Source: an uncultured Candidatus Peribacteria bacterium (lineage in GTDB: Bacteria > Patescibacteriota > Gracilibacteria > Peribacterales > Peribacteraceae). From it: DNA of 57,899 bases. The position numbers and the translations under genes are program-made. The notes below the pieces were generated by a model, which was not told where the DNA came from, did no database searches, and saw only the letters and a list, made by a program, of their open reading frames with translations. Location of the stretch: assembly GCA_964645935.1 (NCBI GenBank), contig CAZYAK010000003.1, positions 1-57,899 of the forward strand, given 5' to 3'. The stretch's first letter is position 1. Each line of letters begins with the position of its first letter. This document shows, piece after piece, positions 1-57,899 of this stretch.

Positions 1-30
1 GCCTTGGTATCCGCATGGCCGGCTCCACCA

Positions 31-392
31 AGGGTTTCCCGTTTCTTTGTCGCCACAAAGAAACGGGGGAAAGAAAACGCCGACCGCGACAAGCCACCGG
101 CCTCCAGCGGATAGGGGTCCCTCTAGCGGGTGCAATGCTCAAGGAACAGGATCCCTGCGGCCGTAACCGCCTACCCGCCGTGTCCGGTCGAGGGGTAAGG
201 CGAAGACCCTGCTCGGAAGGGGTCAGTGGCTCCAGAAGAATGCCGTATCGATTGCACCCGCGCGCTACCCCTACAACCCAGCCGCAGGTCTTCGACCTGC
301 GGGTGACGATCAAAGCGGCCGCGACCAAACACACACATATCCCCAGTCGCACTGGTCCCGCGGTGCGGACTGGCGATCATGGCGTCCGCCCG
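31..392. repeat. ORF-less structured repeat element, copy A (hairpin 38-67; blocks shared with 27905-28145; inverted TTGATCG-hairpin module at 260-313)
   Basis: Block-wise nucleotide similarity to 27905-28145 and 36594-36703. Perfect 13-bp stem CCCGTTTCTTTGT/ACAAAGAAACGGG. No ORF with coding-like composition. Confidence 0.6.
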
Positions 393-1163
393 TCACGCCG
401 CCATCGCCTCCTGCGCGAAGACTCGCAGACCGTCCTTCTGGCGGGCCAGCTGGCGGATGCGCTCGCGGGTGACGCCGAAGTCCAGGGTCTGTTCGCGCAT
501 GACGTCATAGTCGTCGGAGACGAGCTCCAGGCTTCCGGGGACCTCCGCGTCCTGGGCCACCATCGCGGCCGTCTCGGTGAACTTGGTGGAGGTGATGATC
601 GTGGGATCCTCGGTGTCCTGGGACGCCTCGACCACCGTGGCGACGCCGTTCTTGATCTGCACGGCGGCCACGTCCTGCACGGCCTGCTGGGTGTGCTCGT
701 ATTCGTGCGCGCCCACGCCTCCGGCGGCCTTCTTGTCCACGACGGTGGTGGTGCCCACGGTCTTGGCGGCATCGAACTTCTGCGTGCCCTCCTGGTCCAG
801 GTACGCGGTGCCGAGGATGTTGCCCTCGTGCTCCTCGTGCTTGAGATCCCACTCTTTGGTGGAGTCGTGGAGATCCTTGGCGCCCTGCTCCAGGTGTTCC
901 GCGGCCTCGGCGATCACGTCGGCATCGGCATCCGCGGCGCCCAGGCGCTCTAGGTCCTTGGCGGTCTCCTCCCGGTCCTGCGGGGACGGCGGCGTGGCCC
1001 GTTCCTCCAGGAGCTCCTGGGTCTGGCCGCGCGAGGCGTCGGCGTAGGACTGGAGGCGGGTGGCGCGCTCGCGGACGGCGTTCGCCACCTCCGCGGCGCT
1101 CTTGCCGTCGGCTTCCTTGGCGACGTCCACGTAATGGTCTTGGGCGAGATGCAGGCTGTTCAT
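393..1163 (-). CDS. hypothetical acidic protein with HEYEH (HExxH-like) motif, C-terminus AMAA
   Basis: ORF 393..1217, trimmed to the ATG at MNSLHL (start uncertain; a GTG at 1217 is possible). High GC3 and a K/E/D/T-rich real-protein composition, unlike the R/G/H-rich antisense ORF. Confidence 0.6.
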   Translation of the reverse strand: MNSLHLAQDHYVDVAKEADGKSAAEVANAVRERATRLQSYADASRGQTQELLEERATPPSPQDREETAKDLERLGAADADADVIAEAAEHLEQGAKDLHDSTKEWDLKHEEHEGNILGTAYLDQEGTQKFDAAKTVGTTTVVDKKAAGGVGAHEYEHTQQAVQDVAAVQIKNGVATVVEASQDTEDPTIITSTKFTETAAMVAQDAEVPGSLELVSDDYDVMREQTLDFGVTRERIRQLARQKDGLRVFAQEAMAA

Positions 1164-1330
1164 GCCACTATTGTGGGGCTTCCTCCGGCCAAGTCGCTCC
1201 TCAGTGCGGGGGAACACGGGGAGAATCTCTTTTATGGCTTACAGAAGCCATAGTACGTATGCATGCGATCTTCGTTTCCGGACGCGGAGGGCTCGCAATC
1301 GCCGGGATTCACCGATCCCGTGAACGGCCA

Positions 1331-1361
1331 AAAAAAGCCCCGGGCTCATGGACCCGGGGCT
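1331..1361 (-). terminator. rho-independent terminator
   Basis: The minus strand reads GCCCCGGG-UCCAUGAG-CCCGGGGC followed by UUUUUUU, 20 nt after the stop at 1381. Confidence 0.8.
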
Positions 1362-1380
1362 CCTTCCCTTTCGGACGGTG

Positions 1381-1602
1381 TCAGGCCGCCATGGCCCGGC
1401 TGGCCTCGACGACGGCGGTCTCCTCTTCCTCTTCTTGTACCTTGGCGATGATGTCGCGGAGCTCCTCCTCGTAGGTGGCGGTGAGTACGCGGATCTGTTC
1501 GGTGACGTCCTCTTGCTCCTTCGCCTGCTCCCTCTGCTCAGGCATCTGGGGGGCCTCGACGGTGTCGATGGCGGGGGTGGTCTCGAGAGTGGCGTGAGCC
1601 AT
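1381..1602 (-). CDS. small acidic hypothetical protein (73 aa), C-terminus AMAA
   Basis: ORF 1381..1686 trimmed to MAHATLETT. A C-rich tract CCTTTCCCCATCCGATC lies directly upstream of the ATG, and a terminator follows. Confidence 0.55.
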   Translation of the reverse strand: MAHATLETTPAIDTVEAPQMPEQREQAKEQEDVTEQIRVLTATYEEELRDIIAKVQEEEEETAVVEASRAMAA

Positions 1603-2053
1603 GATCGGATGGGGAAAGGTGATGAGTACGCGCTTAGTATGCCCCGTCCGCAGCGTGTGCAAATGCAAGAAGCCGACAATCTGCACGTGCGAACCATCCG
1701 CGCCTGTACAAAGCCGAAGTCGGCGGGTTCACGAACCGCGGATGGAAAACGGGCTGTACGGATCGGGCTGCCGCTTTGCCACGTTTCGCCGCGGCGCGCC
1801 GCACCTCGTACTCCAGCTTGAGGATGTCGCCAGTCTTGGGCGCGCGATCCACGGGCTTCCGCGAGCCGAGCATCGCCACCCCCTCCTCATACGCGGACTC
1901 GAACTGCTTCTGCCTCTCGTCCCTGCAATTCGCGAGACGCTCGCACGCCTACTGCACGCATCGGCCCCTCCGCCAGGCATTCTTGCATGCCGCCCACAAC
2001 ACGAACCAGGCGGAGACCGGTGTTTCCGTCTGGCCGATGATCCGTTCCAACCG

Positions 2054-2530
2054 TCAGGCGGCCATCGCCGTCTGGGCCTCCTCGGGAGCGTCGGCGGGCG
2101 CCGCAGGGGCGGGGTCCGACGTGTTCGGCTCCAGCGTCTCGACGACCGGCTCGGCAGCCTCGGGCACAGTATCCGTCACGACGACGGGCTCCTCGCGGGG
2201 AGCGGCCTCGGGCTCCGGGAACTTGTCGTCCTCGTGGACGCGGATCTCGCCGGCCTCGTTGACCTCCACGCCAGCCAGGCCTCGGTGCGGGGTAAGGTCG
2301 GTGACGGGCGTCTCCGCCGCGGATACGGCCACGCCGCCGCTTTTGGCCTGCATCGCGGTGCTGCGGTTCAGCGCGCGCTTGATCTCCGTGCCCTGCTTCG
2401 CGCGCAGCAGGGTGACGTCCAGTTCCGCCTTGAGCGTGACGGCGAGGCTCTCGGCCTCGTGGTCCTTGAGCGTGCGCTCGTCGCGCTCGCGCAGGGCCGG
2501 GAGAAGTTCGCTTCGATCCAGCTTCCGCAT
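2054..2530 (-). CDS. hypothetical acidic protein (158 aa), C-terminus AMAA
   Basis: ORF with high GC3. The ATG is preceded by CCTTACCCCCCTTCCCCC. Confidence 0.6.
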   Translation of the reverse strand: MRKLDRSELLPALRERDERTLKDHEAESLAVTLKAELDVTLLRAKQGTEIKRALNRSTAMQAKSGGVAVSAAETPVTDLTPHRGLAGVEVNEAGEIRVHEDDKFPEPEAAPREEPVVVTDTVPEAAEPVVETLEPNTSDPAPAAPADAPEEAQTAMAA

Positions 2531-2697
2531 GGGGGAAGGGGGGTAAGGAATGAAAGCGCCCCAAGTATCGTCCGTATCCCCTCAGGCGGTACCGAAGCGC
2601 CGTCCGAAGTCCGGGCACGTGCCCGATGCGACCGCCGTACGGGAAGCACACGATGCACCCAATCCTCATCTTCCGTGCTCGCGGTCAAGGTGTGGGA

Positions 2698-3192
2698 TCA
2701 GCGCAGCCGCTCGTAGTCCTCAAACGTGAACGCATGCGCGTGCCGGTCGTCGGCGTCGTGGCGCTCGCCAAGGACGCGCTTCCACTCCCCTCCCGGGAGC
2801 GGGGGGAACACCGTGTCGCCCTGGAAGTGTGCATGCACGCGGGTGAGGCGCACGCGGTCGGCCAATGGCAGCGCGGCGCGGTAGATCTCGCCGCCACCGA
2901 AGACGATGGCCTCCTCCGCCCCTCCCGCTTTCGCCATGGCAATGGCGCTCTCCAGCGACGAGGCGTGCTCGGCGCCGGGCAGCACTCGCTCCGCATCGCG
3001 CGTGATGACGATGTTGCGCCGCCCCGGCAACACGCGCCCGATGGACTGGTGGGTTTTCCGGCCCATCAGGAGCGGCTTGCCCATGGTGATGGCCTTCATA
3101 CGGGCGAAATCGTCCGGGAGGGACCACAGCAACGTATTTCCGCCCCCTATGACGTTTCCTTCATCCGCGGCGACGACGAGGGTGAGAATCAC
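2698..3192 (-). CDS. folA: dihydrofolate reductase
   Basis: VILTLVVAADEGNVIGGGNTLLWSLPDDFARMKAITMGKPLLMGRKTHQSIGRVLPGRRNIVITRD aligns with the DHFR N-terminus. GTG start chosen by homology; the ORF extends to 3333. Confidence 0.9.
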   Translation of the reverse strand: MILTLVVAADEGNVIGGGNTLLWSLPDDFARMKAITMGKPLLMGRKTHQSIGRVLPGRRNIVITRDAERVLPGAEHASSLESAIAMAKAGGAEEAIVFGGGEIYRAALPLADRVRLTRVHAHFQGDTVFPPLPGGEWKRVLGERHDADDRHAHAFTFEDYERLR

Positions 3193-3329
3193 GCCGCAAT
3201 CATACGCAAAAAACCCGCCGAAGGCAGGCGAGCCTGTCCTGAGCCTGTCGAGGGGCCTGCCTGGAGGCGCCCCTTGCCGGAAGGAGGGCCCACGGGAGGA
3301 AACCGGAGGGTTCCTTCCGTGCCGGAAGG

Positions 3330-4904
3330 TCATGGTTGGACGACGTAGCGGACCGTCTTCACCGACGGGAATTGCTTGAGGTTGGCGGAGATCGCGCGCT
3401 GCGCGGAGGTGGAGCTCTCGGTGTCACCCTGGAAGATCTCGGCCAGCGGGCGGGCCAGCCGCACCGTGGCCGTGCCGCCCTGGATGACGACGCCGCGGTA
3501 ATCGTCTCCCGAGAAGCCCCACACGCCGTTGCAGGGCTGGGCCTTCTCGTCGGCGGAGATGGAGGCGTGGAGCATCGCGCGGAGCGTCATGTCCGCCACG
3601 GAGGAGGACTGGGGCACGGTGCGCGTGAGCTTCACGGTGGGCGCCGGGACGTCATGCACGCCCGAGCCGTAGGGGCAGAGCAGGATGCTCACCTCCATGG
3701 TGGGAGCCTCCTGCGCGGCGGGCGCGGGCGCGATGTCCACGGTGTCCAGGAACGCGCGGAAGAGCTGGTCCTGCCCGTCGGAGGAGAGGTATCCGTCCTG
3801 TTGTTGATTGCAGTCCACCGACCGTACGATCACGAGCGTGCGCGTCGCGTCCATGGGGACGAAGGTCGTCTCCCAGCCCTCGCACTCGAGGCCCTCGAAG
3901 TACGAGACGCCTTGGCGCCCGTCCACGGTGACATTCTGGGCGAAGTCCTCGTCGAAGGAGTTGAAGCCGAGCCGCGCGTACACGAGCGGCCGGTCCAGGA
4001 CGCCCACGGAGATCGCCAGCTTGCTCACGGAGGGGCGGCACGGGGCGTCTGGGCCCGCCATACCGTTGCAGCCCTCTGCGGTCTCGTGGCGGCGCACGTG
4101 CGCGACATCCAGGGAGTGCATGCGCTGCAGGTCGCCGGGTACGTAGATGTCACGCACCGTCAGCACGCCTTCCTTGGCGCTGAAGAGCGATCCGGGGTAG
4201 CTGAAGGAGACGTCACGCAGCACGGACGACACCTCGTCGCTGCGCACGTCGTCACCGTCCTCGATGCCGGAGAACCATTCCAGCGACGTGCGGCCGGTAT
4301 CCAAGCGATAGCGCAGCTCCGCCATCTCGCCGCGCGTGAACGGGGCGTCGTAGGCCTCCACGGTGGGCGGCACGGCGTGGCGCGCCAGGAGGGCGGAGGC
4401 GTAGGGCGCGTACCAGCGGTGGTCGTACGCGTCCGCGGGGAGGATGGGCAGCTTGTAGGCGGTGGCGGCGATCTTGGCGGCCTCGGCGTAGTTGATCCAC
4501 GCGTGCGGCGCGAAGCCGCCGTCGGGGTATCCCGAGACGATGCCACGCTCCTTGGCCACGCACACGTACGGCGCGAACCACTCGGTCCTGGGGACGTCGG
4601 GGAAGATGATCTGGGATTTAGCCACGCAGGCCGAGCGCTCCTCGGGGGTGGAAGCGTCCACCACCAGGAGCTTGGTCAGCTCCGCGCGGGTGATGAGGCC
4701 GTCCGGACGGAACGTGCCGTCGGGGTAGCCCTCCACGCTCCCCTTCCCGCGCAGGAACTCGATGGCGGGCGCGGCGGACACGCATCCGCGGACGTCGGAG
4801 AAACCCGTGGCCGCGGCGTTGCAGCCGGTGGTGGCCAGCGCGACGGGAACGGCCAAGAGGGACGTCGACGCGACGGCGGCGGACAGTAGGAGGGAGAGGC
4901 GCAT
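3330..4904 (-). CDS. secreted SLH-domain protein with C-terminal GerMN-like domain
   Basis: Signal peptide MRLSLLLSAAVASTSLLAVPVALA. Two SLH-type repeats (GYPDGTFRPDGLITRAEL, SGYPDGGFAPHAWINYAEAAK). The C-terminal ...GGTATVRLARPL...ANLKQFPSVKTVRYVV looks GerMN-like. Confidence 0.7.
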   Translation of the reverse strand: MRLSLLLSAAVASTSLLAVPVALATTGCNAAATGFSDVRGCVSAAPAIEFLRGKGSVEGYPDGTFRPDGLITRAELTKLLVVDASTPEERSACVAKSQIIFPDVPRTEWFAPYVCVAKERGIVSGYPDGGFAPHAWINYAEAAKIAATAYKLPILPADAYDHRWYAPYASALLARHAVPPTVEAYDAPFTRGEMAELRYRLDTGRTSLEWFSGIEDGDDVRSDEVSSVLRDVSFSYPGSLFSAKEGVLTVRDIYVPGDLQRMHSLDVAHVRRHETAEGCNGMAGPDAPCRPSVSKLAISVGVLDRPLVYARLGFNSFDEDFAQNVTVDGRQGVSYFEGLECEGWETTFVPMDATRTLVIVRSVDCNQQQDGYLSSDGQDQLFRAFLDTVDIAPAPAAQEAPTMEVSILLCPYGSGVHDVPAPTVKLTRTVPQSSSVADMTLRAMLHASISADEKAQPCNGVWGFSGDDYRGVVIQGGTATVRLARPLAEIFQGDTESSTSAQRAISANLKQFPSVKTVRYVVQP

Positions 4905-4992
4905 GGCTGGAGCATAATCCAGAAGCACCAACCTCCAAGCATCAAATTCCAAACCGTTTGGTACTTGGAGGTTGGAAGCTGGTGCTTCGCCG

Positions 4993-5853
4993 TCACACGG
5001 CGATGGGCGCCTTGATGGAGGGCAGCGGGTCGTACCCGACCACCTCGATATCCTCGAAGCGGAACGCGAGGAGGTCCTTCACATCCGGATTGAGCTTGAG
5101 GGTGGGCAGCGGACGCGGCTCGCGCGTCAGCTGCTCCTTGGCCTGGTCCAGGTGGTTGAGGTACAGGTGCGCGTCGCCCATGGTGTGCACGAAGTCGCCG
5201 ACCGCGAGGCCGCACACCTGCGCGATCATGTGCGTGAGCAGCGCGTAGGACGCGATGTTGAAGGGCACGCCCAGGAAGATGTCCGCGGAGCGCTGGTACA
5301 GCTGGCAGCTCAGCTCGGGCTTTCCTGCCCGAGCCCCATCAGACACGTAGAACTGGAAGAGCGTGTGGCACGGAGGCAGCGCCACTTCGTCGGCTTCCGC
5401 GGGGTTCCAGCCCGTCACGATGTGGCGACGGCTGTCGGGGTTCTTCTTGATCCCGTCTACGAGCTTGAGGATCTGGTCGACGCCGTCTTTCTTGAAGGTG
5501 CTGTCCGCGTTGCGCGTCGCGCCGAAGTTGCGCCACTGGTGGCCGTACACGGGCCCTAAGTCCCCCGCCTCGCGGCCGAAGCGCGCGGTCTGCTCCGCAG
5601 TGGCCCACTCGTCCCAGATGGTGACGCCCTGGGCCTGCAGCGTCTTTACATTCGTGTCGCCGGAGAGGAACCAGAGCAGTTCCTTGAAGATGGACCGCGT
5701 CGCGAGCTTTTTGGTGGTGAGCAGCGGGAAGCCTTGGCGCAGGTCGTAGCGCGCCTGGTACCCAAAGACGGACCGCGTCCCCGTGCCCGTGCGGTCGGAC
5801 TTCTCGGTGCCGTGCTCTAGGACATGGCGGAGGAGATCGAGGTACTGCTTCAT
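4993..5853 (-). CDS. thyA: thymidylate synthase (ThyA type)
   Basis: [38 protein letters not shown] is the canonical ThyA N-terminus. Full length, 286 aa. Confidence 0.97.
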
Positions 5854-5973
5854 GGCCCGCGCACACTACCACAAGAATGCGGCGCCGGAACGGCGGCGGG
5901 AATCGCGGCAACAAGACGGCTCCCCCGGTCAGAGACCGGGGGAGGAGCCGCTCAGGGGAGGACGGGGGGGCGG

Positions 5974-6117
5974 CTAGTAGCCGCCCGGAACTGGGTGCTT
6001 GCCCCAGTGGGCGGGTGTTTTCCACCCGCAAACCATGGTGACGTATCCATACCCACCGACGACCACGACGGTCACGATGAACGCGATACGGACGACGTTC
6101 CAGACTTTTCTTAACAT
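5974..6117 (-). CDS. possible small membrane protein (47 aa)
   Basis: Hand-translated as MLRKVWNVVRIAFIVTVVVVGGYGYVTMVCGWKTPAHWGKHPVPGGY. One clear TM helix. GGGAGA lies 7 nt upstream of the ATG. Below the ORF-track size cutoff. Confidence 0.4.
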   Translation of the reverse strand: MLRKVWNVVRIAFIVTVVVVGGYGYVTMVCGWKTPAHWGKHPVPGGY

Positions 6118-6130
6118 GGCATTGTCTCCC

Positions 6131-6165
6131 GAATGAGCGGCTGTACCTGTGGCAGCCGCTCATTC
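6131..6165 (-). other. 13-bp perfect hairpin (GAATGAGCGGCTG / CAGCCGCTCATTC), a 5'-UTR structure or a U-less terminator
   Basis: Inverted repeat seen directly. It lies between a candidate promoter (6201-6209) and the small ORF start at 6117, and downstream of the gene ending at 6361. Confidence 0.5.
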
Positions 6166-6200
6166 GTTACGAGTGAGGACTGTGATCACAGGTAGTGAAT

Positions 6201-6209
6201 ATTATATCA
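6201..6209 (-). promoter_or_regulatory. candidate extended -10 (TGATATAAT on the minus strand)
   Basis: An AT-rich island in GC-rich DNA. TGnTATAAT reads on the minus strand. No good -35. Confidence 0.35.
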
Positions 6210-6360
6210 TGCTTGTTCAATAAGTACATTGTCCTCCTTCCGCGCGCACCATCAAAAGAGGCCTGGCGACGGGTGTCGCCAGGCCTCCTGCCAGGAGTAG
6301 ATGGTCTAGAGGGTTCCTCCCGCTTTGCGTGGCAGGAGGGGTTGTTACGTCATAACACGA

Positions 6361-7518
6361 TCAGTAGGGCTGCAGATTCTTCTCCTGCCCCAGCAGGACG
6401 CGCACGAGCTTGTCGCTGTACGCGTCCCAGAGGTAGACGCCCACGCGGTTCTTTCCCGCGTGGGTGTCGGCGTTGTAGCCGACGATGGTCACGATCTGCT
6501 GACTGTCGGGCGTGAAGGCCGCCGCCTCCACGTACGTGCTCCACCCGTGGTGGATGGCGTGGTAGACGGTCTTGCCACGCTGGGGCTTGAACAGACTGCA
6601 AACTTGCAGCTCACTGATCTTGTAGCCGCAGCAGAGCTTCCCGTCCGGGGAGACGGCCAGCCCGCGGTGCCGCCAGAAGCCGGTGCCCAGGTCCGTGAGC
6701 CTGCCACCCGGGGTGACGGCATGCTGGTCATCCGCCAGCACGAACGCGCCAGTGGCGAGATCCAGCAGGCCACGGCCCTTCTTCATGACGTGGGCTTCGG
6801 CCTTGCCGTTAGCCACGTAGTGGAGCCGGTAGACGTTCCGCAGCGACGTCGCCTTGGCGTCGCCCTCGACCATCGAGAGGATCCGGCAGCCGTCCGGCTG
6901 CACGGCGAAGAGCTTCGTGCCTTCGCTGGTGCCGACGGCGAGCTGCGTGCCATCCTGGCTGACGCTGACGGAGTTCAGGGCCATCCCGTAGAGGCTCTCC
7001 TGGATCCAGCCTCCGAGCTGGATCACGCACGGCCGCTTCTCGCGGACGATATGGATCTCCAGCGACTCCTTGCGCCTCTTCGTGATCCGCTTCTCGTTGG
7101 GATTCACGAACGACGGGTACGTCGTCTCTAGCACCTCGTGCCCGATGCGGTACGCGACAACGGGTTCCCCCGCGGGGGTAAAGGCGACGGCCACGACGGT
7201 GTGGCCCTTGCCGATCACCTGGGTGGCCCCCGTCTTGACGTTGATCAGCAGCGCGCCGTCGCTGCCGCCGACCAGCACCTGCGTGCCGTGCGGGTGCATG
7301 GCGAGACAGCTGAGCGCCTTGGGCTGCTTCCCGTCGAACTTCTGGACGACAAACGGCTTGGAGATGGGCGGGAGCGCCGGCTGGTACCGCGCCTGGGCCA
7401 CCGCGTCGATGACGAGCGACGTCTGGGGCTTGGCGACGACGTGGGGGGCGGCGGCGTGGGCCGCGCCGACGAGGGTGAGGACGGCCATCGCGAGGATGGC
7501 GGAGCTGTACTTCTTCAT
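6361..7518 (-). CDS. secreted beta-propeller-like (WD40-like) repeat protein
   Basis: Start at MKKYSSAILAMAVLTLVGAAHA (signal peptide). Repeated ...GGSDGALLINVKTG..., ...VAVAFTPAGEPVVAY... strand-like units. Confidence 0.6.
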   Translation of the reverse strand: MKKYSSAILAMAVLTLVGAAHAAAPHVVAKPQTSLVIDAVAQARYQPALPPISKPFVVQKFDGKQPKALSCLAMHPHGTQVLVGGSDGALLINVKTGATQVIGKGHTVVAVAFTPAGEPVVAYRIGHEVLETTYPSFVNPNEKRITKRRKESLEIHIVREKRPCVIQLGGWIQESLYGMALNSVSVSQDGTQLAVGTSEGTKLFAVQPDGCRILSMVEGDAKATSLRNVYRLHYVANGKAEAHVMKKGRGLLDLATGAFVLADDQHAVTPGGRLTDLGTGFWRHRGLAVSPDGKLCCGYKISELQVCSLFKPQRGKTVYHAIHHGWSTYVEAAAFTPDSQQIVTIVGYNADTHAGKNRVGVYLWDAYSDKLVRVLLGQEKNLQPY

Positions 7519-7668
7519 GGACTTGTTCTCTGCGGTACCCGGGCCACCTTGCGGCGGCGTCAGGTACCGGTCTGTGATGCGAATGACCATCACCCCTGGC
7601 AGGGTGGGAACGGGCAGATGCCCGCTCCGGCTTCCCCGGTTCCACACGGAACCTGATGGGAAGAGAGC

Positions 7669-7696
7669 ATTTTGCTGATTTATTGCAAAATGTCAA
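7669..7696 (-). promoter_or_regulatory. candidate sigma-70 promoter (TTGACA-16 nt-CAAAAT) for the 7518 gene
   Basis: The minus strand has TTGACA at 7696..7691 and CAAAAT at 7674..7669, within an AT-rich intergenic region. Confidence 0.4.
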
Positions 7697-7862
7697 CTAC
7701 AGAGCACCATTTGGGATGGTAGGTAAATTTTGGCGTCAAAAAGCCAAAATACTCTTGGTTTTACGAAACGCTCAGGGAGATCCACGATGTATGTTCGTGG
7801 ATTTCACGTCTTCCGTGAATCCGCGATCCGGCGTCTCTGACTGCCCGTTTCCAATGGGCCTC

Positions 7863-9047
7863 TCAGCGCCCCGCGCACTCCTCGGGCCACGGGGGGAGAT
7901 CCTTCATCGCGCCGTATGCGGGGGTGTAGTCATTGCGGGCGTTCCAGACCGTGTACCCGCAGAGACCCGCATCCTGCACGGCGGCCATCTGGTCCCGCAG
8001 GTCCCGGGCCGAGACGTAGTACCCCTGGATCCACGGCCGAAGCTTCCGCCAGTGCTCCTCGCCGAGCAGCTGCTTGTAGCCGTCGAGCGTGCGCCACACC
8101 AGATAGTACGAGCGGCTTCCCGGGTTCTTGCCCGGCACGTAGTACGCACCCGCGGCGAAGGTCGACGGGTAGGCCATGGGGGAGATGACATCGACGTACG
8201 GGGCGAAGCGCACGAAATCCTGCCCGATCGCCTCCAGGTTGATGGGGTAGTTCCACCCCAGGATGGCGTACGTGCTGATGCCAAAGACCGTGCCGGGGCT
8301 CACCTCGTCGATGGTCTCGCGCACCATGCGGATGAAGGGCTCGATGCGGTCCGCCTTCTCCTTGCCGCTCAGTCCGATGGACGCCTGCGCGTATTCCGTG
8401 GGGTAGCGGATGTAATCGAGGTTCACCTCGTCGATCCCCGTCAGGAGGAGGTCTCTCAACACTTGCTGGTTGTACTCCAGCGTCACGGGCATGGAGCCGT
8501 CCACCCAGACGGTTCCGATGCTGCGGCCCGTGGAGGGATGGCGAATGTGCGCGTCGGGGCGGCGCGCGGAGAAGAGCGGATCCTTGAGCGAGATGAACCG
8601 GCCGATCACGTAGATGCCGCGCGCATGGGCCTTGGAGACGACGTCCGCGAGATCGAGGACCGGACGGACGAGGCCCAGCTCGTGAGCGATGGCCGCGGTC
8701 GTGGGGAAGTACACGTTGGACCCCTTCACGTCGACCACGAACGCGTTGCCTCCCAACGCTTCCAGGCGATCAAAGGTGGCATCGAGGAACTCGGGGTTGG
8801 CCGCGGTCGTCGCTCCCAGGTAGACGCCGCGGGCCCGGAGCGCGCTCGCGGACGGACGTCCGCCGAGCATGCCGAAGAAGTACCCGGAACCCGTGTTGGT
8901 GCGACCGCGGTTCGCCTCGCGGCGTTCCAGCCGCCGCTGCATCCGATCCTGGGCGCTTGCCATGGCCACCAGCGTGGGCCGAGGAGCGGTCGCGAGCGGT
9001 TCACGAACAAGCTCCAAAAGTACGGCGACGGCGAGAAGACTGCTCAC
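7863..9047 (-). CDS. putative glycoside-hydrolase-like TIM-barrel protein (GHL/DUF4015-type)
   Basis: GGNAFVVDVKG..., ARGIYVIGRFISLKDP, GIDEVNLDYIRYP match motifs recalled from hypothetical glycosyl-hydrolase-like families. GTG start. Confidence 0.5.
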   Translation of the reverse strand: MSSLLAVAVLLELVREPLATAPRPTLVAMASAQDRMQRRLERREANRGRTNTGSGYFFGMLGGRPSASALRARGVYLGATTAANPEFLDATFDRLEALGGNAFVVDVKGSNVYFPTTAAIAHELGLVRPVLDLADVVSKAHARGIYVIGRFISLKDPLFSARRPDAHIRHPSTGRSIGTVWVDGSMPVTLEYNQQVLRDLLLTGIDEVNLDYIRYPTEYAQASIGLSGKEKADRIEPFIRMVRETIDEVSPGTVFGISTYAILGWNYPINLEAIGQDFVRFAPYVDVISPMAYPSTFAAGAYYVPGKNPGSRSYYLVWRTLDGYKQLLGEEHWRKLRPWIQGYYVSARDLRDQMAAVQDAGLCGYTVWNARNDYTPAYGAMKDLPPWPEECAGR

Positions 9048-9240
9048 GGAAATTGATTCTACTCCTCATATGCCGCATCCCACAAAACCTGCTCTGCTCC
9101 TCCGGGTCCCGACCCGCAGCTCGGGTATCGCGGAGGGCGGTTCACCGTCGAGAGCCGGCGTACCTCCACGCCATCTCGTCCTTCGACACGCTCAGGATTC
9201 CAAGGTCATGGCCTGCGAAGAACTCCTCACCGATACGCGC

Positions 9241-10002
9241 TCATCGTCTGGAGCCCGCGTATCTCCAAGCCATTTCAAAGATCTGTCGCTGCGTCTCCGC
9301 CACCTCCTTGCTCTCGATGATGACGCCGAACATGTCGGTGTCGCCCGTGAGGCCGGAATCAAAGGAACAAATAGCCACCTTGTGGTCGTAGACGTTGATC
9401 TCGTTGGTAAAATCGAACTCGCTGGCCGGGACCAGGCGGATCTCGCGCATCTTCTTGCGATCCTCGCCGTGCACCTTGCGACCCGCGTCGTCGTCGGGGG
9501 CGATGCCGCGCAGGTGGATCCCCCGCTCCACACGCTTGGCCACGTAGTCCTCGTCGTAGTCGGGCCAGAACCGGCGCACCACGGCGGAGTTGGCGAAGTT
9601 GAGCAGTTCGCTCTTGGCCGTGAGCGTGTCCTCGTACACGGTGCGAACGCCGTCCCACCCCTCAAAGAAGCGCACGTGGGGCTTGCGGTAGCCTGCTCCC
9701 CTCAGAGACCGCAGCTCCGGCAACGAGCGGTGTAGGGCATCGGCGTTCTTGCGCGCCTCGAGCGCCAGGTACTCGGGGGCCACGGGCGCGTACCACTTGG
9801 CGCGGCGCTTCTGCACCACCGTGAACTGCCCCGCGCGCACCAGTTCCTCCAGCATGGAGTAGGCCGTAATGCGGTTGATGGACGTGGTCTTGGCGTACTC
9901 GGAGGCGGGCGCGGTCCCCAGCTGCAACCCCGCGAGGTAGAGCTGCGCCTGCTTCTCGCCGAGGCCGGTGGATTCGAGGATGCGCTGTAAGTCTTTCGCC
10001 AT
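9241..10002 (-). CDS. TrmB-family transcriptional regulator
   Basis: N-terminal winged HTH LGLGEKQAQLYLAGLQLGTAPASEYAKTTSINRITAYSMLEELVRAGQ, typical of TrmB. Confidence 0.75.
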   Translation of the reverse strand: MAKDLQRILESTGLGEKQAQLYLAGLQLGTAPASEYAKTTSINRITAYSMLEELVRAGQFTVVQKRRAKWYAPVAPEYLALEARKNADALHRSLPELRSLRGAGYRKPHVRFFEGWDGVRTVYEDTLTAKSELLNFANSAVVRRFWPDYDEDYVAKRVERGIHLRGIAPDDDAGRKVHGEDRKKMREIRLVPASEFDFTNEINVYDHKVAICSFDSGLTGDTDMFGVIIESKEVAETQRQIFEMAWRYAGSRR

Positions 10003-10284
10003 AGGTGAGGAGGGAGGTCTGCCCGGCGTAGCTCAGCAGAGCGAAGTCGGGTCTTTGGCCATGGAACGGACGAGTGACAACGTGTAATGGAAGCCGACGC
10101 GGCATCGCAGATACGCCGCCCGGAAACCCTAGCTCCACCCGTGCGGGGATCCGAAGGCGGATGACTGCGACTCATGGTGTTGTTACAAAAATGAACAGTG
10201 CAACGATTGTGCGCAACGAACGCTGGCGGCCCGACGAGCGCCCTCGGTACAAGCGCGTTGATCGATCTCTTTCCCCCCCACCGT

Positions 10285-11781
10285 ATGAACCCCGCAACCG
10301 CCAAGACACTGGAAGAGAGCCTCCTGCGCATCCCCCGCCCGCACGCCGGTGAGGATCTCACGTTTACGCCCAAGATGCAGACGGCCAAGGACGTGGTCGA
10401 GTTTGCCAAGAAGCACGAGGCCACGGTCCTGGATCTCACGTTCGTGGATGTGCCGGGCACACTGCAGCATACGAGCAAGCCCATCCACGAGCTGGAGGAC
10501 GTGCTCGAGGGCGGAGCCGGGTTCGACGGCAGCTCCATCCGCGGCTTCAAGCAGATCCACGAGTCGGACATGCTCCTGATGCCCGACCCGACCTCCGCGG
10601 TATTGGATGTCTTTCAGTCCGAGCAGACGCTCTCCGTCCTGTGCGACGTGCGCGAGCCCACGTCCGGCGAGCTCTACGGCTCCAGCCCCCGCACCATCGC
10701 CAAACGCGCGGTGCAGTACCTCAAAGACAGCAACGTCGCCGACTGCGCGTACTTCGGCCCGGAGGCCGAGTTCTTCATCTTCGATGACGTGCGCTACGAG
10801 ATGAGCGCCAACGGCGCCATGTACTCCGTGGATTCCAACGAGGCCGTGTGGAATACCGGCCGTAAGGAAGAGGGCGGGAACCTTGGCTACAAGATCCGCC
10901 ACAAGGAAGGGTACTTCCCGGTGTCACCCGCCGATTCCCAGCAGGACATCCGTGCCACGATGGTGCGCGAGATGGAGCGCATGGGCATCAAGATCGAGAC
11001 CTTCCACCACGAAGTGGCCACCGCGGGGCAGGCCGAGATCGACATGGAGCGTGATGAGCTCCTGCCCATGGCCGACAAGCTGATCCGCTACAAGTACGTG
11101 GTCCGGAACGTCGCCAAGCGCTTCGGCAAGACCGCCACCTTCATGCCCAAGCCCATCTACGGCGACAACGGCTCGGGCATGCATGTGCACCAGAGCCTCT
11201 GGCTCAACGGCAAGCCGCTCTTCGCAGGCACCGAGTACGCCGGCCTCTCCACGATGGCGCTGCAGTACATCGCCGGTCTGCTCAAGCACGCGGGCGCCCT
11301 GTGCGCCCTCTGCAACCCCACCACCAACAGCTACAAGCGCCTGGTACCGGGGTTCGAGGCACCGGTAAACCTGATCTACTCCGCCCGCAACCGCTCAGCC
11401 GCCATCCGCATCCCCATGTATTCGCAGAACCCCAAGGCCAAGCGCGTGGAGTTCCGCATGCCGGACCCCGTGTGCAACCCGTACCTCGCCTTCTCGGCCC
11501 TGCTCCTCGCAGGGATGGATGGCATCGAGAACGGCCTGGAGCCCGGAGCCCACACCGACGAAAACCTCTACGCCATGGACGCAGGCAAACTCGCCAAGAT
11601 CCAACACGCCCCGGCCACGCTGGCCGACGCGCTGGATGCGCTGGAGGCCGACCACGCCTTCCTCACCAAGAGCGGCGTGTTCACCGAGGAGTTCCTCGCC
11701 GGGTACATCGCCTCCAAGCGCGAGGAGGCCGTGGACATGCGCCCGACGCCCACCGAGTTCTTCCGCTACTTCGACGCCTGA
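10285..11781 (+). CDS. glnA: glutamine synthetase type I
   Basis: Full-length GS-I signatures (FDGSSIRGF, GSGMHVHQSLW, NPYLAFSALLLAGMDG). Start at MNPATAKT. Confidence 0.95.
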   Translation: MNPATAKTLEESLLRIPRPHAGEDLTFTPKMQTAKDVVEFAKKHEATVLDLTFVDVPGTLQHTSKPIHELEDVLEGGAGFDGSSIRGFKQIHESDMLLMPDPTSAVLDVFQSEQTLSVLCDVREPTSGELYGSSPRTIAKRAVQYLKDSNVADCAYFGPEAEFFIFDDVRYEMSANGAMYSVDSNEAVWNTGRKEEGGNLGYKIRHKEGYFPVSPADSQQDIRATMVREMERMGIKIETFHHEVATAGQAEIDMERDELLPMADKLIRYKYVVRNVAKRFGKTATFMPKPIYGDNGSGMHVHQSLWLNGKPLFAGTEYAGLSTMALQYIAGLLKHAGALCALCNPTTNSYKRLVPGFEAPVNLIYSARNRSAAIRIPMYSQNPKAKRVEFRMPDPVCNPYLAFSALLLAGMDGIENGLEPGAHTDENLYAMDAGKLAKIQHAPATLADALDALEADHAFLTKSGVFTEEFLAGYIASKREEAVDMRPTPTEFFRYFDA

Positions 11782-11794
11782 GCCTTCCCAAAGC

Positions 11795-11824
11795 CCCCGC
11801 GGAGATCGTGCGGTCTCCGCGGGG
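11795..11824 (+). other. 11-bp perfect hairpin between glnA and amt (no U tract)
   Basis: CCCCGCGGAGA-TCGTGCGG-TCTCCGCGGGG. Confidence 0.6.
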
Positions 11825-11856
11825 ACACCCGGTCCCCTTCCTTTCCCTCAATCCCC

Positions 11857-13065
11857 ATGGAGATCAATTCCGGCGACACCGCGTTCGTGCTGCTCTCGGC
11901 CGCGCTCGTCGCCATCATGACCCCGGGTCTCGCCTTCTTCTACGGCGGCCTGGTCCGGCACAAGAACGTCCTCACCATCATGATGCAGAGCTTCATCTCG
12001 ATGGGCGTGGTCACGGTGCTGTGGGCGCTCATCACCTTCTCGCTCGCCTTCGGCACGGACATCGGCGGCGTGATCGGCGGCCTGGACTTCGCGCTCCTCA
12101 AGGGCGTGGGCCTCGCGGCGCACCCCGTCTACGGCGTGGACATCCCCTTCTCCGCGTTCTTCGTGTTCCAGATGATGTTCGCCATCATCACGCCCGCGCT
12201 CATCACGGGGGCCTTCACCGAGCGCATGAACTTCAAGGCGTACCTCGTGTTCCTCGTCATCTGGAGCGTGCTCGTGTACGCGCCGCTGGCGCACTGGGTG
12301 TGGGGCGGCGGCTTCATCGCGAAGATGGGCGCCATCGACTTCGCCGGCGGCACCGTGGTGCACATCAGCGCGGGCATGGCGGCGCTCGCGTCGGTCTTCG
12401 TGCTGGGCAAGCGCCGGAACACGGAGCACCTGCCGCACAACATCCCGTACGTCGCGCTCGGCACCGGCCTGCTCTGGTTCGGGTGGTACGGCTTCAACGC
12501 CGGGAGCGCGCTCGGCGCCAACGCGCAGGCGGCGCTCGCCTTCGCCAATACGGACATCGCGGCCTCCGTGGGCATGGTCACGTGGCTCGTGCTCTCGTGG
12601 ATGATCGACGGACGCCCCAGCATGGTGGGCGCGCTCACGGGCGTGCTGGCGGGCCTCGTAGCCGTCACGCCGGCGGCCGGGTTCATCGAGCCGTGGGCCG
12701 CGTTCCCCATCGGCATCATCGCCTCCATCGTGTGCTTCTCCGCGGTGAAGTTCCGCATGCGCATGGGATGGGACGACGCGCTCGACGTGTGGGGCTGCCA
12801 CGGCGTGGGCGGCATCGTGGGATCGCTGCTCACGGGCGTGTTCGCCTCCGGCAAGATCAGCGGGGTCTCCGGATTGATCGAGGGCAACGTCACACAGTTC
12901 CTCGCTAACGTGTACGCCACGGCCATCGCCATGGCATTCGGCTTTGTGATGACCTACGGCATCCTCCGCATCCTCAAGGCCTTCATGCACGTGGGCGCCG
13001 AGCCCAAGGAGGACGATCAGGGACTGGACCGCATGCTGCACGGGGAGGAGGCGTACGCATTCTGA
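11857..13065 (+). CDS. amt: ammonium transporter
   Basis: MEINSGDTAFVLLSAALVAIMTPGLAFFYGGLV... is the canonical Amt N-terminus. Multi-TM, 402 aa. Confidence 0.95.
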   Translation: MEINSGDTAFVLLSAALVAIMTPGLAFFYGGLVRHKNVLTIMMQSFISMGVVTVLWALITFSLAFGTDIGGVIGGLDFALLKGVGLAAHPVYGVDIPFSAFFVFQMMFAIITPALITGAFTERMNFKAYLVFLVIWSVLVYAPLAHWVWGGGFIAKMGAIDFAGGTVVHISAGMAALASVFVLGKRRNTEHLPHNIPYVALGTGLLWFGWYGFNAGSALGANAQAALAFANTDIAASVGMVTWLVLSWMIDGRPSMVGALTGVLAGLVAVTPAAGFIEPWAAFPIGIIASIVCFSAVKFRMRMGWDDALDVWGCHGVGGIVGSLLTGVFASGKISGVSGLIEGNVTQFLANVYATAIAMAFGFVMTYGILRILKAFMHVGAEPKEDDQGLDRMLHGEEAYAF

Positions 13066-13139
13066 TTCCGACACGTCCGCCCGAGAGACGGACAGGCCAG
13101 AGACGATCTGCGGACCGGGGGGTCCGCGTTCGTCGTGTC

Positions 13140-13164
13140 AAAAAAAGCGGGCCCGGAGGCCCGC
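13140..13164 (-). terminator. rho-independent terminator of the 13188 gene
   Basis: Minus strand: GCGGGCC-UCCG-GGCCCGC followed by U7. A second hairpin at 13110-13127 may serve amt. Confidence 0.8.
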
Positions 13165-13187
13165 TCTGTCGCACGAGAGACGACTGC

Positions 13188-13760
13188 TCAGTCGATACTG
13201 TTGACGGCGTACGTGGAGCTCGCGCGGGCGCGGGTGGCCCAGTGGATCTTGCCGCGCTTCTCGCGCAGACCCACGGCGTCGATCTCGTTCCAGCCGGCGA
13301 CATCCTTGGAGGCGAAGTACAGCTTCACGCGGCGGACGGGGAAGTGCACATCCACGGGGATGACGGCAATTCCGTGCCCCTCGCCGACGCCCACGGGGTC
13401 GGTACCACTCCACACCTCCACTTCCTTTGTGCCGTCCATCACCGTCACGCGCGTGAGGGCGCCGGTGTTGTACGACTCGTGCACGATGACTTCCTTGGCA
13501 TCAAAGGCCTTGGCGTAGGTAAGGAGGAGCCATTCGTCCTGATCATCTTCCGTGAGGGAGGCCCAGGCCGTGGGCAGGTCGCCCGACACGGGAGTGTTGG
13601 GAAGGCCCGTGGCCTGCTCGGCGCCCCAGGCGCAGAAGCCCATCTGAAACCACGTGGGGCTGCCGTTGTCGCCGGGGGCGGGCGCATCGCCGCACGCGAA
13701 CGCGGAGGACGGCACAGCTGCGAGGGAGACGAGGACAGTGGCGAGAACGACACGGTTCAT
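13188..13760 (-). CDS. secreted hypothetical protein
   Basis: Start at MNRVVLATVLVSLAAVPSSAFA (signal peptide). High GC3. Confidence 0.6.
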   Translation of the reverse strand: MNRVVLATVLVSLAAVPSSAFACGDAPAPGDNGSPTWFQMGFCAWGAEQATGLPNTPVSGDLPTAWASLTEDDQDEWLLLTYAKAFDAKEVIVHESYNTGALTRVTVMDGTKEVEVWSGTDPVGVGEGHGIAVIPVDVHFPVRRVKLYFASKDVAGWNEIDAVGLREKRGKIHWATRARASSTYAVNSID

Positions 13761-14034
13761 GGGGAGGGCGAAAAAAGTGAGGAGGTCACTGTACCGCATG
13801 CGTCAATACCCGCCAGCCCCACCGACTTCCGACCGATTCTTGTTTCTCAAGAAGGCAGGAGCGAATTCTGGCCGTTTACCGGGGAACACACTGTAATCAC
13901 TCGTTCGAGTATTGCGCTCGGGCAGGCTCGTTGGAACACGCGTCATCCGGGCCAGACCCGCTCCGTCATCTGTGACGGCGCGGCTGCTGGTCCGGCCAGC
14001 AGCATGGAGGTATTCGCCCAGGAGAAAACGAATC

Positions 14035-14415
14035 ATGATCGAGACCAAAACCATGAAGATCCAGGTGCAAGCCGTCCGCCCGGACGGCCTCGCGGAAGAG
14101 GCCGTGCTGCAGCCCATGCAGGAAGTGGACTGCCACATGGTCATCACCGACCCCGACCGCTCGCTGCGCGTCCGCGTCACTCGCGTGTGCGAGATCGAGG
14201 AGCAACGCTCCTGGATCGGACGCCTGGAGATCCTCGCCAGCCAGGACTGGCGCTGGACGACCCGCTCACGCCCGCGGCTCATCGCCGAAGGGGCCTCCCG
14301 CGGATTCGTCATCCGGAAGCAAGGCCGCATCCGCGTGCGGCTCGCGCTGGTCGCGCCGGAGGACGAGCGGGAAGAGCGCGTCCGCAATGTGGATATCCTG
14401 TGGCTGCTGCCGTGA
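14035..14415 (+). CDS. hypothetical protein (126 aa)
   Basis: ORF 13912..14415 trimmed to MIETKTMKIQ. Strong GC3 bias in this frame. Confidence 0.6.
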   Translation: MIETKTMKIQVQAVRPDGLAEEAVLQPMQEVDCHMVITDPDRSLRVRVTRVCEIEEQRSWIGRLEILASQDWRWTTRSRPRLIAEGASRGFVIRKQGRIRVRLALVAPEDEREERVRNVDILWLLP

Positions 14416-14458
14416 TCCCGCGAGCAACCGGTTCCTCTTGGAGCCGGTTCTTTTGTGC

Positions 14459-14713
14459 ATGCTGCACGCGATGGACCCCGGACCCGACCCCGCGCAGGCG
14501 GACGACCGCTGCACCGTCTGCGGCGGCACGCTCATCGACCGGAAGCTGAAGCGCACGTGCGTCCGGTGCGGGCAGTTGTGCGAGACGTGCTGCGACGGGG
14601 GGCATCCATGTTTCGTGTTTGACAAATATATATTTAATAGTATAATAATACCAATACCCTCCCCATCCCTCATATGTCCTTGCAAAAACTTGAACGCGAA
14701 ATGGCGATGCTGA
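14459..14713 (+). CDS. possible small Cys-rich (zinc-ribbon-like) protein
   Basis: CTVCGG...CVRCGQLCETCC pattern with high GC3 for the first ~50 codons. The tail runs through the AT-rich promoter and overlaps the next gene. Confidence 0.3.
   Translation: MLHAMDPGPDPAQADDRCTVCGGTLIDRKLKRTCVRCGQLCETCCDGGHPCFVFDKYIFNSIIIPIPSPSLICPCKNLNAKWRC
14619..14646 (+). promoter_or_regulatory. near-consensus sigma-70 promoter (TTGACA-16 nt-TATAAT)
   Basis: TTGACA at 14619-14624 and TATAAT at 14641-14646, ~28 nt upstream of the ATG at 14674. AT-rich island. Confidence 0.7.
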
Positions 14714-15042
14714 GCAAAGCACTGCCTCCGGATGAGAAGAAGCTGGTCATGGGTTTGGGCGCCGAGCAGCGCAACAAGGGCACGAGCTATCTCAAGGATG
14801 ATGAGGAGCGTAAGACGGCAGAGCGGTTGGTGGCGACCAAGGATGAGGCGCGCGCGCTCCTAGCCAAATACCTAGAATACCACGATGCCGCCACCGGCGG
14901 AGAGTCCGAGCGCTTGGCGCTCCAACGTGAGCAAGCGGCCGATCCAGGGGTGCGTGGCGGCAAAAGCGTGGATATCGGCAGCGGTGACGCAGTGTTTCCG
15001 AACACGGATGGGGATTCGCTGATGCAAGACCGCTTCAACTGA
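14674..15042 (+). CDS. hypothetical protein (122 aa)
   Basis: ORF downstream of the consensus promoter. Short C-rich leader CCCTCCCCATCCCTCAT before the ATG. Confidence 0.65.
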   Translation: MSLQKLEREMAMLSKALPPDEKKLVMGLGAEQRNKGTSYLKDDEERKTAERLVATKDEARALLAKYLEYHDAATGGESERLALQREQAADPGVRGGKSVDIGSGDAVFPNTDGDSLMQDRFN

Positions 15043-15046
15043 GCGC

Positions 15047-15703
15047 CTATGCCTTCGCCTGGTCCTCCCGCCCCATCGTCAGGGACGAGGGGCAGGCCTT
15101 GGCAAAGGGACAGGCTTCGCACCGGCGGTTGCGGGCGGTGCAGAGGCTCCGCCCGTGGCTGATGAGCAGCGTGTGCAGTTCGCCCCACTCCTCGCGCGGG
15201 GTCTGTTCCATCAGATCCCTCTCAATCTTCTCTTGTGTCTTCGCCACGGTGAGCCCCAGCCGCTTGCTCACGCGCCACACGTGCGTGTCCACCGCGATCC
15301 CCTGCTGCTGGCCGAACGCCGCGTACAGCACCACCGTGGCGGTCTTGCGGCCCACGCCCGGGAAGGCCGTGAGCTCCTCCATGGTCTCGGGGACCTTGCC
15401 GCCGTGGCGCTCCAGGATCATCCGCGAGGTCTCGCGCAGATACTTGGCCTTGATACGATAGTGGCCAGAGGAGCGGATGTCCTGCTGCAGCTCCTCTTCC
15501 GGCACAGACAGGATGTCGGCGGGGCCGGGATACTTCCGGAAGAGGCGCGGCGTGATGCTGTTGATCATCTTGTCCGTGCACTGGGCGCTGAGGATGGTGG
15601 CGAGGAGGAGGTGGAACGGCGTGTCGAAATCCAAGAAGGTGCGCGGCGGCACGTGGGCGCTGCGGAGCTCTCGGAGCACGGTGGGGACGGGGACCTTCTT
15701 CAT
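15047..15703 (-). CDS. nth: endonuclease III
   Basis: HhH-GPD motif (LTAFPGVGRKTATVVL) and C-terminal 4Fe-4S cluster loop CTARNRRCEACPFAKAC. Start at MKKVPVP. Confidence 0.92.
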   Translation of the reverse strand: MKKVPVPTVLRELRSAHVPPRTFLDFDTPFHLLLATILSAQCTDKMINSITPRLFRKYPGPADILSVPEEELQQDIRSSGHYRIKAKYLRETSRMILERHGGKVPETMEELTAFPGVGRKTATVVLYAAFGQQQGIAVDTHVWRVSKRLGLTVAKTQEKIERDLMEQTPREEWGELHTLLISHGRSLCTARNRRCEACPFAKACPSSLTMGREDQAKA

Positions 15704-15834
15704 CGGGAGTGTCAATCCAGCATGCGATCCCGTCGGGCGGAAGGCAAATCCTCCGCAGGCGATTCCCACCGCACCGCAATTCGTCCGCCGGACAATGCCC
15801 ATCGCCACCGGAGCCCGTGCTATCGTCGGCCCCC

Positions 15835-16419
15835 ATGACGACCCTCCCGCCGCTCACGTTCTTCGACCTGGAGACCACCGGACTCGACCCCCGGAAGGGC
15901 CACCGCATTATCGAAATCGCGGGGATTCGCATCGAAGACGGCAAGATCCTGGAGGAGCGCAATTTCGTGTCGATGGTCAACCCCGAGCGCGACATCCCCT
16001 GGGAGGCGCGCCAGGTAAACAAGATCTCCGAAGAGCAGGTGAAGGACGCTCCCACCATCGACGCCGTGCTGCCGCAGTTCCTGGAGTTCGCCCGGGGCAC
16101 ATCGCTCGTGGCGCACAACGCGGCGTTCGACTACGGGTTCCTCCAGGTGGAAAAAGAGTACTGCTGGGGCTACGTAGAGCTACCTGAGTGCTTCTGCTCC
16201 ATGCTGCTCTCCCGCTCGCTCTACCCCACGGAGTTCCGCCACTCGCTGGATGTGCTCTGCAAGAAGTTCGATCTGACCATGCCCGCGGAGCGCCACCGCG
16301 CGCTCGCCGACACCGTGCTGGCCGCACAGGCGTTTATGAAGATGCTGGAACTCAACAACATCACGAAACTCGAGAGTCTTCGGAAGCGCTGCGCGTTGCC
16401 GCAGCTGGCGAAGGCGTAG
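15835..16419 (+). CDS. DnaQ/DEDDh-family 3'-5' exonuclease
   Basis: Exo motifs FFDLETTGL, HNAAFD and HRALADTVL. Start at MTTLPPLT. Confidence 0.85.
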   Translation: MTTLPPLTFFDLETTGLDPRKGHRIIEIAGIRIEDGKILEERNFVSMVNPERDIPWEARQVNKISEEQVKDAPTIDAVLPQFLEFARGTSLVAHNAAFDYGFLQVEKEYCWGYVELPECFCSMLLSRSLYPTEFRHSLDVLCKKFDLTMPAERHRALADTVLAAQAFMKMLELNNITKLESLRKRCALPQLAKA

Positions 16420-16423
16420 ATGA

Positions 16424-16522
16424 GGAGTTAGGCCGTAGGCTTTAGGTTGTAGACCGGCAGCAAGGGCAGGTGCCCCGGAGAAAGGCAGCACTACCACCTA
16501 CACCCTAACCCCTAAGGCCTGC
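16424..16522. repeat. imperfect long inverted repeat (about 19 of 24 bp paired, by hand count) in the dnaQ-def spacer
   Basis: GTTAGGCCGTAGGCTTTAGGTTGTAG ... CTACACCCTAACCCCTAAGGCCTG. Confidence 0.45.
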
Positions 16523-16593
16523 CCAGGGCTTGCCCTAGACAATTTTCCGCCCTCCCCCTGGTCCGCCGCGGCCCCCTTCTTTACCATTCGCGC

Positions 16594-17076
16594 GTGCCCG
16601 CCCTGCCCATCCTCACCGGCGCCGACAATCCCATCCTGCGGAAGAAGACCGAGAAGGTCCCCCAGGTCACCAAAAAAGTGCAGAAGCTCATCCGCGATAT
16701 GAAAGCGAGCATGAAAGCCGCTAAGGGCGTGGGTCTCGCCGCGCCGCAGGTGGGCGAGAGCCTGCGCATCTGCATCGGCCGTGTGAACGGCAAGGATACG
16801 CCGCTCATCAACCCCGAAATCACGTGGAAGAGTGACGAGAAGGCCATCGACGAAGAGGGCTGCCTGAGTCTCCCCAACACCTGGCTCCAGATCCCCCGGT
16901 CAGTGGAGATCGCCCTCACGTACCTGGACGACAAGGGCGTGCGGCAGGAGCGCCGCCTCCGGGACTTCGACGCGCGCGTGGTGCAGCACGAGGTGGACCA
17001 CCTGGACGGCATCCTCATCGTGGATTACGCCATTCCCACGGCGCTGCCGGTGCGCGCACACCACGAGCAGCTCTGA
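16594..17076 (+). CDS. def: peptide deformylase
   Basis: GVGLAAPQVG, EGCLSLP and QHEVDHLDG motifs. Confidence 0.95.
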   Translation: MPALPILTGADNPILRKKTEKVPQVTKKVQKLIRDMKASMKAAKGVGLAAPQVGESLRICIGRVNGKDTPLINPEITWKSDEKAIDEEGCLSLPNTWLQIPRSVEIALTYLDDKGVRQERRLRDFDARVVQHEVDHLDGILIVDYAIPTALPVRAHHEQL

Positions 17077-17079
17077 GGG

Positions 17080-17457
17080 TCAGCCGAGGAGCTCCTTCAG
17101 GCGCGTGATCGCGTTGCGCAGGATCCGGTCCATCTGCCCCACCGTCTCGCCGCGGCCGCGGGTTTCGGCCGTCTCGCGGAGCGTCCGGCCTTGGCGGCGC
17201 GCTTCCAGCAGCTCGCGCTGGTCCGGGTCCAGCTGCGCGATGGCTTCCTCCAGGCGTTGGCGCTCCTCGGCGTCCAGCGCGTCCTCCGGCGGGACGAAGC
17301 GCCCCGAGAGCGCCTGGGCGACGGCCGCGCCGCCGCGCCGGAGCAACGCGTCGAAGGCCGCCTGCTTCTCGGCGCCGGCGCCCGTGCCACGCAGCACCGT
17401 GACGGCATCGGTCACGGGCGGCCCGGCGGAGGGAGGGGTCTCGGCGGTCACGGTCAC
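17080..17457 (-). CDS. truncated sigma-like protein (region 2.1-like start plus region 4 only, 125 aa)
   Basis: LDPDQRELLEARRQGRTLRETAETRGRGETVGQMDRILRNAITRLKELL resembles sigma-70 region 4. Regions 2.2-2.4 are absent. The GTG start overlaps the upstream sigma stop (GTGA). Confidence 0.6.
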   Translation of the reverse strand: MTVTAETPPSAGPPVTDAVTVLRGTGAGAEKQAAFDALLRRGGAAVAQALSGRFVPPEDALDAEERQRLEEAIAQLDPDQRELLEARRQGRTLRETAETRGRGETVGQMDRILRNAITRLKELLG

Positions 17458-18083
17458 GGCAGGAACGCGTCGAGGTCGATCTCCCGTTCCCGGCTGAGCT
17501 TGCTGATGACGGACTTCAAGCGGCGGCGCGCGTCGTGCAGGCGCCGCTTCACCGTGCCGAGGGGCACGTTCACCGCGGGGTCCGTCTCGTTTGCCGGCGT
17601 GCCGAGTGCACGCTGCATCTGCTTCAGGCTCATCCCGCTGAAGTAGAACAGGTCGATGACCTGGGCATCGATGGGCCGCAGGAGCGCGATGACGCGATCC
17701 AGGACATTCTGCACCTCATCCTGCACCAGCTCCGCCTCCGGGGAGGCTTCCGGCGAGGGCACGGTGTCGAGGTCGCAGGCCTCCGTGCGCATGCACAGGG
17801 ACTTGCTGCCCGCCTTCGTCAGCTCGTTGAGCGCCATGTTCCGGGCGATCCTGCAGATCCAGCTACGAAATGCGCCTTCTTCCCGCAGCTGGCCAAACTT
17901 GCGCAGCGCCTGCATCGCCACCAGCGACGCCAGGTCCTCGGCGTCATGCCGGTCGCGCAGCAGGGCGAGGAGGAGGTTGAACACCTGTCTCCGGGAGCCC
18001 TCGTAGAGCTCCAGGAACCGCGCGGCGTCTGGCGCCGCGGGGGTCTCGAGCCGCGGCTCGTCGAGGCAGTCGGGAGTGTGCAT
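17454..18083 (-). CDS. ECF-type sigma-70 family factor, paralogue 1
   Basis: Region 2 (FLELYEG...DAEDLASLVAMQALRKF...FRSWICRIARNMALN) and region 4 (...GTVKRRLHDARRRL). Start at MHTPDC, preceded by CCCTCCCCATCCGCCC. Confidence 0.85.
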   Translation of the reverse strand: MHTPDCLDEPRLETPAAPDAARFLELYEGSRRQVFNLLLALLRDRHDAEDLASLVAMQALRKFGQLREEGAFRSWICRIARNMALNELTKAGSKSLCMRTEACDLDTVPSPEASPEAELVQDEVQNVLDRVIALLRPIDAQVIDLFYFSGMSLKQMQRALGTPANETDPAVNVPLGTVKRRLHDARRRLKSVISKLSREREIDLDAFLP

Positions 18084-18154
18084 GGGCGGATGGGGAGGGT
18101 CTCGGGGAACGTGTCCCCTTCTTGCTGCTGCGAACGGGATCACGGCCGGCAGGG

Positions 18155-18778
18155 TCACGACAGGAGCGCGTCCACATCGATCTCGTTCCGCTTGCCCATC
18201 TCAACGAGGACGGCCTTCAGGCGGCGATGGGCGCTGTGCAACCGTCTCTTCACCGTGCCCATCGGCACCTCGATTGCAGGGCCGGACTCGGTCGCCGGCG
18301 TGCCGAGCTCGCGCGCCATCTCCTTGTAACTCAGGCCGCGGCGATAGCGCAGATCGATGATCTCGCCATCGAGAGGCCGCAGGAGCACGATGACGCGCTG
18401 CAGGATCTCCCCGAGCTCCGCGAGCTCCAGCTGCTTATCCGGGCCATATCCCGGTGAGCACACATCATTCAGGGTGCGGTCCTCGCGGCTCCGGCGGAGG
18501 GCGTTGCGCCGCGTCAGCGCGTTGATGGCCATGTTCTTGGCGATCTTGCAGATCCAGGCGCTGAACGCCCCTTCGTCCCGCAGCTGGCCGAACTTGCGCA
18601 GTGCCTGCATCACCACGACCGACACCAGCTCCTCGGCATCGTGCCGATCGCGCAGAAGCGAGAGGAGGACGGCGAACACCTGGGCCCTGCAGCCCTCATA
18701 GAGCTCCATGAACCGCGCCGCGTCGGGTGCGACGGCTTCCCCGGTTTCCAGAGAGGCTGGGCAATCGGAATGCTCCAT
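18155..18778 (-). CDS. ECF-type sigma-70 family factor, paralogue 2
   Basis: Collinear with paralogue 1 (FMELYEG..., FSAWICKIAKNMAIN, GTVKRRLHSAHRRL). Start at MEHSDC. The longer ORF to 19153 would overlap gatB. Confidence 0.85.
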   Translation of the reverse strand: MEHSDCPASLETGEAVAPDAARFMELYEGCRAQVFAVLLSLLRDRHDAEELVSVVVMQALRKFGQLRDEGAFSAWICKIAKNMAINALTRRNALRRSREDRTLNDVCSPGYGPDKQLELAELGEILQRVIVLLRPLDGEIIDLRYRRGLSYKEMARELGTPATESGPAIEVPMGTVKRRLHSAHRRLKAVLVEMGKRNEIDVDALLS

Positions 18779-18935
18779 GGGCGGATGGTAAGGATCTCGA
18801 ACGACTTGTCCACTTCTTGCTCCGCATCGGACGATTTGGGGCTGGAAACAGGGAAACGATGCCCTTGCCGGTGGCCGTCCGCCATCCGCCGACCGCCCAT
18901 TGCGACGGAGACGCCGCGTCGTTACGCTGGTCCCC

Positions 18936-20363
18936 ATGGCCGAGCTCGAAGCCATCATCGGGTTGGAGGTGCACGCGCAGATGAACACGAAGACGAAGAT
19001 GTTCTGCGGCTGCGACAACGACGCGTTCGGCAAAGAGCCCAATGTCACGGTATGCGAGGTGTGCATGGGCCACCCAGGCTCGCTGCCGGTGGTCAACAAG
19101 GAGGCCGTGATCAAGGCTATTCGGATGTCGCTCGCTCTCCAATGCACCGTCAATGAGCAGAATCACTTCGATCGCAAACACTATTTCTACCCGGACCTCC
19201 CCTCGGGTTTCCAGATCTCGCAGTACGACTTCCCGCTCGCGAGCAAGGGCGAGGTGCACTACGACTTGGGCGGCAAGGAAATGTTGTGCCGCATCACACG
19301 GCTGCACATGGAGAACGACGCGGGCAAGCTCTCGCATCGCGGATCTGTCACGCTCTGCGACTACAACCGCGCGGGCACGCCGCTCATGGAGATCGTCACG
19401 GAGCCGGACCTGCGCGGTGCCGACGAGGCTGTGGCCTTCGCCCAGGAGCTGCGCCGTATCCTGGTAGCGATGGGCAGCAGCGAAGCCGACATGTTCAAGG
19501 GCATGATGCGCTTTGACGCCTCCATCTCCCTCCGCGAGAAGGGCACGGAGAAGCTCAACCCACGCAGTGAGATCAAGAACCTCAACTCGTTCAAGGCCCT
19601 AGAGAAGGCTCTCGTCTACGAGGAGGCCCGCCTGCGCGGCCTCTGGCAGGAGACGGGCGGACCCCTCAAGGGCAACATCACCGTGGGTTGGGTGGACGAC
19701 GAGGAGCGCACGCGGACGCTCCGGGACAAGGAGGACGCGGCCGACTACCGCTACTTCCCCGAACCCGACATCCCGCCACTCCGGATCACCGCGGCGATGC
19801 TGGCCGAGATCCGCAAGGACCTGCCATCCCTCCCGCGCGCGGGCAAGCTGGCGTACATCGCGCTCGGCCTCTCTCCCGCCGAAGCCACGCTCCTCGCGGA
19901 CGAGGCGGCGCTGCGCGCGCTCTTCGACGCCGTGCACGCGAAGACTCGCGACGCCAAGCGCGCGTCCAGCCTGGTGCTCACGCAGCTGATGGGCTTTCTG
20001 CATGCGGCCGGCAAGGCCATCGCGGATGCGCCGTCTTTGGAGGCCATGCTCGCCCTCGTCACCGCCATCGAGAGCGGCAAGATCTCCGGTAATAGCGGCA
20101 AGGCCGTGCTGGAAGAGATGGTGGCTACGGGCAAGTCCCCAGACGCCATCATCGCAGAGAAGGGCATGGGCCAGATCTCGGACACGGGCGCGCTGGAGGC
20201 GCTGGTAAAGGAAGCCCTCGCAGAGAACCCCAAGGCCGTCGAGTCATACAGAGCCGGCAAGGCCGCTGCGCTCGGCGCAATTGTGGGCGCCGTCATGAAG
20301 AAGTCCAAGGGCCAAGCCAATCCCGGCATGGTGCAAGAAATCCTCGGAAAACTCATCGCATGA
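18936..20363 (+). CDS. gatB: Asp/Glu-tRNA(Asn/Gln) amidotransferase subunit B
   Basis: MAELEAIIGLEVHAQMNTKTKMFCGC... is the canonical GatB N-terminus. 475 aa. Confidence 0.95.
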   Translation: MAELEAIIGLEVHAQMNTKTKMFCGCDNDAFGKEPNVTVCEVCMGHPGSLPVVNKEAVIKAIRMSLALQCTVNEQNHFDRKHYFYPDLPSGFQISQYDFPLASKGEVHYDLGGKEMLCRITRLHMENDAGKLSHRGSVTLCDYNRAGTPLMEIVTEPDLRGADEAVAFAQELRRILVAMGSSEADMFKGMMRFDASISLREKGTEKLNPRSEIKNLNSFKALEKALVYEEARLRGLWQETGGPLKGNITVGWVDDEERTRTLRDKEDAADYRYFPEPDIPPLRITAAMLAEIRKDLPSLPRAGKLAYIALGLSPAEATLLADEAALRALFDAVHAKTRDAKRASSLVLTQLMGFLHAAGKAIADAPSLEAMLALVTAIESGKISGNSGKAVLEEMVATGKSPDAIIAEKGMGQISDTGALEALVKEALAENPKAVESYRAGKAAALGAIVGAVMKKSKGQANPGMVQEILGKLIA

Positions 20364-20728
20364 TCCACCGTCCGCACCCCGTCCGGGAGCGCCACCCCCT
20401 CCTCACGCTGCCGAAGGACGAAGAAGTGCGTAAAGCACTGCAGGAGAAGCTCGTGAAGTACCGCACGCGGCTCCAGGGGTACGGGCGGTACGGTTCGACG
20501 GATGCGGAGGCGGCGGAGATCATCGCGGACGCGCGCTTCAAGATCGCTATCATCGAGGCGCTGTTCGCGAAGGGATCCGTGAACGCGCCGCACCTCTTCC
20601 TGGAACTCATCACCGCGGACCGCCGGGCCAGCGGGGATCGGTTCCGCAGGGCATTTCTGACTATCCAGGCCTACGTGACGGGCAACGCCGGGAAGGTGAC
20701 GGGCGGGGACGGATTCGGCCAGCGGTGA
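20360..20728 (+). CDS. hypothetical protein (122 aa)
   Basis: ORF whose start overlaps the gatB stop (ATGA). Coding-like composition. Confidence 0.55.
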   Translation: MIHRPHPVRERHPLLTLPKDEEVRKALQEKLVKYRTRLQGYGRYGSTDAEAAEIIADARFKIAIIEALFAKGSVNAPHLFLELITADRRASGDRFRRAFLTIQAYVTGNAGKVTGGDGFGQR

Positions 20729-20753
20729 CCGTCGGCGCATTTCCGGGGTGTAA

Positions 20754-20781
20754 TGGACTTTTTTTGTTATAACAGTATATT
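20754..20781 (+). promoter_or_regulatory. candidate promoter (TGGACT-16 nt-TATATT) placing the TSS at or near the ATG at 20788
   Basis: AT-rich island. The -10 ends 6 nt before the start codon. Confidence 0.4.
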
Positions 20782-20787
20782 CATACT

Positions 20788-21969
20788 ATGAACGACACCC
20801 CGCTCCCCGGCGTCCCCGAATCCGACGACGTGCCCGCGCAGCCCGAACGCGCTGAAGCCGCCGACCTCTCGCAACCCATGCAGGACACGCGTGAGCACGT
20901 GCTCGGCACGCTCTCCGAGCGCACGCGGCAGCGCGATGCGTCAGAGATGTCGTTGGCCGCACTGCTCCAGGGCGAGGGCCCGTGGACGGACCGGATGCGC
21001 GCTCAGCTCGGCGTGCTCCACGGACAACTGCAGCTGGCAGAACACTCCGCGCGCATGCCGCTCTCCGCGGGCGAGGCGGCGCTGTACGCGTACTGCGCCA
21101 TCGGCACGGGCAACACGGATGCTGCGCGCAACGTGGAATCCCTTCTGCAGGCGGCCATCCGCCTCGGCGGCGTGGACGCCTCGGAAGCACGCTATCTCCT
21201 GGGCAAGATCGCCGCGATGCGCGCGGGCAAGGCGGAGGGCGCAGAGCGACTGGCACTGACGCAGGCTTCCGTGACGCACTGGAGCGCGGTGGAGGCGTTC
21301 GCCGTCTCCCGCCGCGGATTGCTGCTCCCGGGCACGCGCTCGGAGCTCCCCGCGGAGATGCTGGATGGGGACATCGCCGTACCCGAGGGCGCGGACGCCG
21401 TCGCGCACGGCATCCTTCCGCCAGACCGCTACTGCGCCGCCGGCGAGGTGGCCGTGGCTACGCAACTCCTGCATCTCGATCCCGCGGCCGCAGCCCTCCA
21501 TGCCCGTCGGGCACGCGGGCACGTCCAAAGCTGGATCCACCGCCGCGGTGAGAACGAGACGCGCTTCGGACGCCTCAACGTGGAGACCTGCGACGTCGCG
21601 GCGCAAGCCACCCTCGTGCTCGCCGAACGCGGCTCCCTCGCCGATGCGCTCTCCGTGCGCTCCGCAGGCGACGACCTCATCGCCCACATCCGCGGCGAGG
21701 CCCACGTTCCCGCCGTGAAGAAGGCCGAGTGGGAGGCGTACGTCCTGGCCGGCCAGGCCATGATCACGCCGCCCGCCGAGCGCGGGGCGCTGCTCGCCGC
21801 CATGGTGGCGCGCATCACCGAGACGCTGCGCATCCGCCCCGCCGCCGCGGGCATCTTCCGTTTCGACGGCACGTACGTGGTGGCGTTCCAGCTCCTGGAC
21901 CCCCGAGACCGCGCGGATCTGGAGAAGATGCTTCATGACGCCGATGCCGGGAAGAAACCGGGCGCCTGA
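20788..21969 (+). CDS. hypothetical alpha-helical protein (393 aa)
   Basis: Long ORF with high GC3 and an Ala/Leu/Arg-rich, helical-repeat-like sequence. Confidence 0.65.
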   Translation: MNDTPLPGVPESDDVPAQPERAEAADLSQPMQDTREHVLGTLSERTRQRDASEMSLAALLQGEGPWTDRMRAQLGVLHGQLQLAEHSARMPLSAGEAALYAYCAIGTGNTDAARNVESLLQAAIRLGGVDASEARYLLGKIAAMRAGKAEGAERLALTQASVTHWSAVEAFAVSRRGLLLPGTRSELPAEMLDGDIAVPEGADAVAHGILPPDRYCAAGEVAVATQLLHLDPAAAALHARRARGHVQSWIHRRGENETRFGRLNVETCDVAAQATLVLAERGSLADALSVRSAGDDLIAHIRGEAHVPAVKKAEWEAYVLAGQAMITPPAERGALLAAMVARITETLRIRPAAAGIFRFDGTYVVAFQLLDPRDRADLEKMLHDADAGKKPGA

Positions 21970-22227
21970 GGCCTGGGGAAGGAATCCGGTCTTTGGAAGA
22001 TGGCTTCCTTCAGGGCAAATCCTGGCATGCCGGCAGGCTCTGGCCAAACGGGTGTTTTAGTTGGATAATACACCTGATCCATCCCCACCGGATGGACCGA
22101 TCCTTGGCCCACCGGCAGGTCACACCGCGTGGCGGGCAGAGGGCGACCCTGAGGGCCGTCATCCGCCCGTCATGCACGGGTACAGCTCCATCAATGGCGA
22201 TGGGGCACGCAACGCAAGAGAACGACT

Positions 22228-22719
22228 ATGTTTCGTTTCCTCGTCCTGGCCGCGGCGCTTCTCCTTCTCTCCGGCACCTCCGGCTCCACGCAGGAGAAGA
22301 AGGAAACCGTGCCTTCCAAGGCCACCCTGGCCCGAGTCGGCGACGTCACCGACAAGGACTTCCCCAGCGCGGTCGGCGTCTACGAACGCGTCCTCAAAGA
22401 CGCGTACGGAGTCCCGGTCTACGCGGAAATCCTGGCGGACGTCAGCTACCTCAAGGGCACGCTCCCGCAACGGAAGCTCGACAACGCCGCAGAGCTGAAG
22501 GAGCGCCTCAGCAAGCTCGGCACCGACGCCGCCCAGCGATTCATCTGGAGCGTGCAGCTCCATGACTCGCTGCTCAAGCGGGCGGAGACGATTCAGGAGC
22601 GCGCCGACATGGCGCAGCTCATCAAGGAAAACGGCGAAAAACATTTCAAGAAATTCGAGGCCGACATCCAGGCGGCCCGCAAGAACGGCTGGCAGCTGCC
22701 GGCAGAACCCAAGAAGTGA
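22228..22719 (+). CDS. secreted hypothetical protein (163 aa)
   Basis: Signal peptide MFRFLVLAAALLLLSGTSGS. Lys/Glu-rich mature part. Confidence 0.65.
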   Translation: MFRFLVLAAALLLLSGTSGSTQEKKETVPSKATLARVGDVTDKDFPSAVGVYERVLKDAYGVPVYAEILADVSYLKGTLPQRKLDNAAELKERLSKLGTDAAQRFIWSVQLHDSLLKRAETIQERADMAQLIKENGEKHFKKFEADIQAARKNGWQLPAEPKK

Positions 22720-22740
22720 CCTGACCGCACGGCTAAGATC

Positions 22741-22768
22741 CCCCGCCCGTTCATGTGAACGGGCGGGG
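22741..22768. terminator. 12-bp GC hairpin between convergent genes (bidirectional terminator candidate, no U tract)
   Basis: CCCCGCCCGTTC-ATGT-GAACGGGCGGGG. Confidence 0.55.
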
Positions 22769-22787
22769 GTCAGCCATGCGTGCGTGG

Positions 22788-23348
22788 TCAGTCTGCGCGG
22801 GACATGTACTCGCCCGTCTCCGTGTTGATCTTCACCTTCTCGCCCTCGTGGATGAAGAGCGGGACGTTCACGAGCAGGCCCGTGTCCATGGTGGCGGGCT
22901 TGTTGCCGCCGGTGGCGGTGTCGCCCTTCACGCCGGGGATCGTCTCCTTCACCGTGAGGACCACGGTGGACGGGAGCTTGATGCCGATGGCGTTGTCCTC
23001 GTACATGAGCGCATCCACCTCCATGCCCTCGGCGAGGAACTCGACGAGGCCTTCCAGCGAGTCATTCTGGAGCGCGAACTGGTCGTACGTCTCCAGGTCC
23101 ATGAACGTGGAGGCCGTCGCGTCCTTGTAGAGGAACTGCACGTGCTTGTAGCCGACATCGGCCTGCTCGATCTTCTCCGAGCCTTGGAAGTTGCGCGCCA
23201 TGATGACGCCCGTCTTGAGGTTTTTGAGCTTGCACTGCATGTTGGCCTTGGACTGGCTTTTCCGGCCGAACTGCGAGGCGAGGACGAGGTAGGGCTGGCC
23301 ATCGATGGAGATGGCGCGGCCGGGCTTGAGATCGGTGATTGTGTACAT
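22788..23348 (-). CDS. efp: elongation factor P
   Basis: MYTITDLKPGRAISIDGQPYLVLASQF...CKLKNLKTG... is collinear with EF-P. 186 aa. Confidence 0.93.
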   Translation of the reverse strand: MYTITDLKPGRAISIDGQPYLVLASQFGRKSQSKANMQCKLKNLKTGVIMARNFQGSEKIEQADVGYKHVQFLYKDATASTFMDLETYDQFALQNDSLEGLVEFLAEGMEVDALMYEDNAIGIKLPSTVVLTVKETIPGVKGDTATGGNKPATMDTGLLVNVPLFIHEGEKVKINTETGEYMSRAD

Positions 23349-23400
23349 AGGTGGAGATTTTGCTGGGCCCTGCGGGCAGAGTCAACTCCCTCATGGCGGA

Positions 23401-23514
23401 GGGGACCGATGCGACCGAGGCCACCAAAGGGACCGAGAGCCAATTTTCGCCGATTCCCTTGCAAAAAGCCGCACCACTTCGGTCCCATCGGCCCCCTTGG
23501 TTCCCTCGGTCCCC
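23401..23514. repeat. 114-nt palindromic intergenic element, copy 1 (GGGACCGAG-type arms)
   Basis: Left arm GGGGACCGATGCGACCGAGGCCACCAAAGGGACCGAG. Right arm CTTCGGTCCCATCGGCCCCCTTGGTTCCCTCGGTCCCC. A homologous copy lies at 48036-48148. Confidence 0.7.
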
Positions 23515-23520
23515 TTTCGC

Positions 23521-25530
23521 TCAGCAGCCCGATCCTGTGCAGGCCTCGCCCGTGACCTTTTGCTGCTGCTCGGCTGCGGCGCGCTGCATCTCGATGCGAA
23601 CGTAGCTGGCAAGGGTAACGTCTGGCATCTCGTGCACGAGACGGCGCAAGATGCGGCCGCGTTCGGGGTTGCCCTGCAGACGCTGGAACTCCAGCCACAA
23701 CTGGCGCTGGCGGCCTTTCTCGGTGTGATAGCCCTCCACCACACGGTTGCGGATCTGCGTGACCACGTCCTGCAGGGCGCTTTCGCTGAGCGGCTCGTGC
23801 GGTGCGCTGGACGACAACCCTCGGCGTCCACCCAACGCGACGACACGCAGCGTCCTGCTCGTGGCGCGGCTGATCTCCTCGGCGATCTGCGGGGGCTCGT
23901 CGGCAACGGCGGGCTGTGTCTCCACCGCTGCGGTGACCGTGGAGAACGTGGCCTCCACCTCTTTGCGCACATCTGGATTGGTGCCCTCGGGGAGGACGGA
24001 GTTGAGCTGCTCGAGGTCAGCCTTGGCCTCCTGCACGTCGCCCTCGTCGGCACGGCGCTTCACGGCGGCCAGCTCGTCAAGGAGCTCCGCAGTCTGAGTG
24101 TCGGGCTTCTGCAGGGAGTCCGGCAGCGCGGCGATCGTCTCGCGCACCGTCTGCTTGAGGGGGTAGGCGCTGTCGTCGGGGAGGGCGGCCGCGAGATCGG
24201 CGGCAGCCTCGGCCACCACTTCGTGCTCGAGGAGAGACTCCACGGCGGGGCTCACGAGAGCTCCGCTCGCGACGGCCAGCATGCTCTCGCGGTACTCGCG
24301 CAGCGGCTGCTCGGCGGCGGCAAGGTCCGATCCGCTCCCGCGAGAGAGGATGGCAGCGGCCTCGTTGAGGCGCGTGTTGGCATGGGTGATGATCTTGCGG
24401 GCGCGATCCTCGTCGTTCAGGGTAAAAAGCACGTCCACGGCCTCGGCGAAGCGCTTGGCGCGGTACAGCGTGGAATCTGGCAGGATGCCGGCGGAGGCCG
24501 CGCGGCGTTCCTGCTGGAGGAGGGCGATCTCGCGCTGGTGGGCGCCGTCGCGCGCGAGGTTGAGGTCCACCCACGCGTCATGGTACGCATCGGCCGGGAT
24601 CTGGGTGACGAGCGGGCGGCGCGACTTCTCCAGCGTCAGTTGCTCCCCCGCTACGAGTGATACGGTCTGGCCGCGGCGCGTGACGGTGGCACTGCGATGC
24701 AGCACGCGGACGTCAGTCTGGCCGCCGTCGGCGATGGACACACTGCCCTCATGCACCGCGATGCGTCCATGCGCGGTGCCGATGGAGATACCTTCGAGGT
24801 GCCGCGGCACGAGGCCGAGCACCCAGAGCGTGCCGCCCTGCAGGAATACCGTGGGACTGGCGACGGGCGCGCTGGGGCGGTCCGAGAAGTCGTTGATGGC
24901 CAGCGTGGTGTTGGGGCCCATGCGGATCACCGCGTCGTCGTAGAGGACGACCGTGGCCGAGCCCTCCCGGGTCTGGAGCATGGTGGCCTGGCGCAGGAGC
25001 GTCTCGTTGTCCAGCGGCTGCCAGAGACCACCGATGAGCACGCTCACCTCGCCGCCCGTGGGCATCACGCTCACGGAGGCGTCGGCCACAGTGACGGGCG
25101 CCAGGAAGAGCAACGGGCTCGCACGGACCACGAAGAGCAAGATGGTAAACGCCGCCGCCCACTTGACCGGGCGCGACAGCAGGATGGCGCCGTATGCCGG
25201 CTGCATACGGGGCAGGATGCGGCTCCAGAGGCGGGCACGGGCCTCGCGGGCGGGGGTAAGGGCCTCTCGGATGGCCGCCCAGACAGGCAAACGCTCGGGG
25301 CGGAACGCAGCGGAGACGCGCTCCCACACGCGAACGGAAGCAGAGGGATCCGGCGTGAGGACATCGCGCGCCGAAACCAGCAGGTCGGGGGCGGACGTGC
25401 GGCGCAACACGCGCGCGCGGATACGTTCTTTGGCTTGCTGCTGCGGATCAACAGACTTCCCCGCCTCCTGGAGGAGGCGGACGGACGCGAGAGCCGAAGG
25501 CGGAAGGTCGTGCTCCAACATGGCTTTCAC
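23521..25530 (-). CDS. membrane-anchored FecR/DUF5667-like protein, putative anti-sigma factor
   Basis: Lies immediately downstream of the ECF sigma gene. One TM segment (WAAAFTILLFVV), a FecR-like beta segment and a long helical C-terminal region. GTG start (alternative ATG at 25521). Confidence 0.55.
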   Translation of the reverse strand: MKAMLEHDLPPSALASVRLLQEAGKSVDPQQQAKERIRARVLRRTSAPDLLVSARDVLTPDPSASVRVWERVSAAFRPERLPVWAAIREALTPAREARARLWSRILPRMQPAYGAILLSRPVKWAAAFTILLFVVRASPLLFLAPVTVADASVSVMPTGGEVSVLIGGLWQPLDNETLLRQATMLQTREGSATVVLYDDAVIRMGPNTTLAINDFSDRPSAPVASPTVFLQGGTLWVLGLVPRHLEGISIGTAHGRIAVHEGSVSIADGGQTDVRVLHRSATVTRRGQTVSLVAGEQLTLEKSRRPLVTQIPADAYHDAWVDLNLARDGAHQREIALLQQERRAASAGILPDSTLYRAKRFAEAVDVLFTLNDEDRARKIITHANTRLNEAAAILSRGSGSDLAAAEQPLREYRESMLAVASGALVSPAVESLLEHEVVAEAAADLAAALPDDSAYPLKQTVRETIAALPDSLQKPDTQTAELLDELAAVKRRADEGDVQEAKADLEQLNSVLPEGTNPDVRKEVEATFSTVTAAVETQPAVADEPPQIAEEISRATSRTLRVVALGGRRGLSSSAPHEPLSESALQDVVTQIRNRVVEGYHTEKGRQRQLWLEFQRLQGNPERGRILRRLVHEMPDVTLASYVRIEMQRAAAEQQQKVTGEACTGSGC

Positions 25531-25558
25531 CCGTTAAAACGGGGAGAAATGGCTTCTG

Positions 25559-26128
25559 TTACGCTCTATCGCGCATTTCGGGGGGTAAAATGGCTTCCAG
25601 CTTCTTGAGGGCGCGGAACTTGAGGATACGAACGGCACCTTCCGTAAGCCGGAGCGTCCGGGCCACCTCGTCCGTGGGCAGCTCTGCCACGTAGGTGAGT
25701 AGCAGTACTTCGCGGTAGCGCCGGGGCAGTTTGTCCACAGCCGCACGAACCACGCGCAACGTGTCTTCCGAGCGCGTGCGGGCATCGGCGCGGTTCCAGG
25801 CATCGGTGTCCTCCAGCTCCTCGGTGACCTCCTCGGTGTCACGCTCCTTGCGGTACGAATCGACCACCGCATGGCGTGCGATGCGAAAGATCCACGCGCC
25901 AAACGGCACGCCCGCCTGGGGCCTATACTGGTGCAGCTTCTCCCAAACCTTCACGAAGACATCGGCCACGATGTCCTCCGCCAGGTCCTGCGGGACACGG
26001 AACGCCGTGTACCGGTAGACGGCCAAGAAGAACTGGTTGTAGAGGCGCTCGAAGGCGCCGCTGTCGCCGTCCCGGGCGAGCGCCACGAGGCGCTGCAGCT
26101 CCGGTTCTGGAAGGGGCTCCGGGGCCAT
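25559..26128 (-). CDS. ECF sigma factor
   Basis: Region 2 (DLAEDIVADVFVKVWEKL..., FGAWIFRIARHAVVD) and canonical region 4 (EVARTLRLTEGAVRILKFRALKKL). Confidence 0.9.
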   Translation of the reverse strand: MAPEPLPEPELQRLVALARDGDSGAFERLYNQFFLAVYRYTAFRVPQDLAEDIVADVFVKVWEKLHQYRPQAGVPFGAWIFRIARHAVVDSYRKERDTEEVTEELEDTDAWNRADARTRSEDTLRVVRAAVDKLPRRYREVLLLTYVAELPTDEVARTLRLTEGAVRILKFRALKKLEAILPPEMRDRA

Positions 26129-26223
26129 GACAGGCGCGCAGTGTACAGGATAACGGACGGAACAGGGGCGGCGCTCACCGGAAAGAACGCGATTTTGCGG
26201 GATTCGTTACAATCGAATGGGCT

Positions 26224-26832
26224 TCAGGCGAGCGGCAGCGCGACGCGACGCGCTGTCTCCGGCTCCAGGATCCCGTCCAGGAAGCGCAGCAGTCGATCAC
26301 GGATGGTCTGGACGGATCCGCCGAGGGATTTCTGCAGGAGGACGAGCGACTTCTTGAGCGCGGCATGGCCGGGAGCGCGCTCATTCGGGCCTTGCAGGTG
26401 TAGCACACCGTAGCCCTTCTGGGCATGCTCGATATCCAGGAATTGCGAATCGGCAGACAGCTTGTCGATCTCGAAGCGATGCGCGAGGAGCTCTTCCGTG
26501 GACAGGCCGAAGAGATGAGCGACCTCGGCGAGCTGAGCGATCCGCTTGCTCACGGCGACATCGCTCTGACCTTCGTAGAAGTGCCCGCAGGCCATATTAG
26601 TGGAAGCCCAAGGGCAATCGGCGGCCATCGTCCCCTCGTCCTCATGGAGCACGCCGCAGCAGACGATCTTCAGCTCCCGCGCCTTGTCCAGGATGACGCG
26701 CGGGACCGCGCCCTTGAGCATCTGCCGCTGGTACTCATCCAGCCACGCGAAGCCCTCCGGATGGCGGGCGGAAGGCAGGGCCTGATCGAGTTGGTCGGCG
26801 GAAAGCACCGGCGGATGGTAAAGATGTTTCAT
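26224..26832 (-). CDS. hypothetical protein (202 aa)
   Basis: ORF trimmed to MKHLYHPP. High GC3. Confidence 0.55.
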   Translation of the reverse strand: MKHLYHPPVLSADQLDQALPSARHPEGFAWLDEYQRQMLKGAVPRVILDKARELKIVCCGVLHEDEGTMAADCPWASTNMACGHFYEGQSDVAVSKRIAQLAEVAHLFGLSTEELLAHRFEIDKLSADSQFLDIEHAQKGYGVLHLQGPNERAPGHAALKKSLVLLQKSLGGSVQTIRDRLLRFLDGILEPETARRVALPLA

Positions 26833-26990
26833 CCGGATGCAACATGGGACGGGGGAAATTCCCTCTTCTCCGCCGAGCGAAGCCACGAAAATACCCAAAA
26901 GTTGACGGAAAACGGCCCGATGTCTAGGGTTTCCGGCCCGGTCCGCTTCGGACCGGTCGCCTGCTCCTTTCCATCGGAGGATCTCGGACC

Positions 26991-27362
26991 ATGCTGCCTC
27001 GCCGTCTCTACTGCGCGACGTACACCTGCCGCTGCACCATCGAATCGTATGCCATCGAAGGCGACGTCGACCCCGACCGCGTCCCCGCCCTCGTCCCGTC
27101 CAGCCCGCACCGGGTGGGCTACCGGCTCCACCACCGCGTGGGCGACGTGGATACTGGCGGGGCCGAGGACTACGGCTGTCTGCACCTGCACAACGCCGTG
27201 CCGGTGGCGATCACGGAGGTACTGCGCCTCCTTCGCACCATGCCGAGCATCGACGTGGGCGACGGCATCACCGACGTGGCGTACGTGGTGACCTGCCGCG
27301 ACTGCGGCAAAAAAGCCCTCGTCCAGGTCACATCGTCCGTCGGCGTCACACTCATCAAGTAA
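26991..27362 (+). CDS. hypothetical Cys-containing protein (123 aa)
   Basis: ORF with YCATYTCRC and TCRDCGKK motifs (possible Zn site). Confidence 0.5.
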   Translation: MLPRRLYCATYTCRCTIESYAIEGDVDPDRVPALVPSSPHRVGYRLHHRVGDVDTGGAEDYGCLHLHNAVPVAITEVLRLLRTMPSIDVGDGITDVAYVVTCRDCGKKALVQVTSSVGVTLIK

Positions 27363-27434
27363 TCCGCCGTCTGGCGCAGGCGTGGGGCATCTCCGGGAGG
27401 TGCCCCATTCGTCATGCTCGCCCCTCGTACGGGT

Positions 27435-27576
27435 GCCGGATTGATCGCCACCCGCGGGGCGGGACCCCCGCGGCTGGGTTAATAGGCGGGTCGGGCCTGG
27501 AAGAGATCATGCTTCTTCAGCCGTACAGCGTCATCAACCGAGTCGAACTTTTCCCGTCTCTACGCTGACACTTTTT
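27435..27576 (+). repeat. TTGATCGCCACCC-hairpin repeat module, copy D
   Basis: The first 45 nt are identical to 36751-36795 (GCCGGATTGATCGCCACCCGCGGGGCGGGACCCCCGCGGCTGGGT). The 3' part is homologous to 36817-36873. Confidence 0.75.
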
Positions 27577-27730
27577 GCACCGGGGTGGGTCAGGAAGGTA
27601 AGGGAGGTCCAGGAGGGGGTAGGGAACCGGACAAGGTTCCCTCCTCTTCCTGGGACCAACCCCTGCCGGAACTATCGGATGAAGGACGACCGAAGCGATG
27701 CGCTTCTGGATCGTACGAAAAAAATGACTG

Positions 27731-27816
27731 CCTCACTCCCACTCAATCGTGCCCGGCGGCTTGTTGGTAAGGTCCAGAAAGACGAGATCGACGCCATCGA
27801 GCGCCAAGACACGCTC
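27731..27816 (-). pseudogene. orphan duplicate of the guaA 3' end (last 27 codons, stop and 2 nt); left copy of an 86-bp direct repeat
   Basis: 86/86 identity with 28392-28477. Encodes ERVLALDGVDLVFLDLTNKPPGTIEWE* but has no upstream guaA sequence. Confidence 0.9.
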
Positions 27817-28391
27817 TGTTATCAAGCCGAGGACGTCGCGTCGTGGGCTTGGGACGCGATCCCCTGGGACAAAGAACTGGAGAACGAAAGCCTCGATCTG
27901 CGAAGAGCTTCCCATTTCTTTGTACGCGACAAAGAAATGGGAGAAAGAAAACGCCGACCTGCCAAGCCGCCGGCCTCCAGCGGATAGGGCTCCGCCGCTC
28001 ACTCGTTGAATCACACGTACCCTCACGCTCCGGCCGCAACCACTGACCTACTGTGGCAGGTCGAGGGGTACGGCTCAGGCCCTGCTCGGAAGGGATCAGT
28101 GGTTTCAGACGAGTGTTGCCAAGGAACCACACAAACAATCACACCCATCTCTGGAGCCCGGCCCCCTCCATGAAGATCGCGCATGCTGTCTGAGGAGGGC
28201 CTGCGGGCCCGACGAGTTCTTGCGCGGGCGCCTTTCTTTCCGCCGTTTCTTTGGCGCGTACAAAGAAACGGCGAACCCTGGCGGAGAAGACTCCCGCTCG
28301 AGAACATGTAGCCCCAGGATCGCACACAAAAAGTACCACCCTCGGTGGTGCGGATGGCACGAGGAGAACAGACGGTTCCATTGATCGCCAC
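27817..28391. mobile_element. 575-bp ORF-less hairpin-rich insert between the guaA-tail repeats (integrated-element remnant or non-autonomous element candidate)
   Basis: Flanked by the 86-bp direct repeats. Inverted copies of the GTTTCTTTG..CAAAGAAAC hairpin at 27911-27941 and 28242-28272. Blocks homologous to 31-270. Ends in TTGATCGCCACC. Confidence 0.45.
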
Positions 28392-28393
28392 CC

Positions 28394-30196
28394 TCACTCC
28401 CACTCAATCGTGCCCGGCGGCTTGTTGGTAAGGTCCAGAAAGACGAGATCGACGCCATCGAGCGCCAAGACACGCTCCGTCATGCTCTGGAGCACGGAAG
28501 GCGGGAGGACGAAGGCGTGGGCCGTCATCGCGTCGGTAGAGACGATAGGGCGCAGCACCACAGACTGGCCACCGGCGCGTGTGCCGAATGGCAGCAGCAC
28601 TACGGGGAACTGCCAGATCTCCCCATCCAAAGCGGCGCGCACCATCTCTTCGTGCACAGCGGCGTCGGCCTCGCGCAGGAGGTCAGCACGCTGACGCGTG
28701 ATGGCCCCGGGGGTGAAGGTGAAGGCGACAGGCGGAGCGGTACGTGAGGTGCAGAGCAGCACGCGATTGAGCGTGGGGTGGGAATTCGGGACCGACGTGG
28801 CTAGATGCAGGTGCTCTTCGGTGACGACGGTTGGCCGGTCCGAGAAGAGCGCCACCGCGTGGCGGTACGTGCGGCCGTCACCCTGCACGCCCACGGACTT
28901 CACGGGGAGGATGGCGTGCGTGCCTAGGCGTGCGGTGTCGCTGCGCCCGGGAAGGTCGGGGCCATTGGCGCAGAGAATGCGCACCCCAAGTCCCGGTCCC
29001 GGGAACGGATGGCGCCACACGAGAGCTTTCGGCAGACCCAGCTCCTCGCCAAGCAGGCGCACTTCGTCTTTGTAGAGCTCCTTGAGCGGCTCGATCACGA
29101 GGCCGGCGTCGATCATCTTCTGCACCGCATCTACACGATTGTGGTGCGTCTTAATATGGTCTGCATGCTTGGTACCGCCAGTCTCGATGGTGTCGGGGTA
29201 GATGGTCCCCTGGCCCAGCATCCAGCCATCCTCCACGCGAAGGTTCAGCCGCTCACTCACGCGCTTCTGCACAGCCAGGAACGTGTCGCCGATGATCTTC
29301 CGCTTAGCCTCGGGCTCGGTCACGCCCTCCAGGTTCTTGAAGAATTCGGCCGAAGCGTCCTCCACTTTGAGGTTGGTGATGCCAAGCTTCTCAAAGGCCT
29401 CCGTAATGAGCGCAACTTCGTTTTTCCGCATCAGGCCCGTGTCGACGAGCAGGCCCTGCACGCGGTCCGCGCCAAGCACCTTGTTGAGGAGCGTGAACGC
29501 GACGGAGGAATCCACGCCGCCGGAGACGAGCATGAAGACCTTGCGATCGCCGACCTCTTTGTTGAGCGCCGCACCCACATGGTCCTCGAAGCTGGTCATG
29601 GACCAGGGCGCAGGCTCGCAGAGCATCACGAAGTTCTTGAGGAGATCCATCCCGTGCTCCGTGTGTGTCACCTCCAGGTGGAACTGCGCGCCGTAGAGAC
29701 GACGCTTCTCGTCCGCCATCGCGGCGTAGTCGCCCACCGCGGTCTTGGCGGACTGCGAGAAGCCCTGGGGCAGGACGCTCACCTCGTCGCCGTGGGACAT
29801 CCACACCGTGAAGGTTTTGGGCAGACCCTTGAAGAGCGCGCCGTGGCTGGTGACGGTAAGGGGCGTCTTGCCGTACTCCTTCACCTTCCCCGGGGTGACC
29901 TTGCCGCCGAGGACCTGGGCCAGCCACTGATGGCCGTAGCAGAGGCCGAGCACGGGGATGCCGAGCTCCAGGATCGTGGGGTCCGCCTGGGGGCTCCCCT
30001 TCTCATACACGCTCTGCGGTCCTCCGGAGAGGATGATCCCCGCGGCGCCTGTGAGCTCCTCAGCCGGCGTCTCCGCCACGCGGATCTCCGAATACGCCCC
30101 CAGACGCCGGACGCGGTTGGCGATGAGGTGGGCGTACTGCCCGCCGAAATCCAGGATGACAATGGAGCCGGGGTGGATGGGAGGCGGGCCCTTCAT
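28394..30196 (-). CDS. guaA: GMP synthase (glutamine-hydrolysing)
   Basis: GATase (ILDFGGQYAHLIANRVR, LGLCYGHQ), the ATP-PPase P-loop SGGVDSS and the canonical C-terminus KPPGTIEWE. Start at MKGPPPIHPG. Confidence 0.95.
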   Translation of the reverse strand: MKGPPPIHPGSIVILDFGGQYAHLIANRVRRLGAYSEIRVAETPAEELTGAAGIILSGGPQSVYEKGSPQADPTILELGIPVLGLCYGHQWLAQVLGGKVTPGKVKEYGKTPLTVTSHGALFKGLPKTFTVWMSHGDEVSVLPQGFSQSAKTAVGDYAAMADEKRRLYGAQFHLEVTHTEHGMDLLKNFVMLCEPAPWSMTSFEDHVGAALNKEVGDRKVFMLVSGGVDSSVAFTLLNKVLGADRVQGLLVDTGLMRKNEVALITEAFEKLGITNLKVEDASAEFFKNLEGVTEPEAKRKIIGDTFLAVQKRVSERLNLRVEDGWMLGQGTIYPDTIETGGTKHADHIKTHHNRVDAVQKMIDAGLVIEPLKELYKDEVRLLGEELGLPKALVWRHPFPGPGLGVRILCANGPDLPGRSDTARLGTHAILPVKSVGVQGDGRTYRHAVALFSDRPTVVTEEHLHLATSVPNSHPTLNRVLLCTSRTAPPVAFTFTPGAITRQRADLLREADAAVHEEMVRAALDGEIWQFPVVLLPFGTRAGGQSVVLRPIVSTDAMTAHAFVLPPSVLQSMTERVLALDGVDLVFLDLTNKPPGTIEWE

Positions 30197-30322
30197 GGAC
30201 GGAGTGTACGGAACGCAGACGACGCACCGCAACGCACGGTTATTTCCTCTGTGTGCCGCGAGAAACTAAAAACACATCATTCATCATATTGCATTTCTTG
30301 GCAACCAGCGGAGAATACACCC

Positions 30323-31549
30323 ATGTCACTCGAGTCGCAGCCCACATCTGGGATCGACGAGCATGATGCCATCGTCCAGCAGACGGTGCTGGATCCAACC
30401 AGGAGTCCTACAGATATCCATCAGGTGCGGCCGCGAATTCGGCAGGTCCTCAATACAGACACGCCCCCCGTCAACTATCTAGAGCCCACGATACACACGC
30501 CGACCCGGGTCCGTGGGTACTCCACGCCCTCTCGCGCCGTGCAACGGCTCTACCCAACAGCCTTGGAGATCGGGCATGGAGCGGAGAGCGTGGTCTTTCA
30601 TAGCCACAAGCCCAGCCTCTTGGCCATACTCCACGAGGGAGAGCACCCTGTGGACCCACTGAGCGGGAATAGAACGCCTGGTAATTACTTCTCGGCCGTG
30701 ACCAAGGCGTGCGAGCACCCCGTGGACGAGGACGAGTTAGCCCGCGAATACCTGCGGTACCGCGAGCGCCTGAATGTCCTCCAGCGCATCTTGGCGCGGG
30801 ACGAGTACCTCGGCCCGGCCGAGGCCAAGGACGCAGTGGTGAAAGTGGTGCCCTCCCAGATCCCGGACGGAGACACCGACCATCCGGTCCTGAACCAGCG
30901 CTTCGTGCCGGAACAGTCGCTCAACCGCTGCCTCCAAGTGCGCGGCTGGTACGCGGAACTGGTACGGAATGGTGACGAGGACCCGGAAAGCCGCCTTACG
31001 ACTCCAGAGGAGCAGGACGACTACCAGGCAATCACGGAGATCACGCTGCTCGGGCAACACATGGATGGCTTTAATCGCGACAAGTTCTTGGATATCCAAG
31101 GCTGCGCGCAGCTGCGGACGCTGGTGCGCTCGTGTGACCATCGACCCACTCGCAAGGCGTACGTCACGCGCCTGCTTGCGGGCATGATGGCCGTCACGAC
31201 GGAAACCCAGGAACTCTTCGATACCGCGGGCTTCGGGAATATGCTCGTGTTCCACCGCGGCGACGATCTCACCGAGCACACCTCGCGCCTGATCGATCCG
31301 TACTTCTCCGATGAAGACATTTTGACGCGGGGGTGGAACGGACTCGAGCGTCTTCGGTCTGGGGAGACGCCGCATCTGGGAGATTTGATGGCCACGATCA
31401 ACTACGTCAACTCGCAGCGCACCGTGCGCGGGCTCGCGCTCGCGCTGGGGATGCAGCTCCCTCCCCCGCCGCTCCCTCCGGGATGGACCCGCGCCGAAGT
31501 GAACTTCCGTCCGCTTATCGAGGCGTTCCGGACCCGGATCCCCCACTGA
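30323..31549 (+). CDS. hypothetical protein (408 aa), weak kinase-like features
   Basis: 3' part of ORF 29009..31549, from the first ATG after the end of guaA. IGHGAESVVF Gly-rich loop, D-x5-N (DTAGFGN), LIDP. Confidence 0.6.
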   Translation: MSLESQPTSGIDEHDAIVQQTVLDPTRSPTDIHQVRPRIRQVLNTDTPPVNYLEPTIHTPTRVRGYSTPSRAVQRLYPTALEIGHGAESVVFHSHKPSLLAILHEGEHPVDPLSGNRTPGNYFSAVTKACEHPVDEDELAREYLRYRERLNVLQRILARDEYLGPAEAKDAVVKVVPSQIPDGDTDHPVLNQRFVPEQSLNRCLQVRGWYAELVRNGDEDPESRLTTPEEQDDYQAITEITLLGQHMDGFNRDKFLDIQGCAQLRTLVRSCDHRPTRKAYVTRLLAGMMAVTTETQELFDTAGFGNMLVFHRGDDLTEHTSRLIDPYFSDEDILTRGWNGLERLRSGETPHLGDLMATINYVNSQRTVRGLALALGMQLPPPPLPPGWTRAEVNFRPLIEAFRTRIPH

Positions 31550-32903
31550 GCGCAGCGGCCGAGAGCAGCCACAGCGTAAACGCCACTGCGGCGTCCTCCC
31601 ACGCGTGCAGAAAAAGCGCCCCCACGGCGATGCCCAGCACGGCCAGGCGCAGCCCCGTCACTCCCGGGCCCGCGCGGCCGAGGCGGACGATCAGCAGAAT
31701 GGTCAGCGCCAGGAAGACCGCAAAACCCAGCACACCCAACTCCACACCGATCTGCAGATACCAGTTCTCCGGCAGGAAGGGACACACGCACGCACGGTCC
31801 GTGGGCTGCACCTGCTGGTCGCCCACGAGCACACAGAGGCTGGGCCGATCCGCGGCCCACGACGCGTCCGCGCCCGCGTCCAGGAACACACACGCGTCGC
31901 TGACGCGATTGCTGGCGGGGCCTGCGGCGCCGAGGCCCTCGCCAAGCGGGCTGCGGACGATGCGCTGAATGGCCTGAATGGGACGCGTGATGTGGTCGCG
32001 CGAGGAAGCAAATCGCAAGAAGACGGCAGGTGCGAGCAGCGATAACGCGAGGATGACGAGTGTGGCGAAGCCCGCGGCGGACGCCAGCAGCCACACGCGC
32101 ACCTTGCCCGGCACGGTGAATGCGACAGCCGTGAGCCCGATGGCGAAGGCGCCGATCCACGCCGAGCGCGAGTACGACAGCAGCACGCACAGGCCCGACG
32201 CCATCATCAGCGCGAGCGCGAGCAACGTCGCGCGGTTGCCGGCGCGGGAACGCAGGGCATTCACCAGCATCGCGGCGGCCACGCTCCAAGGCAGCAGCAT
32301 CCAGAGGCCCAATTGGTTGGGGCCGCTCATGGCGCTCTGCATCCGGCGCAGCCCCGTGCTCCCGATCTGCTGGTACGCGGCCAGCGGCCCACCGGGGACG
32401 TAGAGCGAGTGGAGGTCGGAGTAGCCCAGCGCAGAGAAGAACGCGTCGGGGGCCAGGAGCGCCAAGAGCCCGTACGCGGCAAGGACGGCGGCGGCCCCGG
32501 CCAGCACCTTCCCGGCGAGGCGCAGGAAGGCGGGAGACCACTGCGCGCGACGCAGCACCACGAACGCCAGCGGCGCGAGGAGGTCGTACTTGAAGCCGAG
32601 GGCGAAGAGCTTGGGGTCGCCGTGCGTAAACGCTGTCACGAGCACAGCCAGGGCGCCAAGCGCGAGGATCAAGGCATCGAGCTCGTCGATTTTTTTCCAA
32701 TCCGCGCGTCCCCGGCCGATGATGATCTCCGCGGCGGCAAGCGCGAGGAGGACCCCGAGCAGCCCCTCCTTCCAGAGCGCGAGCGCGGCCATCGGCGCGT
32801 GACCGGGGCCCGTGAGCACGCGCGTCCCGACGGTGACGAACAGGGCATGGAACGGGAGTAGGCCGATGAGGACGAGCGAAAGCGCTTCGCGGAGACGGCG
32901 CAT
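31515..32903 (-). CDS. O-antigen ligase/polymerase-like (Wzy_C-type) membrane protein
   Basis: ~12 predicted TM segments, a central loop typical of the family, and a glycosylation gene neighbourhood. Start at MRRLREAL. Confidence 0.6.
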   Translation of the reverse strand: MRRLREALSLVLIGLLPFHALFVTVGTRVLTGPGHAPMAALALWKEGLLGVLLALAAAEIIIGRGRADWKKIDELDALILALGALAVLVTAFTHGDPKLFALGFKYDLLAPLAFVVLRRAQWSPAFLRLAGKVLAGAAAVLAAYGLLALLAPDAFFSALGYSDLHSLYVPGGPLAAYQQIGSTGLRRMQSAMSGPNQLGLWMLLPWSVAAAMLVNALRSRAGNRATLLALALMMASGLCVLLSYSRSAWIGAFAIGLTAVAFTVPGKVRVWLLASAAGFATLVILALSLLAPAVFLRFASSRDHITRPIQAIQRIVRSPLGEGLGAAGPASNRVSDACVFLDAGADASWAADRPSLCVLVGDQQVQPTDRACVCPFLPENWYLQIGVELGVLGFAVFLALTILLIVRLGRAGPGVTGLRLAVLGIAVGALFLHAWEDAAVAFTLWLLSAAALSGGSGSGTPR

Positions 32904-32934
32904 GGCGAAAGTGTAGCACCGCCCCACGGCCCCC

Positions 32935-34266
32935 TCAGAACCCTAGCCGCTCCTCCTCCGACCGGAAGGCATCGCCCTTGGCGAGCACCGCCTCCACGGC
33001 GTCGATGCAGCGAGCGCTGACATCCTTGCCGTAGAGTTTTGCTGCGCCACGCATGGCGGGATGATCCCAGGCGTACGCGATGAGGCTCTGGATGACGCCG
33101 GCATGGAGCGGCGGGGCGATGATGTTGCCGCCGTTGATGGCGGACTCGGCGCGATCGGACCCAAAGCGCAGCGTGACGCAGGGCACCCCGAGCACATTCA
33201 TCTCCTCCTGCATGGAACCCGAATCCGTGGCGCAGACGGCCGCCTTGCTCATGGCGGCGATGACGTCGCCATACTCCGGCCAGACGGGCGAGAGGATGAA
33301 GTTCTTGTGCGTGTTGGCCAGCCCCGTGATTTCCTCCCGCAGGCCAAAGCGATCAAACGCGGCCTCGGTCTGGAACATGGTGATGAGGAGGACGTTTCGC
33401 CCCTCTTGGATAAGCGACACCATCGCATCATAGATCGCACGGAAGCGCTTCTCCGAGAGGCAGTTCTCCCGGCGGTGGATGCAAAAACGCACGAAGTCTC
33501 CATCCGCGAGGAGCGGAAACTTGGTGAAGATGGACGATGCACCGGCGTTCCGCAGCGACTCCTCCGTGGCGTCCACGACGGAATTGCCCACCACGGCGAT
33601 ACGGTCCTCTGGGTATCCCTCGCCCAGGAGGAACTCGCGGTCCAGCTCCACGGGCGCCAGGTGGATGCCCGTGGCGGCCTCACTTGCACGCGTGTTGAAC
33701 TGCTCGGGGTACGGTTCCAGCGAGCCGCGTCCCCAGTGCGCGCGGTCCTGCTGGAACGCATGCCAGGCGGTGCAATCGAGCTGCTTCCCTGTGAACGCCT
33801 CCTTCCCGAAGCCCGCGAAGTCCGGCGTGAGGGTGCGGATACCAGCCTCCACGTGCACGGAGGCGAATCCGTGGCAGAACCCCGCGTTGCTCGCGGCCAT
33901 CGCGGTGGTGGTGTCGCCGTGGACGTAGGGCACTACGGTCTTGCCGCGCTTCTTGAGCTCTTCGATGACGCTGCCCAATCGCCCGATGATCTGGCTGACG
34001 ACCTCGTGCATGGACCCACGCACGCCCAGGTTGAAGTCCGGCTGCACGCCAAACTCCCTGAGCATGCCTCCGCTCAAGTTCTCGTCATAGTGCTGACCCG
34101 TGTGCCCGAGCACGACGTTGTGGCCGCGGCGCAGGAGCTCTTTGTAGAGCGGCACCTGCTTGATGATGTCGGGCTTCGTGGCGATGAGGATGAGGTGCAC
34201 GTGCCGGCCGGGCTTGGCGGCGACCTGGTCGAAGAATCCGGGATCGGTGAACGTGATTTCCTGCAT
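32935..34266 (-). CDS. UDP-N-acetylglucosamine 2-epimerase family protein
   Basis: LIATKPDIIKQVPL, GQHYDENLSG, VHGDTTTAMAAS and HVEAGIRT are characteristic epimerase_2 motifs. Start at MQEITF. Confidence 0.8.
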   Translation of the reverse strand: MQEITFTDPGFFDQVAAKPGRHVHLILIATKPDIIKQVPLYKELLRRGHNVVLGHTGQHYDENLSGGMLREFGVQPDFNLGVRGSMHEVVSQIIGRLGSVIEELKKRGKTVVPYVHGDTTTAMAASNAGFCHGFASVHVEAGIRTLTPDFAGFGKEAFTGKQLDCTAWHAFQQDRAHWGRGSLEPYPEQFNTRASEAATGIHLAPVELDREFLLGEGYPEDRIAVVGNSVVDATEESLRNAGASSIFTKFPLLADGDFVRFCIHRRENCLSEKRFRAIYDAMVSLIQEGRNVLLITMFQTEAAFDRFGLREEITGLANTHKNFILSPVWPEYGDVIAAMSKAAVCATDSGSMQEEMNVLGVPCVTLRFGSDRAESAINGGNIIAPPLHAGVIQSLIAYAWDHPAMRGAAKLYGKDVSARCIDAVEAVLAKGDAFRSEEERLGF

Positions 34267-34379
34267 GGGAAGCCACTCTAGCACAGGCCACGGAATGTTG
34301 ACATAATGATTTATTTTTGTGATAATCATCATAATCCAGGCCTGACCTGGTACACGTTCCTTGCGAATCGGAGCTTCCG

Positions 34380-34652
34380 ATGTCCGCGTTCAACGGCTGG
34401 GATAGGTTCGAATACGCCCACTGCATCTGCTACAGACGGCAGCTGGCCGATGGCTTCCAGATCGAGGCCAGCGGCAGGGTCCAGGACGGCCACATCGATG
34501 TGGCCGGCTACTTCGGCGGCCTCAATGGCCGCGGCACCTCGCTGCACGTCCTCGCTGTCGCGAACCCGGCCCAGCTCGACGAGCTGAAGGTCGCCTGCAC
34601 GCACACGTTCGGCAATCTGCCCATTGTGGACCACGACGGGCGACCGCTCTGA
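34380..34652 (+). CDS. hypothetical protein (90 aa)
   Basis: Strong GC3 bias in this frame; the overlapping antisense ORF lacks it. Confidence 0.55.
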   Translation: MSAFNGWDRFEYAHCICYRRQLADGFQIEASGRVQDGHIDVAGYFGGLNGRGTSLHVLAVANPAQLDELKVACTHTFGNLPIVDHDGRPL

Positions 34653-34707
34653 TCCCGGAACCTCCCCTGCGCCCACCGGCGCGGGGGAGATCCTCATGCG
34701 TGCATGG

Positions 34708-35352
34708 TCACTTCTTGCTGGCGTCTTGCGTCTTCTGGATCCCGGGAACGTCCAGCATCTCGCGCTTCACGACCTTGTCGCCATCGAAGGTGTAGACGTA
34801 GGGCGTGACGAGACCGATCTCCATGCTGGAGGCCGCCTCTTTATCCAGGCCTTCCAGGAACTTCATGATGGGGCGCAGGCTGTTGCCGTGCGCGGCGATG
34901 ATGACATTCTTGCCGGCGACGAGGTGCGGCAGAACGTACTGATGGAAGAACGGCATCGTGCGGCGCTCGCAGTCCTCCATGCTCTCGCCGTTCGGGGGAC
35001 GCGTATCGTAGCTCCTTCGCCAGAGCTTCACCTGCTCCGCGCCGTACTTCTCCGCGGTTTCGGCCTTGTTGAGGCCCTGGAGATCACCGTAGTGGCGCTC
35101 GTTGAGGGCGGAGTCGTACTCGGTGGGCACCGAGATCCCCATGGCCTCCAGGACGGCCCTGAGCGTGTCATTGGCTCGCTTGAGGCGGGAAGTGAAGGCG
35201 AGGTCAAAGGCGTACTTGCCTTTGAGCGCCTGGCCCGTGAGGGCAGCATCGGCGGCGCCGCGCTCGGTGAGCGGAACGTCGGTCCATCCCGTGAAGCGGT
35301 TCTCCAGGTTCCACTGGGACTGGCCGTGGCGGATGAGGACGAGGGTGCTCAT
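34708..35352 (-). CDS. gpmA: 2,3-bisphosphoglycerate-dependent phosphoglycerate mutase
   Basis: MSTLVLIRHGQSQWNLENRFTGWTDVPLTERG is the canonical GpmA N-terminus. Confidence 0.93.
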   Translation of the reverse strand: MSTLVLIRHGQSQWNLENRFTGWTDVPLTERGAADAALTGQALKGKYAFDLAFTSRLKRANDTLRAVLEAMGISVPTEYDSALNERHYGDLQGLNKAETAEKYGAEQVKLWRRSYDTRPPNGESMEDCERRTMPFFHQYVLPHLVAGKNVIIAAHGNSLRPIMKFLEGLDKEAASSMEIGLVTPYVYTFDGDKVVKREMLDVPGIQKTQDASKK

Positions 35353-35452
35353 AACGGGGAGGGTGGGGCGGACAGGCAGAGATGCTAGCAGGGCTGTTCC
35401 AGGAGGCCAAATCTTGCTATACTGGATGCGAAAATACACTCCTCCACCGGAT

Positions 35453-35830
35453 ATGCACTTCCACCTCTCCCAGCTGACGCAGCGGTTCAAGTTCACCCAC
35501 ACCTACGCGTGGGCCCTCTTGGTGAGCTGCCTCGTGGTGGCGCTGGCAGCGACACTCGCACGCGCGTCGCTCAACCTCGCAGGAGCGCTCGTGAATAAAC
35601 CCGATATCGCGGTACTCATGCTCCTGCCAGAGGAAGAGGTCACGGCCTCCTCGCTCCTGCGCGCAGAAGGCGACACGCGCGACTACTTGGTGATGACCAA
35701 AAACGGCGCCAAGCTCGTGAAGCTCCACAAGGGCGTCGAACACTGGTTTGTGCAGGAGACGATCCCGCTGCACGAGGGGCCGGCCCTTCATGAGGGTCCG
35801 CCCATGGGCACCGGCGCGGCGCGTCCGTGA
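35453..35830 (+). CDS. hypothetical membrane-anchored protein
   Basis: MHFHLSQ... with the TM segment WALLVSCLVVALAATLA. An alternative ATG lies at 35426. Confidence 0.45.
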   Translation: MHFHLSQLTQRFKFTHTYAWALLVSCLVVALAATLARASLNLAGALVNKPDIAVLMLLPEEEVTASSLLRAEGDTRDYLVMTKNGAKLVKLHKGVEHWFVQETIPLHEGPALHEGPPMGTGAARP

Positions 35831-36552
35831 CGAAGCACCAGCAACGGAAACACGACGACCGCGTTGAGGATGCGGCCGATCCTTCGCGGTTCCTGGATCA
35901 CCCGCCACAGCCACTCCAGATGCAGACGACGAAGCCACGACGGCGCCCTCACCTGCACGCGAGAGAGGAAATCAAACGTGCCACCCACTCCCATTGCCAC
36001 GCGCACCGTGGGCAGGAGCGGCAGCTGCTCCGTGATCCACAGGTCCTGCGCAGGAGCCCCAAACGCCACCAGCAGCAGCCGCGGTCCGGCAGCGGCAATA
36101 CGTTTGCGGATCTCCGGCGCATCCTCCGGGCGTGGTGATCCTGCGTACGTTCCGGCCACCACGAGCTTGGGGTTCTGGGCATGCAACGCGGCGGCGGCGC
36201 GCTCGGCCACTCCCGGCGCGGCGCCCAAGAGGAACACTGGGCACGCCCCATCGAGCGTCGCACACACCGCCTGCACTGTGTCCACGCCCGTTACCCGCGC
36301 GGGGAGATGCTGGCCCGTCAGACGCGCGGCGAAGAGGAGCCCCGCGCTGTCGGGCAGAGCGAGGTCGGCGGTCTGGAGGGTCTCGCGGAACGCGGCGCTC
36401 TTGGCCGACGCCACGAGCATCTCGCTGTTGGGCGTCACCACGTGTCGACGCCCGGGCGTCTCCAGGAACTCCCGGATGCGCGCCACACCCTCGGCGGCCG
36501 TGACGGCGTCGATGGGGACTCCAAGGAGAAGGACCGTCCGGCGGGTGGACAT
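35788..36552 (-). CDS. WecB/TagA/CpsF-family glycosyltransferase
   Basis: LLGVPIDAVT..., VVTPNSEMLV, LPDSAGLL, FLLGAAPGV and ...FGAPAQDLWI are typical of the family. Start at MSTRRT; the ORF extension to 37236 is rejected. Confidence 0.8.
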   Translation of the reverse strand: MSTRRTVLLLGVPIDAVTAAEGVARIREFLETPGRRHVVTPNSEMLVASAKSAAFRETLQTADLALPDSAGLLFAARLTGQHLPARVTGVDTVQAVCATLDGACPVFLLGAAPGVAERAAAALHAQNPKLVVAGTYAGSPRPEDAPEIRKRIAAAGPRLLLVAFGAPAQDLWITEQLPLLPTVRVAMGVGGTFDFLSRVQVRAPSWLRRLHLEWLWRVIQEPRRIGRILNAVVVFPLLVLRHGRAAPVPMGGPS

Positions 36553-36593
36553 GAGGGAATCGTAGCATGGGACGAGGCTTGGCAGCCGCAACC

Positions 36594-36873
36594 AGACACA
36601 CACAAACGCCCAGCCACACTGGTCCCACGGTGCGAACTGGCAAGGGAAACGGCTGCGCTGATCGCCGCCCGCAGGTCGAAGACCTGCGGCTGGGGTATAG
36701 GGAGGGCTGACCCGGGAGGGAACGATCGGAATGTGTGTTGTCCGGTCGATGCCGGATTGATCGCCACCCGCGGGGCGGGACCCCCGCGGCTGGGTATAGG
36801 GGGTAGCGCGCTTTTCCAGCCGTGCAGCGAGAAAACCGAATCGAACTATCCCCGTCTCTCCGCTGACACGTTT
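36594..36873 (+). repeat. mosaic of repeat modules, copy C (ACACACA/CACTGGTCCC module, then two TGATCGCC-hairpin modules)
   Basis: 36594-36642 is homologous to 325-377. 36658-36703 is homologous to the reverse complement of 260-313. 36751-36873 is homologous to 27435-27576. Confidence 0.75.
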
Positions 36874-36898
36874 CCCCCGACCCGCTACTCTACGCCGG

Positions 36899-37687
36899 AT
36901 GACCCCCCGCCTCGCCCTCCTCGCCCTCATACTTGCCCTGCCCCTCGCGGCCTGCGACGCGCTCCTAAACGAGGACGCGATGAACGACCTGGTTCCCTCG
37001 GTTTCGGAAATCGCAGTCTCCTCGGCCACCGCTTCGTCGGAGGCTCCGTTGCCGCCGGAGGATCCCACGGCGCCCTTGGAATCAGGCGACGTGTCGGTGA
37101 CGGCGTCAGGGTCAGCGGCGGTCGCGGCCATGCCCCCGGAGGATCCCGGCTTCGCAGACGACGAGCGCGTACTCGACAGCGGAGTGCTGCAACTGGGCGA
37201 CGTGAACGCGCCAGTACTCGTGACCGTGTACATCAACCACGCGTCGCCCTACAGCCGCGCCTTCACCGACGACTACCTGCCCAAGCTCCTGGCCGGATTC
37301 GTGCGCCGGGGCGAACTCAAACTCACCATTGTGTCGATACCGTTCCAGAAGTACCCCAACTCTCGCGCCGAGGCCGCCGGCCTCCTCTGTGCCGCGCGGC
37401 AGGGCAAGGGCCTCGCCATGCACCGCGCGCTTGCAGCACTTTCCGTGCGCACGGATGCGAGTATGCGCACGGCCGCGACGGACCTGGCGGTGGACCCCGC
37501 CGCCTTTGACGCGTGTCTCCGGGACCCCGCCACCTCAACCGCCATAGACGAGCAGGCAAGTCTAGCAGCCAGTAACGGCGCAACGCTCGTGCCGTCCTTT
37601 GATTTCGACGCCGAGACCGAGATGGTGCAGGGGCTGATGGACTACCCGGACCTGCGCGGACGGATCGAGCGGACGCTCCGGCACTGA
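36899..37687 (+). CDS. DsbA-like thioredoxin-fold lipoprotein with SPYS in place of CxxC
   Basis: Lipobox LALPLAAC. VLVTVYINHASPYSRAF aligns with the DsbA-family F/D-x-C-P-x-C-x-x-F site. Confidence 0.6.
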   Translation: MTPRLALLALILALPLAACDALLNEDAMNDLVPSVSEIAVSSATASSEAPLPPEDPTAPLESGDVSVTASGSAAVAAMPPEDPGFADDERVLDSGVLQLGDVNAPVLVTVYINHASPYSRAFTDDYLPKLLAGFVRRGELKLTIVSIPFQKYPNSRAEAAGLLCAARQGKGLAMHRALAALSVRTDASMRTAATDLAVDPAAFDACLRDPATSTAIDEQASLAASNGATLVPSFDFDAETEMVQGLMDYPDLRGRIERTLRH

Positions 37688-37812
37688 GCGGGGCTTCCCG
37701 CGCAAGTACCGCCACGACACAACGCGTGGTTCCGCGTAGGCGGAAGATGCTGCGAAGTAAGAAATGTAGCAGATAGTCGTCTTCCAACAGTCCCCTTCCC
37801 CAAGACACCCGT

Positions 37813-38487
37813 ATGAAGACCCATTTTGCCTTGTCCGCCGCCGTCGCTACGGTGTGCACCCTCGCGGTGAGCGCCACGGCGTTCGCGCAGCAGCAACCGT
37901 TCCGCAGGGATCCGTTCACGGACGTACCCTCCAGCAGCGCGCAGTCCGAGGCCATCGAGTACCTCCGCAAGGGCAACGTGCTCAAAGGCTACCCCGACGG
38001 CACCTTCCGCCCCGGGAAACAGATCACGCGCTCGGAGTTCATCTCGCTCCTTACCAACCCGTTCTTCCTGAGCGGCCGCGAGAACGACTGCCTCAAGGTG
38101 CACTTCTCCACCACGAGCAGCTCGGCCCGCGTGTTCTTCACCGATGTGCCCAAGGATTCGTGGTACGGCCAGGACGTGTGCGAGGGCATCGTGCACGGGA
38201 TCATCAACGGCTACCCCGACGGCACCTTCAAGCCCCAGCACTGGGTGAACTTCGTCGAGGCCGCCAAGATCACGGCCAACGTGCTGGCCATCGACGTCAC
38301 CACGGACCCTGCCGACGAGCGCTGGTTCGTCCCCTACGTGAAGTACGTGGCCAAGGTGAAGGCCATCCCCACGTCCATCAAGCGCTTCGACCAGGAGATC
38401 ACCCGCGGCGAGATGGCAGAGATGGTCTACCGCCTCAAGGTGGGCAACTCCACCAAGGCGAGCGCCTCCTTCGAGAGTCTCCGCTGA
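37813..38487 (+). CDS. secreted SLH-domain protein (3 SLH repeats)
   Basis: Signal peptide, then FTDVP...GYPDGTFRPGKQITRSEF, FTDVPKDSWYG...GYPDGTFKPQHWVNFVEAAK, and ...ITRGEMAEMVYRL. Confidence 0.85.
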   Translation: MKTHFALSAAVATVCTLAVSATAFAQQQPFRRDPFTDVPSSSAQSEAIEYLRKGNVLKGYPDGTFRPGKQITRSEFISLLTNPFFLSGRENDCLKVHFSTTSSSARVFFTDVPKDSWYGQDVCEGIVHGIINGYPDGTFKPQHWVNFVEAAKITANVLAIDVTTDPADERWFVPYVKYVAKVKAIPTSIKRFDQEITRGEMAEMVYRLKVGNSTKASASFESLR

Positions 38488-38507
38488 GCGGACGGTTCCG
38501 CAGTCAC

Positions 38508-38534
38508 GGCCCGGGGAGACCTGGGCCGTTTTTT
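38508..38534 (+). terminator. rho-independent terminator
   Basis: GGCCCGGGG-AGA-CCTGGGCC followed by T6. Confidence 0.75.
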
Positions 38535-38675
38535 GGTGTGCAGGAGGAAGGAACACCAGGGTGTCATGGTTCGACGGGCTCACCATGACAGGTGGGGCTC
38601 GTTCATCATGAAACAGCCACCAGGAAAGCATGTCACGCTGAACCCGTCGAAGCGCGACATGCGGCCCCGAAGCCC

Positions 38676-38957
38676 TCACCCGGGCCGCACCCGCACCACC
38701 TTCTTCCTCCCCGTCTGCCCCACCACAATCTCCACGCAGGCGCGCGGCACGCTGAGCGTTTCCGAAAGGAACGTGACGAGTTCCTCGTTGGCCTTTCCAT
38801 CCTCCGGCGCGGCTGCGAGGTCGATCTTCCAGGTGCCGTCGGCCATGACGGAACGGAAGCGCGTCTTGGCCGCCCCCGGGTGCGCGCGCACGGAGAGCGT
38901 GACGCTCTCCCCCGCCGCGAGCGCGGAGCGCGCGGCGGCGACATGCCCGTCGGTCAT
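38676..38957 (-). CDS. DUF167/YggU-family protein
   Basis: ...KIDLAAAPEDGKANEELVTFLSETLSVPRACVEIVVGQTGRKKVVRV is the typical YggU pattern. Start at MTDGHV, overlapping the upstream stop. Confidence 0.75.
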   Translation of the reverse strand: MTDGHVAAARSALAAGESVTLSVRAHPGAAKTRFRSVMADGTWKIDLAAAPEDGKANEELVTFLSETLSVPRACVEIVVGQTGRKKVVRVRPG

Positions 38958-39364
38958 GCGGCAAACAGGACCATGGCGGCGAGCGCAAAAACCATCCCCA
39001 GCGCCTGCCGGGCCGTGGGCGTCTCGTGCAGGAACAGTGCCGCGAGGATGATGGTCACCACGGGATACAGCGCTGTGAGCGTCACCACCACCGACGCCGG
39101 CCCTCGGGCCAGCGCCGCAGCGTAGCAGGCCGTACCGAGCGTGACGCAGAGCCCCGAGAAGACGGCGAAGGCGATGCCCGCGGGCGGCGTGCCGATCTGA
39201 GCGGGCGCAAAGAGCAGCACGATCCCCAGCCCAATAGCCGAGCCAATCGTGCCGTAGATGAGGATGCCCTGCGTATTGAGGTGCCCCGCGGCCAGCTTGG
39301 TAAAGATGCCCCAAAAGCCCCACAACACGAGAGAGACGATTGAGAACACGATCCAAGGACGCAT
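38954..39364 (-). CDS. small EamA-like (DMT superfamily) membrane protein
   Basis: 136 aa with 4 TM segments and the EamA-type ending ...LFLHETPTARQALGMVFALAAMVLF. Confidence 0.65.
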   Translation of the reverse strand: MRPWIVFSIVSLVLWGFWGIFTKLAAGHLNTQGILIYGTIGSAIGLGIVLLFAPAQIGTPPAGIAFAVFSGLCVTLGTACYAAALARGPASVVVTLTALYPVVTIILAALFLHETPTARQALGMVFALAAMVLFAA

Positions 39365-39390
39365 GCGAGAATGCTACCCGAGACGCCACC

Positions 39391-40050
39391 TCAACGCACC
39401 TGCCCCTTGCGCCACTCCGCCACCTTGCCGTGGTGGCCGGAGAGCAGGACATCGGGGACGCGCATCCCGCGGAACTCCTCCGGGCGCGTGTAGTGGGGGT
39501 ACTCCTTGCGGCGCCCGAGTATTTTGGAAAAACTCTCTTCCTGCGCCGACTCTTCTTTTCCCAGCACGCCGGGCACGTGCCGCGCGACGGCGTCCAAGAG
39601 AACCATAGCGGGCAGCTCCCCGCCCGTGAGCACGTAGTCGCCGATGGAGACCTCCTCGTCGATCCACCCGTCGATGACACGCTGGTCCACGCCCTCGTAG
39701 CGGCCGCAGAGGAGCAGGAGCCACCCGTGCTTCTTGGCCATCCGCTCCACGCGCGTCTGCGTGAGCCGGTTGCCGCGCGGCGAGAGGTACACGCGGTGCG
39801 GCTTCTTGTCCGCGGGTCCGTCCGCGGACACCTTCTCGATGAGCTTCACCAGCGGTTCGCACATCATGAGCATGCCCGCTCCTCCGCCATACGGGCGGTC
39901 ATCCACCTGGCGGTGCGACCCCGTCCCGAACTCCCGCAGGTCGTGTACATGCACATCCAGGAGCGCCTTCTCCCGCGCCTTCTGCAGGATGCTCTCCGTG
40001 AGCGGGCCGTCGAACATGGCCGGGAAGAGTGTCAGGATGTCGATTCTCAT
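39391..40050 (-). CDS. trmD: tRNA (guanine37-N1)-methyltransferase
   Basis: MRIDILTLFPAMFDGPL..., DDRPYGGGAGMLM and SIGDYVLTGGELPAMVLLDAV. Confidence 0.95.
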   Translation of the reverse strand: MRIDILTLFPAMFDGPLTESILQKAREKALLDVHVHDLREFGTGSHRQVDDRPYGGGAGMLMMCEPLVKLIEKVSADGPADKKPHRVYLSPRGNRLTQTRVERMAKKHGWLLLLCGRYEGVDQRVIDGWIDEEVSIGDYVLTGGELPAMVLLDAVARHVPGVLGKEESAQEESFSKILGRRKEYPHYTRPEEFRGMRVPDVLLSGHHGKVAEWRKGQVR

Positions 40051-40126
40051 GGAATGGAAGAAAGGATGCCTGCCCGGCGGAGCTCCGGCAGGAGCAGAGT
40101 CGGGTCGATGCGCATGCGCCCAGCAT

Positions 40127-40161
40127 ACGCGAAAGCCGCCACGGGAGGAGCCGTGGCGGCG
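40127..40161 (-). terminator. 35-nt hairpin module, copy 1 (terminator of the 40175 gene)
   Basis: Minus strand: GCCGCCACGG-CUCCUC-CCGUGGCGGC-UUUCGCGU. Identical 35-mer at 40705-40739. Confidence 0.6.
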
Positions 40162-40174
40162 GATGTCGGAAGCG

Positions 40175-40483
40175 CTAGGCCTCCGGCGGGGAGGAGAGAC
40201 GGATAACGTCGCCCGTCAACGTGACGGTGAGGACGTCATCCAGGCTGAACAACGCTCCCCTGAAGGGCGCCAGACGCCGTCCGTCCGGCAGGACGAGCGC
40301 GGCGACCTCGAGCCAGACCAGGCTCGAGAGCCCGGTCCTGTGGTGCTCAGACAGGATTTTGCGCTGCACCAGCCCGCTTTCAACCCATTCCATCTCCCAC
40401 ACTCCCCACGGGCGATGGAAGAGACTCAGTTCCCCCTCGAATGGAAGTATCTCCCCAACCGACGTCTTCCAGGTCTCGATCAT
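40175..40483 (-). CDS. hypothetical protein (102 aa)
   Basis: ORF trimmed to MIETWKTS, with GGGAGG 6 nt upstream of the ATG. Confidence 0.6.
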   Translation of the reverse strand: MIETWKTSVGEILPFEGELSLFHRPWGVWEMEWVESGLVQRKILSEHHRTGLSSLVWLEVAALVLPDGRRLAPFRGALFSLDDVLTVTLTGDVIRLSSPPEA

Positions 40484-40670
40484 CGGACACCTCCCACGGC
40501 ACCCGCGCTCGCCCTCCTGCGGCGAGCTGTTACCGCCTCGGGTCAACGGACGCCCGGCCGCGACGTGCGGCAAGGCCCCTCGGTGAGCGAGGGTGGATGG
40601 GAGGTCGGTTCCAAGGAGCGGACACCCAGTATCGCTGCAGCGGCACGGCGGACAACCGATCTGGCCGCGC
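40484..40670 (-). promoter_or_regulatory. structured 5' leader, copy 1 (riboswitch/attenuator candidate)
   Basis: Shares a 30-nt identical box (40489-40518 = 41411-41440) and a 20-nt box (40585-40604 ~ 41510-41529) with the leader of the 41407 gene. The boxes are mutually complementary and sequester GGGAGG. Confidence 0.55.
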
Positions 40671-40704
40671 TTCCAGGAAGACGCGAAACACCGGGAATCC
40701 GCGC

Positions 40705-40739
40705 ACGCGAAAGCCGCCACGGGAGGAGCCGTGGCGGCG
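40705..40739 (-). terminator. 35-nt hairpin module, copy 2 (terminator of the 40766 gene)
   Basis: Identical to 40127-40161. Confidence 0.6.
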
Positions 40740-40765
40740 CGCCGGAAACCCCGGGGGGCCTCCGG

Positions 40766-41407
40766 TCAGAGGGTCAGGACCAGTGTCTGGCCGCCGCGTT
40801 CGGCGACCCAGAGCTTGGGCATCTGGCTCGGATCGAGCGGGGACGGGTCCAGGAACACCAGGCCGTCGAACGACGGCACCAGAGTTCCGTTGGGGAGAAC
40901 CAGGTCGTCTCGCACATGCATGGGCAGCTGGGACACGGCGACCCATGACGAGTGTGACTCACCCCGACGGATGAAGTACGCCACCCAGCCACCTCGATAC
41001 ATGAACAGACGCACGCCGCTCTTGGGTTCGAGGGCCTCGTGCAGGCGTTCGTGTGTCCAGGCCGTAAGATGGCCTGACGTACCCACAGACGCATGGGCAG
41101 GGAAGACGTGCGTGCGGCCGCCAGCGTCCGCAACCCAGACGACTCCCCCGACATCTGGATCGGCGATGATGACGCCCGTGAAGGGCTCCATCACGCATGC
41201 TCCTAACACGAGCAGGTTACCCTCGGAGACGAGAACGGGGTGGTGGTGCGCCAGCCGGTGGTGCGAGCCACCCGTGACGATGGTTTCGGGTCGGTACAAC
41301 ACCGACCAGTCCCCTCTGTACTCGTCTTCCGGTGCGAGGATGACTCCGGGGTCGCGCAGCTGGTGCGCGACACGTTCGTTCGATTCCCAGAAACTGATAC
41401 TGGACAT
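40766..41407 (-). CDS. hypothetical protein (213 aa), His-rich N-terminal part
   Basis: ORF trimmed to MSSISFWES, with GGGAGG 4 nt upstream of the ATG. Confidence 0.6.
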   Translation of the reverse strand: MSSISFWESNERVAHQLRDPGVILAPEDEYRGDWSVLYRPETIVTGGSHHRLAHHHPVLVSEGNLLVLGACVMEPFTGVIIADPDVGGVVWVADAGGRTHVFPAHASVGTSGHLTAWTHERLHEALEPKSGVRLFMYRGGWVAYFIRRGESHSSWVAVSQLPMHVRDDLVLPNGTLVPSFDGLVFLDPSPLDPSQMPKLWVAERGGQTLVLTL

Positions 41408-41651
41408 GGTACCTCCCACGGCACCCGCGCTCGCCCTCCTCGGCGAACAGGTATGCCGCGAAGTGAAGCGTGGACCCAACCGCGGAGCGCGGCCAGACCC
41501 CCTCGCGATGAGCGAGGGTGGGTGGGAGGAAATGCCAAAGAGCGGCCGATCAGTGTGCCAGGGCCACCCGCGGACGCAAGTGCAGGGGTGTGGCAACCAG
41601 CGTGTGCGCCAGTTATGTTGTGGCTCATCCCCCCCACGCGGGACAACCGGC
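41408..41651 (-). promoter_or_regulatory. structured 5' leader, copy 2 (riboswitch/attenuator candidate)
   Basis: See copy 1. It fills the whole korB-to-ORF spacer. Confidence 0.55.
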
Positions 41652-42569
41652 TCAGATGAAGTCCTTCCAGAGCCCGCTCACGTCCACCCGCTCCACCTCC
41701 TCCACGGCGGTGGTCTCCCTCCCTTTCCGGGGCTCTAAGCGATCGTAGAAGCTGGGGACATCCGTGCGGCGGTAGAGGACACCGGTGGCGATGCGCTCGG
41801 AGACGTCCAAGGTGAGCGCGCGGGCCTTCTGGATATCGCAGGCCGGATCGTGGCCCTCCGCGTTGGCGTCGTAGCACTTGGCCAGGAGGTACTCGTGCGT
41901 GGCGAAGCGGTTGTAGGTGGGGCAAGCCTGCAGGACGTCCACGAACGCGAAACCGTGCTGCTGGTGGAGGATGGCCTGCTTGAAGAGCTGCGTGAGCTGC
42001 ACAATGTCGCCCGAGAACCCGCGCGCCACGAACGTGGGCTCCAGCGAGTACACGAAATCCATGGAGTTGATGGTGTGCTCGGGGATGCCGTTGGGAGAGG
42101 AGTTCATGGGCTGGCCCTGCCAGGTCAGCGAGCTAGCCTGGCCCGTGGTGAGCCCGTAGTTGGCGTTGTTGTGGAGAACGAACGTGATGGGGTAGTTGCT
42201 GCGGATGCTATGGACGAGATGACCCACACCCTCCGAGAAGCTGGCGCCGTCGCCGCCAAAGGCGATGACGGGCAAGCGCGGGTTGGCGAGCTTCGCACCG
42301 GCGGCGAAGGGCAGCACGCGGCCGTGCAGTCCGTGGAAGCGGTACCCCTTGAGTTTGTCCGAACCGTTGCCATGGCAGCCCACGTCGTAGCAGAGCAAGG
42401 CCTGCCACGGGGCGATGTTTAGCTCCACAAGTGCGCGCTTGATGGCCGTCCAGATGCCGTAGTCGCCGCAGCCGTCACACCACGTACACCTGTTCGCGCA
42501 GGCGTACTGCCCCATGGTGGGAGCCTGTGTGGAGTCTGCCGAGGGATCAATGTGGAGGGGAATGCTCAT
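41652..42569 (-). CDS. korB: 2-oxoacid:ferredoxin oxidoreductase, beta (TPP-binding) subunit
   Basis: CDGCGDYGI, GCHGNGS and AFGGDGASFSEGVGHL TPP motif. Start at MSIPLH, overlapping the alpha stop (ATGA). Confidence 0.9.
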   Translation of the reverse strand: MSIPLHIDPSADSTQAPTMGQYACANRCTWCDGCGDYGIWTAIKRALVELNIAPWQALLCYDVGCHGNGSDKLKGYRFHGLHGRVLPFAAGAKLANPRLPVIAFGGDGASFSEGVGHLVHSIRSNYPITFVLHNNANYGLTTGQASSLTWQGQPMNSSPNGIPEHTINSMDFVYSLEPTFVARGFSGDIVQLTQLFKQAILHQQHGFAFVDVLQACPTYNRFATHEYLLAKCYDANAEGHDPACDIQKARALTLDVSERIATGVLYRRTDVPSFYDRLEPRKGRETTAVEEVERVDVSGLWKDFI

Positions 42570-44395
42570 GCGGCGCGGGGACGGGGCTGACGGGCAGGGA
42601 CCTTCTGCGTGGAGGCAGCGCGTTCGGTGACGAGCGCGAGCAATTCGTCGTAGAAGAACGGGCGGCCGTCGTACTTGAGGATACGGTCCTCGATGCGGAT
42701 GCCGGTCTCCTGCGCCAAGAGTATGCCCAGCTGCCCCTGGTGGTTCTGCTCCACGAGCGTCACGTTCCCGGCTTTGCCTGCAAGCTGGCGGAACCGCTCG
42801 GTCTTGAGGGGCCACATGTAGCTCCAGTGGAGGTAGCCGATCTTCTTGCCGCGAAGTTCCGGACTGGTGAGCACGTCCATGACGACGCTCTTCGTGCTCC
42901 CCCACCCTACGAGCAGGAGGTCCAGCGCCGGAAGCTTTTCCGCCGCGCGTACCCAGTCGCCCCCGCTGCCAATCCAGAGGTCGGGCTCTGGGAGCATGTT
43001 CTTCAGGGCGTCGTGCTTGCGCATGCGCTTCTCCATCTGCAGGCGCGCGTTCTCTGCGGATTCGTCCACGGTACCGTCGCCATCGTGTTCGTCGCCTTGG
43101 GCGTTCCATGTGGCGGCATCCGTGCCCGGGAGCCAGCGTGGGGAGACACCATCCTCTATGTGGGGATCAAAGCGATCGGTGCCCTTGAGCGTCTTGAGAT
43201 GCGCGGGATCCGTGATATGCCCGCGCCGGATCTCGGCCACGGAGAGATCGTAGGGGGCCTGAGTGTAGAGCGCCTCGGCAATCTGCTTGTCCGTGAGGAC
43301 GATAGTCGAGAGCTGATACTGCTCGGCGATGTTGAAGGCTTCGGGCATGAGGTGGAACGCGTCATGCGCGTCGGACACCGACACCACACAACGCGGGAAT
43401 TCGCCATGCGCGGTGAAGACCGCCAAGAGCAGGTCTCCCTGCGCGGTCCACGTGGGCAGGCCCGTGGCGGGGCCGGGGCGCTGCGCAAGCACGAACACGG
43501 TGGGATTCTCGATGATGCCGTTGAGGGAAAGCGTTTCGCTCATCAGGTCGAACCCGCCGCCCGAAGTGCCCGTGAGCGCACGGGTGCCGGCGTGCATGGC
43601 GCCCGAGACCATCTGTGCGGCGGTGATCTCGTCCTCCGCCTGCTTGATGACCATGCCAGTCTTGTTCTGGATATCCGCGATGTAGCTCAACAAGGGGCTC
43701 GATGGCGTCATGGGGTACCCCGCATAGAAGCGCACGCCCGCGTGCACGGAACCCAGACCCATCGCCTGGCTGCCCGTAATGAGGAGATGGTGCGTCCACT
43801 CCGCGGACGGTTTTGGGAGCGTCACCGTCACCTTTCCATGCTGAGCGTCGGTGTGGCCGTACCCCTCCTCAATGCACTGCATGTTGGCGTCTAAGAGGTT
43901 CTTCTTCTTGGCGAAGCGCTCGCCCACGAGGGTCTTGAGGGCGTCCATGGGCAGCCCCAGCGCCGCCCACACGAACGCGGCGATGAGCACATTGCCGAGG
44001 ATGGGCTTGGCGCCCATCTTGGCCAGGATGGCGTCTACAGGGAGCTCGATGACGCGGATCCCCTGCTCACGGAGATACGCGAGGTCGGCCGCCGGGAACG
44101 TCCAGTGCGGCGTGTAGTGCACCACGATGCCGCCGGGTTTCACCTCACGGAGGTTCAGTTCCAAGCCGTGGTGGTTGAAGGTGACGAGAATGTCTACCGT
44201 CCGCTCCGTGGATTCTAGGCGCTCGGCCGCACAGTCCAGCTGGTAACTGGCATGCCCGCCCTTGATGAGCGAGGGATACTCGCGGTAGCCGAACACGCAG
44301 TAGCCGGAGCGCTTGAGGCCTTTGGCGAGAATTTCGCCCACAGAGTTAATGCCCTGGCCCGACGCGCCGACAATCTTGAGGGAGACGCGCCTCAT
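42566..44395 (-). CDS. korA: 2-oxoacid:ferredoxin oxidoreductase, alpha (fused gamma-alpha) subunit
   Basis: N-terminal gamma-like IVGASGQGINSVGEILAK, then the alpha domain (GYPMTPSSPL, TSGGGFDLM). Confidence 0.9.
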   Translation of the reverse strand: MRRVSLKIVGASGQGINSVGEILAKGLKRSGYCVFGYREYPSLIKGGHASYQLDCAAERLESTERTVDILVTFNHHGLELNLREVKPGGIVVHYTPHWTFPAADLAYLREQGIRVIELPVDAILAKMGAKPILGNVLIAAFVWAALGLPMDALKTLVGERFAKKKNLLDANMQCIEEGYGHTDAQHGKVTVTLPKPSAEWTHHLLITGSQAMGLGSVHAGVRFYAGYPMTPSSPLLSYIADIQNKTGMVIKQAEDEITAAQMVSGAMHAGTRALTGTSGGGFDLMSETLSLNGIIENPTVFVLAQRPGPATGLPTWTAQGDLLLAVFTAHGEFPRCVVSVSDAHDAFHLMPEAFNIAEQYQLSTIVLTDKQIAEALYTQAPYDLSVAEIRRGHITDPAHLKTLKGTDRFDPHIEDGVSPRWLPGTDAATWNAQGDEHDGDGTVDESAENARLQMEKRMRKHDALKNMLPEPDLWIGSGGDWVRAAEKLPALDLLLVGWGSTKSVVMDVLTSPELRGKKIGYLHWSYMWPLKTERFRQLAGKAGNVTLVEQNHQGQLGILLAQETGIRIEDRILKYDGRPFFYDELLALVTERAASTQKVPARQPRPRAA

Positions 44396-44847
44396 GCGGC
44401 ACGAGAAAGCAGGTCTTTGGCCCACGCCTGTACCGCACCTTCCTGACCGTAGGGATCGTTGAGGATTTTGAGGGTGGGAGCCGCTATCGCTCCGCCGTGC
44501 GACACGACGAAGGCCTCCATGTGTAGGGCCGCGTTGGCTTTGTAGAAATATCGCTCATCCCCCAGCGCCACGAGAGCCACCTTCTTGCCCGCAAGCACGA
44601 CGTCCTTGGCACGGTCCAGGAGCAACGTCCACATGTGCGGGTTGAGCTGACCCTCCACGTTGCCCGTGTTCCAGGTGGAGGACAGCAGCACCAAGACGTC
44701 CCCCCGCAGGAGGTCCTCGGCCTTGGCCAACTCTGCACGCTGCATCTCCGTCTGCATCCCGCTTGCACGCAGCGCTTCTGCGAGCACGCCCGCGACGTGC
44801 TCGGTGTGTCCGCTCGTGGACGCGTAGACAAGGTGGAAGGAGGGCAC
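44392..44847 (-). CDS. flavodoxin
   Basis: LVYASTSGHTEHVA FMN phosphate-binding loop. 151 aa. The stop overlaps the korA start (ATGA). Confidence 0.85.
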   Translation of the reverse strand: MPSFHLVYASTSGHTEHVAGVLAEALRASGMQTEMQRAELAKAEDLLRGDVLVLLSSTWNTGNVEGQLNPHMWTLLLDRAKDVVLAGKKVALVALGDERYFYKANAALHMEAFVVSHGGAIAAPTLKILNDPYGQEGAVQAWAKDLLSRAA

Positions 44848-44887
44848 GGGGCCAGTGTAGCGGTCCGGCGCGCCGCGTCATCCCCTC

Positions 44888-45610
44888 ATGCGCCCAGTTC
44901 CTTCCGAGAAGCGGGGCTTCTTCCGGATGGCCGCCGCGTCCGGTATCCTCCCCGGTCGTATGCCCATCCCCTCCCCCGAAAGCGCCCCGCAGCCCTCCGA
45001 AACCAACCGCCCGCCGGACGCGACCGATGATCCGCGCACGGGCGTCCGCGGCCGCACCACGCGCGCCACCGAGGACGCCGGGGCGCTGCGCGACTCGCTG
45101 GACAAGCGCCGTCCCATTCGCGTCATCGCGCCGCGGGGGGCCACGATCACCCCGGCGGAAGAGGAGACCGTGATGCGGCTCGCGCGCACGCTCCTCGCCG
45201 GGAGCGCGCCGGGAGGGGCGGAGGCGCGGGTGGGACCCCAGGAAAACGGCGCCCGCCGCGTGACGCTGGTCACGGCGGACGCAGTACAGCGGCCGCTCGG
45301 GACGTTCGTGTTGCGCGGAGGCGCGGCGGATCAGGTGGTGATGGCGGGCGCCGGAGAGGCGCCGGCGCCCGGCCCCGAAACCGGCACCGGTGAGGAGAGC
45401 CTTCCCGCCGCTTCGGACCGCGGACGGCGGATTCTGGCGCTCATCGATGAGCGTGAGCGCCCCGCCCCCGGCGCGACCTTGCGCATCCGCATCTCGCCCC
45501 TGCCCGGAGCCGGCTACGACGTCTCCGTGGAGGACGCGTCCACGGGACGGCGGATCTGGAGCAACGCCGTCACGGCGCCGCAGCCGCCCTTCGTGCCCGA
45601 CGCGCGCTGA
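44888..45610 (+). CDS. hypothetical protein (240 aa; start uncertain)
   Basis: High GC3 in frame. Pro/Ala/Gly/Arg-rich with no recognisable motif. Confidence 0.5.
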   Translation: MRPVPSEKRGFFRMAAASGILPGRMPIPSPESAPQPSETNRPPDATDDPRTGVRGRTTRATEDAGALRDSLDKRRPIRVIAPRGATITPAEEETVMRLARTLLAGSAPGGAEARVGPQENGARRVTLVTADAVQRPLGTFVLRGGAADQVVMAGAGEAPAPGPETGTGEESLPAASDRGRRILALIDERERPAPGATLRIRISPLPGAGYDVSVEDASTGRRIWSNAVTAPQPPFVPDAR

Positions 45611-45658
45611 GCATCCACGCGGTTGACGCGGCGCGCGGCGCTGCGTATACGGGTGCGC

Positions 45659-45922
45659 ATGCCGATCGCCCTTCCCGCCGTCGACACCTCCGCGGACCCC
45701 TACGAGCACCAGGTCGTCCCGTCCCTCAAACACCCGCGCGACTCCAAGACCCTGCAAAACATCCTGGCGCTCATCGAGCACGGCAGTGAAGGCACGCGCC
45801 GGAAGATGCTCAAGGTCCTGGCCAAGATCGAGGCACGGCAAGTTGGCATCCGTACGTGCGGCGCGGAGATCGATCCCGACACGGGCGAGAGCTTTACGTG
45901 CGTGTGGGCACCGATGGCGTGA
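45659..45922 (+). CDS. hypothetical protein (87 aa)
   Basis: ORF 45623..45922 trimmed to MPIALPAV. Good GC3. Confidence 0.5.
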   Translation: MPIALPAVDTSADPYEHQVVPSLKHPRDSKTLQNILALIEHGSEGTRRKMLKVLAKIEARQVGIRTCGAEIDPDTGESFTCVWAPMA

Positions 45923-45966
45923 GGCCCAAAACGCTGGAGAGGAAGCCGAAAACCTGCTATACTGGA

Positions 45967-48033
45967 ATGAACATGTCCCTCCTCTCCCCCCGTTCCGTTG
46001 CCGTCATCGGCGCCTCGGCCGAAGAGACCAAGGTGGGGCACTACGTGCTCAAAAACATCCTCACCCAGGGCTACCAGGGCGAGGTGTATCCGGTGAACCC
46101 CAAGGGCGGGGAGATCCTCGGCAAGAAGGCGTACGCGTCCCTCACGGAGATTCCGGGCAACGTGGACCTGGCCATCGTGGTGACGCCCGCCAAGACCGTG
46201 CAGGCGCTGGCCGAGGAGTGCGGAAAAAAGGGGGTGCAAACCCTCGTGGTGATCTCCGCCGGCTTCGGCGAGACCGGCACGCCGGAAGGTCATACGCTCG
46301 AAGCCGCTCTCGTGGAGACAGTACGGAAGTACGGCATCCGCCTCGTGGGCCCCAACTGTCTGGGCGTCGTGCGTCCGTCCATTGGGCTCAATGGGTCGTT
46401 CGCAGAGAACCTGGAAGGCAAAGGGAACGTAGCCCTTCTGAGCCAATCAGGCGCCATGGCCGTCGCGTTGCTGGATACCGCAGCGGGCCTCCAGCTCGGC
46501 TTCTCGTTGGTGGTGAGCATGGGCAACAAGGCTGCCCAAGACGAGTGCGACTTCCTGGAACTCTGCCGCGACGATCCGGAGACAGGGGTAATCGGCATGT
46601 ATCTGGAAAGCATCAAGGACGGACGAAGGTTCTTGAAGGTAGCCGCCGAGGTGGCCGCCAAGAAGCCCATCGTTCTCATTAAGTCCGGCACCTCTGAGCG
46701 CGGCCAGCGCGCCGTGAGCTCGCATACCGGGGCGTTGGCCGGGTCCGACGCCGCCATCGACGCCGCGTGCCGGCAGACGGGCGTGCGCCGGGCCAGGACC
46801 TCCGAGGAGTTCATGGACGCCATCCGCGTGCTCGCGTTTCAGCCGCCGCTCCTCTCCGACCGCATCGCCGTTATCACCAACGCCGGCGGCCCGGGCATCC
46901 TCGCCACCGACGCCGCGGAGCGCGCGGGCGTGCGCCTGGCCGTGCTGGAGACGGAGACGGAGGAGTTCCTGCGCAGCGTCCTGCCCCCCGCCGCCTCGCC
47001 CCACAACCCCGTGGACGTGTTGGGCGACGCCGGCACCGACCGCTACGCCGCCGCCGTCGAGGCCTGCGCCAAGGACCACGACGTGGACGGCATCGCCGTG
47101 GTGCTCACGCCCCAAGTGATGACGCCGGAGACAGAGATCGCGGGGGCCATCGCCACGTCCATGCGCTCACGCCCGCTCCTGCCCATTGTCACGAGCTTCA
47201 TGGGCGACAAGAACGTACACGCGGCCGCGGCCATCCTGGCGGCCAAGGGCATCCCCAATTTCCCTACGCCCGAGCGCGCCATCGCCGCCCTCGCACTCCT
47301 GCGCCCCGTGACGCCCCCGCCGCACCGCGACCCGCCCGTGTGCCAGTCCACGCGCCTGGTGCGCGCGCTCACCGACGGCAAGACGGGCTTGCTCTCCGAG
47401 GAGGACACCGCCGAGCTCTTCCGCCTGTACGACCTGCCACTCCCCTCCGGCGCAGTAGCCAAGACCGCGGATGACGCCGTGTCCCTGGCCCAGAAGATGG
47501 GCCTGCCGGTCGTGGCCAAGATCAGCTCCCCGCAGATCCTCCACAAAACCGACATCGGCGCCGTGCGCATCAATCTCAAGACCGAGGACGAGGTGCGCGC
47601 CGCATTCTGCGAGATCATGCAGAACTCCAAGACACACATGCCCAAAGCCGATCTCCAGGGCGTACTCATTCAGCAGTTCCTCCCCGCCGGAAACGAGTTC
47701 ATCGTGGGTGCGGTGAGGGACTCGAGCTTCGGGCACCTGGTGATGGCGGGACTCGGCGGCATCTACACCGAGCTCTTTAAAGACGCATCTTTCCGCATCG
47801 CCCCGCTCAGTGAGGAAGACGCGTACGGGATGCTCCGGGACCTCAAGGCCTGGAAGCTCCTCCTGGGGCTGCGCGGCAAGGCGCAATCGGACATCGCAGC
47901 GCTGGCCAAGATCATCGCCGGGATCTCGCACCTGGTGACGGACTGCCCGCGCATCAGCGAATTGGACCTGAATCCCGTACTGGTATGGCAGGACAGGGTG
48001 GTGATCGCGGACGCCAAGGTAGTTCTTGGGTAA
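45967..48033 (+). CDS. ADP-forming acetyl-CoA synthetase (fused alpha/beta, NDP-forming acyl-CoA synthetase family)
   Basis: CoA-binding start SVAVIGASAEETKVGHYVLKNIL, a succinyl-CoA-synthetase-like domain with SSHTGALAGS, and a C-terminal ATP-grasp. Confidence 0.88.
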   Translation: MNMSLLSPRSVAVIGASAEETKVGHYVLKNILTQGYQGEVYPVNPKGGEILGKKAYASLTEIPGNVDLAIVVTPAKTVQALAEECGKKGVQTLVVISAGFGETGTPEGHTLEAALVETVRKYGIRLVGPNCLGVVRPSIGLNGSFAENLEGKGNVALLSQSGAMAVALLDTAAGLQLGFSLVVSMGNKAAQDECDFLELCRDDPETGVIGMYLESIKDGRRFLKVAAEVAAKKPIVLIKSGTSERGQRAVSSHTGALAGSDAAIDAACRQTGVRRARTSEEFMDAIRVLAFQPPLLSDRIAVITNAGGPGILATDAAERAGVRLAVLETETEEFLRSVLPPAASPHNPVDVLGDAGTDRYAAAVEACAKDHDVDGIAVVLTPQVMTPETEIAGAIATSMRSRPLLPIVTSFMGDKNVHAAAAILAAKGIPNFPTPERAIAALALLRPVTPPPHRDPPVCQSTRLVRALTDGKTGLLSEEDTAELFRLYDLPLPSGAVAKTADDAVSLAQKMGLPVVAKISSPQILHKTDIGAVRINLKTEDEVRAAFCEIMQNSKTHMPKADLQGVLIQQFLPAGNEFIVGAVRDSSFGHLVMAGLGGIYTELFKDASFRIAPLSEEDAYGMLRDLKAWKLLLGLRGKAQSDIAALAKIIAGISHLVTDCPRISELDLNPVLVWQDRVVIADAKVVLG

Positions 48034-48035
48034 GA

Positions 48036-48148
48036 GAACCGAAGGCGCCGAGGCCACCGAAGGGACCGAGGTGCGGTTGTATTGATCGTTCCCTGCTGAG
48101 CCGGCAACACCGCCGCTCCCTTCGGTCCCGTTGGTTCCCTCGGTCCCC
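48036..48148. repeat. ~113-nt palindromic intergenic element, copy 2
   Basis: CCGAGGCCACCGAAGGGACCGAG ... CTTCGGTCCCGTTGGTTCCCTCGGTCCCC. Homologous to 23401-23514. Confidence 0.7.
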
Positions 48149-48175
48149 AGCCGCTACTCTGGAATCCTCCCGCCT

Positions 48176-49150
48176 ATGCCCCCGCGCATCTCCATCTGCG
48201 TGCCCACGTACGAACCGGACCCTTCGCATCTGCGGGCGGCGCTGGATTCGGTGCTGACGCAGTCATTCCGCGACTGGGAGGTGCTAATCCACGACGACTG
48301 CTCCACCCGCGACGTACGGGGCATCGTGGAGATGTATCTCAAGGACCCGCGCGTCCGCTTTGTGCGAAGCCCTCGGCGCCTGGGCATCGGCGGAAACTGG
48401 AACGCATGCCTCACCCTCACTCGGGCACCACTGCTGCAGTACCTCTTCCAGGACGACATGTGGGAACCACAGTACTTGGAGCGCGCCGAGGCGCTGCTGG
48501 AGCAGGAATCTCGCATCGGCATCGTGGCATCGCATCACAGCTACTACTTCGAGGGCCCCATCGATCCGCTGCGCGCCGCCGGCTATCGCGATCTCGAGAG
48601 CGAGCGCTCCGCCACGTTCCGCCCCGGCAAGGCCGACGGCCGCAAATTCCTGCGCGAGTGGATCCGCCGGGGCCTGCGCCCCAACCTCATCGGCGAGCCG
48701 AGTTTCGTGCTCATGCGTCGCCCCGTCGTGGACGCCGTGGGCCCGTTCCGGGAGGACATGCCACAGGGCCTAGACGTGGAGTACTGGCTGCGCTGCCTGG
48801 TGCACGACGATCTGGGCTGGATTGCGGAGAAAGGCGGAGCATTCCGTGTGCACGGCAAGGCGGCCAGTGCGCAGAACGAGATGCAAGGCCACGGACTCTT
48901 TGACCGCGTGGGGTACTTTGACACGCTGCTTCGGGTCCTCCCCCCCGGCGAAACACGGACGCTCACCAAGCAGTCTCTCGTGGAACAGTTCTCCAAGATG
49001 ATCGGCAAGTTCGTCCGCCGCCGCCGCGAGGGCGGTAAGGTGGGTGTGCGCGGAGGTGGTACGAGCGTGCTGGTGGGCGCGGTGCGGCGCCATCCCCTAC
49101 TCGTATTGCGGGGCGGGCTGCGCTTCCTGCTCACGCGCGAGACGGAGTGA
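48176..49150 (+). CDS. family 2 glycosyltransferase
   Basis: ISICVPTYEPDPSHLRAALDSVLTQSFRDWEVLIHDDCS is the GT-A/GT2 signature. Confidence 0.88.
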   Translation: MPPRISICVPTYEPDPSHLRAALDSVLTQSFRDWEVLIHDDCSTRDVRGIVEMYLKDPRVRFVRSPRRLGIGGNWNACLTLTRAPLLQYLFQDDMWEPQYLERAEALLEQESRIGIVASHHSYYFEGPIDPLRAAGYRDLESERSATFRPGKADGRKFLREWIRRGLRPNLIGEPSFVLMRRPVVDAVGPFREDMPQGLDVEYWLRCLVHDDLGWIAEKGGAFRVHGKAASAQNEMQGHGLFDRVGYFDTLLRVLPPGETRTLTKQSLVEQFSKMIGKFVRRRREGGKVGVRGGGTSVLVGAVRRHPLLVLRGGLRFLLTRETE

Positions 49151-49233
49151 GCGGCCATTGGCGACACGCGACACCTTTACTTCCGTCATCACGGGCATCT
49201 ACCCTACGGCCCGAACCTTCCTCATTTCGTTGT

Positions 49234-50214
49234 ATGAAACTCAAGACCCTCTTCAAGCGCTCCGTGGAGATCGGCATGGACGCGGATCCGCGCGGCAAAA
49301 AGGCCATCGATAAACTGCTCAAGAAGCACCAGGACCGCCTCGAGAAGGCCACGGGCAAGGACAAGGAGTACTTCGACCGGGAGCGCCTCTGGAACCCCTA
49401 CAGCGACTCGCGCATCATCAACGGTTCTGGCGAGGAGGAAGTGCAGACCCTCATGGTGGGCATCGATATCGAGACGCAGGAGTTCCTCCTGGCGGATCGC
49501 CTCCGCGAGAAGGGCCAGAAGATCGACGCCGTCTTCATCCATCACCCGGAGGGCCGCGCGCTCGCCGACCTCGACAAGGTGATGAGCCTCCAGGTGGACA
49601 TCCTGGCCCAGGTGGGTGTGCCAGTGAACGTCTCCGAGGCGCAGCTGCACCCGCGTATGGCCCGCATCTGGCGCGCCATCCACCCCGACAACCTCTTCCG
49701 CGGTGAACGCGCCGCCGAGCTCCTGGGCTTCCCGGCGTTCTGCTGCCACACCATCACGGACAACCTCGTGTGGCGCTTCATCGAAGACCGCATCTGCACC
49801 CGCGAGTACGACGACCTCAACGGAATCCTCAACGCGCTCAACGAGCTGGAGGAGTACGACCACTACTCCCGCAAGGGCAACCCGCCCATCATCGTCAACG
49901 GCTCGGGCTCAGGGAGGCCCGGCAAGGTGGTGGCCACGGAGTTCACCGGGGGCACCAACGGCCCGGAGGATTTCCTGGAGTCGCAGGCACGCGCGGGGGT
50001 GGGCACCATCCTCACCATGCACGCCACCGAGCGCACGCTGGAGGAAGCCAAGAAGCACCACGTGAACATGATCCAGTGCAGCCACATGGCCTCGGACGCG
50101 ATGGGCATCAACCTGCTCTTGGACGAACTGACCAAGGAAGAGAAGAACCTCAAGACCATCGATGTCTCCGGCTTCGTACGCGTGTCCCGAAGCGGCAAAG
50201 CCAAGCGGAAGTGA
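49234..50214 (+). CDS. NIF3-like (dinuclear metal centre) family protein, tentative
   Basis: IDAVFIHHPEG, ..CCHTITDN.. and ..TMHATE.. resemble the conserved NIF3 His/Glu ligands. Start at MKLKTLF. Confidence 0.45.
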   Translation: MKLKTLFKRSVEIGMDADPRGKKAIDKLLKKHQDRLEKATGKDKEYFDRERLWNPYSDSRIINGSGEEEVQTLMVGIDIETQEFLLADRLREKGQKIDAVFIHHPEGRALADLDKVMSLQVDILAQVGVPVNVSEAQLHPRMARIWRAIHPDNLFRGERAAELLGFPAFCCHTITDNLVWRFIEDRICTREYDDLNGILNALNELEEYDHYSRKGNPPIIVNGSGSGRPGKVVATEFTGGTNGPEDFLESQARAGVGTILTMHATERTLEEAKKHHVNMIQCSHMASDAMGINLLLDELTKEEKNLKTIDVSGFVRVSRSGKAKRK

Positions 50215-50265
50215 ACGGCGTTCCTCTGGTACAATCAGGCCCTCCCTCGCGGAGGGCCTTCTGGT

Positions 50266-51147
50266 ATGCCATCACGCCTCCCCACCCTCTCGCTCCTCGG
50301 CCAGGCCTGGGCGTTCTACCGCAAGAACGCGGTGTTCAACGCCATCCTGCTGTGGCTCGCCGTGATACCGCTCACCGCCGTGCAGGTACTCGGCCCCCTG
50401 CTGGCACCGGAAGAGCCCCGATTGAAGCTGGCCTTCGACATTGCACTGCTGGTCTTCCAGGTCTTCCTTCTTGCGTGGAGCTCCGCGGCGGTGCTGCTGG
50501 TGGGAAAACGAATGATCCAGAACCGCGCCGGGCGGTCGCGCACGTCGCTCAGGTCCGTGGTGCAGGAATCCGCACCCTCCGTGCTGCCGCTGCTTCTGAC
50601 GGGGCTACTCAGAGCCTGCATCGTCTTGCAGTACTCACTGCTCTTCATCCTGCCCGCCATCGCCGTGGTGCTGGCACCGGGGCTGTGCGGCGGCATATTC
50701 GCCTCCGTGCCCGGCACGGGTGGTGTTGCGCTGATGAAGACCCTCTCCCGCTGCACGGCGCTGCCACTGCTCCTGCCACTCCTGGTACCCGCCTTCGTGT
50801 ACGGTGTGCGCACCGCATTCTATGCTGTGGCCCTGGTGGTGGATGACGCCCCGTACCGCGAGGCACTCAGGCGCAGTACGGACTTCGCGCGCGGTCGCTT
50901 TTGGGAGACGCTGTGTCTCCTGCTGGTTCCGGCCCTGCTCCTCCTGGTGCCTTCGGAGATCCTGGGAGTGGCGTCCGTGCGGATGCTCGTCCTCATCGAT
51001 CCCCAGTGGGAACCCGTGGGCGTGCTGCTGGCCACCGCCGTGACGGAGTTCGCCGCGCTGCTCTACGCCCTCACCCTGGTGGCGGCGTACGGGAGGCTGC
51101 GCGGACGCAAGGCCGCGGACGCGGTGCACGCGCTCCAGGGCGATTGA
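50266..51147 (+). CDS. hypothetical polytopic membrane protein
   Basis: 293 aa with ~6-7 hydrophobic segments. Confidence 0.6.
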   Translation: MPSRLPTLSLLGQAWAFYRKNAVFNAILLWLAVIPLTAVQVLGPLLAPEEPRLKLAFDIALLVFQVFLLAWSSAAVLLVGKRMIQNRAGRSRTSLRSVVQESAPSVLPLLLTGLLRACIVLQYSLLFILPAIAVVLAPGLCGGIFASVPGTGGVALMKTLSRCTALPLLLPLLVPAFVYGVRTAFYAVALVVDDAPYREALRRSTDFARGRFWETLCLLLVPALLLLVPSEILGVASVRMLVLIDPQWEPVGVLLATAVTEFAALLYALTLVAAYGRLRGRKAADAVHALQGD

Positions 51148-51202
51148 TACTGTTCCGATGAGAGAGGGAACCGGATTTTCGCGTGGGAGGAGCGCGAAAT
51201 TC

Positions 51203-51229
51203 CAAACAGCAAGCAGCAAACCACAAACG
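51203..51229. repeat. left inverted repeat flanking the four-helix-bundle gene
   Basis: CAAACAGCAAGCAGCAAACCACAAACG matches the reverse complement of 51647-51675 at 21 of 27 positions. Confidence 0.6.
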
Positions 51230-51269
51230 AAGTGCTGCTCGGAAACGAGAGCGCTGTCATACCGGACGC

Positions 51270-51644
51270 ATGCGTGAATCCGGATACGACCTTGAAGATC
51301 GCACCTTCGCGTTCGCCCGAGCCGTACGGCGCCATCTGCCGACGTTGCCCCTGACGGTATCCAACCGGGAGGATGGCAAGCAGCTCATCCGCTCATCGGG
51401 ATCGGTCGCCGCCAACTACATCGAAGCGAATGAGTCGCTCAGTAAGAAGGACTTCTTGGTGCGACTCAAGATCTGCCGCAAGGAAGCCAAGGAAAGCATG
51501 CTCTGGCTCAAGCTTCTCATCATCGGTCGCATCCCGGCCATTACAGTCGAACATTCCCGACTGCAGCGCGAAGCAGGCGAAATCCTCCGGATCTTCTGCG
51601 CCATCATCCGCAAGGTCGAATCCGCATCCGGCATTGAGTCCTGA
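51270..51644 (+). CDS. four-helix-bundle protein (23S rRNA intervening-sequence-protein family)
   Basis: FAFARAVRRH..., GKQLIRSSGSVAANYIEANESLSKKDF..RLKICRKEAKESMLWLKL is the typical family pattern. The cassette is visibly less GC-rich than its flanks. Confidence 0.8.
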   Translation: MRESGYDLEDRTFAFARAVRRHLPTLPLTVSNREDGKQLIRSSGSVAANYIEANESLSKKDFLVRLKICRKEAKESMLWLKLLIIGRIPAITVEHSRLQREAGEILRIFCAIIRKVESASGIES

Positions 51645-51646
51645 TG

Positions 51647-51675
51647 CCTGTTTGTGATTTGATGCTTGTCGCTTG
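51647..51675. repeat. right inverted repeat flanking the four-helix-bundle gene
   Basis: CCTGTTTGTGATTTGATGCTTGTCGCTTG. Confidence 0.6.
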
Positions 51676-52518
51676 ATGATTTCTTCCCGCAGGAAGACCT
51701 GGGGTCTGGTCCTCTCCGGCGGCAACGCGTACGGCATCGCCAACGCCGGCGTCATCGCGGTGCTGGAGCGCGAGGGCTTTCGCCCGGACTACGTGGCAGG
51801 CAGCAGCATGGGCGCCATCATCGGGGCGCTGTACGCGCTGGGGCACGGGCCGGAGACGCTCAAGCGCCTCTGCGACGACCTCCGCCTCACCAACGTGGCG
51901 GCCGTCCACTGGCCATGGCGCGAGGGCATGTTGCGTCAACGCCTGGAGGAGCACCTGCAGGAGCTCGTGGGCGACAAGCGCATCGGCGACTGCGCCATCC
52001 CCTTTCTCTGCGTGGCGGGGCGCGTGCGCGACCGCGTGAAGTGGCTCAAGATGCTGCGTCCCGGCTTCGCCGCGCACATGCGCTCCTGCGTGGAGCCGTA
52101 CGTGTTCCCGCCGGAGACCCGTATCCTGGACGCCCTGCGCGCCTCCAGTGCGGTGCCGCTGCTCTTCCGCCCCGCCACGGTGGGGCAAGACACGTTCGTG
52201 GACCTCCTGAGCTTCGGGTCCATGCCGGTGCAGGAGCTGCGCGACGCGTTCCATCCGGACGCGGTCATCGCCACGGACACCAACGAGCGCTGGAGCGCGA
52301 TCCTGCGCCTGGCTCCCGTGGGCTGGCAGGAGGCGCTGCGCGAGGGGCACGCGCAGATCGCCAAGAGCCGCGCCGCGAGCGACCTCGTGCTGGATCCCGT
52401 GCTCCGTGGCAGCCCCTTCCGCTACGACCGCGCAAGGCGCTTCTACACCGCCGGCGAAGCGGCGGCCGAGCAGGCGCTTCCCGCGATCCGTGCGCTGTTT
52501 AGCGGGGATTGTTCCTGA
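51676..52518 (+). CDS. patatin-like phospholipase
   Basis: Oxyanion GGNAYG and nucleophile elbow GSSMG. 280 aa. Confidence 0.85.
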   Translation: MISSRRKTWGLVLSGGNAYGIANAGVIAVLEREGFRPDYVAGSSMGAIIGALYALGHGPETLKRLCDDLRLTNVAAVHWPWREGMLRQRLEEHLQELVGDKRIGDCAIPFLCVAGRVRDRVKWLKMLRPGFAAHMRSCVEPYVFPPETRILDALRASSAVPLLFRPATVGQDTFVDLLSFGSMPVQELRDAFHPDAVIATDTNERWSAILRLAPVGWQEALREGHAQIAKSRAASDLVLDPVLRGSPFRYDRARRFYTAGEAAAEQALPAIRALFSGDCS

Positions 52519-55024
52519 AGGTCACGGCCATACCGTCCCATGCGACCGTGAAACCCTGTCCCGCGAGGGTCGTGGTGGCACCGGGATCCTCATTGAGGCC
52601 TTGCAGCAGCGTGTCGGCATCGTCGCCCACGGCGGCGAGAATCGGGGCGAGCGTGTCGGCTGCGGTTTTGCGACCCTCCTCGGTGTACGACGCACAGAGC
52701 CGGCGTAGTGCCAGGTGCATTTGGTGATTCCGTTCGAGATGGCGGGCGCGGGCGCGGGCGTAATTGCTGGTGAGCGGGCGCCAGAACGCTTCACCCCCCG
52801 AATAGCGCAGGACCATGACGGTGTCCGCTTCGCCGAGGATGCGGCGCTCCAGGCGCTCGCCGTCACCAAGGCGGTACTCGAACATCACAGGCACAGGATT
52901 TTCGCCATCGGCCAATCCTGCCGTCCACGCGTGGGGCGATTCCGCACGCATCATGACGTCCCGATAGAACGTGCGCCACCTGCCCACGGGGATGGATGCG
53001 GCTGTCTCGTTGCGCAGAGCGACGAGCAGACGCACCTCCAGCTGAGAGATTTGGTTCTCGAGTGCCGTAAACCCGGGCCCGGACGTGACCCCAGACACGC
53101 GCATCTCCACCTGGCGGTTGCGCAGGCGGCTGATCTGCAACCTCAGGAAGCCAGACTGCGTGTTGACGAGCTCCGCTGGTGTAAACCCGAATCCCGCCTC
53201 CTGCTCGGCAGCGCCGCGGGCCAGCGCCGCAGTAGTGGCTGTCGCGGCGGCGTCGGTCATCACGGTCCGCACGGGGCGGGGCGGCAGGACCGACGCGCCG
53301 TTCAGGCGCAGGTCGCGGAGATCCGAGGTGGCGGAGATCCGCACGCGCTCCGGGCCGGAGCCGGAGTAGTCGGGCCGTTGGATGACAAAGCGGTACGCGG
53401 GCTTGCCAGCGACGGTGGCCACGCGGACGCCGTAGTAGGCACTCGTGTTGCACACCAGGGCCTGGGGTTCGCCATCCAGGAACACCTGCAGATGCTCTGC
53501 GGAGCCGCGCGGGACGCGCAGCTCGTACTGATAGTGGTAATGGGTTTCACCCACACCTTCTACCTCGCCGCCCACGGCGCGTAGGCCGTAAGGGTTGGCT
53601 GCTCCGGCGCGCTCGGCAAGCACACGATCCTCAGCGGCTTTGAGAGCGGCCAGGAGGTCTTGGAACTCCTTCTTCTCCTCCTCCAGGAGACCGTCGCGCG
53701 TATAGAGCGCGAGGAGCGCGTCCAGGCGGGAAAGCTGTGCCGGCGTGGCGGCGTCGGGGTACTCGGTGCGGAAGCGCGTCACCAGGGCGCGTGCGGAAGC
53801 CACCGTGGTGCGGCGCTCCGCGGCGGAAACCCCATGGGTGGGATCGGCAGCTTGCTGGTCGGTGAGGATGCCCTGCAGCTTGGCACGCAGCGCCGTCAGC
53901 TGGGTCTCGAAGGGCGCGGTGTCGTCACCCGAGTCTGCGGAGATGCGCTGCTGTGTGTACTCGATGCGACGGATGAGCAGGTCCACGAGTGTCTCGCGGT
54001 GCTGATCCACTTCGCGGTCTAGTGCGGTACGGGCCGTCGAGCCGGGAGTAAGCATGCGCGCCTGGTCCAGCAGGAAGACGACGCGCCGCTCACGGGCGGC
54101 GATGGCGCGGTCCAACAGGGCGTGCAGGCGCTCCCGGGCGGCGGTGATATCCCGGTGGAAGTTGGGCGCGGTCGTGCCCGCGGCCTGGATGCGGCGGATG
54201 TCCTCGTGGATTCCGAGCTCCTCCTTGCGGAGGGCCTCAAGGTCACGGTCGAAGTCGCCGCTGCGGTCGGACGCGACGCGCTCGCGCTCGGCGCGGTGCA
54301 TCACATCGATGACGGCGCTCTTGTTGCTCTGCAACACCGTAAACGTGCCATCGAACGATTCGTCGGCGTCGAGGATGATATACGGGCGGCCGCCATTGGT
54401 GACGCGCTGCATGTGCACAAGTCCGGAGATGCGCGAACCGGTGGTGTTGGCGGAGAAATTCATCGTGCCCACCAGCATCGACGGGCGGTCCGTGAGGCGG
54501 GGGCTGCGGATGTAGGCCAGTGAGAAGGCGGTGCCGTCGTCGGGGATCCAGTAGCGACGCGTGCCGTCGTTGCGATCCTCGGGCTCCACGGTGAGCGCTT
54601 CCTGGGTGCCCAGGCGCTGGTTCTGCTCCACCTGGAACCCGGCATAGCTCACGAGGTGGTCGATCTCCCGGAGGATCTCCTGACGCTCCTCCTCAAACTT
54701 CGCACGCGACTCGAAGGTGCGCGTGCGGATGCCCTCCAGACGGGCACGGATGGACTCGCGCTGGCGTTCGATGGCCTGTCCACGGGGGCTGGAGAGCCGG
54801 GCGTTGTCCTCCACGCGTCCGCCGTTCTGAGTGGCAAAGGTGACGCCCTTGTCCCGCTCCACCTGTCGGATCATGCGCTGGAAGCGTGTGTCGAGCTCCG
54901 TCACGTCCTTTTCCAGGCGCTCCCGGTCACCGGAGGATTGCGTCCAAGGTTCGGGCACCACATCCCCAAGGTGCACGAGCCGTCGCTCCCGCAGGTCTGC
55001 CGATCGGAACGCGGGCTTACGCAT
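52499..55024 (-). CDS. large hypothetical protein (841 aa)
   Basis: Long ORF with real-protein composition, an Arg/Glu-rich helical N-half and a beta-rich C-half. No recognised motif. Confidence 0.7.
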   Translation of the reverse strand: MRKPAFRSADLRERRLVHLGDVVPEPWTQSSGDRERLEKDVTELDTRFQRMIRQVERDKGVTFATQNGGRVEDNARLSSPRGQAIERQRESIRARLEGIRTRTFESRAKFEEERQEILREIDHLVSYAGFQVEQNQRLGTQEALTVEPEDRNDGTRRYWIPDDGTAFSLAYIRSPRLTDRPSMLVGTMNFSANTTGSRISGLVHMQRVTNGGRPYIILDADESFDGTFTVLQSNKSAVIDVMHRAERERVASDRSGDFDRDLEALRKEELGIHEDIRRIQAAGTTAPNFHRDITAARERLHALLDRAIAARERRVVFLLDQARMLTPGSTARTALDREVDQHRETLVDLLIRRIEYTQQRISADSGDDTAPFETQLTALRAKLQGILTDQQAADPTHGVSAAERRTTVASARALVTRFRTEYPDAATPAQLSRLDALLALYTRDGLLEEEKKEFQDLLAALKAAEDRVLAERAGAANPYGLRAVGGEVEGVGETHYHYQYELRVPRGSAEHLQVFLDGEPQALVCNTSAYYGVRVATVAGKPAYRFVIQRPDYSGSGPERVRISATSDLRDLRLNGASVLPPRPVRTVMTDAAATATTAALARGAAEQEAGFGFTPAELVNTQSGFLRLQISRLRNRQVEMRVSGVTSGPGFTALENQISQLEVRLLVALRNETAASIPVGRWRTFYRDVMMRAESPHAWTAGLADGENPVPVMFEYRLGDGERLERRILGEADTVMVLRYSGGEAFWRPLTSNYARARARHLERNHQMHLALRRLCASYTEEGRKTAADTLAPILAAVGDDADTLLQGLNEDPGATTTLAGQGFTVAWDGMAVTFRNNPR

Positions 55025-55391
55025 GGGGGTCCAGTCCGATGGCGGGGAAGTCGTGCTCGGCCACCTGCGTGAGCATGGCGCCGGCGCGGGTCACCAGGCC
55101 TTCCTGGTGTTCGGTATTGCGGAGCAACGCGGTATTGAGCGTCTCCAGGTGCTGGGCGATGGCCTTGCGCTGATCATCGGTGAGACCGTCGGCAAGACCC
55201 TCCAGCTCCGCGCGGCGACCAGCCGGGACGGCCGTGAGGGTCTTGAGGAACGCGAGGAAGGCGGATGCGGACATTCCGGCCAGTATACCAAAAAAAGACC
55301 ATTTCCGCAATTCCCCCCACGGCAAACCCCCTTCTCTAGGAGGAGAGGGTGCCGCTGCCTCGGAAGAGACAGCGAGAGCTGTGGAGGTCAT
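55017..55391 (-). CDS. hypothetical protein (124 aa) with one TM segment
   Basis: Overlaps the downstream gene by 8 nt and the upstream gene by 4 nt (translational coupling). Confidence 0.6.
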   Translation of the reverse strand: MTSTALAVSSEAAAPSPPREGGLPWGELRKWSFFGILAGMSASAFLAFLKTLTAVPAGRRAELEGLADGLTDDQRKAIAQHLETLNTALLRNTEHQEGLVTRAGAMLTQVAEHDFPAIGLDPHA

Positions 55392-55909
55392 CGCAGATAG
55401 AACCGGACCCGCCCCGCACAGCTCGTGTATTCCAGACGCGTGTACGTGACCCCGAGATGCGTGTAGCTCGAGGGGTACCTGTACGTCAGCGGGCTATAAC
55501 AGCACGGCTGGAAGTGCACCTCGATGTACGGATTCGGCGGCGGCGTCATACCGCTGTGACTGCTGGGAGGGGTAGTCCCCTTCTCGACCGCGGCGACGCG
55601 GCCTTCCAGATTGTTGACTGCGGTTTTGACGGTGCCGAGATCCGTCTTGAGCCCTTCGATCGCGAGGAGGGCGTCGTCTGCCTTCTTCTCGGCGGACTTG
55701 GCCTTGAGCGCTGCCGCGTCAGCGACGGTCTTAGCGGTGGCCGCATCGTTGATTGCCTTCTGGGCTTTGTCCTCGATCTCCTTGAGGCGTTCGTCCAGGG
55801 TCTTGGGTTGCGGGACGATATCGTCCCCGGCCCGGGTGTTGCTGGTGGCGCCCGCGAGGGCGAGGATGGCGACGATGAGGCCCGTCGCGGCCGTGGTGCG
55901 AAAGCTCAT
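55388..55909 (-). CDS. secreted alanine-rich coiled-coil protein with Cys/Tyr-rich C-terminus
   Basis: Signal peptide, an Lpp-like heptad region (KAINDAATAKTVADAAALKAKSAEKKADDALLAIEGLK), and AGGAGA 6 nt upstream of the ATG. Confidence 0.7.
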   Translation of the reverse strand: MSFRTTAATGLIVAILALAGATSNTRAGDDIVPQPKTLDERLKEIEDKAQKAINDAATAKTVADAAALKAKSAEKKADDALLAIEGLKTDLGTVKTAVNNLEGRVAAVEKGTTPPSSHSGMTPPPNPYIEVHFQPCCYSPLTYRYPSSYTHLGVTYTRLEYTSCAGRVRFYLR

Positions 55910-56066
55910 GGCTTTCTCCTGGGTGGAGGACAGGCGCGAGCCCGTCCAGTGGTGGTTGTGCCGGGTTCGTGATCTTCATTGACCTTCCCCACAGCCTTCT
56001 GCCCGCGGGTCGCGTGCGCGCAGGAGGGTGTGGGGAACCGGCGGAGACAAGGAGCCGCGTAGGCGT

Positions 56067-56095
56067 AGTATTAGTCTTTTATACTACAATGTCAA
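56067..56095 (-). promoter_or_regulatory. candidate sigma-70 promoter (TTGACA-17 nt-AATACT) for the 55909 operon
   Basis: Minus-strand TTGACA at 56095..56090, within an AT-rich island. Confidence 0.4.
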
Positions 56096-56210
56096 TATGT
56101 CGATAACTGAATTTTCCTCTTCCTAAAGCCAAAATTCACGCAAAGCAGGGCCCCGGTCACGTGACCAGGGCCCTAGCGATGGCTGCCTTCCTTGTCAGCC
56201 GGAGACTGCG

Positions 56211-57899
56211 TTACTTCTTCGTGCTGAACTCCGCGGGGACCACGCGGAGGATCAGGTCATCGCCGTCGATGACCGCATACGCACCCGTGGCGGGGTGATA
56301 CGCGCGGTTGGTCGCGGTGACCTTCAGCTCGGCGTTGAGCTTGGCGTCGGCGGGGGCCAACGTCTGCATCGGAAGCTTCTTCGCTTCGATGCTAATGCCT
56401 CGTTCCGCCACAACCAGGTCCATGATGTCGTGCTTGCGCACGCCCTTGGTGGCGGGGGCGTCGCCCGCCCCGATGCGCCACAAGGCGAACTCGGTCCCGA
56501 CCGCCGCTCCGACGGATTTCTCCGTCATCACGACCGCCGTCACCTTGCCCTTCAACCCCTTGTACTCGGTCGGCGCGCCACCGCCCATCGAGTACACGAG
56601 GATCTTGCCCGTGTCCGTGCCGAGGACCACCGACTTGCCGTCCTCGCTCAGCTTCATCTGCGTGACACCCTTCTCGACCTTGACGGTCGTGACGGGCGAA
56701 AGCTTCTTCAGCTTCGCGACGAGGGGGTCTTCGTCCTTCAGCAGCGGGACCACGTCCTTGGCTTTCACGAGCGCTTCGTCGCGCTCGCGTTCCGCCTTGG
56801 CCAGGGCGGTTTTCAGGTCCTGGACGTCCTTGGCCTTAGGGGCCTCGTCCAGAGCCTTCTGCACGCGGGCGGCTTCGGCCTTGGCGTCGTCGAGGTCTTT
56901 CTGCTTGGGGGCTTCATCCAGTTGCCCTTTCAGTTTCTTGGCCTCGGCGAGAGCGTCCGCCAGCTCCTTGGCCTTCGGCGTCTTCTCCAGCGCCTTCTCC
57001 AGACGCGCGACTTCCGCTACGGCTTTGTCGAGGTCAGCCTTCTTAGGGGCCTTCTCGAGTTCGGCTTTGACGTCGTCACGCTCCTGGGTCCGGGTGGCCA
57101 GAGCGTCCACCGCGTCCGACAGCATCTTCGCCGTCGGTCGCTTGGCCAATTCGCCGTTTTCCGCCTTCAGGCCCGCGACCTCTTCGTCACGGGTCTTCAG
57201 GAGGGCCACCTTGGCTTCCAAATCGCGCGCCAGCTTGCCCTTCTCCTCGGACAGCTCGGCGAGCTTCTTGGTCACTTCGGTGAGCTTCTCCGCGTCGCCC
57301 TGCGGTTCGGGGATGACGTCGGCTTTGACCGGCTCCGTCTTGCTGGTGAGGTAGCGGTAGGCCGGGGGCCCACCGAACACCGTCGCCAGCAGGAGCGCCA
57401 GGCCGGTCACGCCGACGATCACGACCCCGTAGCCGCGCTTCTTGGCGGGGGGGCTGAGCAGGTCGTCGGCCGCGTTGCCGTCGTCGTTGCCGGTCTTCTT
57501 GGAGGACAGGTCTTCTTCGACCTCTTCCTCTTCGTCGTCTTCGATCTCCTCCTCCACGTAGTCGGGCGACTCCGGGCACTTCTCGTTGTGGCAAACCCCG
57601 TCCTGGTTGAGGAAGGGCTTGTCGCACTCGAGGCAGAGCGTCGGACGGGGCAGGGGCCGGCTGATCGGGCCGCTGTCCTCATCGCTGGGCAGGGGCAGCT
57701 GAAATTCGGGGCTGCTGTCTGCGGCGAAGTCGGGGGACTTGTCGCACTTCACGTTCCGGCAGACGCCGGACGTGACGGGCTGGCCGCACTCCACGCAGAG
57801 CTTGGTGCGAGACAAGGACGTCCCGCTGTCCTCGATATCCGCGAGGAAATCGTCCAGGGCATCCTGCCCGCTCGAATCGTCCTCGTCGTCATCCTCGTC
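56211..57899 (-). CDS. double zinc-ribbon / TM / coiled-coil / beta-propeller-like protein (5' end probably beyond the window)
   Basis: CVECGQ...CRNVKC and CLECDK...CHNEKC ribbons, an acidic linker, the TM segment VVIVGVTGLALLLATVF, four ~23-aa repeats, and a beta-rich C-terminus. The frame stays open to the window edge. Confidence 0.7.
   Translation of the reverse strand, partial: DEDDDEDDSSGQDALDDFLADIEDSGTSLSRTKLCVECGQPVTSGVCRNVKCDKSPDFAADSSPEFQLPLPSDEDSGPISRPLPRPTLCLECDKPFLNQDGVCHNEKCPESPDYVEEEIEDDEEEEVEEDLSSKKTGNDDGNAADDLLSPPAKKRGYGVVIVGVTGLALLLATVFGGPPAYRYLTSKTEPVKADVIPEPQGDAEKLTEVTKKLAELSEEKGKLARDLEAKVALLKTRDEEVAGLKAENGELAKRPTAKMLSDAVDALATRTQERDDVKAELEKAPKKADLDKAVAEVARLEKALEKTPKAKELADALAEAKKLKGQLDEAPKQKDLDDAKAEAARVQKALDEAPKAKDVQDLKTALAKAERERDEALVKAKDVVPLLKDEDPLVAKLKKLSPVTTVKVEKGVTQMKLSEDGKSVVLGTDTGKILVYSMGGGAPTEYKGLKGKVTAVVMTEKSVGAAVGTEFALWRIGAGDAPATKGVRKHDIMDLVVAERGISIEAKKLPMQTLAPADAKLNAELKVTATNRAYHPATGAYAVIDGDDLILRVVPAEFSTKK

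Follow-up and report, generated by a model that had tools for sequence, protein, structure and literature searches.

The spacer downstream of korB in the analyzed DNA of an uncultured Candidatus Peribacteria bacterium carries a member of a 5'-UTR RNA family that is specific to Candidatus Peribacteraceae and has no counterpart in Rfam 15. Members of this family share a long-range helix (P1) and a hairpin (P4) that covary; in the copy studied here the Shine-Dalgarno (SD) sequence of the following gene is predicted to be occluded within P1, and complementarity between the leaders and the terminators of their own genes covaries among lineages. We put at roughly 60% the probability that this element, referred to below as copy 2, is a Peribacteraceae 5'-UTR RNA that functions as a translational-occlusion leader in an mRNA whose 5' and 3' ends touch.

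Organization of the korB-trmD locus

The window, i.e., the whole 57,899-nt stretch of DNA that was analyzed, comes from a genome with 64% GC. All gene features considered here lie on its minus strand, in the order flavodoxin (44847-44392), korA, korB, a 244-nt spacer, P0001, a GC hairpin terminator, a second spacer, P0002, the identical terminator again, and trmD. The features of this locus are as follows.

41652..42569, minus strand: korB, OFOR beta subunit (Pfam TPP_enzyme_C and PFO_beta_C)
41549..41651, minus strand: korB-proximal part of the spacer, outside the conserved motif, with CGGTTGTCC (41641-41649) and a weak promoter-like site
41405..41548, minus strand: leader copy 2, limits from the covariance model, ending with the ATG (140.5 bits with model R1, 104 bits with model R2)
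40766..41407, minus strand: P0001, 213-aa orphan protein, the gene behind copy 2, with a coding GC3 pattern
40708..40738, minus strand: terminator hairpin GCCGCCACGG-CUCCUC-CCGUGGCGGC followed by UUUCG, within a 35-mer repeat
40481..40624, minus strand: leader copy 1, from the covariance model, preceded by a promoter-like site
40175..40483, minus strand: P0002, 102-aa orphan protein downstream of copy 1, an ORF with a coding GC pattern
40130..40160, minus strand: second copy of the terminator hairpin, with a CUCCUC loop, a repeat of the P0001 terminator

Pfam searches confirmed the flavodoxin and the OFOR alpha and beta subunits upstream of the spacer and trmD downstream. The korB gene is the last of the flavodoxin-korA-korB operon and is 70-81% identical in other Peribacteria; the spacer extends from its stop codon (41652-41654) to the ATG at 41407-41405. 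Both orphan ORFs have the GC1/GC2/GC3 pattern of coding sequence (0.69/0.46/0.77 for the 213-aa ORF and 0.64/0.45/0.81 for the 102-aa ORF). Searches of 5.8 billion clustered and 1.84 billion representative proteins returned no homologue of P0001, which also lacks a Pfam domain and has an AlphaFold2 model (pLDDT 35) without a confident fold. For annotation purposes, the 213-aa orphan is a real gene that is probably tightly controlled. P0001 and P0002 were considered as paralogs; their BLASTP match of E = 0.01 does not establish homology between two such short proteins.

The repeated non-coding stretch before the 213-aa gene is a real repeat. As the first-pass annotation had reported, the 30-mer around the 3' box at 41411-41440 is identical to 40489-40518, a type of match that appeared in none of 100 dinucleotide-preserving shuffles of the window, and the 5' box stretches 41510-41529 and 40585-40604 differ at 1 of 20 positions. 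The extra distance in copy 2 between CGGTTGTCC (40650-40658 in copy 1) and the 5' box, given there as about 70 nt, is 66 nt. The limits of the element had to be redrawn, since the leader was said to start directly after the korB stop codon and to fill the spacer: the conserved unit comprises 144 nt (41548-41405) and starts 103 nt past that stop, and CGGUUGUCC, formerly counted as part of the leader, lies outside the conserved motif and overlaps the predicted -35 element in copy 1. These two adjacent copies are the only ones in the window's genome. Their ORF-proximal flanks are 100% identical and their middles ~77% identical, and the 35-mer with the terminator is an exact duplicate (40705-40739 and 40127-40161). 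A third partial match to the 5' box, CCTCCCATCCACCCCGGCTC (30165-30184, minus strand), lies inside guaA, where it encodes residues 5-11 (PPIHPGS), and was set aside as a chance match.

Structure and distribution of the leader family

Two covariance models were used for the family search: R1, built from three sequences (both window copies and that of genome G012, in which the same 5' and 3' boxes lie between korB and trmD before an unrelated 102-aa ORF), and R2, built from 13 sequences. R2 identified the motif in 78 of 200 Candidatus Peribacteraceae genomes representing 42 of 84 genera, at 1-5 copies each, with E-values that are rough, coming from a shortened model calibration, and with counts and statistics that, here and below, cover related genomes rather than independent observations. 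Among 301 sampled genomes of the class, a single marginal match lies outside the family, and all clear ones lie within it. Four model matches (L029, L032, L033, and L034) were discarded as false positives, among them the palindromic CCCTCTCC/GGGGAGAGGG element of L032 (G212:C57, ~1501-1633), a CCCTCTCC repeat that has a weak R1 score on both strands and does not belong to the leader family. A low-complexity artefact as the source of the model matches is argued against by the conserved 5' tail and the promoter position described below. A scan of the whole window against Rfam 15 at gathering thresholds gave 0 matches, and a search in E-value mode with 22 loci (the window, G012, and 20 other members) returned tRNAs and sub-threshold noise, none on the leader. 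No published cis-regulatory RNA for Peregrinibacteria was found in the literature searched for Peregrinibacteria and riboswitch. A phage or wider environmental origin was rejected as well, as the two-box pattern has no match in viral contigs and none of the 9 metagenome matches to a 21-mer of the window-type 3' box is the leader.

In one genome, five leader-ORF units are arranged in tandem on the minus strand, ~590-670 nt apart (L058, G150:C3:50500-56500; motif copies at 4075-4231, 3408-3566, 2749-2899, 2159-2261, and 1575-1735); a clear promoter (TATAAT) occurs at the first unit only, and two internal units have identical upstream sequence. Genes for tRNAs lie within a few hundred bases of several leaders (L028 498-571, L046 1098-1181, L036 2066-2139, L039 1736-1817, and L026 2270-2353); in L028 the tRNA ends 39 nt upstream of the motif.

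The leader of copy 2 consists of the following elements.

41533..41543, minus strand: 5' tail GCUCUUUGGCA, from column frequencies (40609-40619 in copy 1)
41514..41529, minus strand: 5' box CCUCCCACCCACCCUC, the anti-SD strand; in P1a, 41529-41522 pairs with 41419-41412
41500..41518, minus strand: P2 hairpin CCCUCGC-UCAUC-GCGAGGG, overlapping the 5' strand of P1b
41472..41499, minus strand: P3 hairpin, which varies across the family and is missing from minimal members of ~80 nt
41428..41449, minus strand: P4 hairpin UGUUCGCC-GAGGAG-GGCGAGCG, with its loop at 41441-41436
41412..41426, minus strand: 3' box GGGUGCCGUGGGAGG, identical to 40490-40504

Across the family, P1 is a long-range helix of the 5' box CCYCCCAYCCACCC with the 3' box GGrUGCCGUGGGrG, read in the sequences as 5' yCCCCYAY-C-CACCC(UC) and 3' (GA)GGAUG-CC-GUGGGGr; it spans 100-130 nt around a multi-hairpin domain and contains a small conserved internal loop with a recurrent C.A opposition. 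In the proposed fold, the C-rich 5' box CCUCCCAC(CC)CACCC would pair with the G-rich 3' box GGGUG(CC)GUGGGAGG and enclose the variable P2-P4 domain. The CACCC part of the 5' box can pair with GGGUG to form P1b; since P2 overlaps the 5' strand of P1b, these two pairings are alternative. P4 (GUUCGC, a GGGAG or GAGGAG loop, GCGAAC) is present in ~70% of copies. Of the single-stranded parts of the motif, the 5' tail is the most conserved: it reads GnUCnUUnnCA almost invariantly, with seven positions conserved at 79-98% (alignment columns 8-18). It resembles both the anti-SD (UCCUU) and a -35 hexamer (TTGACA), and no pairing partner or role was found for it: it does not covary with the P4 3' strand, for which it was considered as an alternative partner (MI 0.08), and as a second -35 hexamer it has no usable -10 at 16-18 nt downstream in the sequences read by eye. 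A candidate 16S rRNA 3' end (GCGGAUCACCUCCUUUGCG) with the usual CCUCC anti-SD lies on contig C19 (minus strand, ~21296), and the 5' box together with the start of P2 (AUCCACCCUCUUU) resembles its tail.

The covariation check that had been suggested for the structured 5' leader was run on 56 distinct sequences and bears the proposal out, with P1 and P4 kept by compensatory changes. In these sequences, 88.2% of cells are paired versus 71.2% for shuffled sequences and 42-51% when the partners are slid; the covariation score is 0.346 versus 0.163 and was reached by 0 of 500 shuffles. Changes on both sides occur in 32 of 35 pairs, including all eight pairs of P4, with pair counts that come from alignments fitted to the model and are thus biased towards its structure. 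The two strands read straight from the sequences likewise keep the helix as CCUCCCA/UGGGAGG, CCCCCA/UGGGGG, CCUCCA/UGGAGG, CCCCUCA/UGAGGGG, and UUCCUA/UGGGAA; CAGCU/AGCUG is a further strand pair read in this way. Folded as a single sequence, the whole spacer is no better than its shuffles (z = -0.8).

The genes that follow the leaders are diverse. They encode orphans, GNAT acetyltransferases (L055, L050, and L069), DUF7067/DUF2934-like motif proteins, Gly/Tyr-rich and Cys-rich proteins with signal peptides, and proteins with Lys-rich tails; most of these proteins, 76-451 aa in length, have no similarity to one another. A recurrent family of ~165-180 aa with the motif 'AAYFRWE..G.P' follows the leader in seven loci (L030, L051, L052, L053, L061, L062, and L070) and corresponds in Pfam to DUF7067 or DUF2934 (L051 and L052 scanned).

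Translation initiation and transcription downstream of korB

In copy 2, the SD sequence GGGAGG (41417-41412) lies 4 nt upstream of the ATG (41407-41405) and is itself the 3' strand of P1, where it pairs with CCUCCC (41529-41524). When the RNA is folded from ~41545 to +30, the predicted probability that the SD is unpaired is at most 0.005, and forcing it single-stranded has a predicted cost of 11.5 kcal/mol in copy 2 and 7.5 kcal/mol in copy 1. The first-pass annotation had left it open whether the leader terminates transcription or occludes translation. Occlusion is the better of these two options because the SD of copy 2 lies in P1 and is predicted to be paired, whereas termination inside the leader is unlikely because the scan detected no hairpin followed by a U tract there. 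A transcription attenuator finds the same obstacle, in that there is no terminator-like site and the 3' box runs straight to the SD and ATG or to an A-rich spacer. Since the 3' strand of P1 is the SD in the window's clade and the ATG follows after 4 nt, the folded leader would presumably block ribosome binding to the 213-aa gene. The block would hold alike for a transcript from the weak promoter-like site at 41579-41552 and for read-through from korB, and the leader might be opened by a protein, a helicase, processing, or a growth condition. CsrA and Hfq were rejected as leader-binding proteins, as a tblastn search of the 94%-complete genome with CsrA of E. coli and of B. subtilis and Hfq of E. 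coli as queries gave nothing below E = 1.

The 3' box itself serves as the SD in the window, in G012 and G033, and in a few other members, at 3 to 9 nt before the start codon. Most other members have a separate true SD, AAGGAG, 10-50 nt downstream of P1; therefore, SD occlusion cannot be the ancestral or general function of the family. An upstream anti-SD strand paired with the SD and retained in evolution is found, by predicted fold and covariation, in the window's clade only. In SD-occluding leaders and RNA thermometers (ROSE and fourU), as in copy 2, the SD makes up the 3' side of a helix that is imperfect and whose mismatches or internal loop are conserved; in contrast to them, P1 of the Peribacteraceae leader spans 100-130 nt around a multi-hairpin domain and the real SD of most members lies outside it. 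The downstream genes examined include no heat-shock family, and no Rfam thermometer was matched.

Of 56 copies, 26 are preceded by a sigma-70-like promoter that ends 4-14 nt upstream of the motif, compared with 2 of 56 in a control window shifted by 60 nt upstream. The promoter-like site of copy 2 (TTGCGT, 41574-41579; 16 nt; CACACT, 41552-41557) matches 6 of 12 consensus positions and stays below the threshold; that of copy 1 (TTGTCC, 40655-40650; 16 nt; GATACT, 40633-40628) is better and aligns with it. None passed in a promoter scan of the leaders downstream of korB in G012 and G033. The statement that no terminator separates korB from the leader holds for canonical sites: the scan shows no terminator-like site in 39900-42000, and it is limited to canonical sites because it also misses the GC hairpin plus UUUCG terminators of this very locus. 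Given the lack of a terminator-like site and a promoter-like site that matches only 6 of the 12 positions, transcripts may well read through from korB past the leader, the route by which the first-pass annotation had linked the 213-aa protein to the redox operon.

The proposed tie between the 213-aa gene and the redox operon was not supported, as the leader is not specific to this operon. Only two of 80 Peribacteria korB loci, those of G012 and G033, carry the leader downstream, and more than 50 other leader copies examined precede unrelated genes elsewhere. Because only these two genomes share its position, the korB link is confined to a small clade of three genera and does not characterize the leader as such; the place of the 213-aa orphan after korB implies no functional tie to the redox operon. 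The korB-trmD interval of relatives behaves as a variable insertion slot (loci L009, L010, L011, and L014), with a distance of 92 nt in G004 and of ~0.7-1.1 kb in G011, G014, and G020, and with no leader in the interval of these genomes. In G001, which belongs to the same genus (L008/L078; CAYOFI010000016.1), the contig ends 70 nt past the korB stop, where the window has the leader cassettes; this contig end may be an assembly break at a repeat.

Complementarity of the mRNA ends and alternative explanations

The terminator of P0001 contains CUCCUCCC (40728-40721), which is complementary both to the P4 loop GAGGAG and to the SD GGGAGG, with predicted pairing energies of -8.2 and -10.3 kcal/mol, respectively. 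The two cassettes of the window are the only places in its genome where a hairpin combines a CUCCYC loop with a U-rich tail; in the family, a CUCCYC loop is found in the terminators after the downstream genes in 20 of 54 cases. The P4 loop has a perfect complement of at least 6 nt in the terminator loop of the same gene in 15 of 33 cases, versus 5.5 by permutation with terminators swapped among members (0 of 1000), and the 3' box with its flank has one of at least 6 nt, and up to 10 nt, in 24 of 54 cases versus 11.6 expected (0 of 1000), where complementarity was scored as exact Watson-Crick matches only and a DNA-level inverted repeat fits equally well. Six types of P4/terminator pairs occur in different lineages, namely GAGGAG/CUCCUC (the window), GGGGAG/CUCCCC, GUGGGG/CCCCAC, GGGAGC/GCUCCC, ACACGG/CCGUGU, and GGGCAG/CUGCCC. 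For the contact between the 3' box and the terminator, a compensatory change was identified between two genomes of one genus (GGGGAGCAC/GUGCUCCCC versus GGGGAGCGC/GCGCUCCCC). P4 and the terminator usually have different stems and yet matching loops, and an RNA loop contact is therefore favored over a copied DNA repeat. The ends of the mRNA might touch either as a loop-loop kiss with P1 closed or through the terminator loop and the 3' box with P1 open, and such contact would add to repression or stability. We infer that these contacts form in the cell and repress translation. In L024 (G076:C3), a 301-aa ORF is flanked by an inverted repeat of ~13 nt, one arm of which is GUGGGGGAGCACA within the 3' box and the other the reverse complement of this sequence within the ORF's terminator; the 3' box of this clade can also form a mini-hairpin, GUG-GGGGAG-CAC, mirroring the GUG-CUCCCC-CAC of the terminator.

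Three known systems resemble this arrangement. In the mRNAs of hok-type (type I) toxins, a fold-back between the 5' tac element and the 3' fbi element keeps the full-length transcript inactive. Pairing of mRNA ends and sequestration of the SD by upstream anti-SD sequences are common to hok and the Peribacteraceae leader; the latter precedes proteins of 76-451 aa from many families, most of them not hydrophobic-looking on reading their sequences, rather than small hydrophobic toxins, and its contact is a loop of 6-10 nt rather than a long fold-back. In the icaR mRNA of Staphylococcus aureus, a UCCCC motif of the 3' UTR pairs with the SD region of the 5' UTR (PMC3868564). The window contains the corresponding complementarity, as CCUCCC in the terminator loop region matches the SD GGGAGG. 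The two cases have in common a C-rich stretch, similar to an anti-SD, that lies towards the 3' end and is complementary to the G-rich region around the SD of its own transcript; translation would be expected to be repressed, perhaps together with processing by an RNase. In contrast to icaR, the C-rich motif of the Peribacteraceae lies in a terminator hairpin loop and is also complementary to the SD-mimicking P4 loop, the leader already has an internal anti-SD strand (the 5' box) on the SD, and the arrangement, as predicted from sequence, is spread over many unrelated genes family-wide and not confined to a single gene. The structured 5' UTR of B. subtilis hbs pairs with the 3' end of its own mRNA and alters RNase action (PMC5737220). 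It shares with the predicted Peribacteraceae contact the complementarity of 5' UTR and 3' end within one mRNA; there is no sequence similarity, and hbs is a single conserved gene with a strong, exposed SD that is not occluded. Unlike icaR, hbs, and hok, the Peribacteraceae use one conserved frame on many unrelated genes across a family.

The same features can be read at the DNA level, with promoter, leader, and terminator as the ends of a swappable, mobile, or invertible cassette in which the inverted repeat formed by the 3' box and the terminator would serve recombination and RNA pairing would be incidental. Such a cassette would account for the unrelated ORFs between recurring 5' and 3' modules, the five-unit tandem array of G150, the korB-trmD slot that varies from 92 nt to ~1.1 kb in relatives and holds two units in the window, the inverted repeats of up to 13 nt around the ORF of L024, the copies adjoining tRNA genes, and the window's ORF-proximal flanks being 100% identical against ~77% for the leader middles. 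We regard it as unlikely, given that P1 contains many G-U pairs (20 and 29 of 56 at two positions), which would be A-C mismatches in the opposite strand, and that loops which stay complementary while their stems differ are expected of a kissing contact but not of a copied repeat. The orientation is fixed to promoters and ORFs, with the downstream ORF forward in 55 of 55 loci that have one, in assemblies that show the majority state only; there are no integron core sites (GTTRRRY), and the tail G(U/C)UC(U/C)UU with the two boxes is unlike the RYYYAAC ... GTTRRRY arrangement of an attC cassette.

A riboswitch, in which the domain closed by P1 would bind a small molecule or second messenger and binding would set the exposure of the SD, is a distinctly improbable reading. 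The enclosure of a multi-hairpin domain by an SD-bearing helix and the mutually exclusive P1b and P2 would suit it, as would the several copies per genome before varied genes (secreted and hypothetical), which recall cyclic-dinucleotide riboswitches. The conserved nucleotides, on the other hand, are in the P1 strands, the 5' tail, and the P4 loop, and none are in the junction, which like P2 and P3 is variable in sequence and length, while the ~80-nt members consist of the tail and an irregular hairpin only; the members thus share no conserved ligand-binding core. No Rfam riboswitch family was matched, and the downstream genes have no common function and represent no single pathway or transport function. 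This spread of genes and the variable junction argue against a metabolite riboswitch and accord with post-transcriptional control through a common element. Local duplication of a promoter and UTR without a regulatory role, with the two genes as old tandem duplicates, is highly improbable: the genome's only two copies are adjacent, the two proteins match weakly in BLASTP, and the fold z-scores are not significant, but the leader occurs in 42 genera before unrelated proteins with compensatory changes, its complementarity to terminators covaries, and E = 0.01 between two short proteins is no evidence of homology.

Returning to the translational-occlusion leader with contacting mRNA ends, we tentatively suggest a wider interpretation, to which we give less than even odds, that Peribacteraceae mark fast-evolving accessory genes with a modular mRNA 'frame'. 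The leader and terminator would close on each other through pairing of the SD-like elements of the leader (the P4 loop and the 3' box) with the terminator loop, the marked genes would form a regulon under one shared post-transcriptional trigger, and the flanks could allow ORFs to be swapped by recombination. The motif, with more than 100 copies and presence in ~40% of the genomes of one family, represents a concrete RNA family supported by covariation, and it singles out putatively co-regulated orphan, secreted, and acetyltransferase genes in uncultured small-genome bacteria that are worth studying. Should the complementarity of leader and terminator prove functional, communication between bacterial 5' and 3' UTRs, until now demonstrated for individual genes only (icaR, hbs, and hok among them), would have an example that extends across a whole family.
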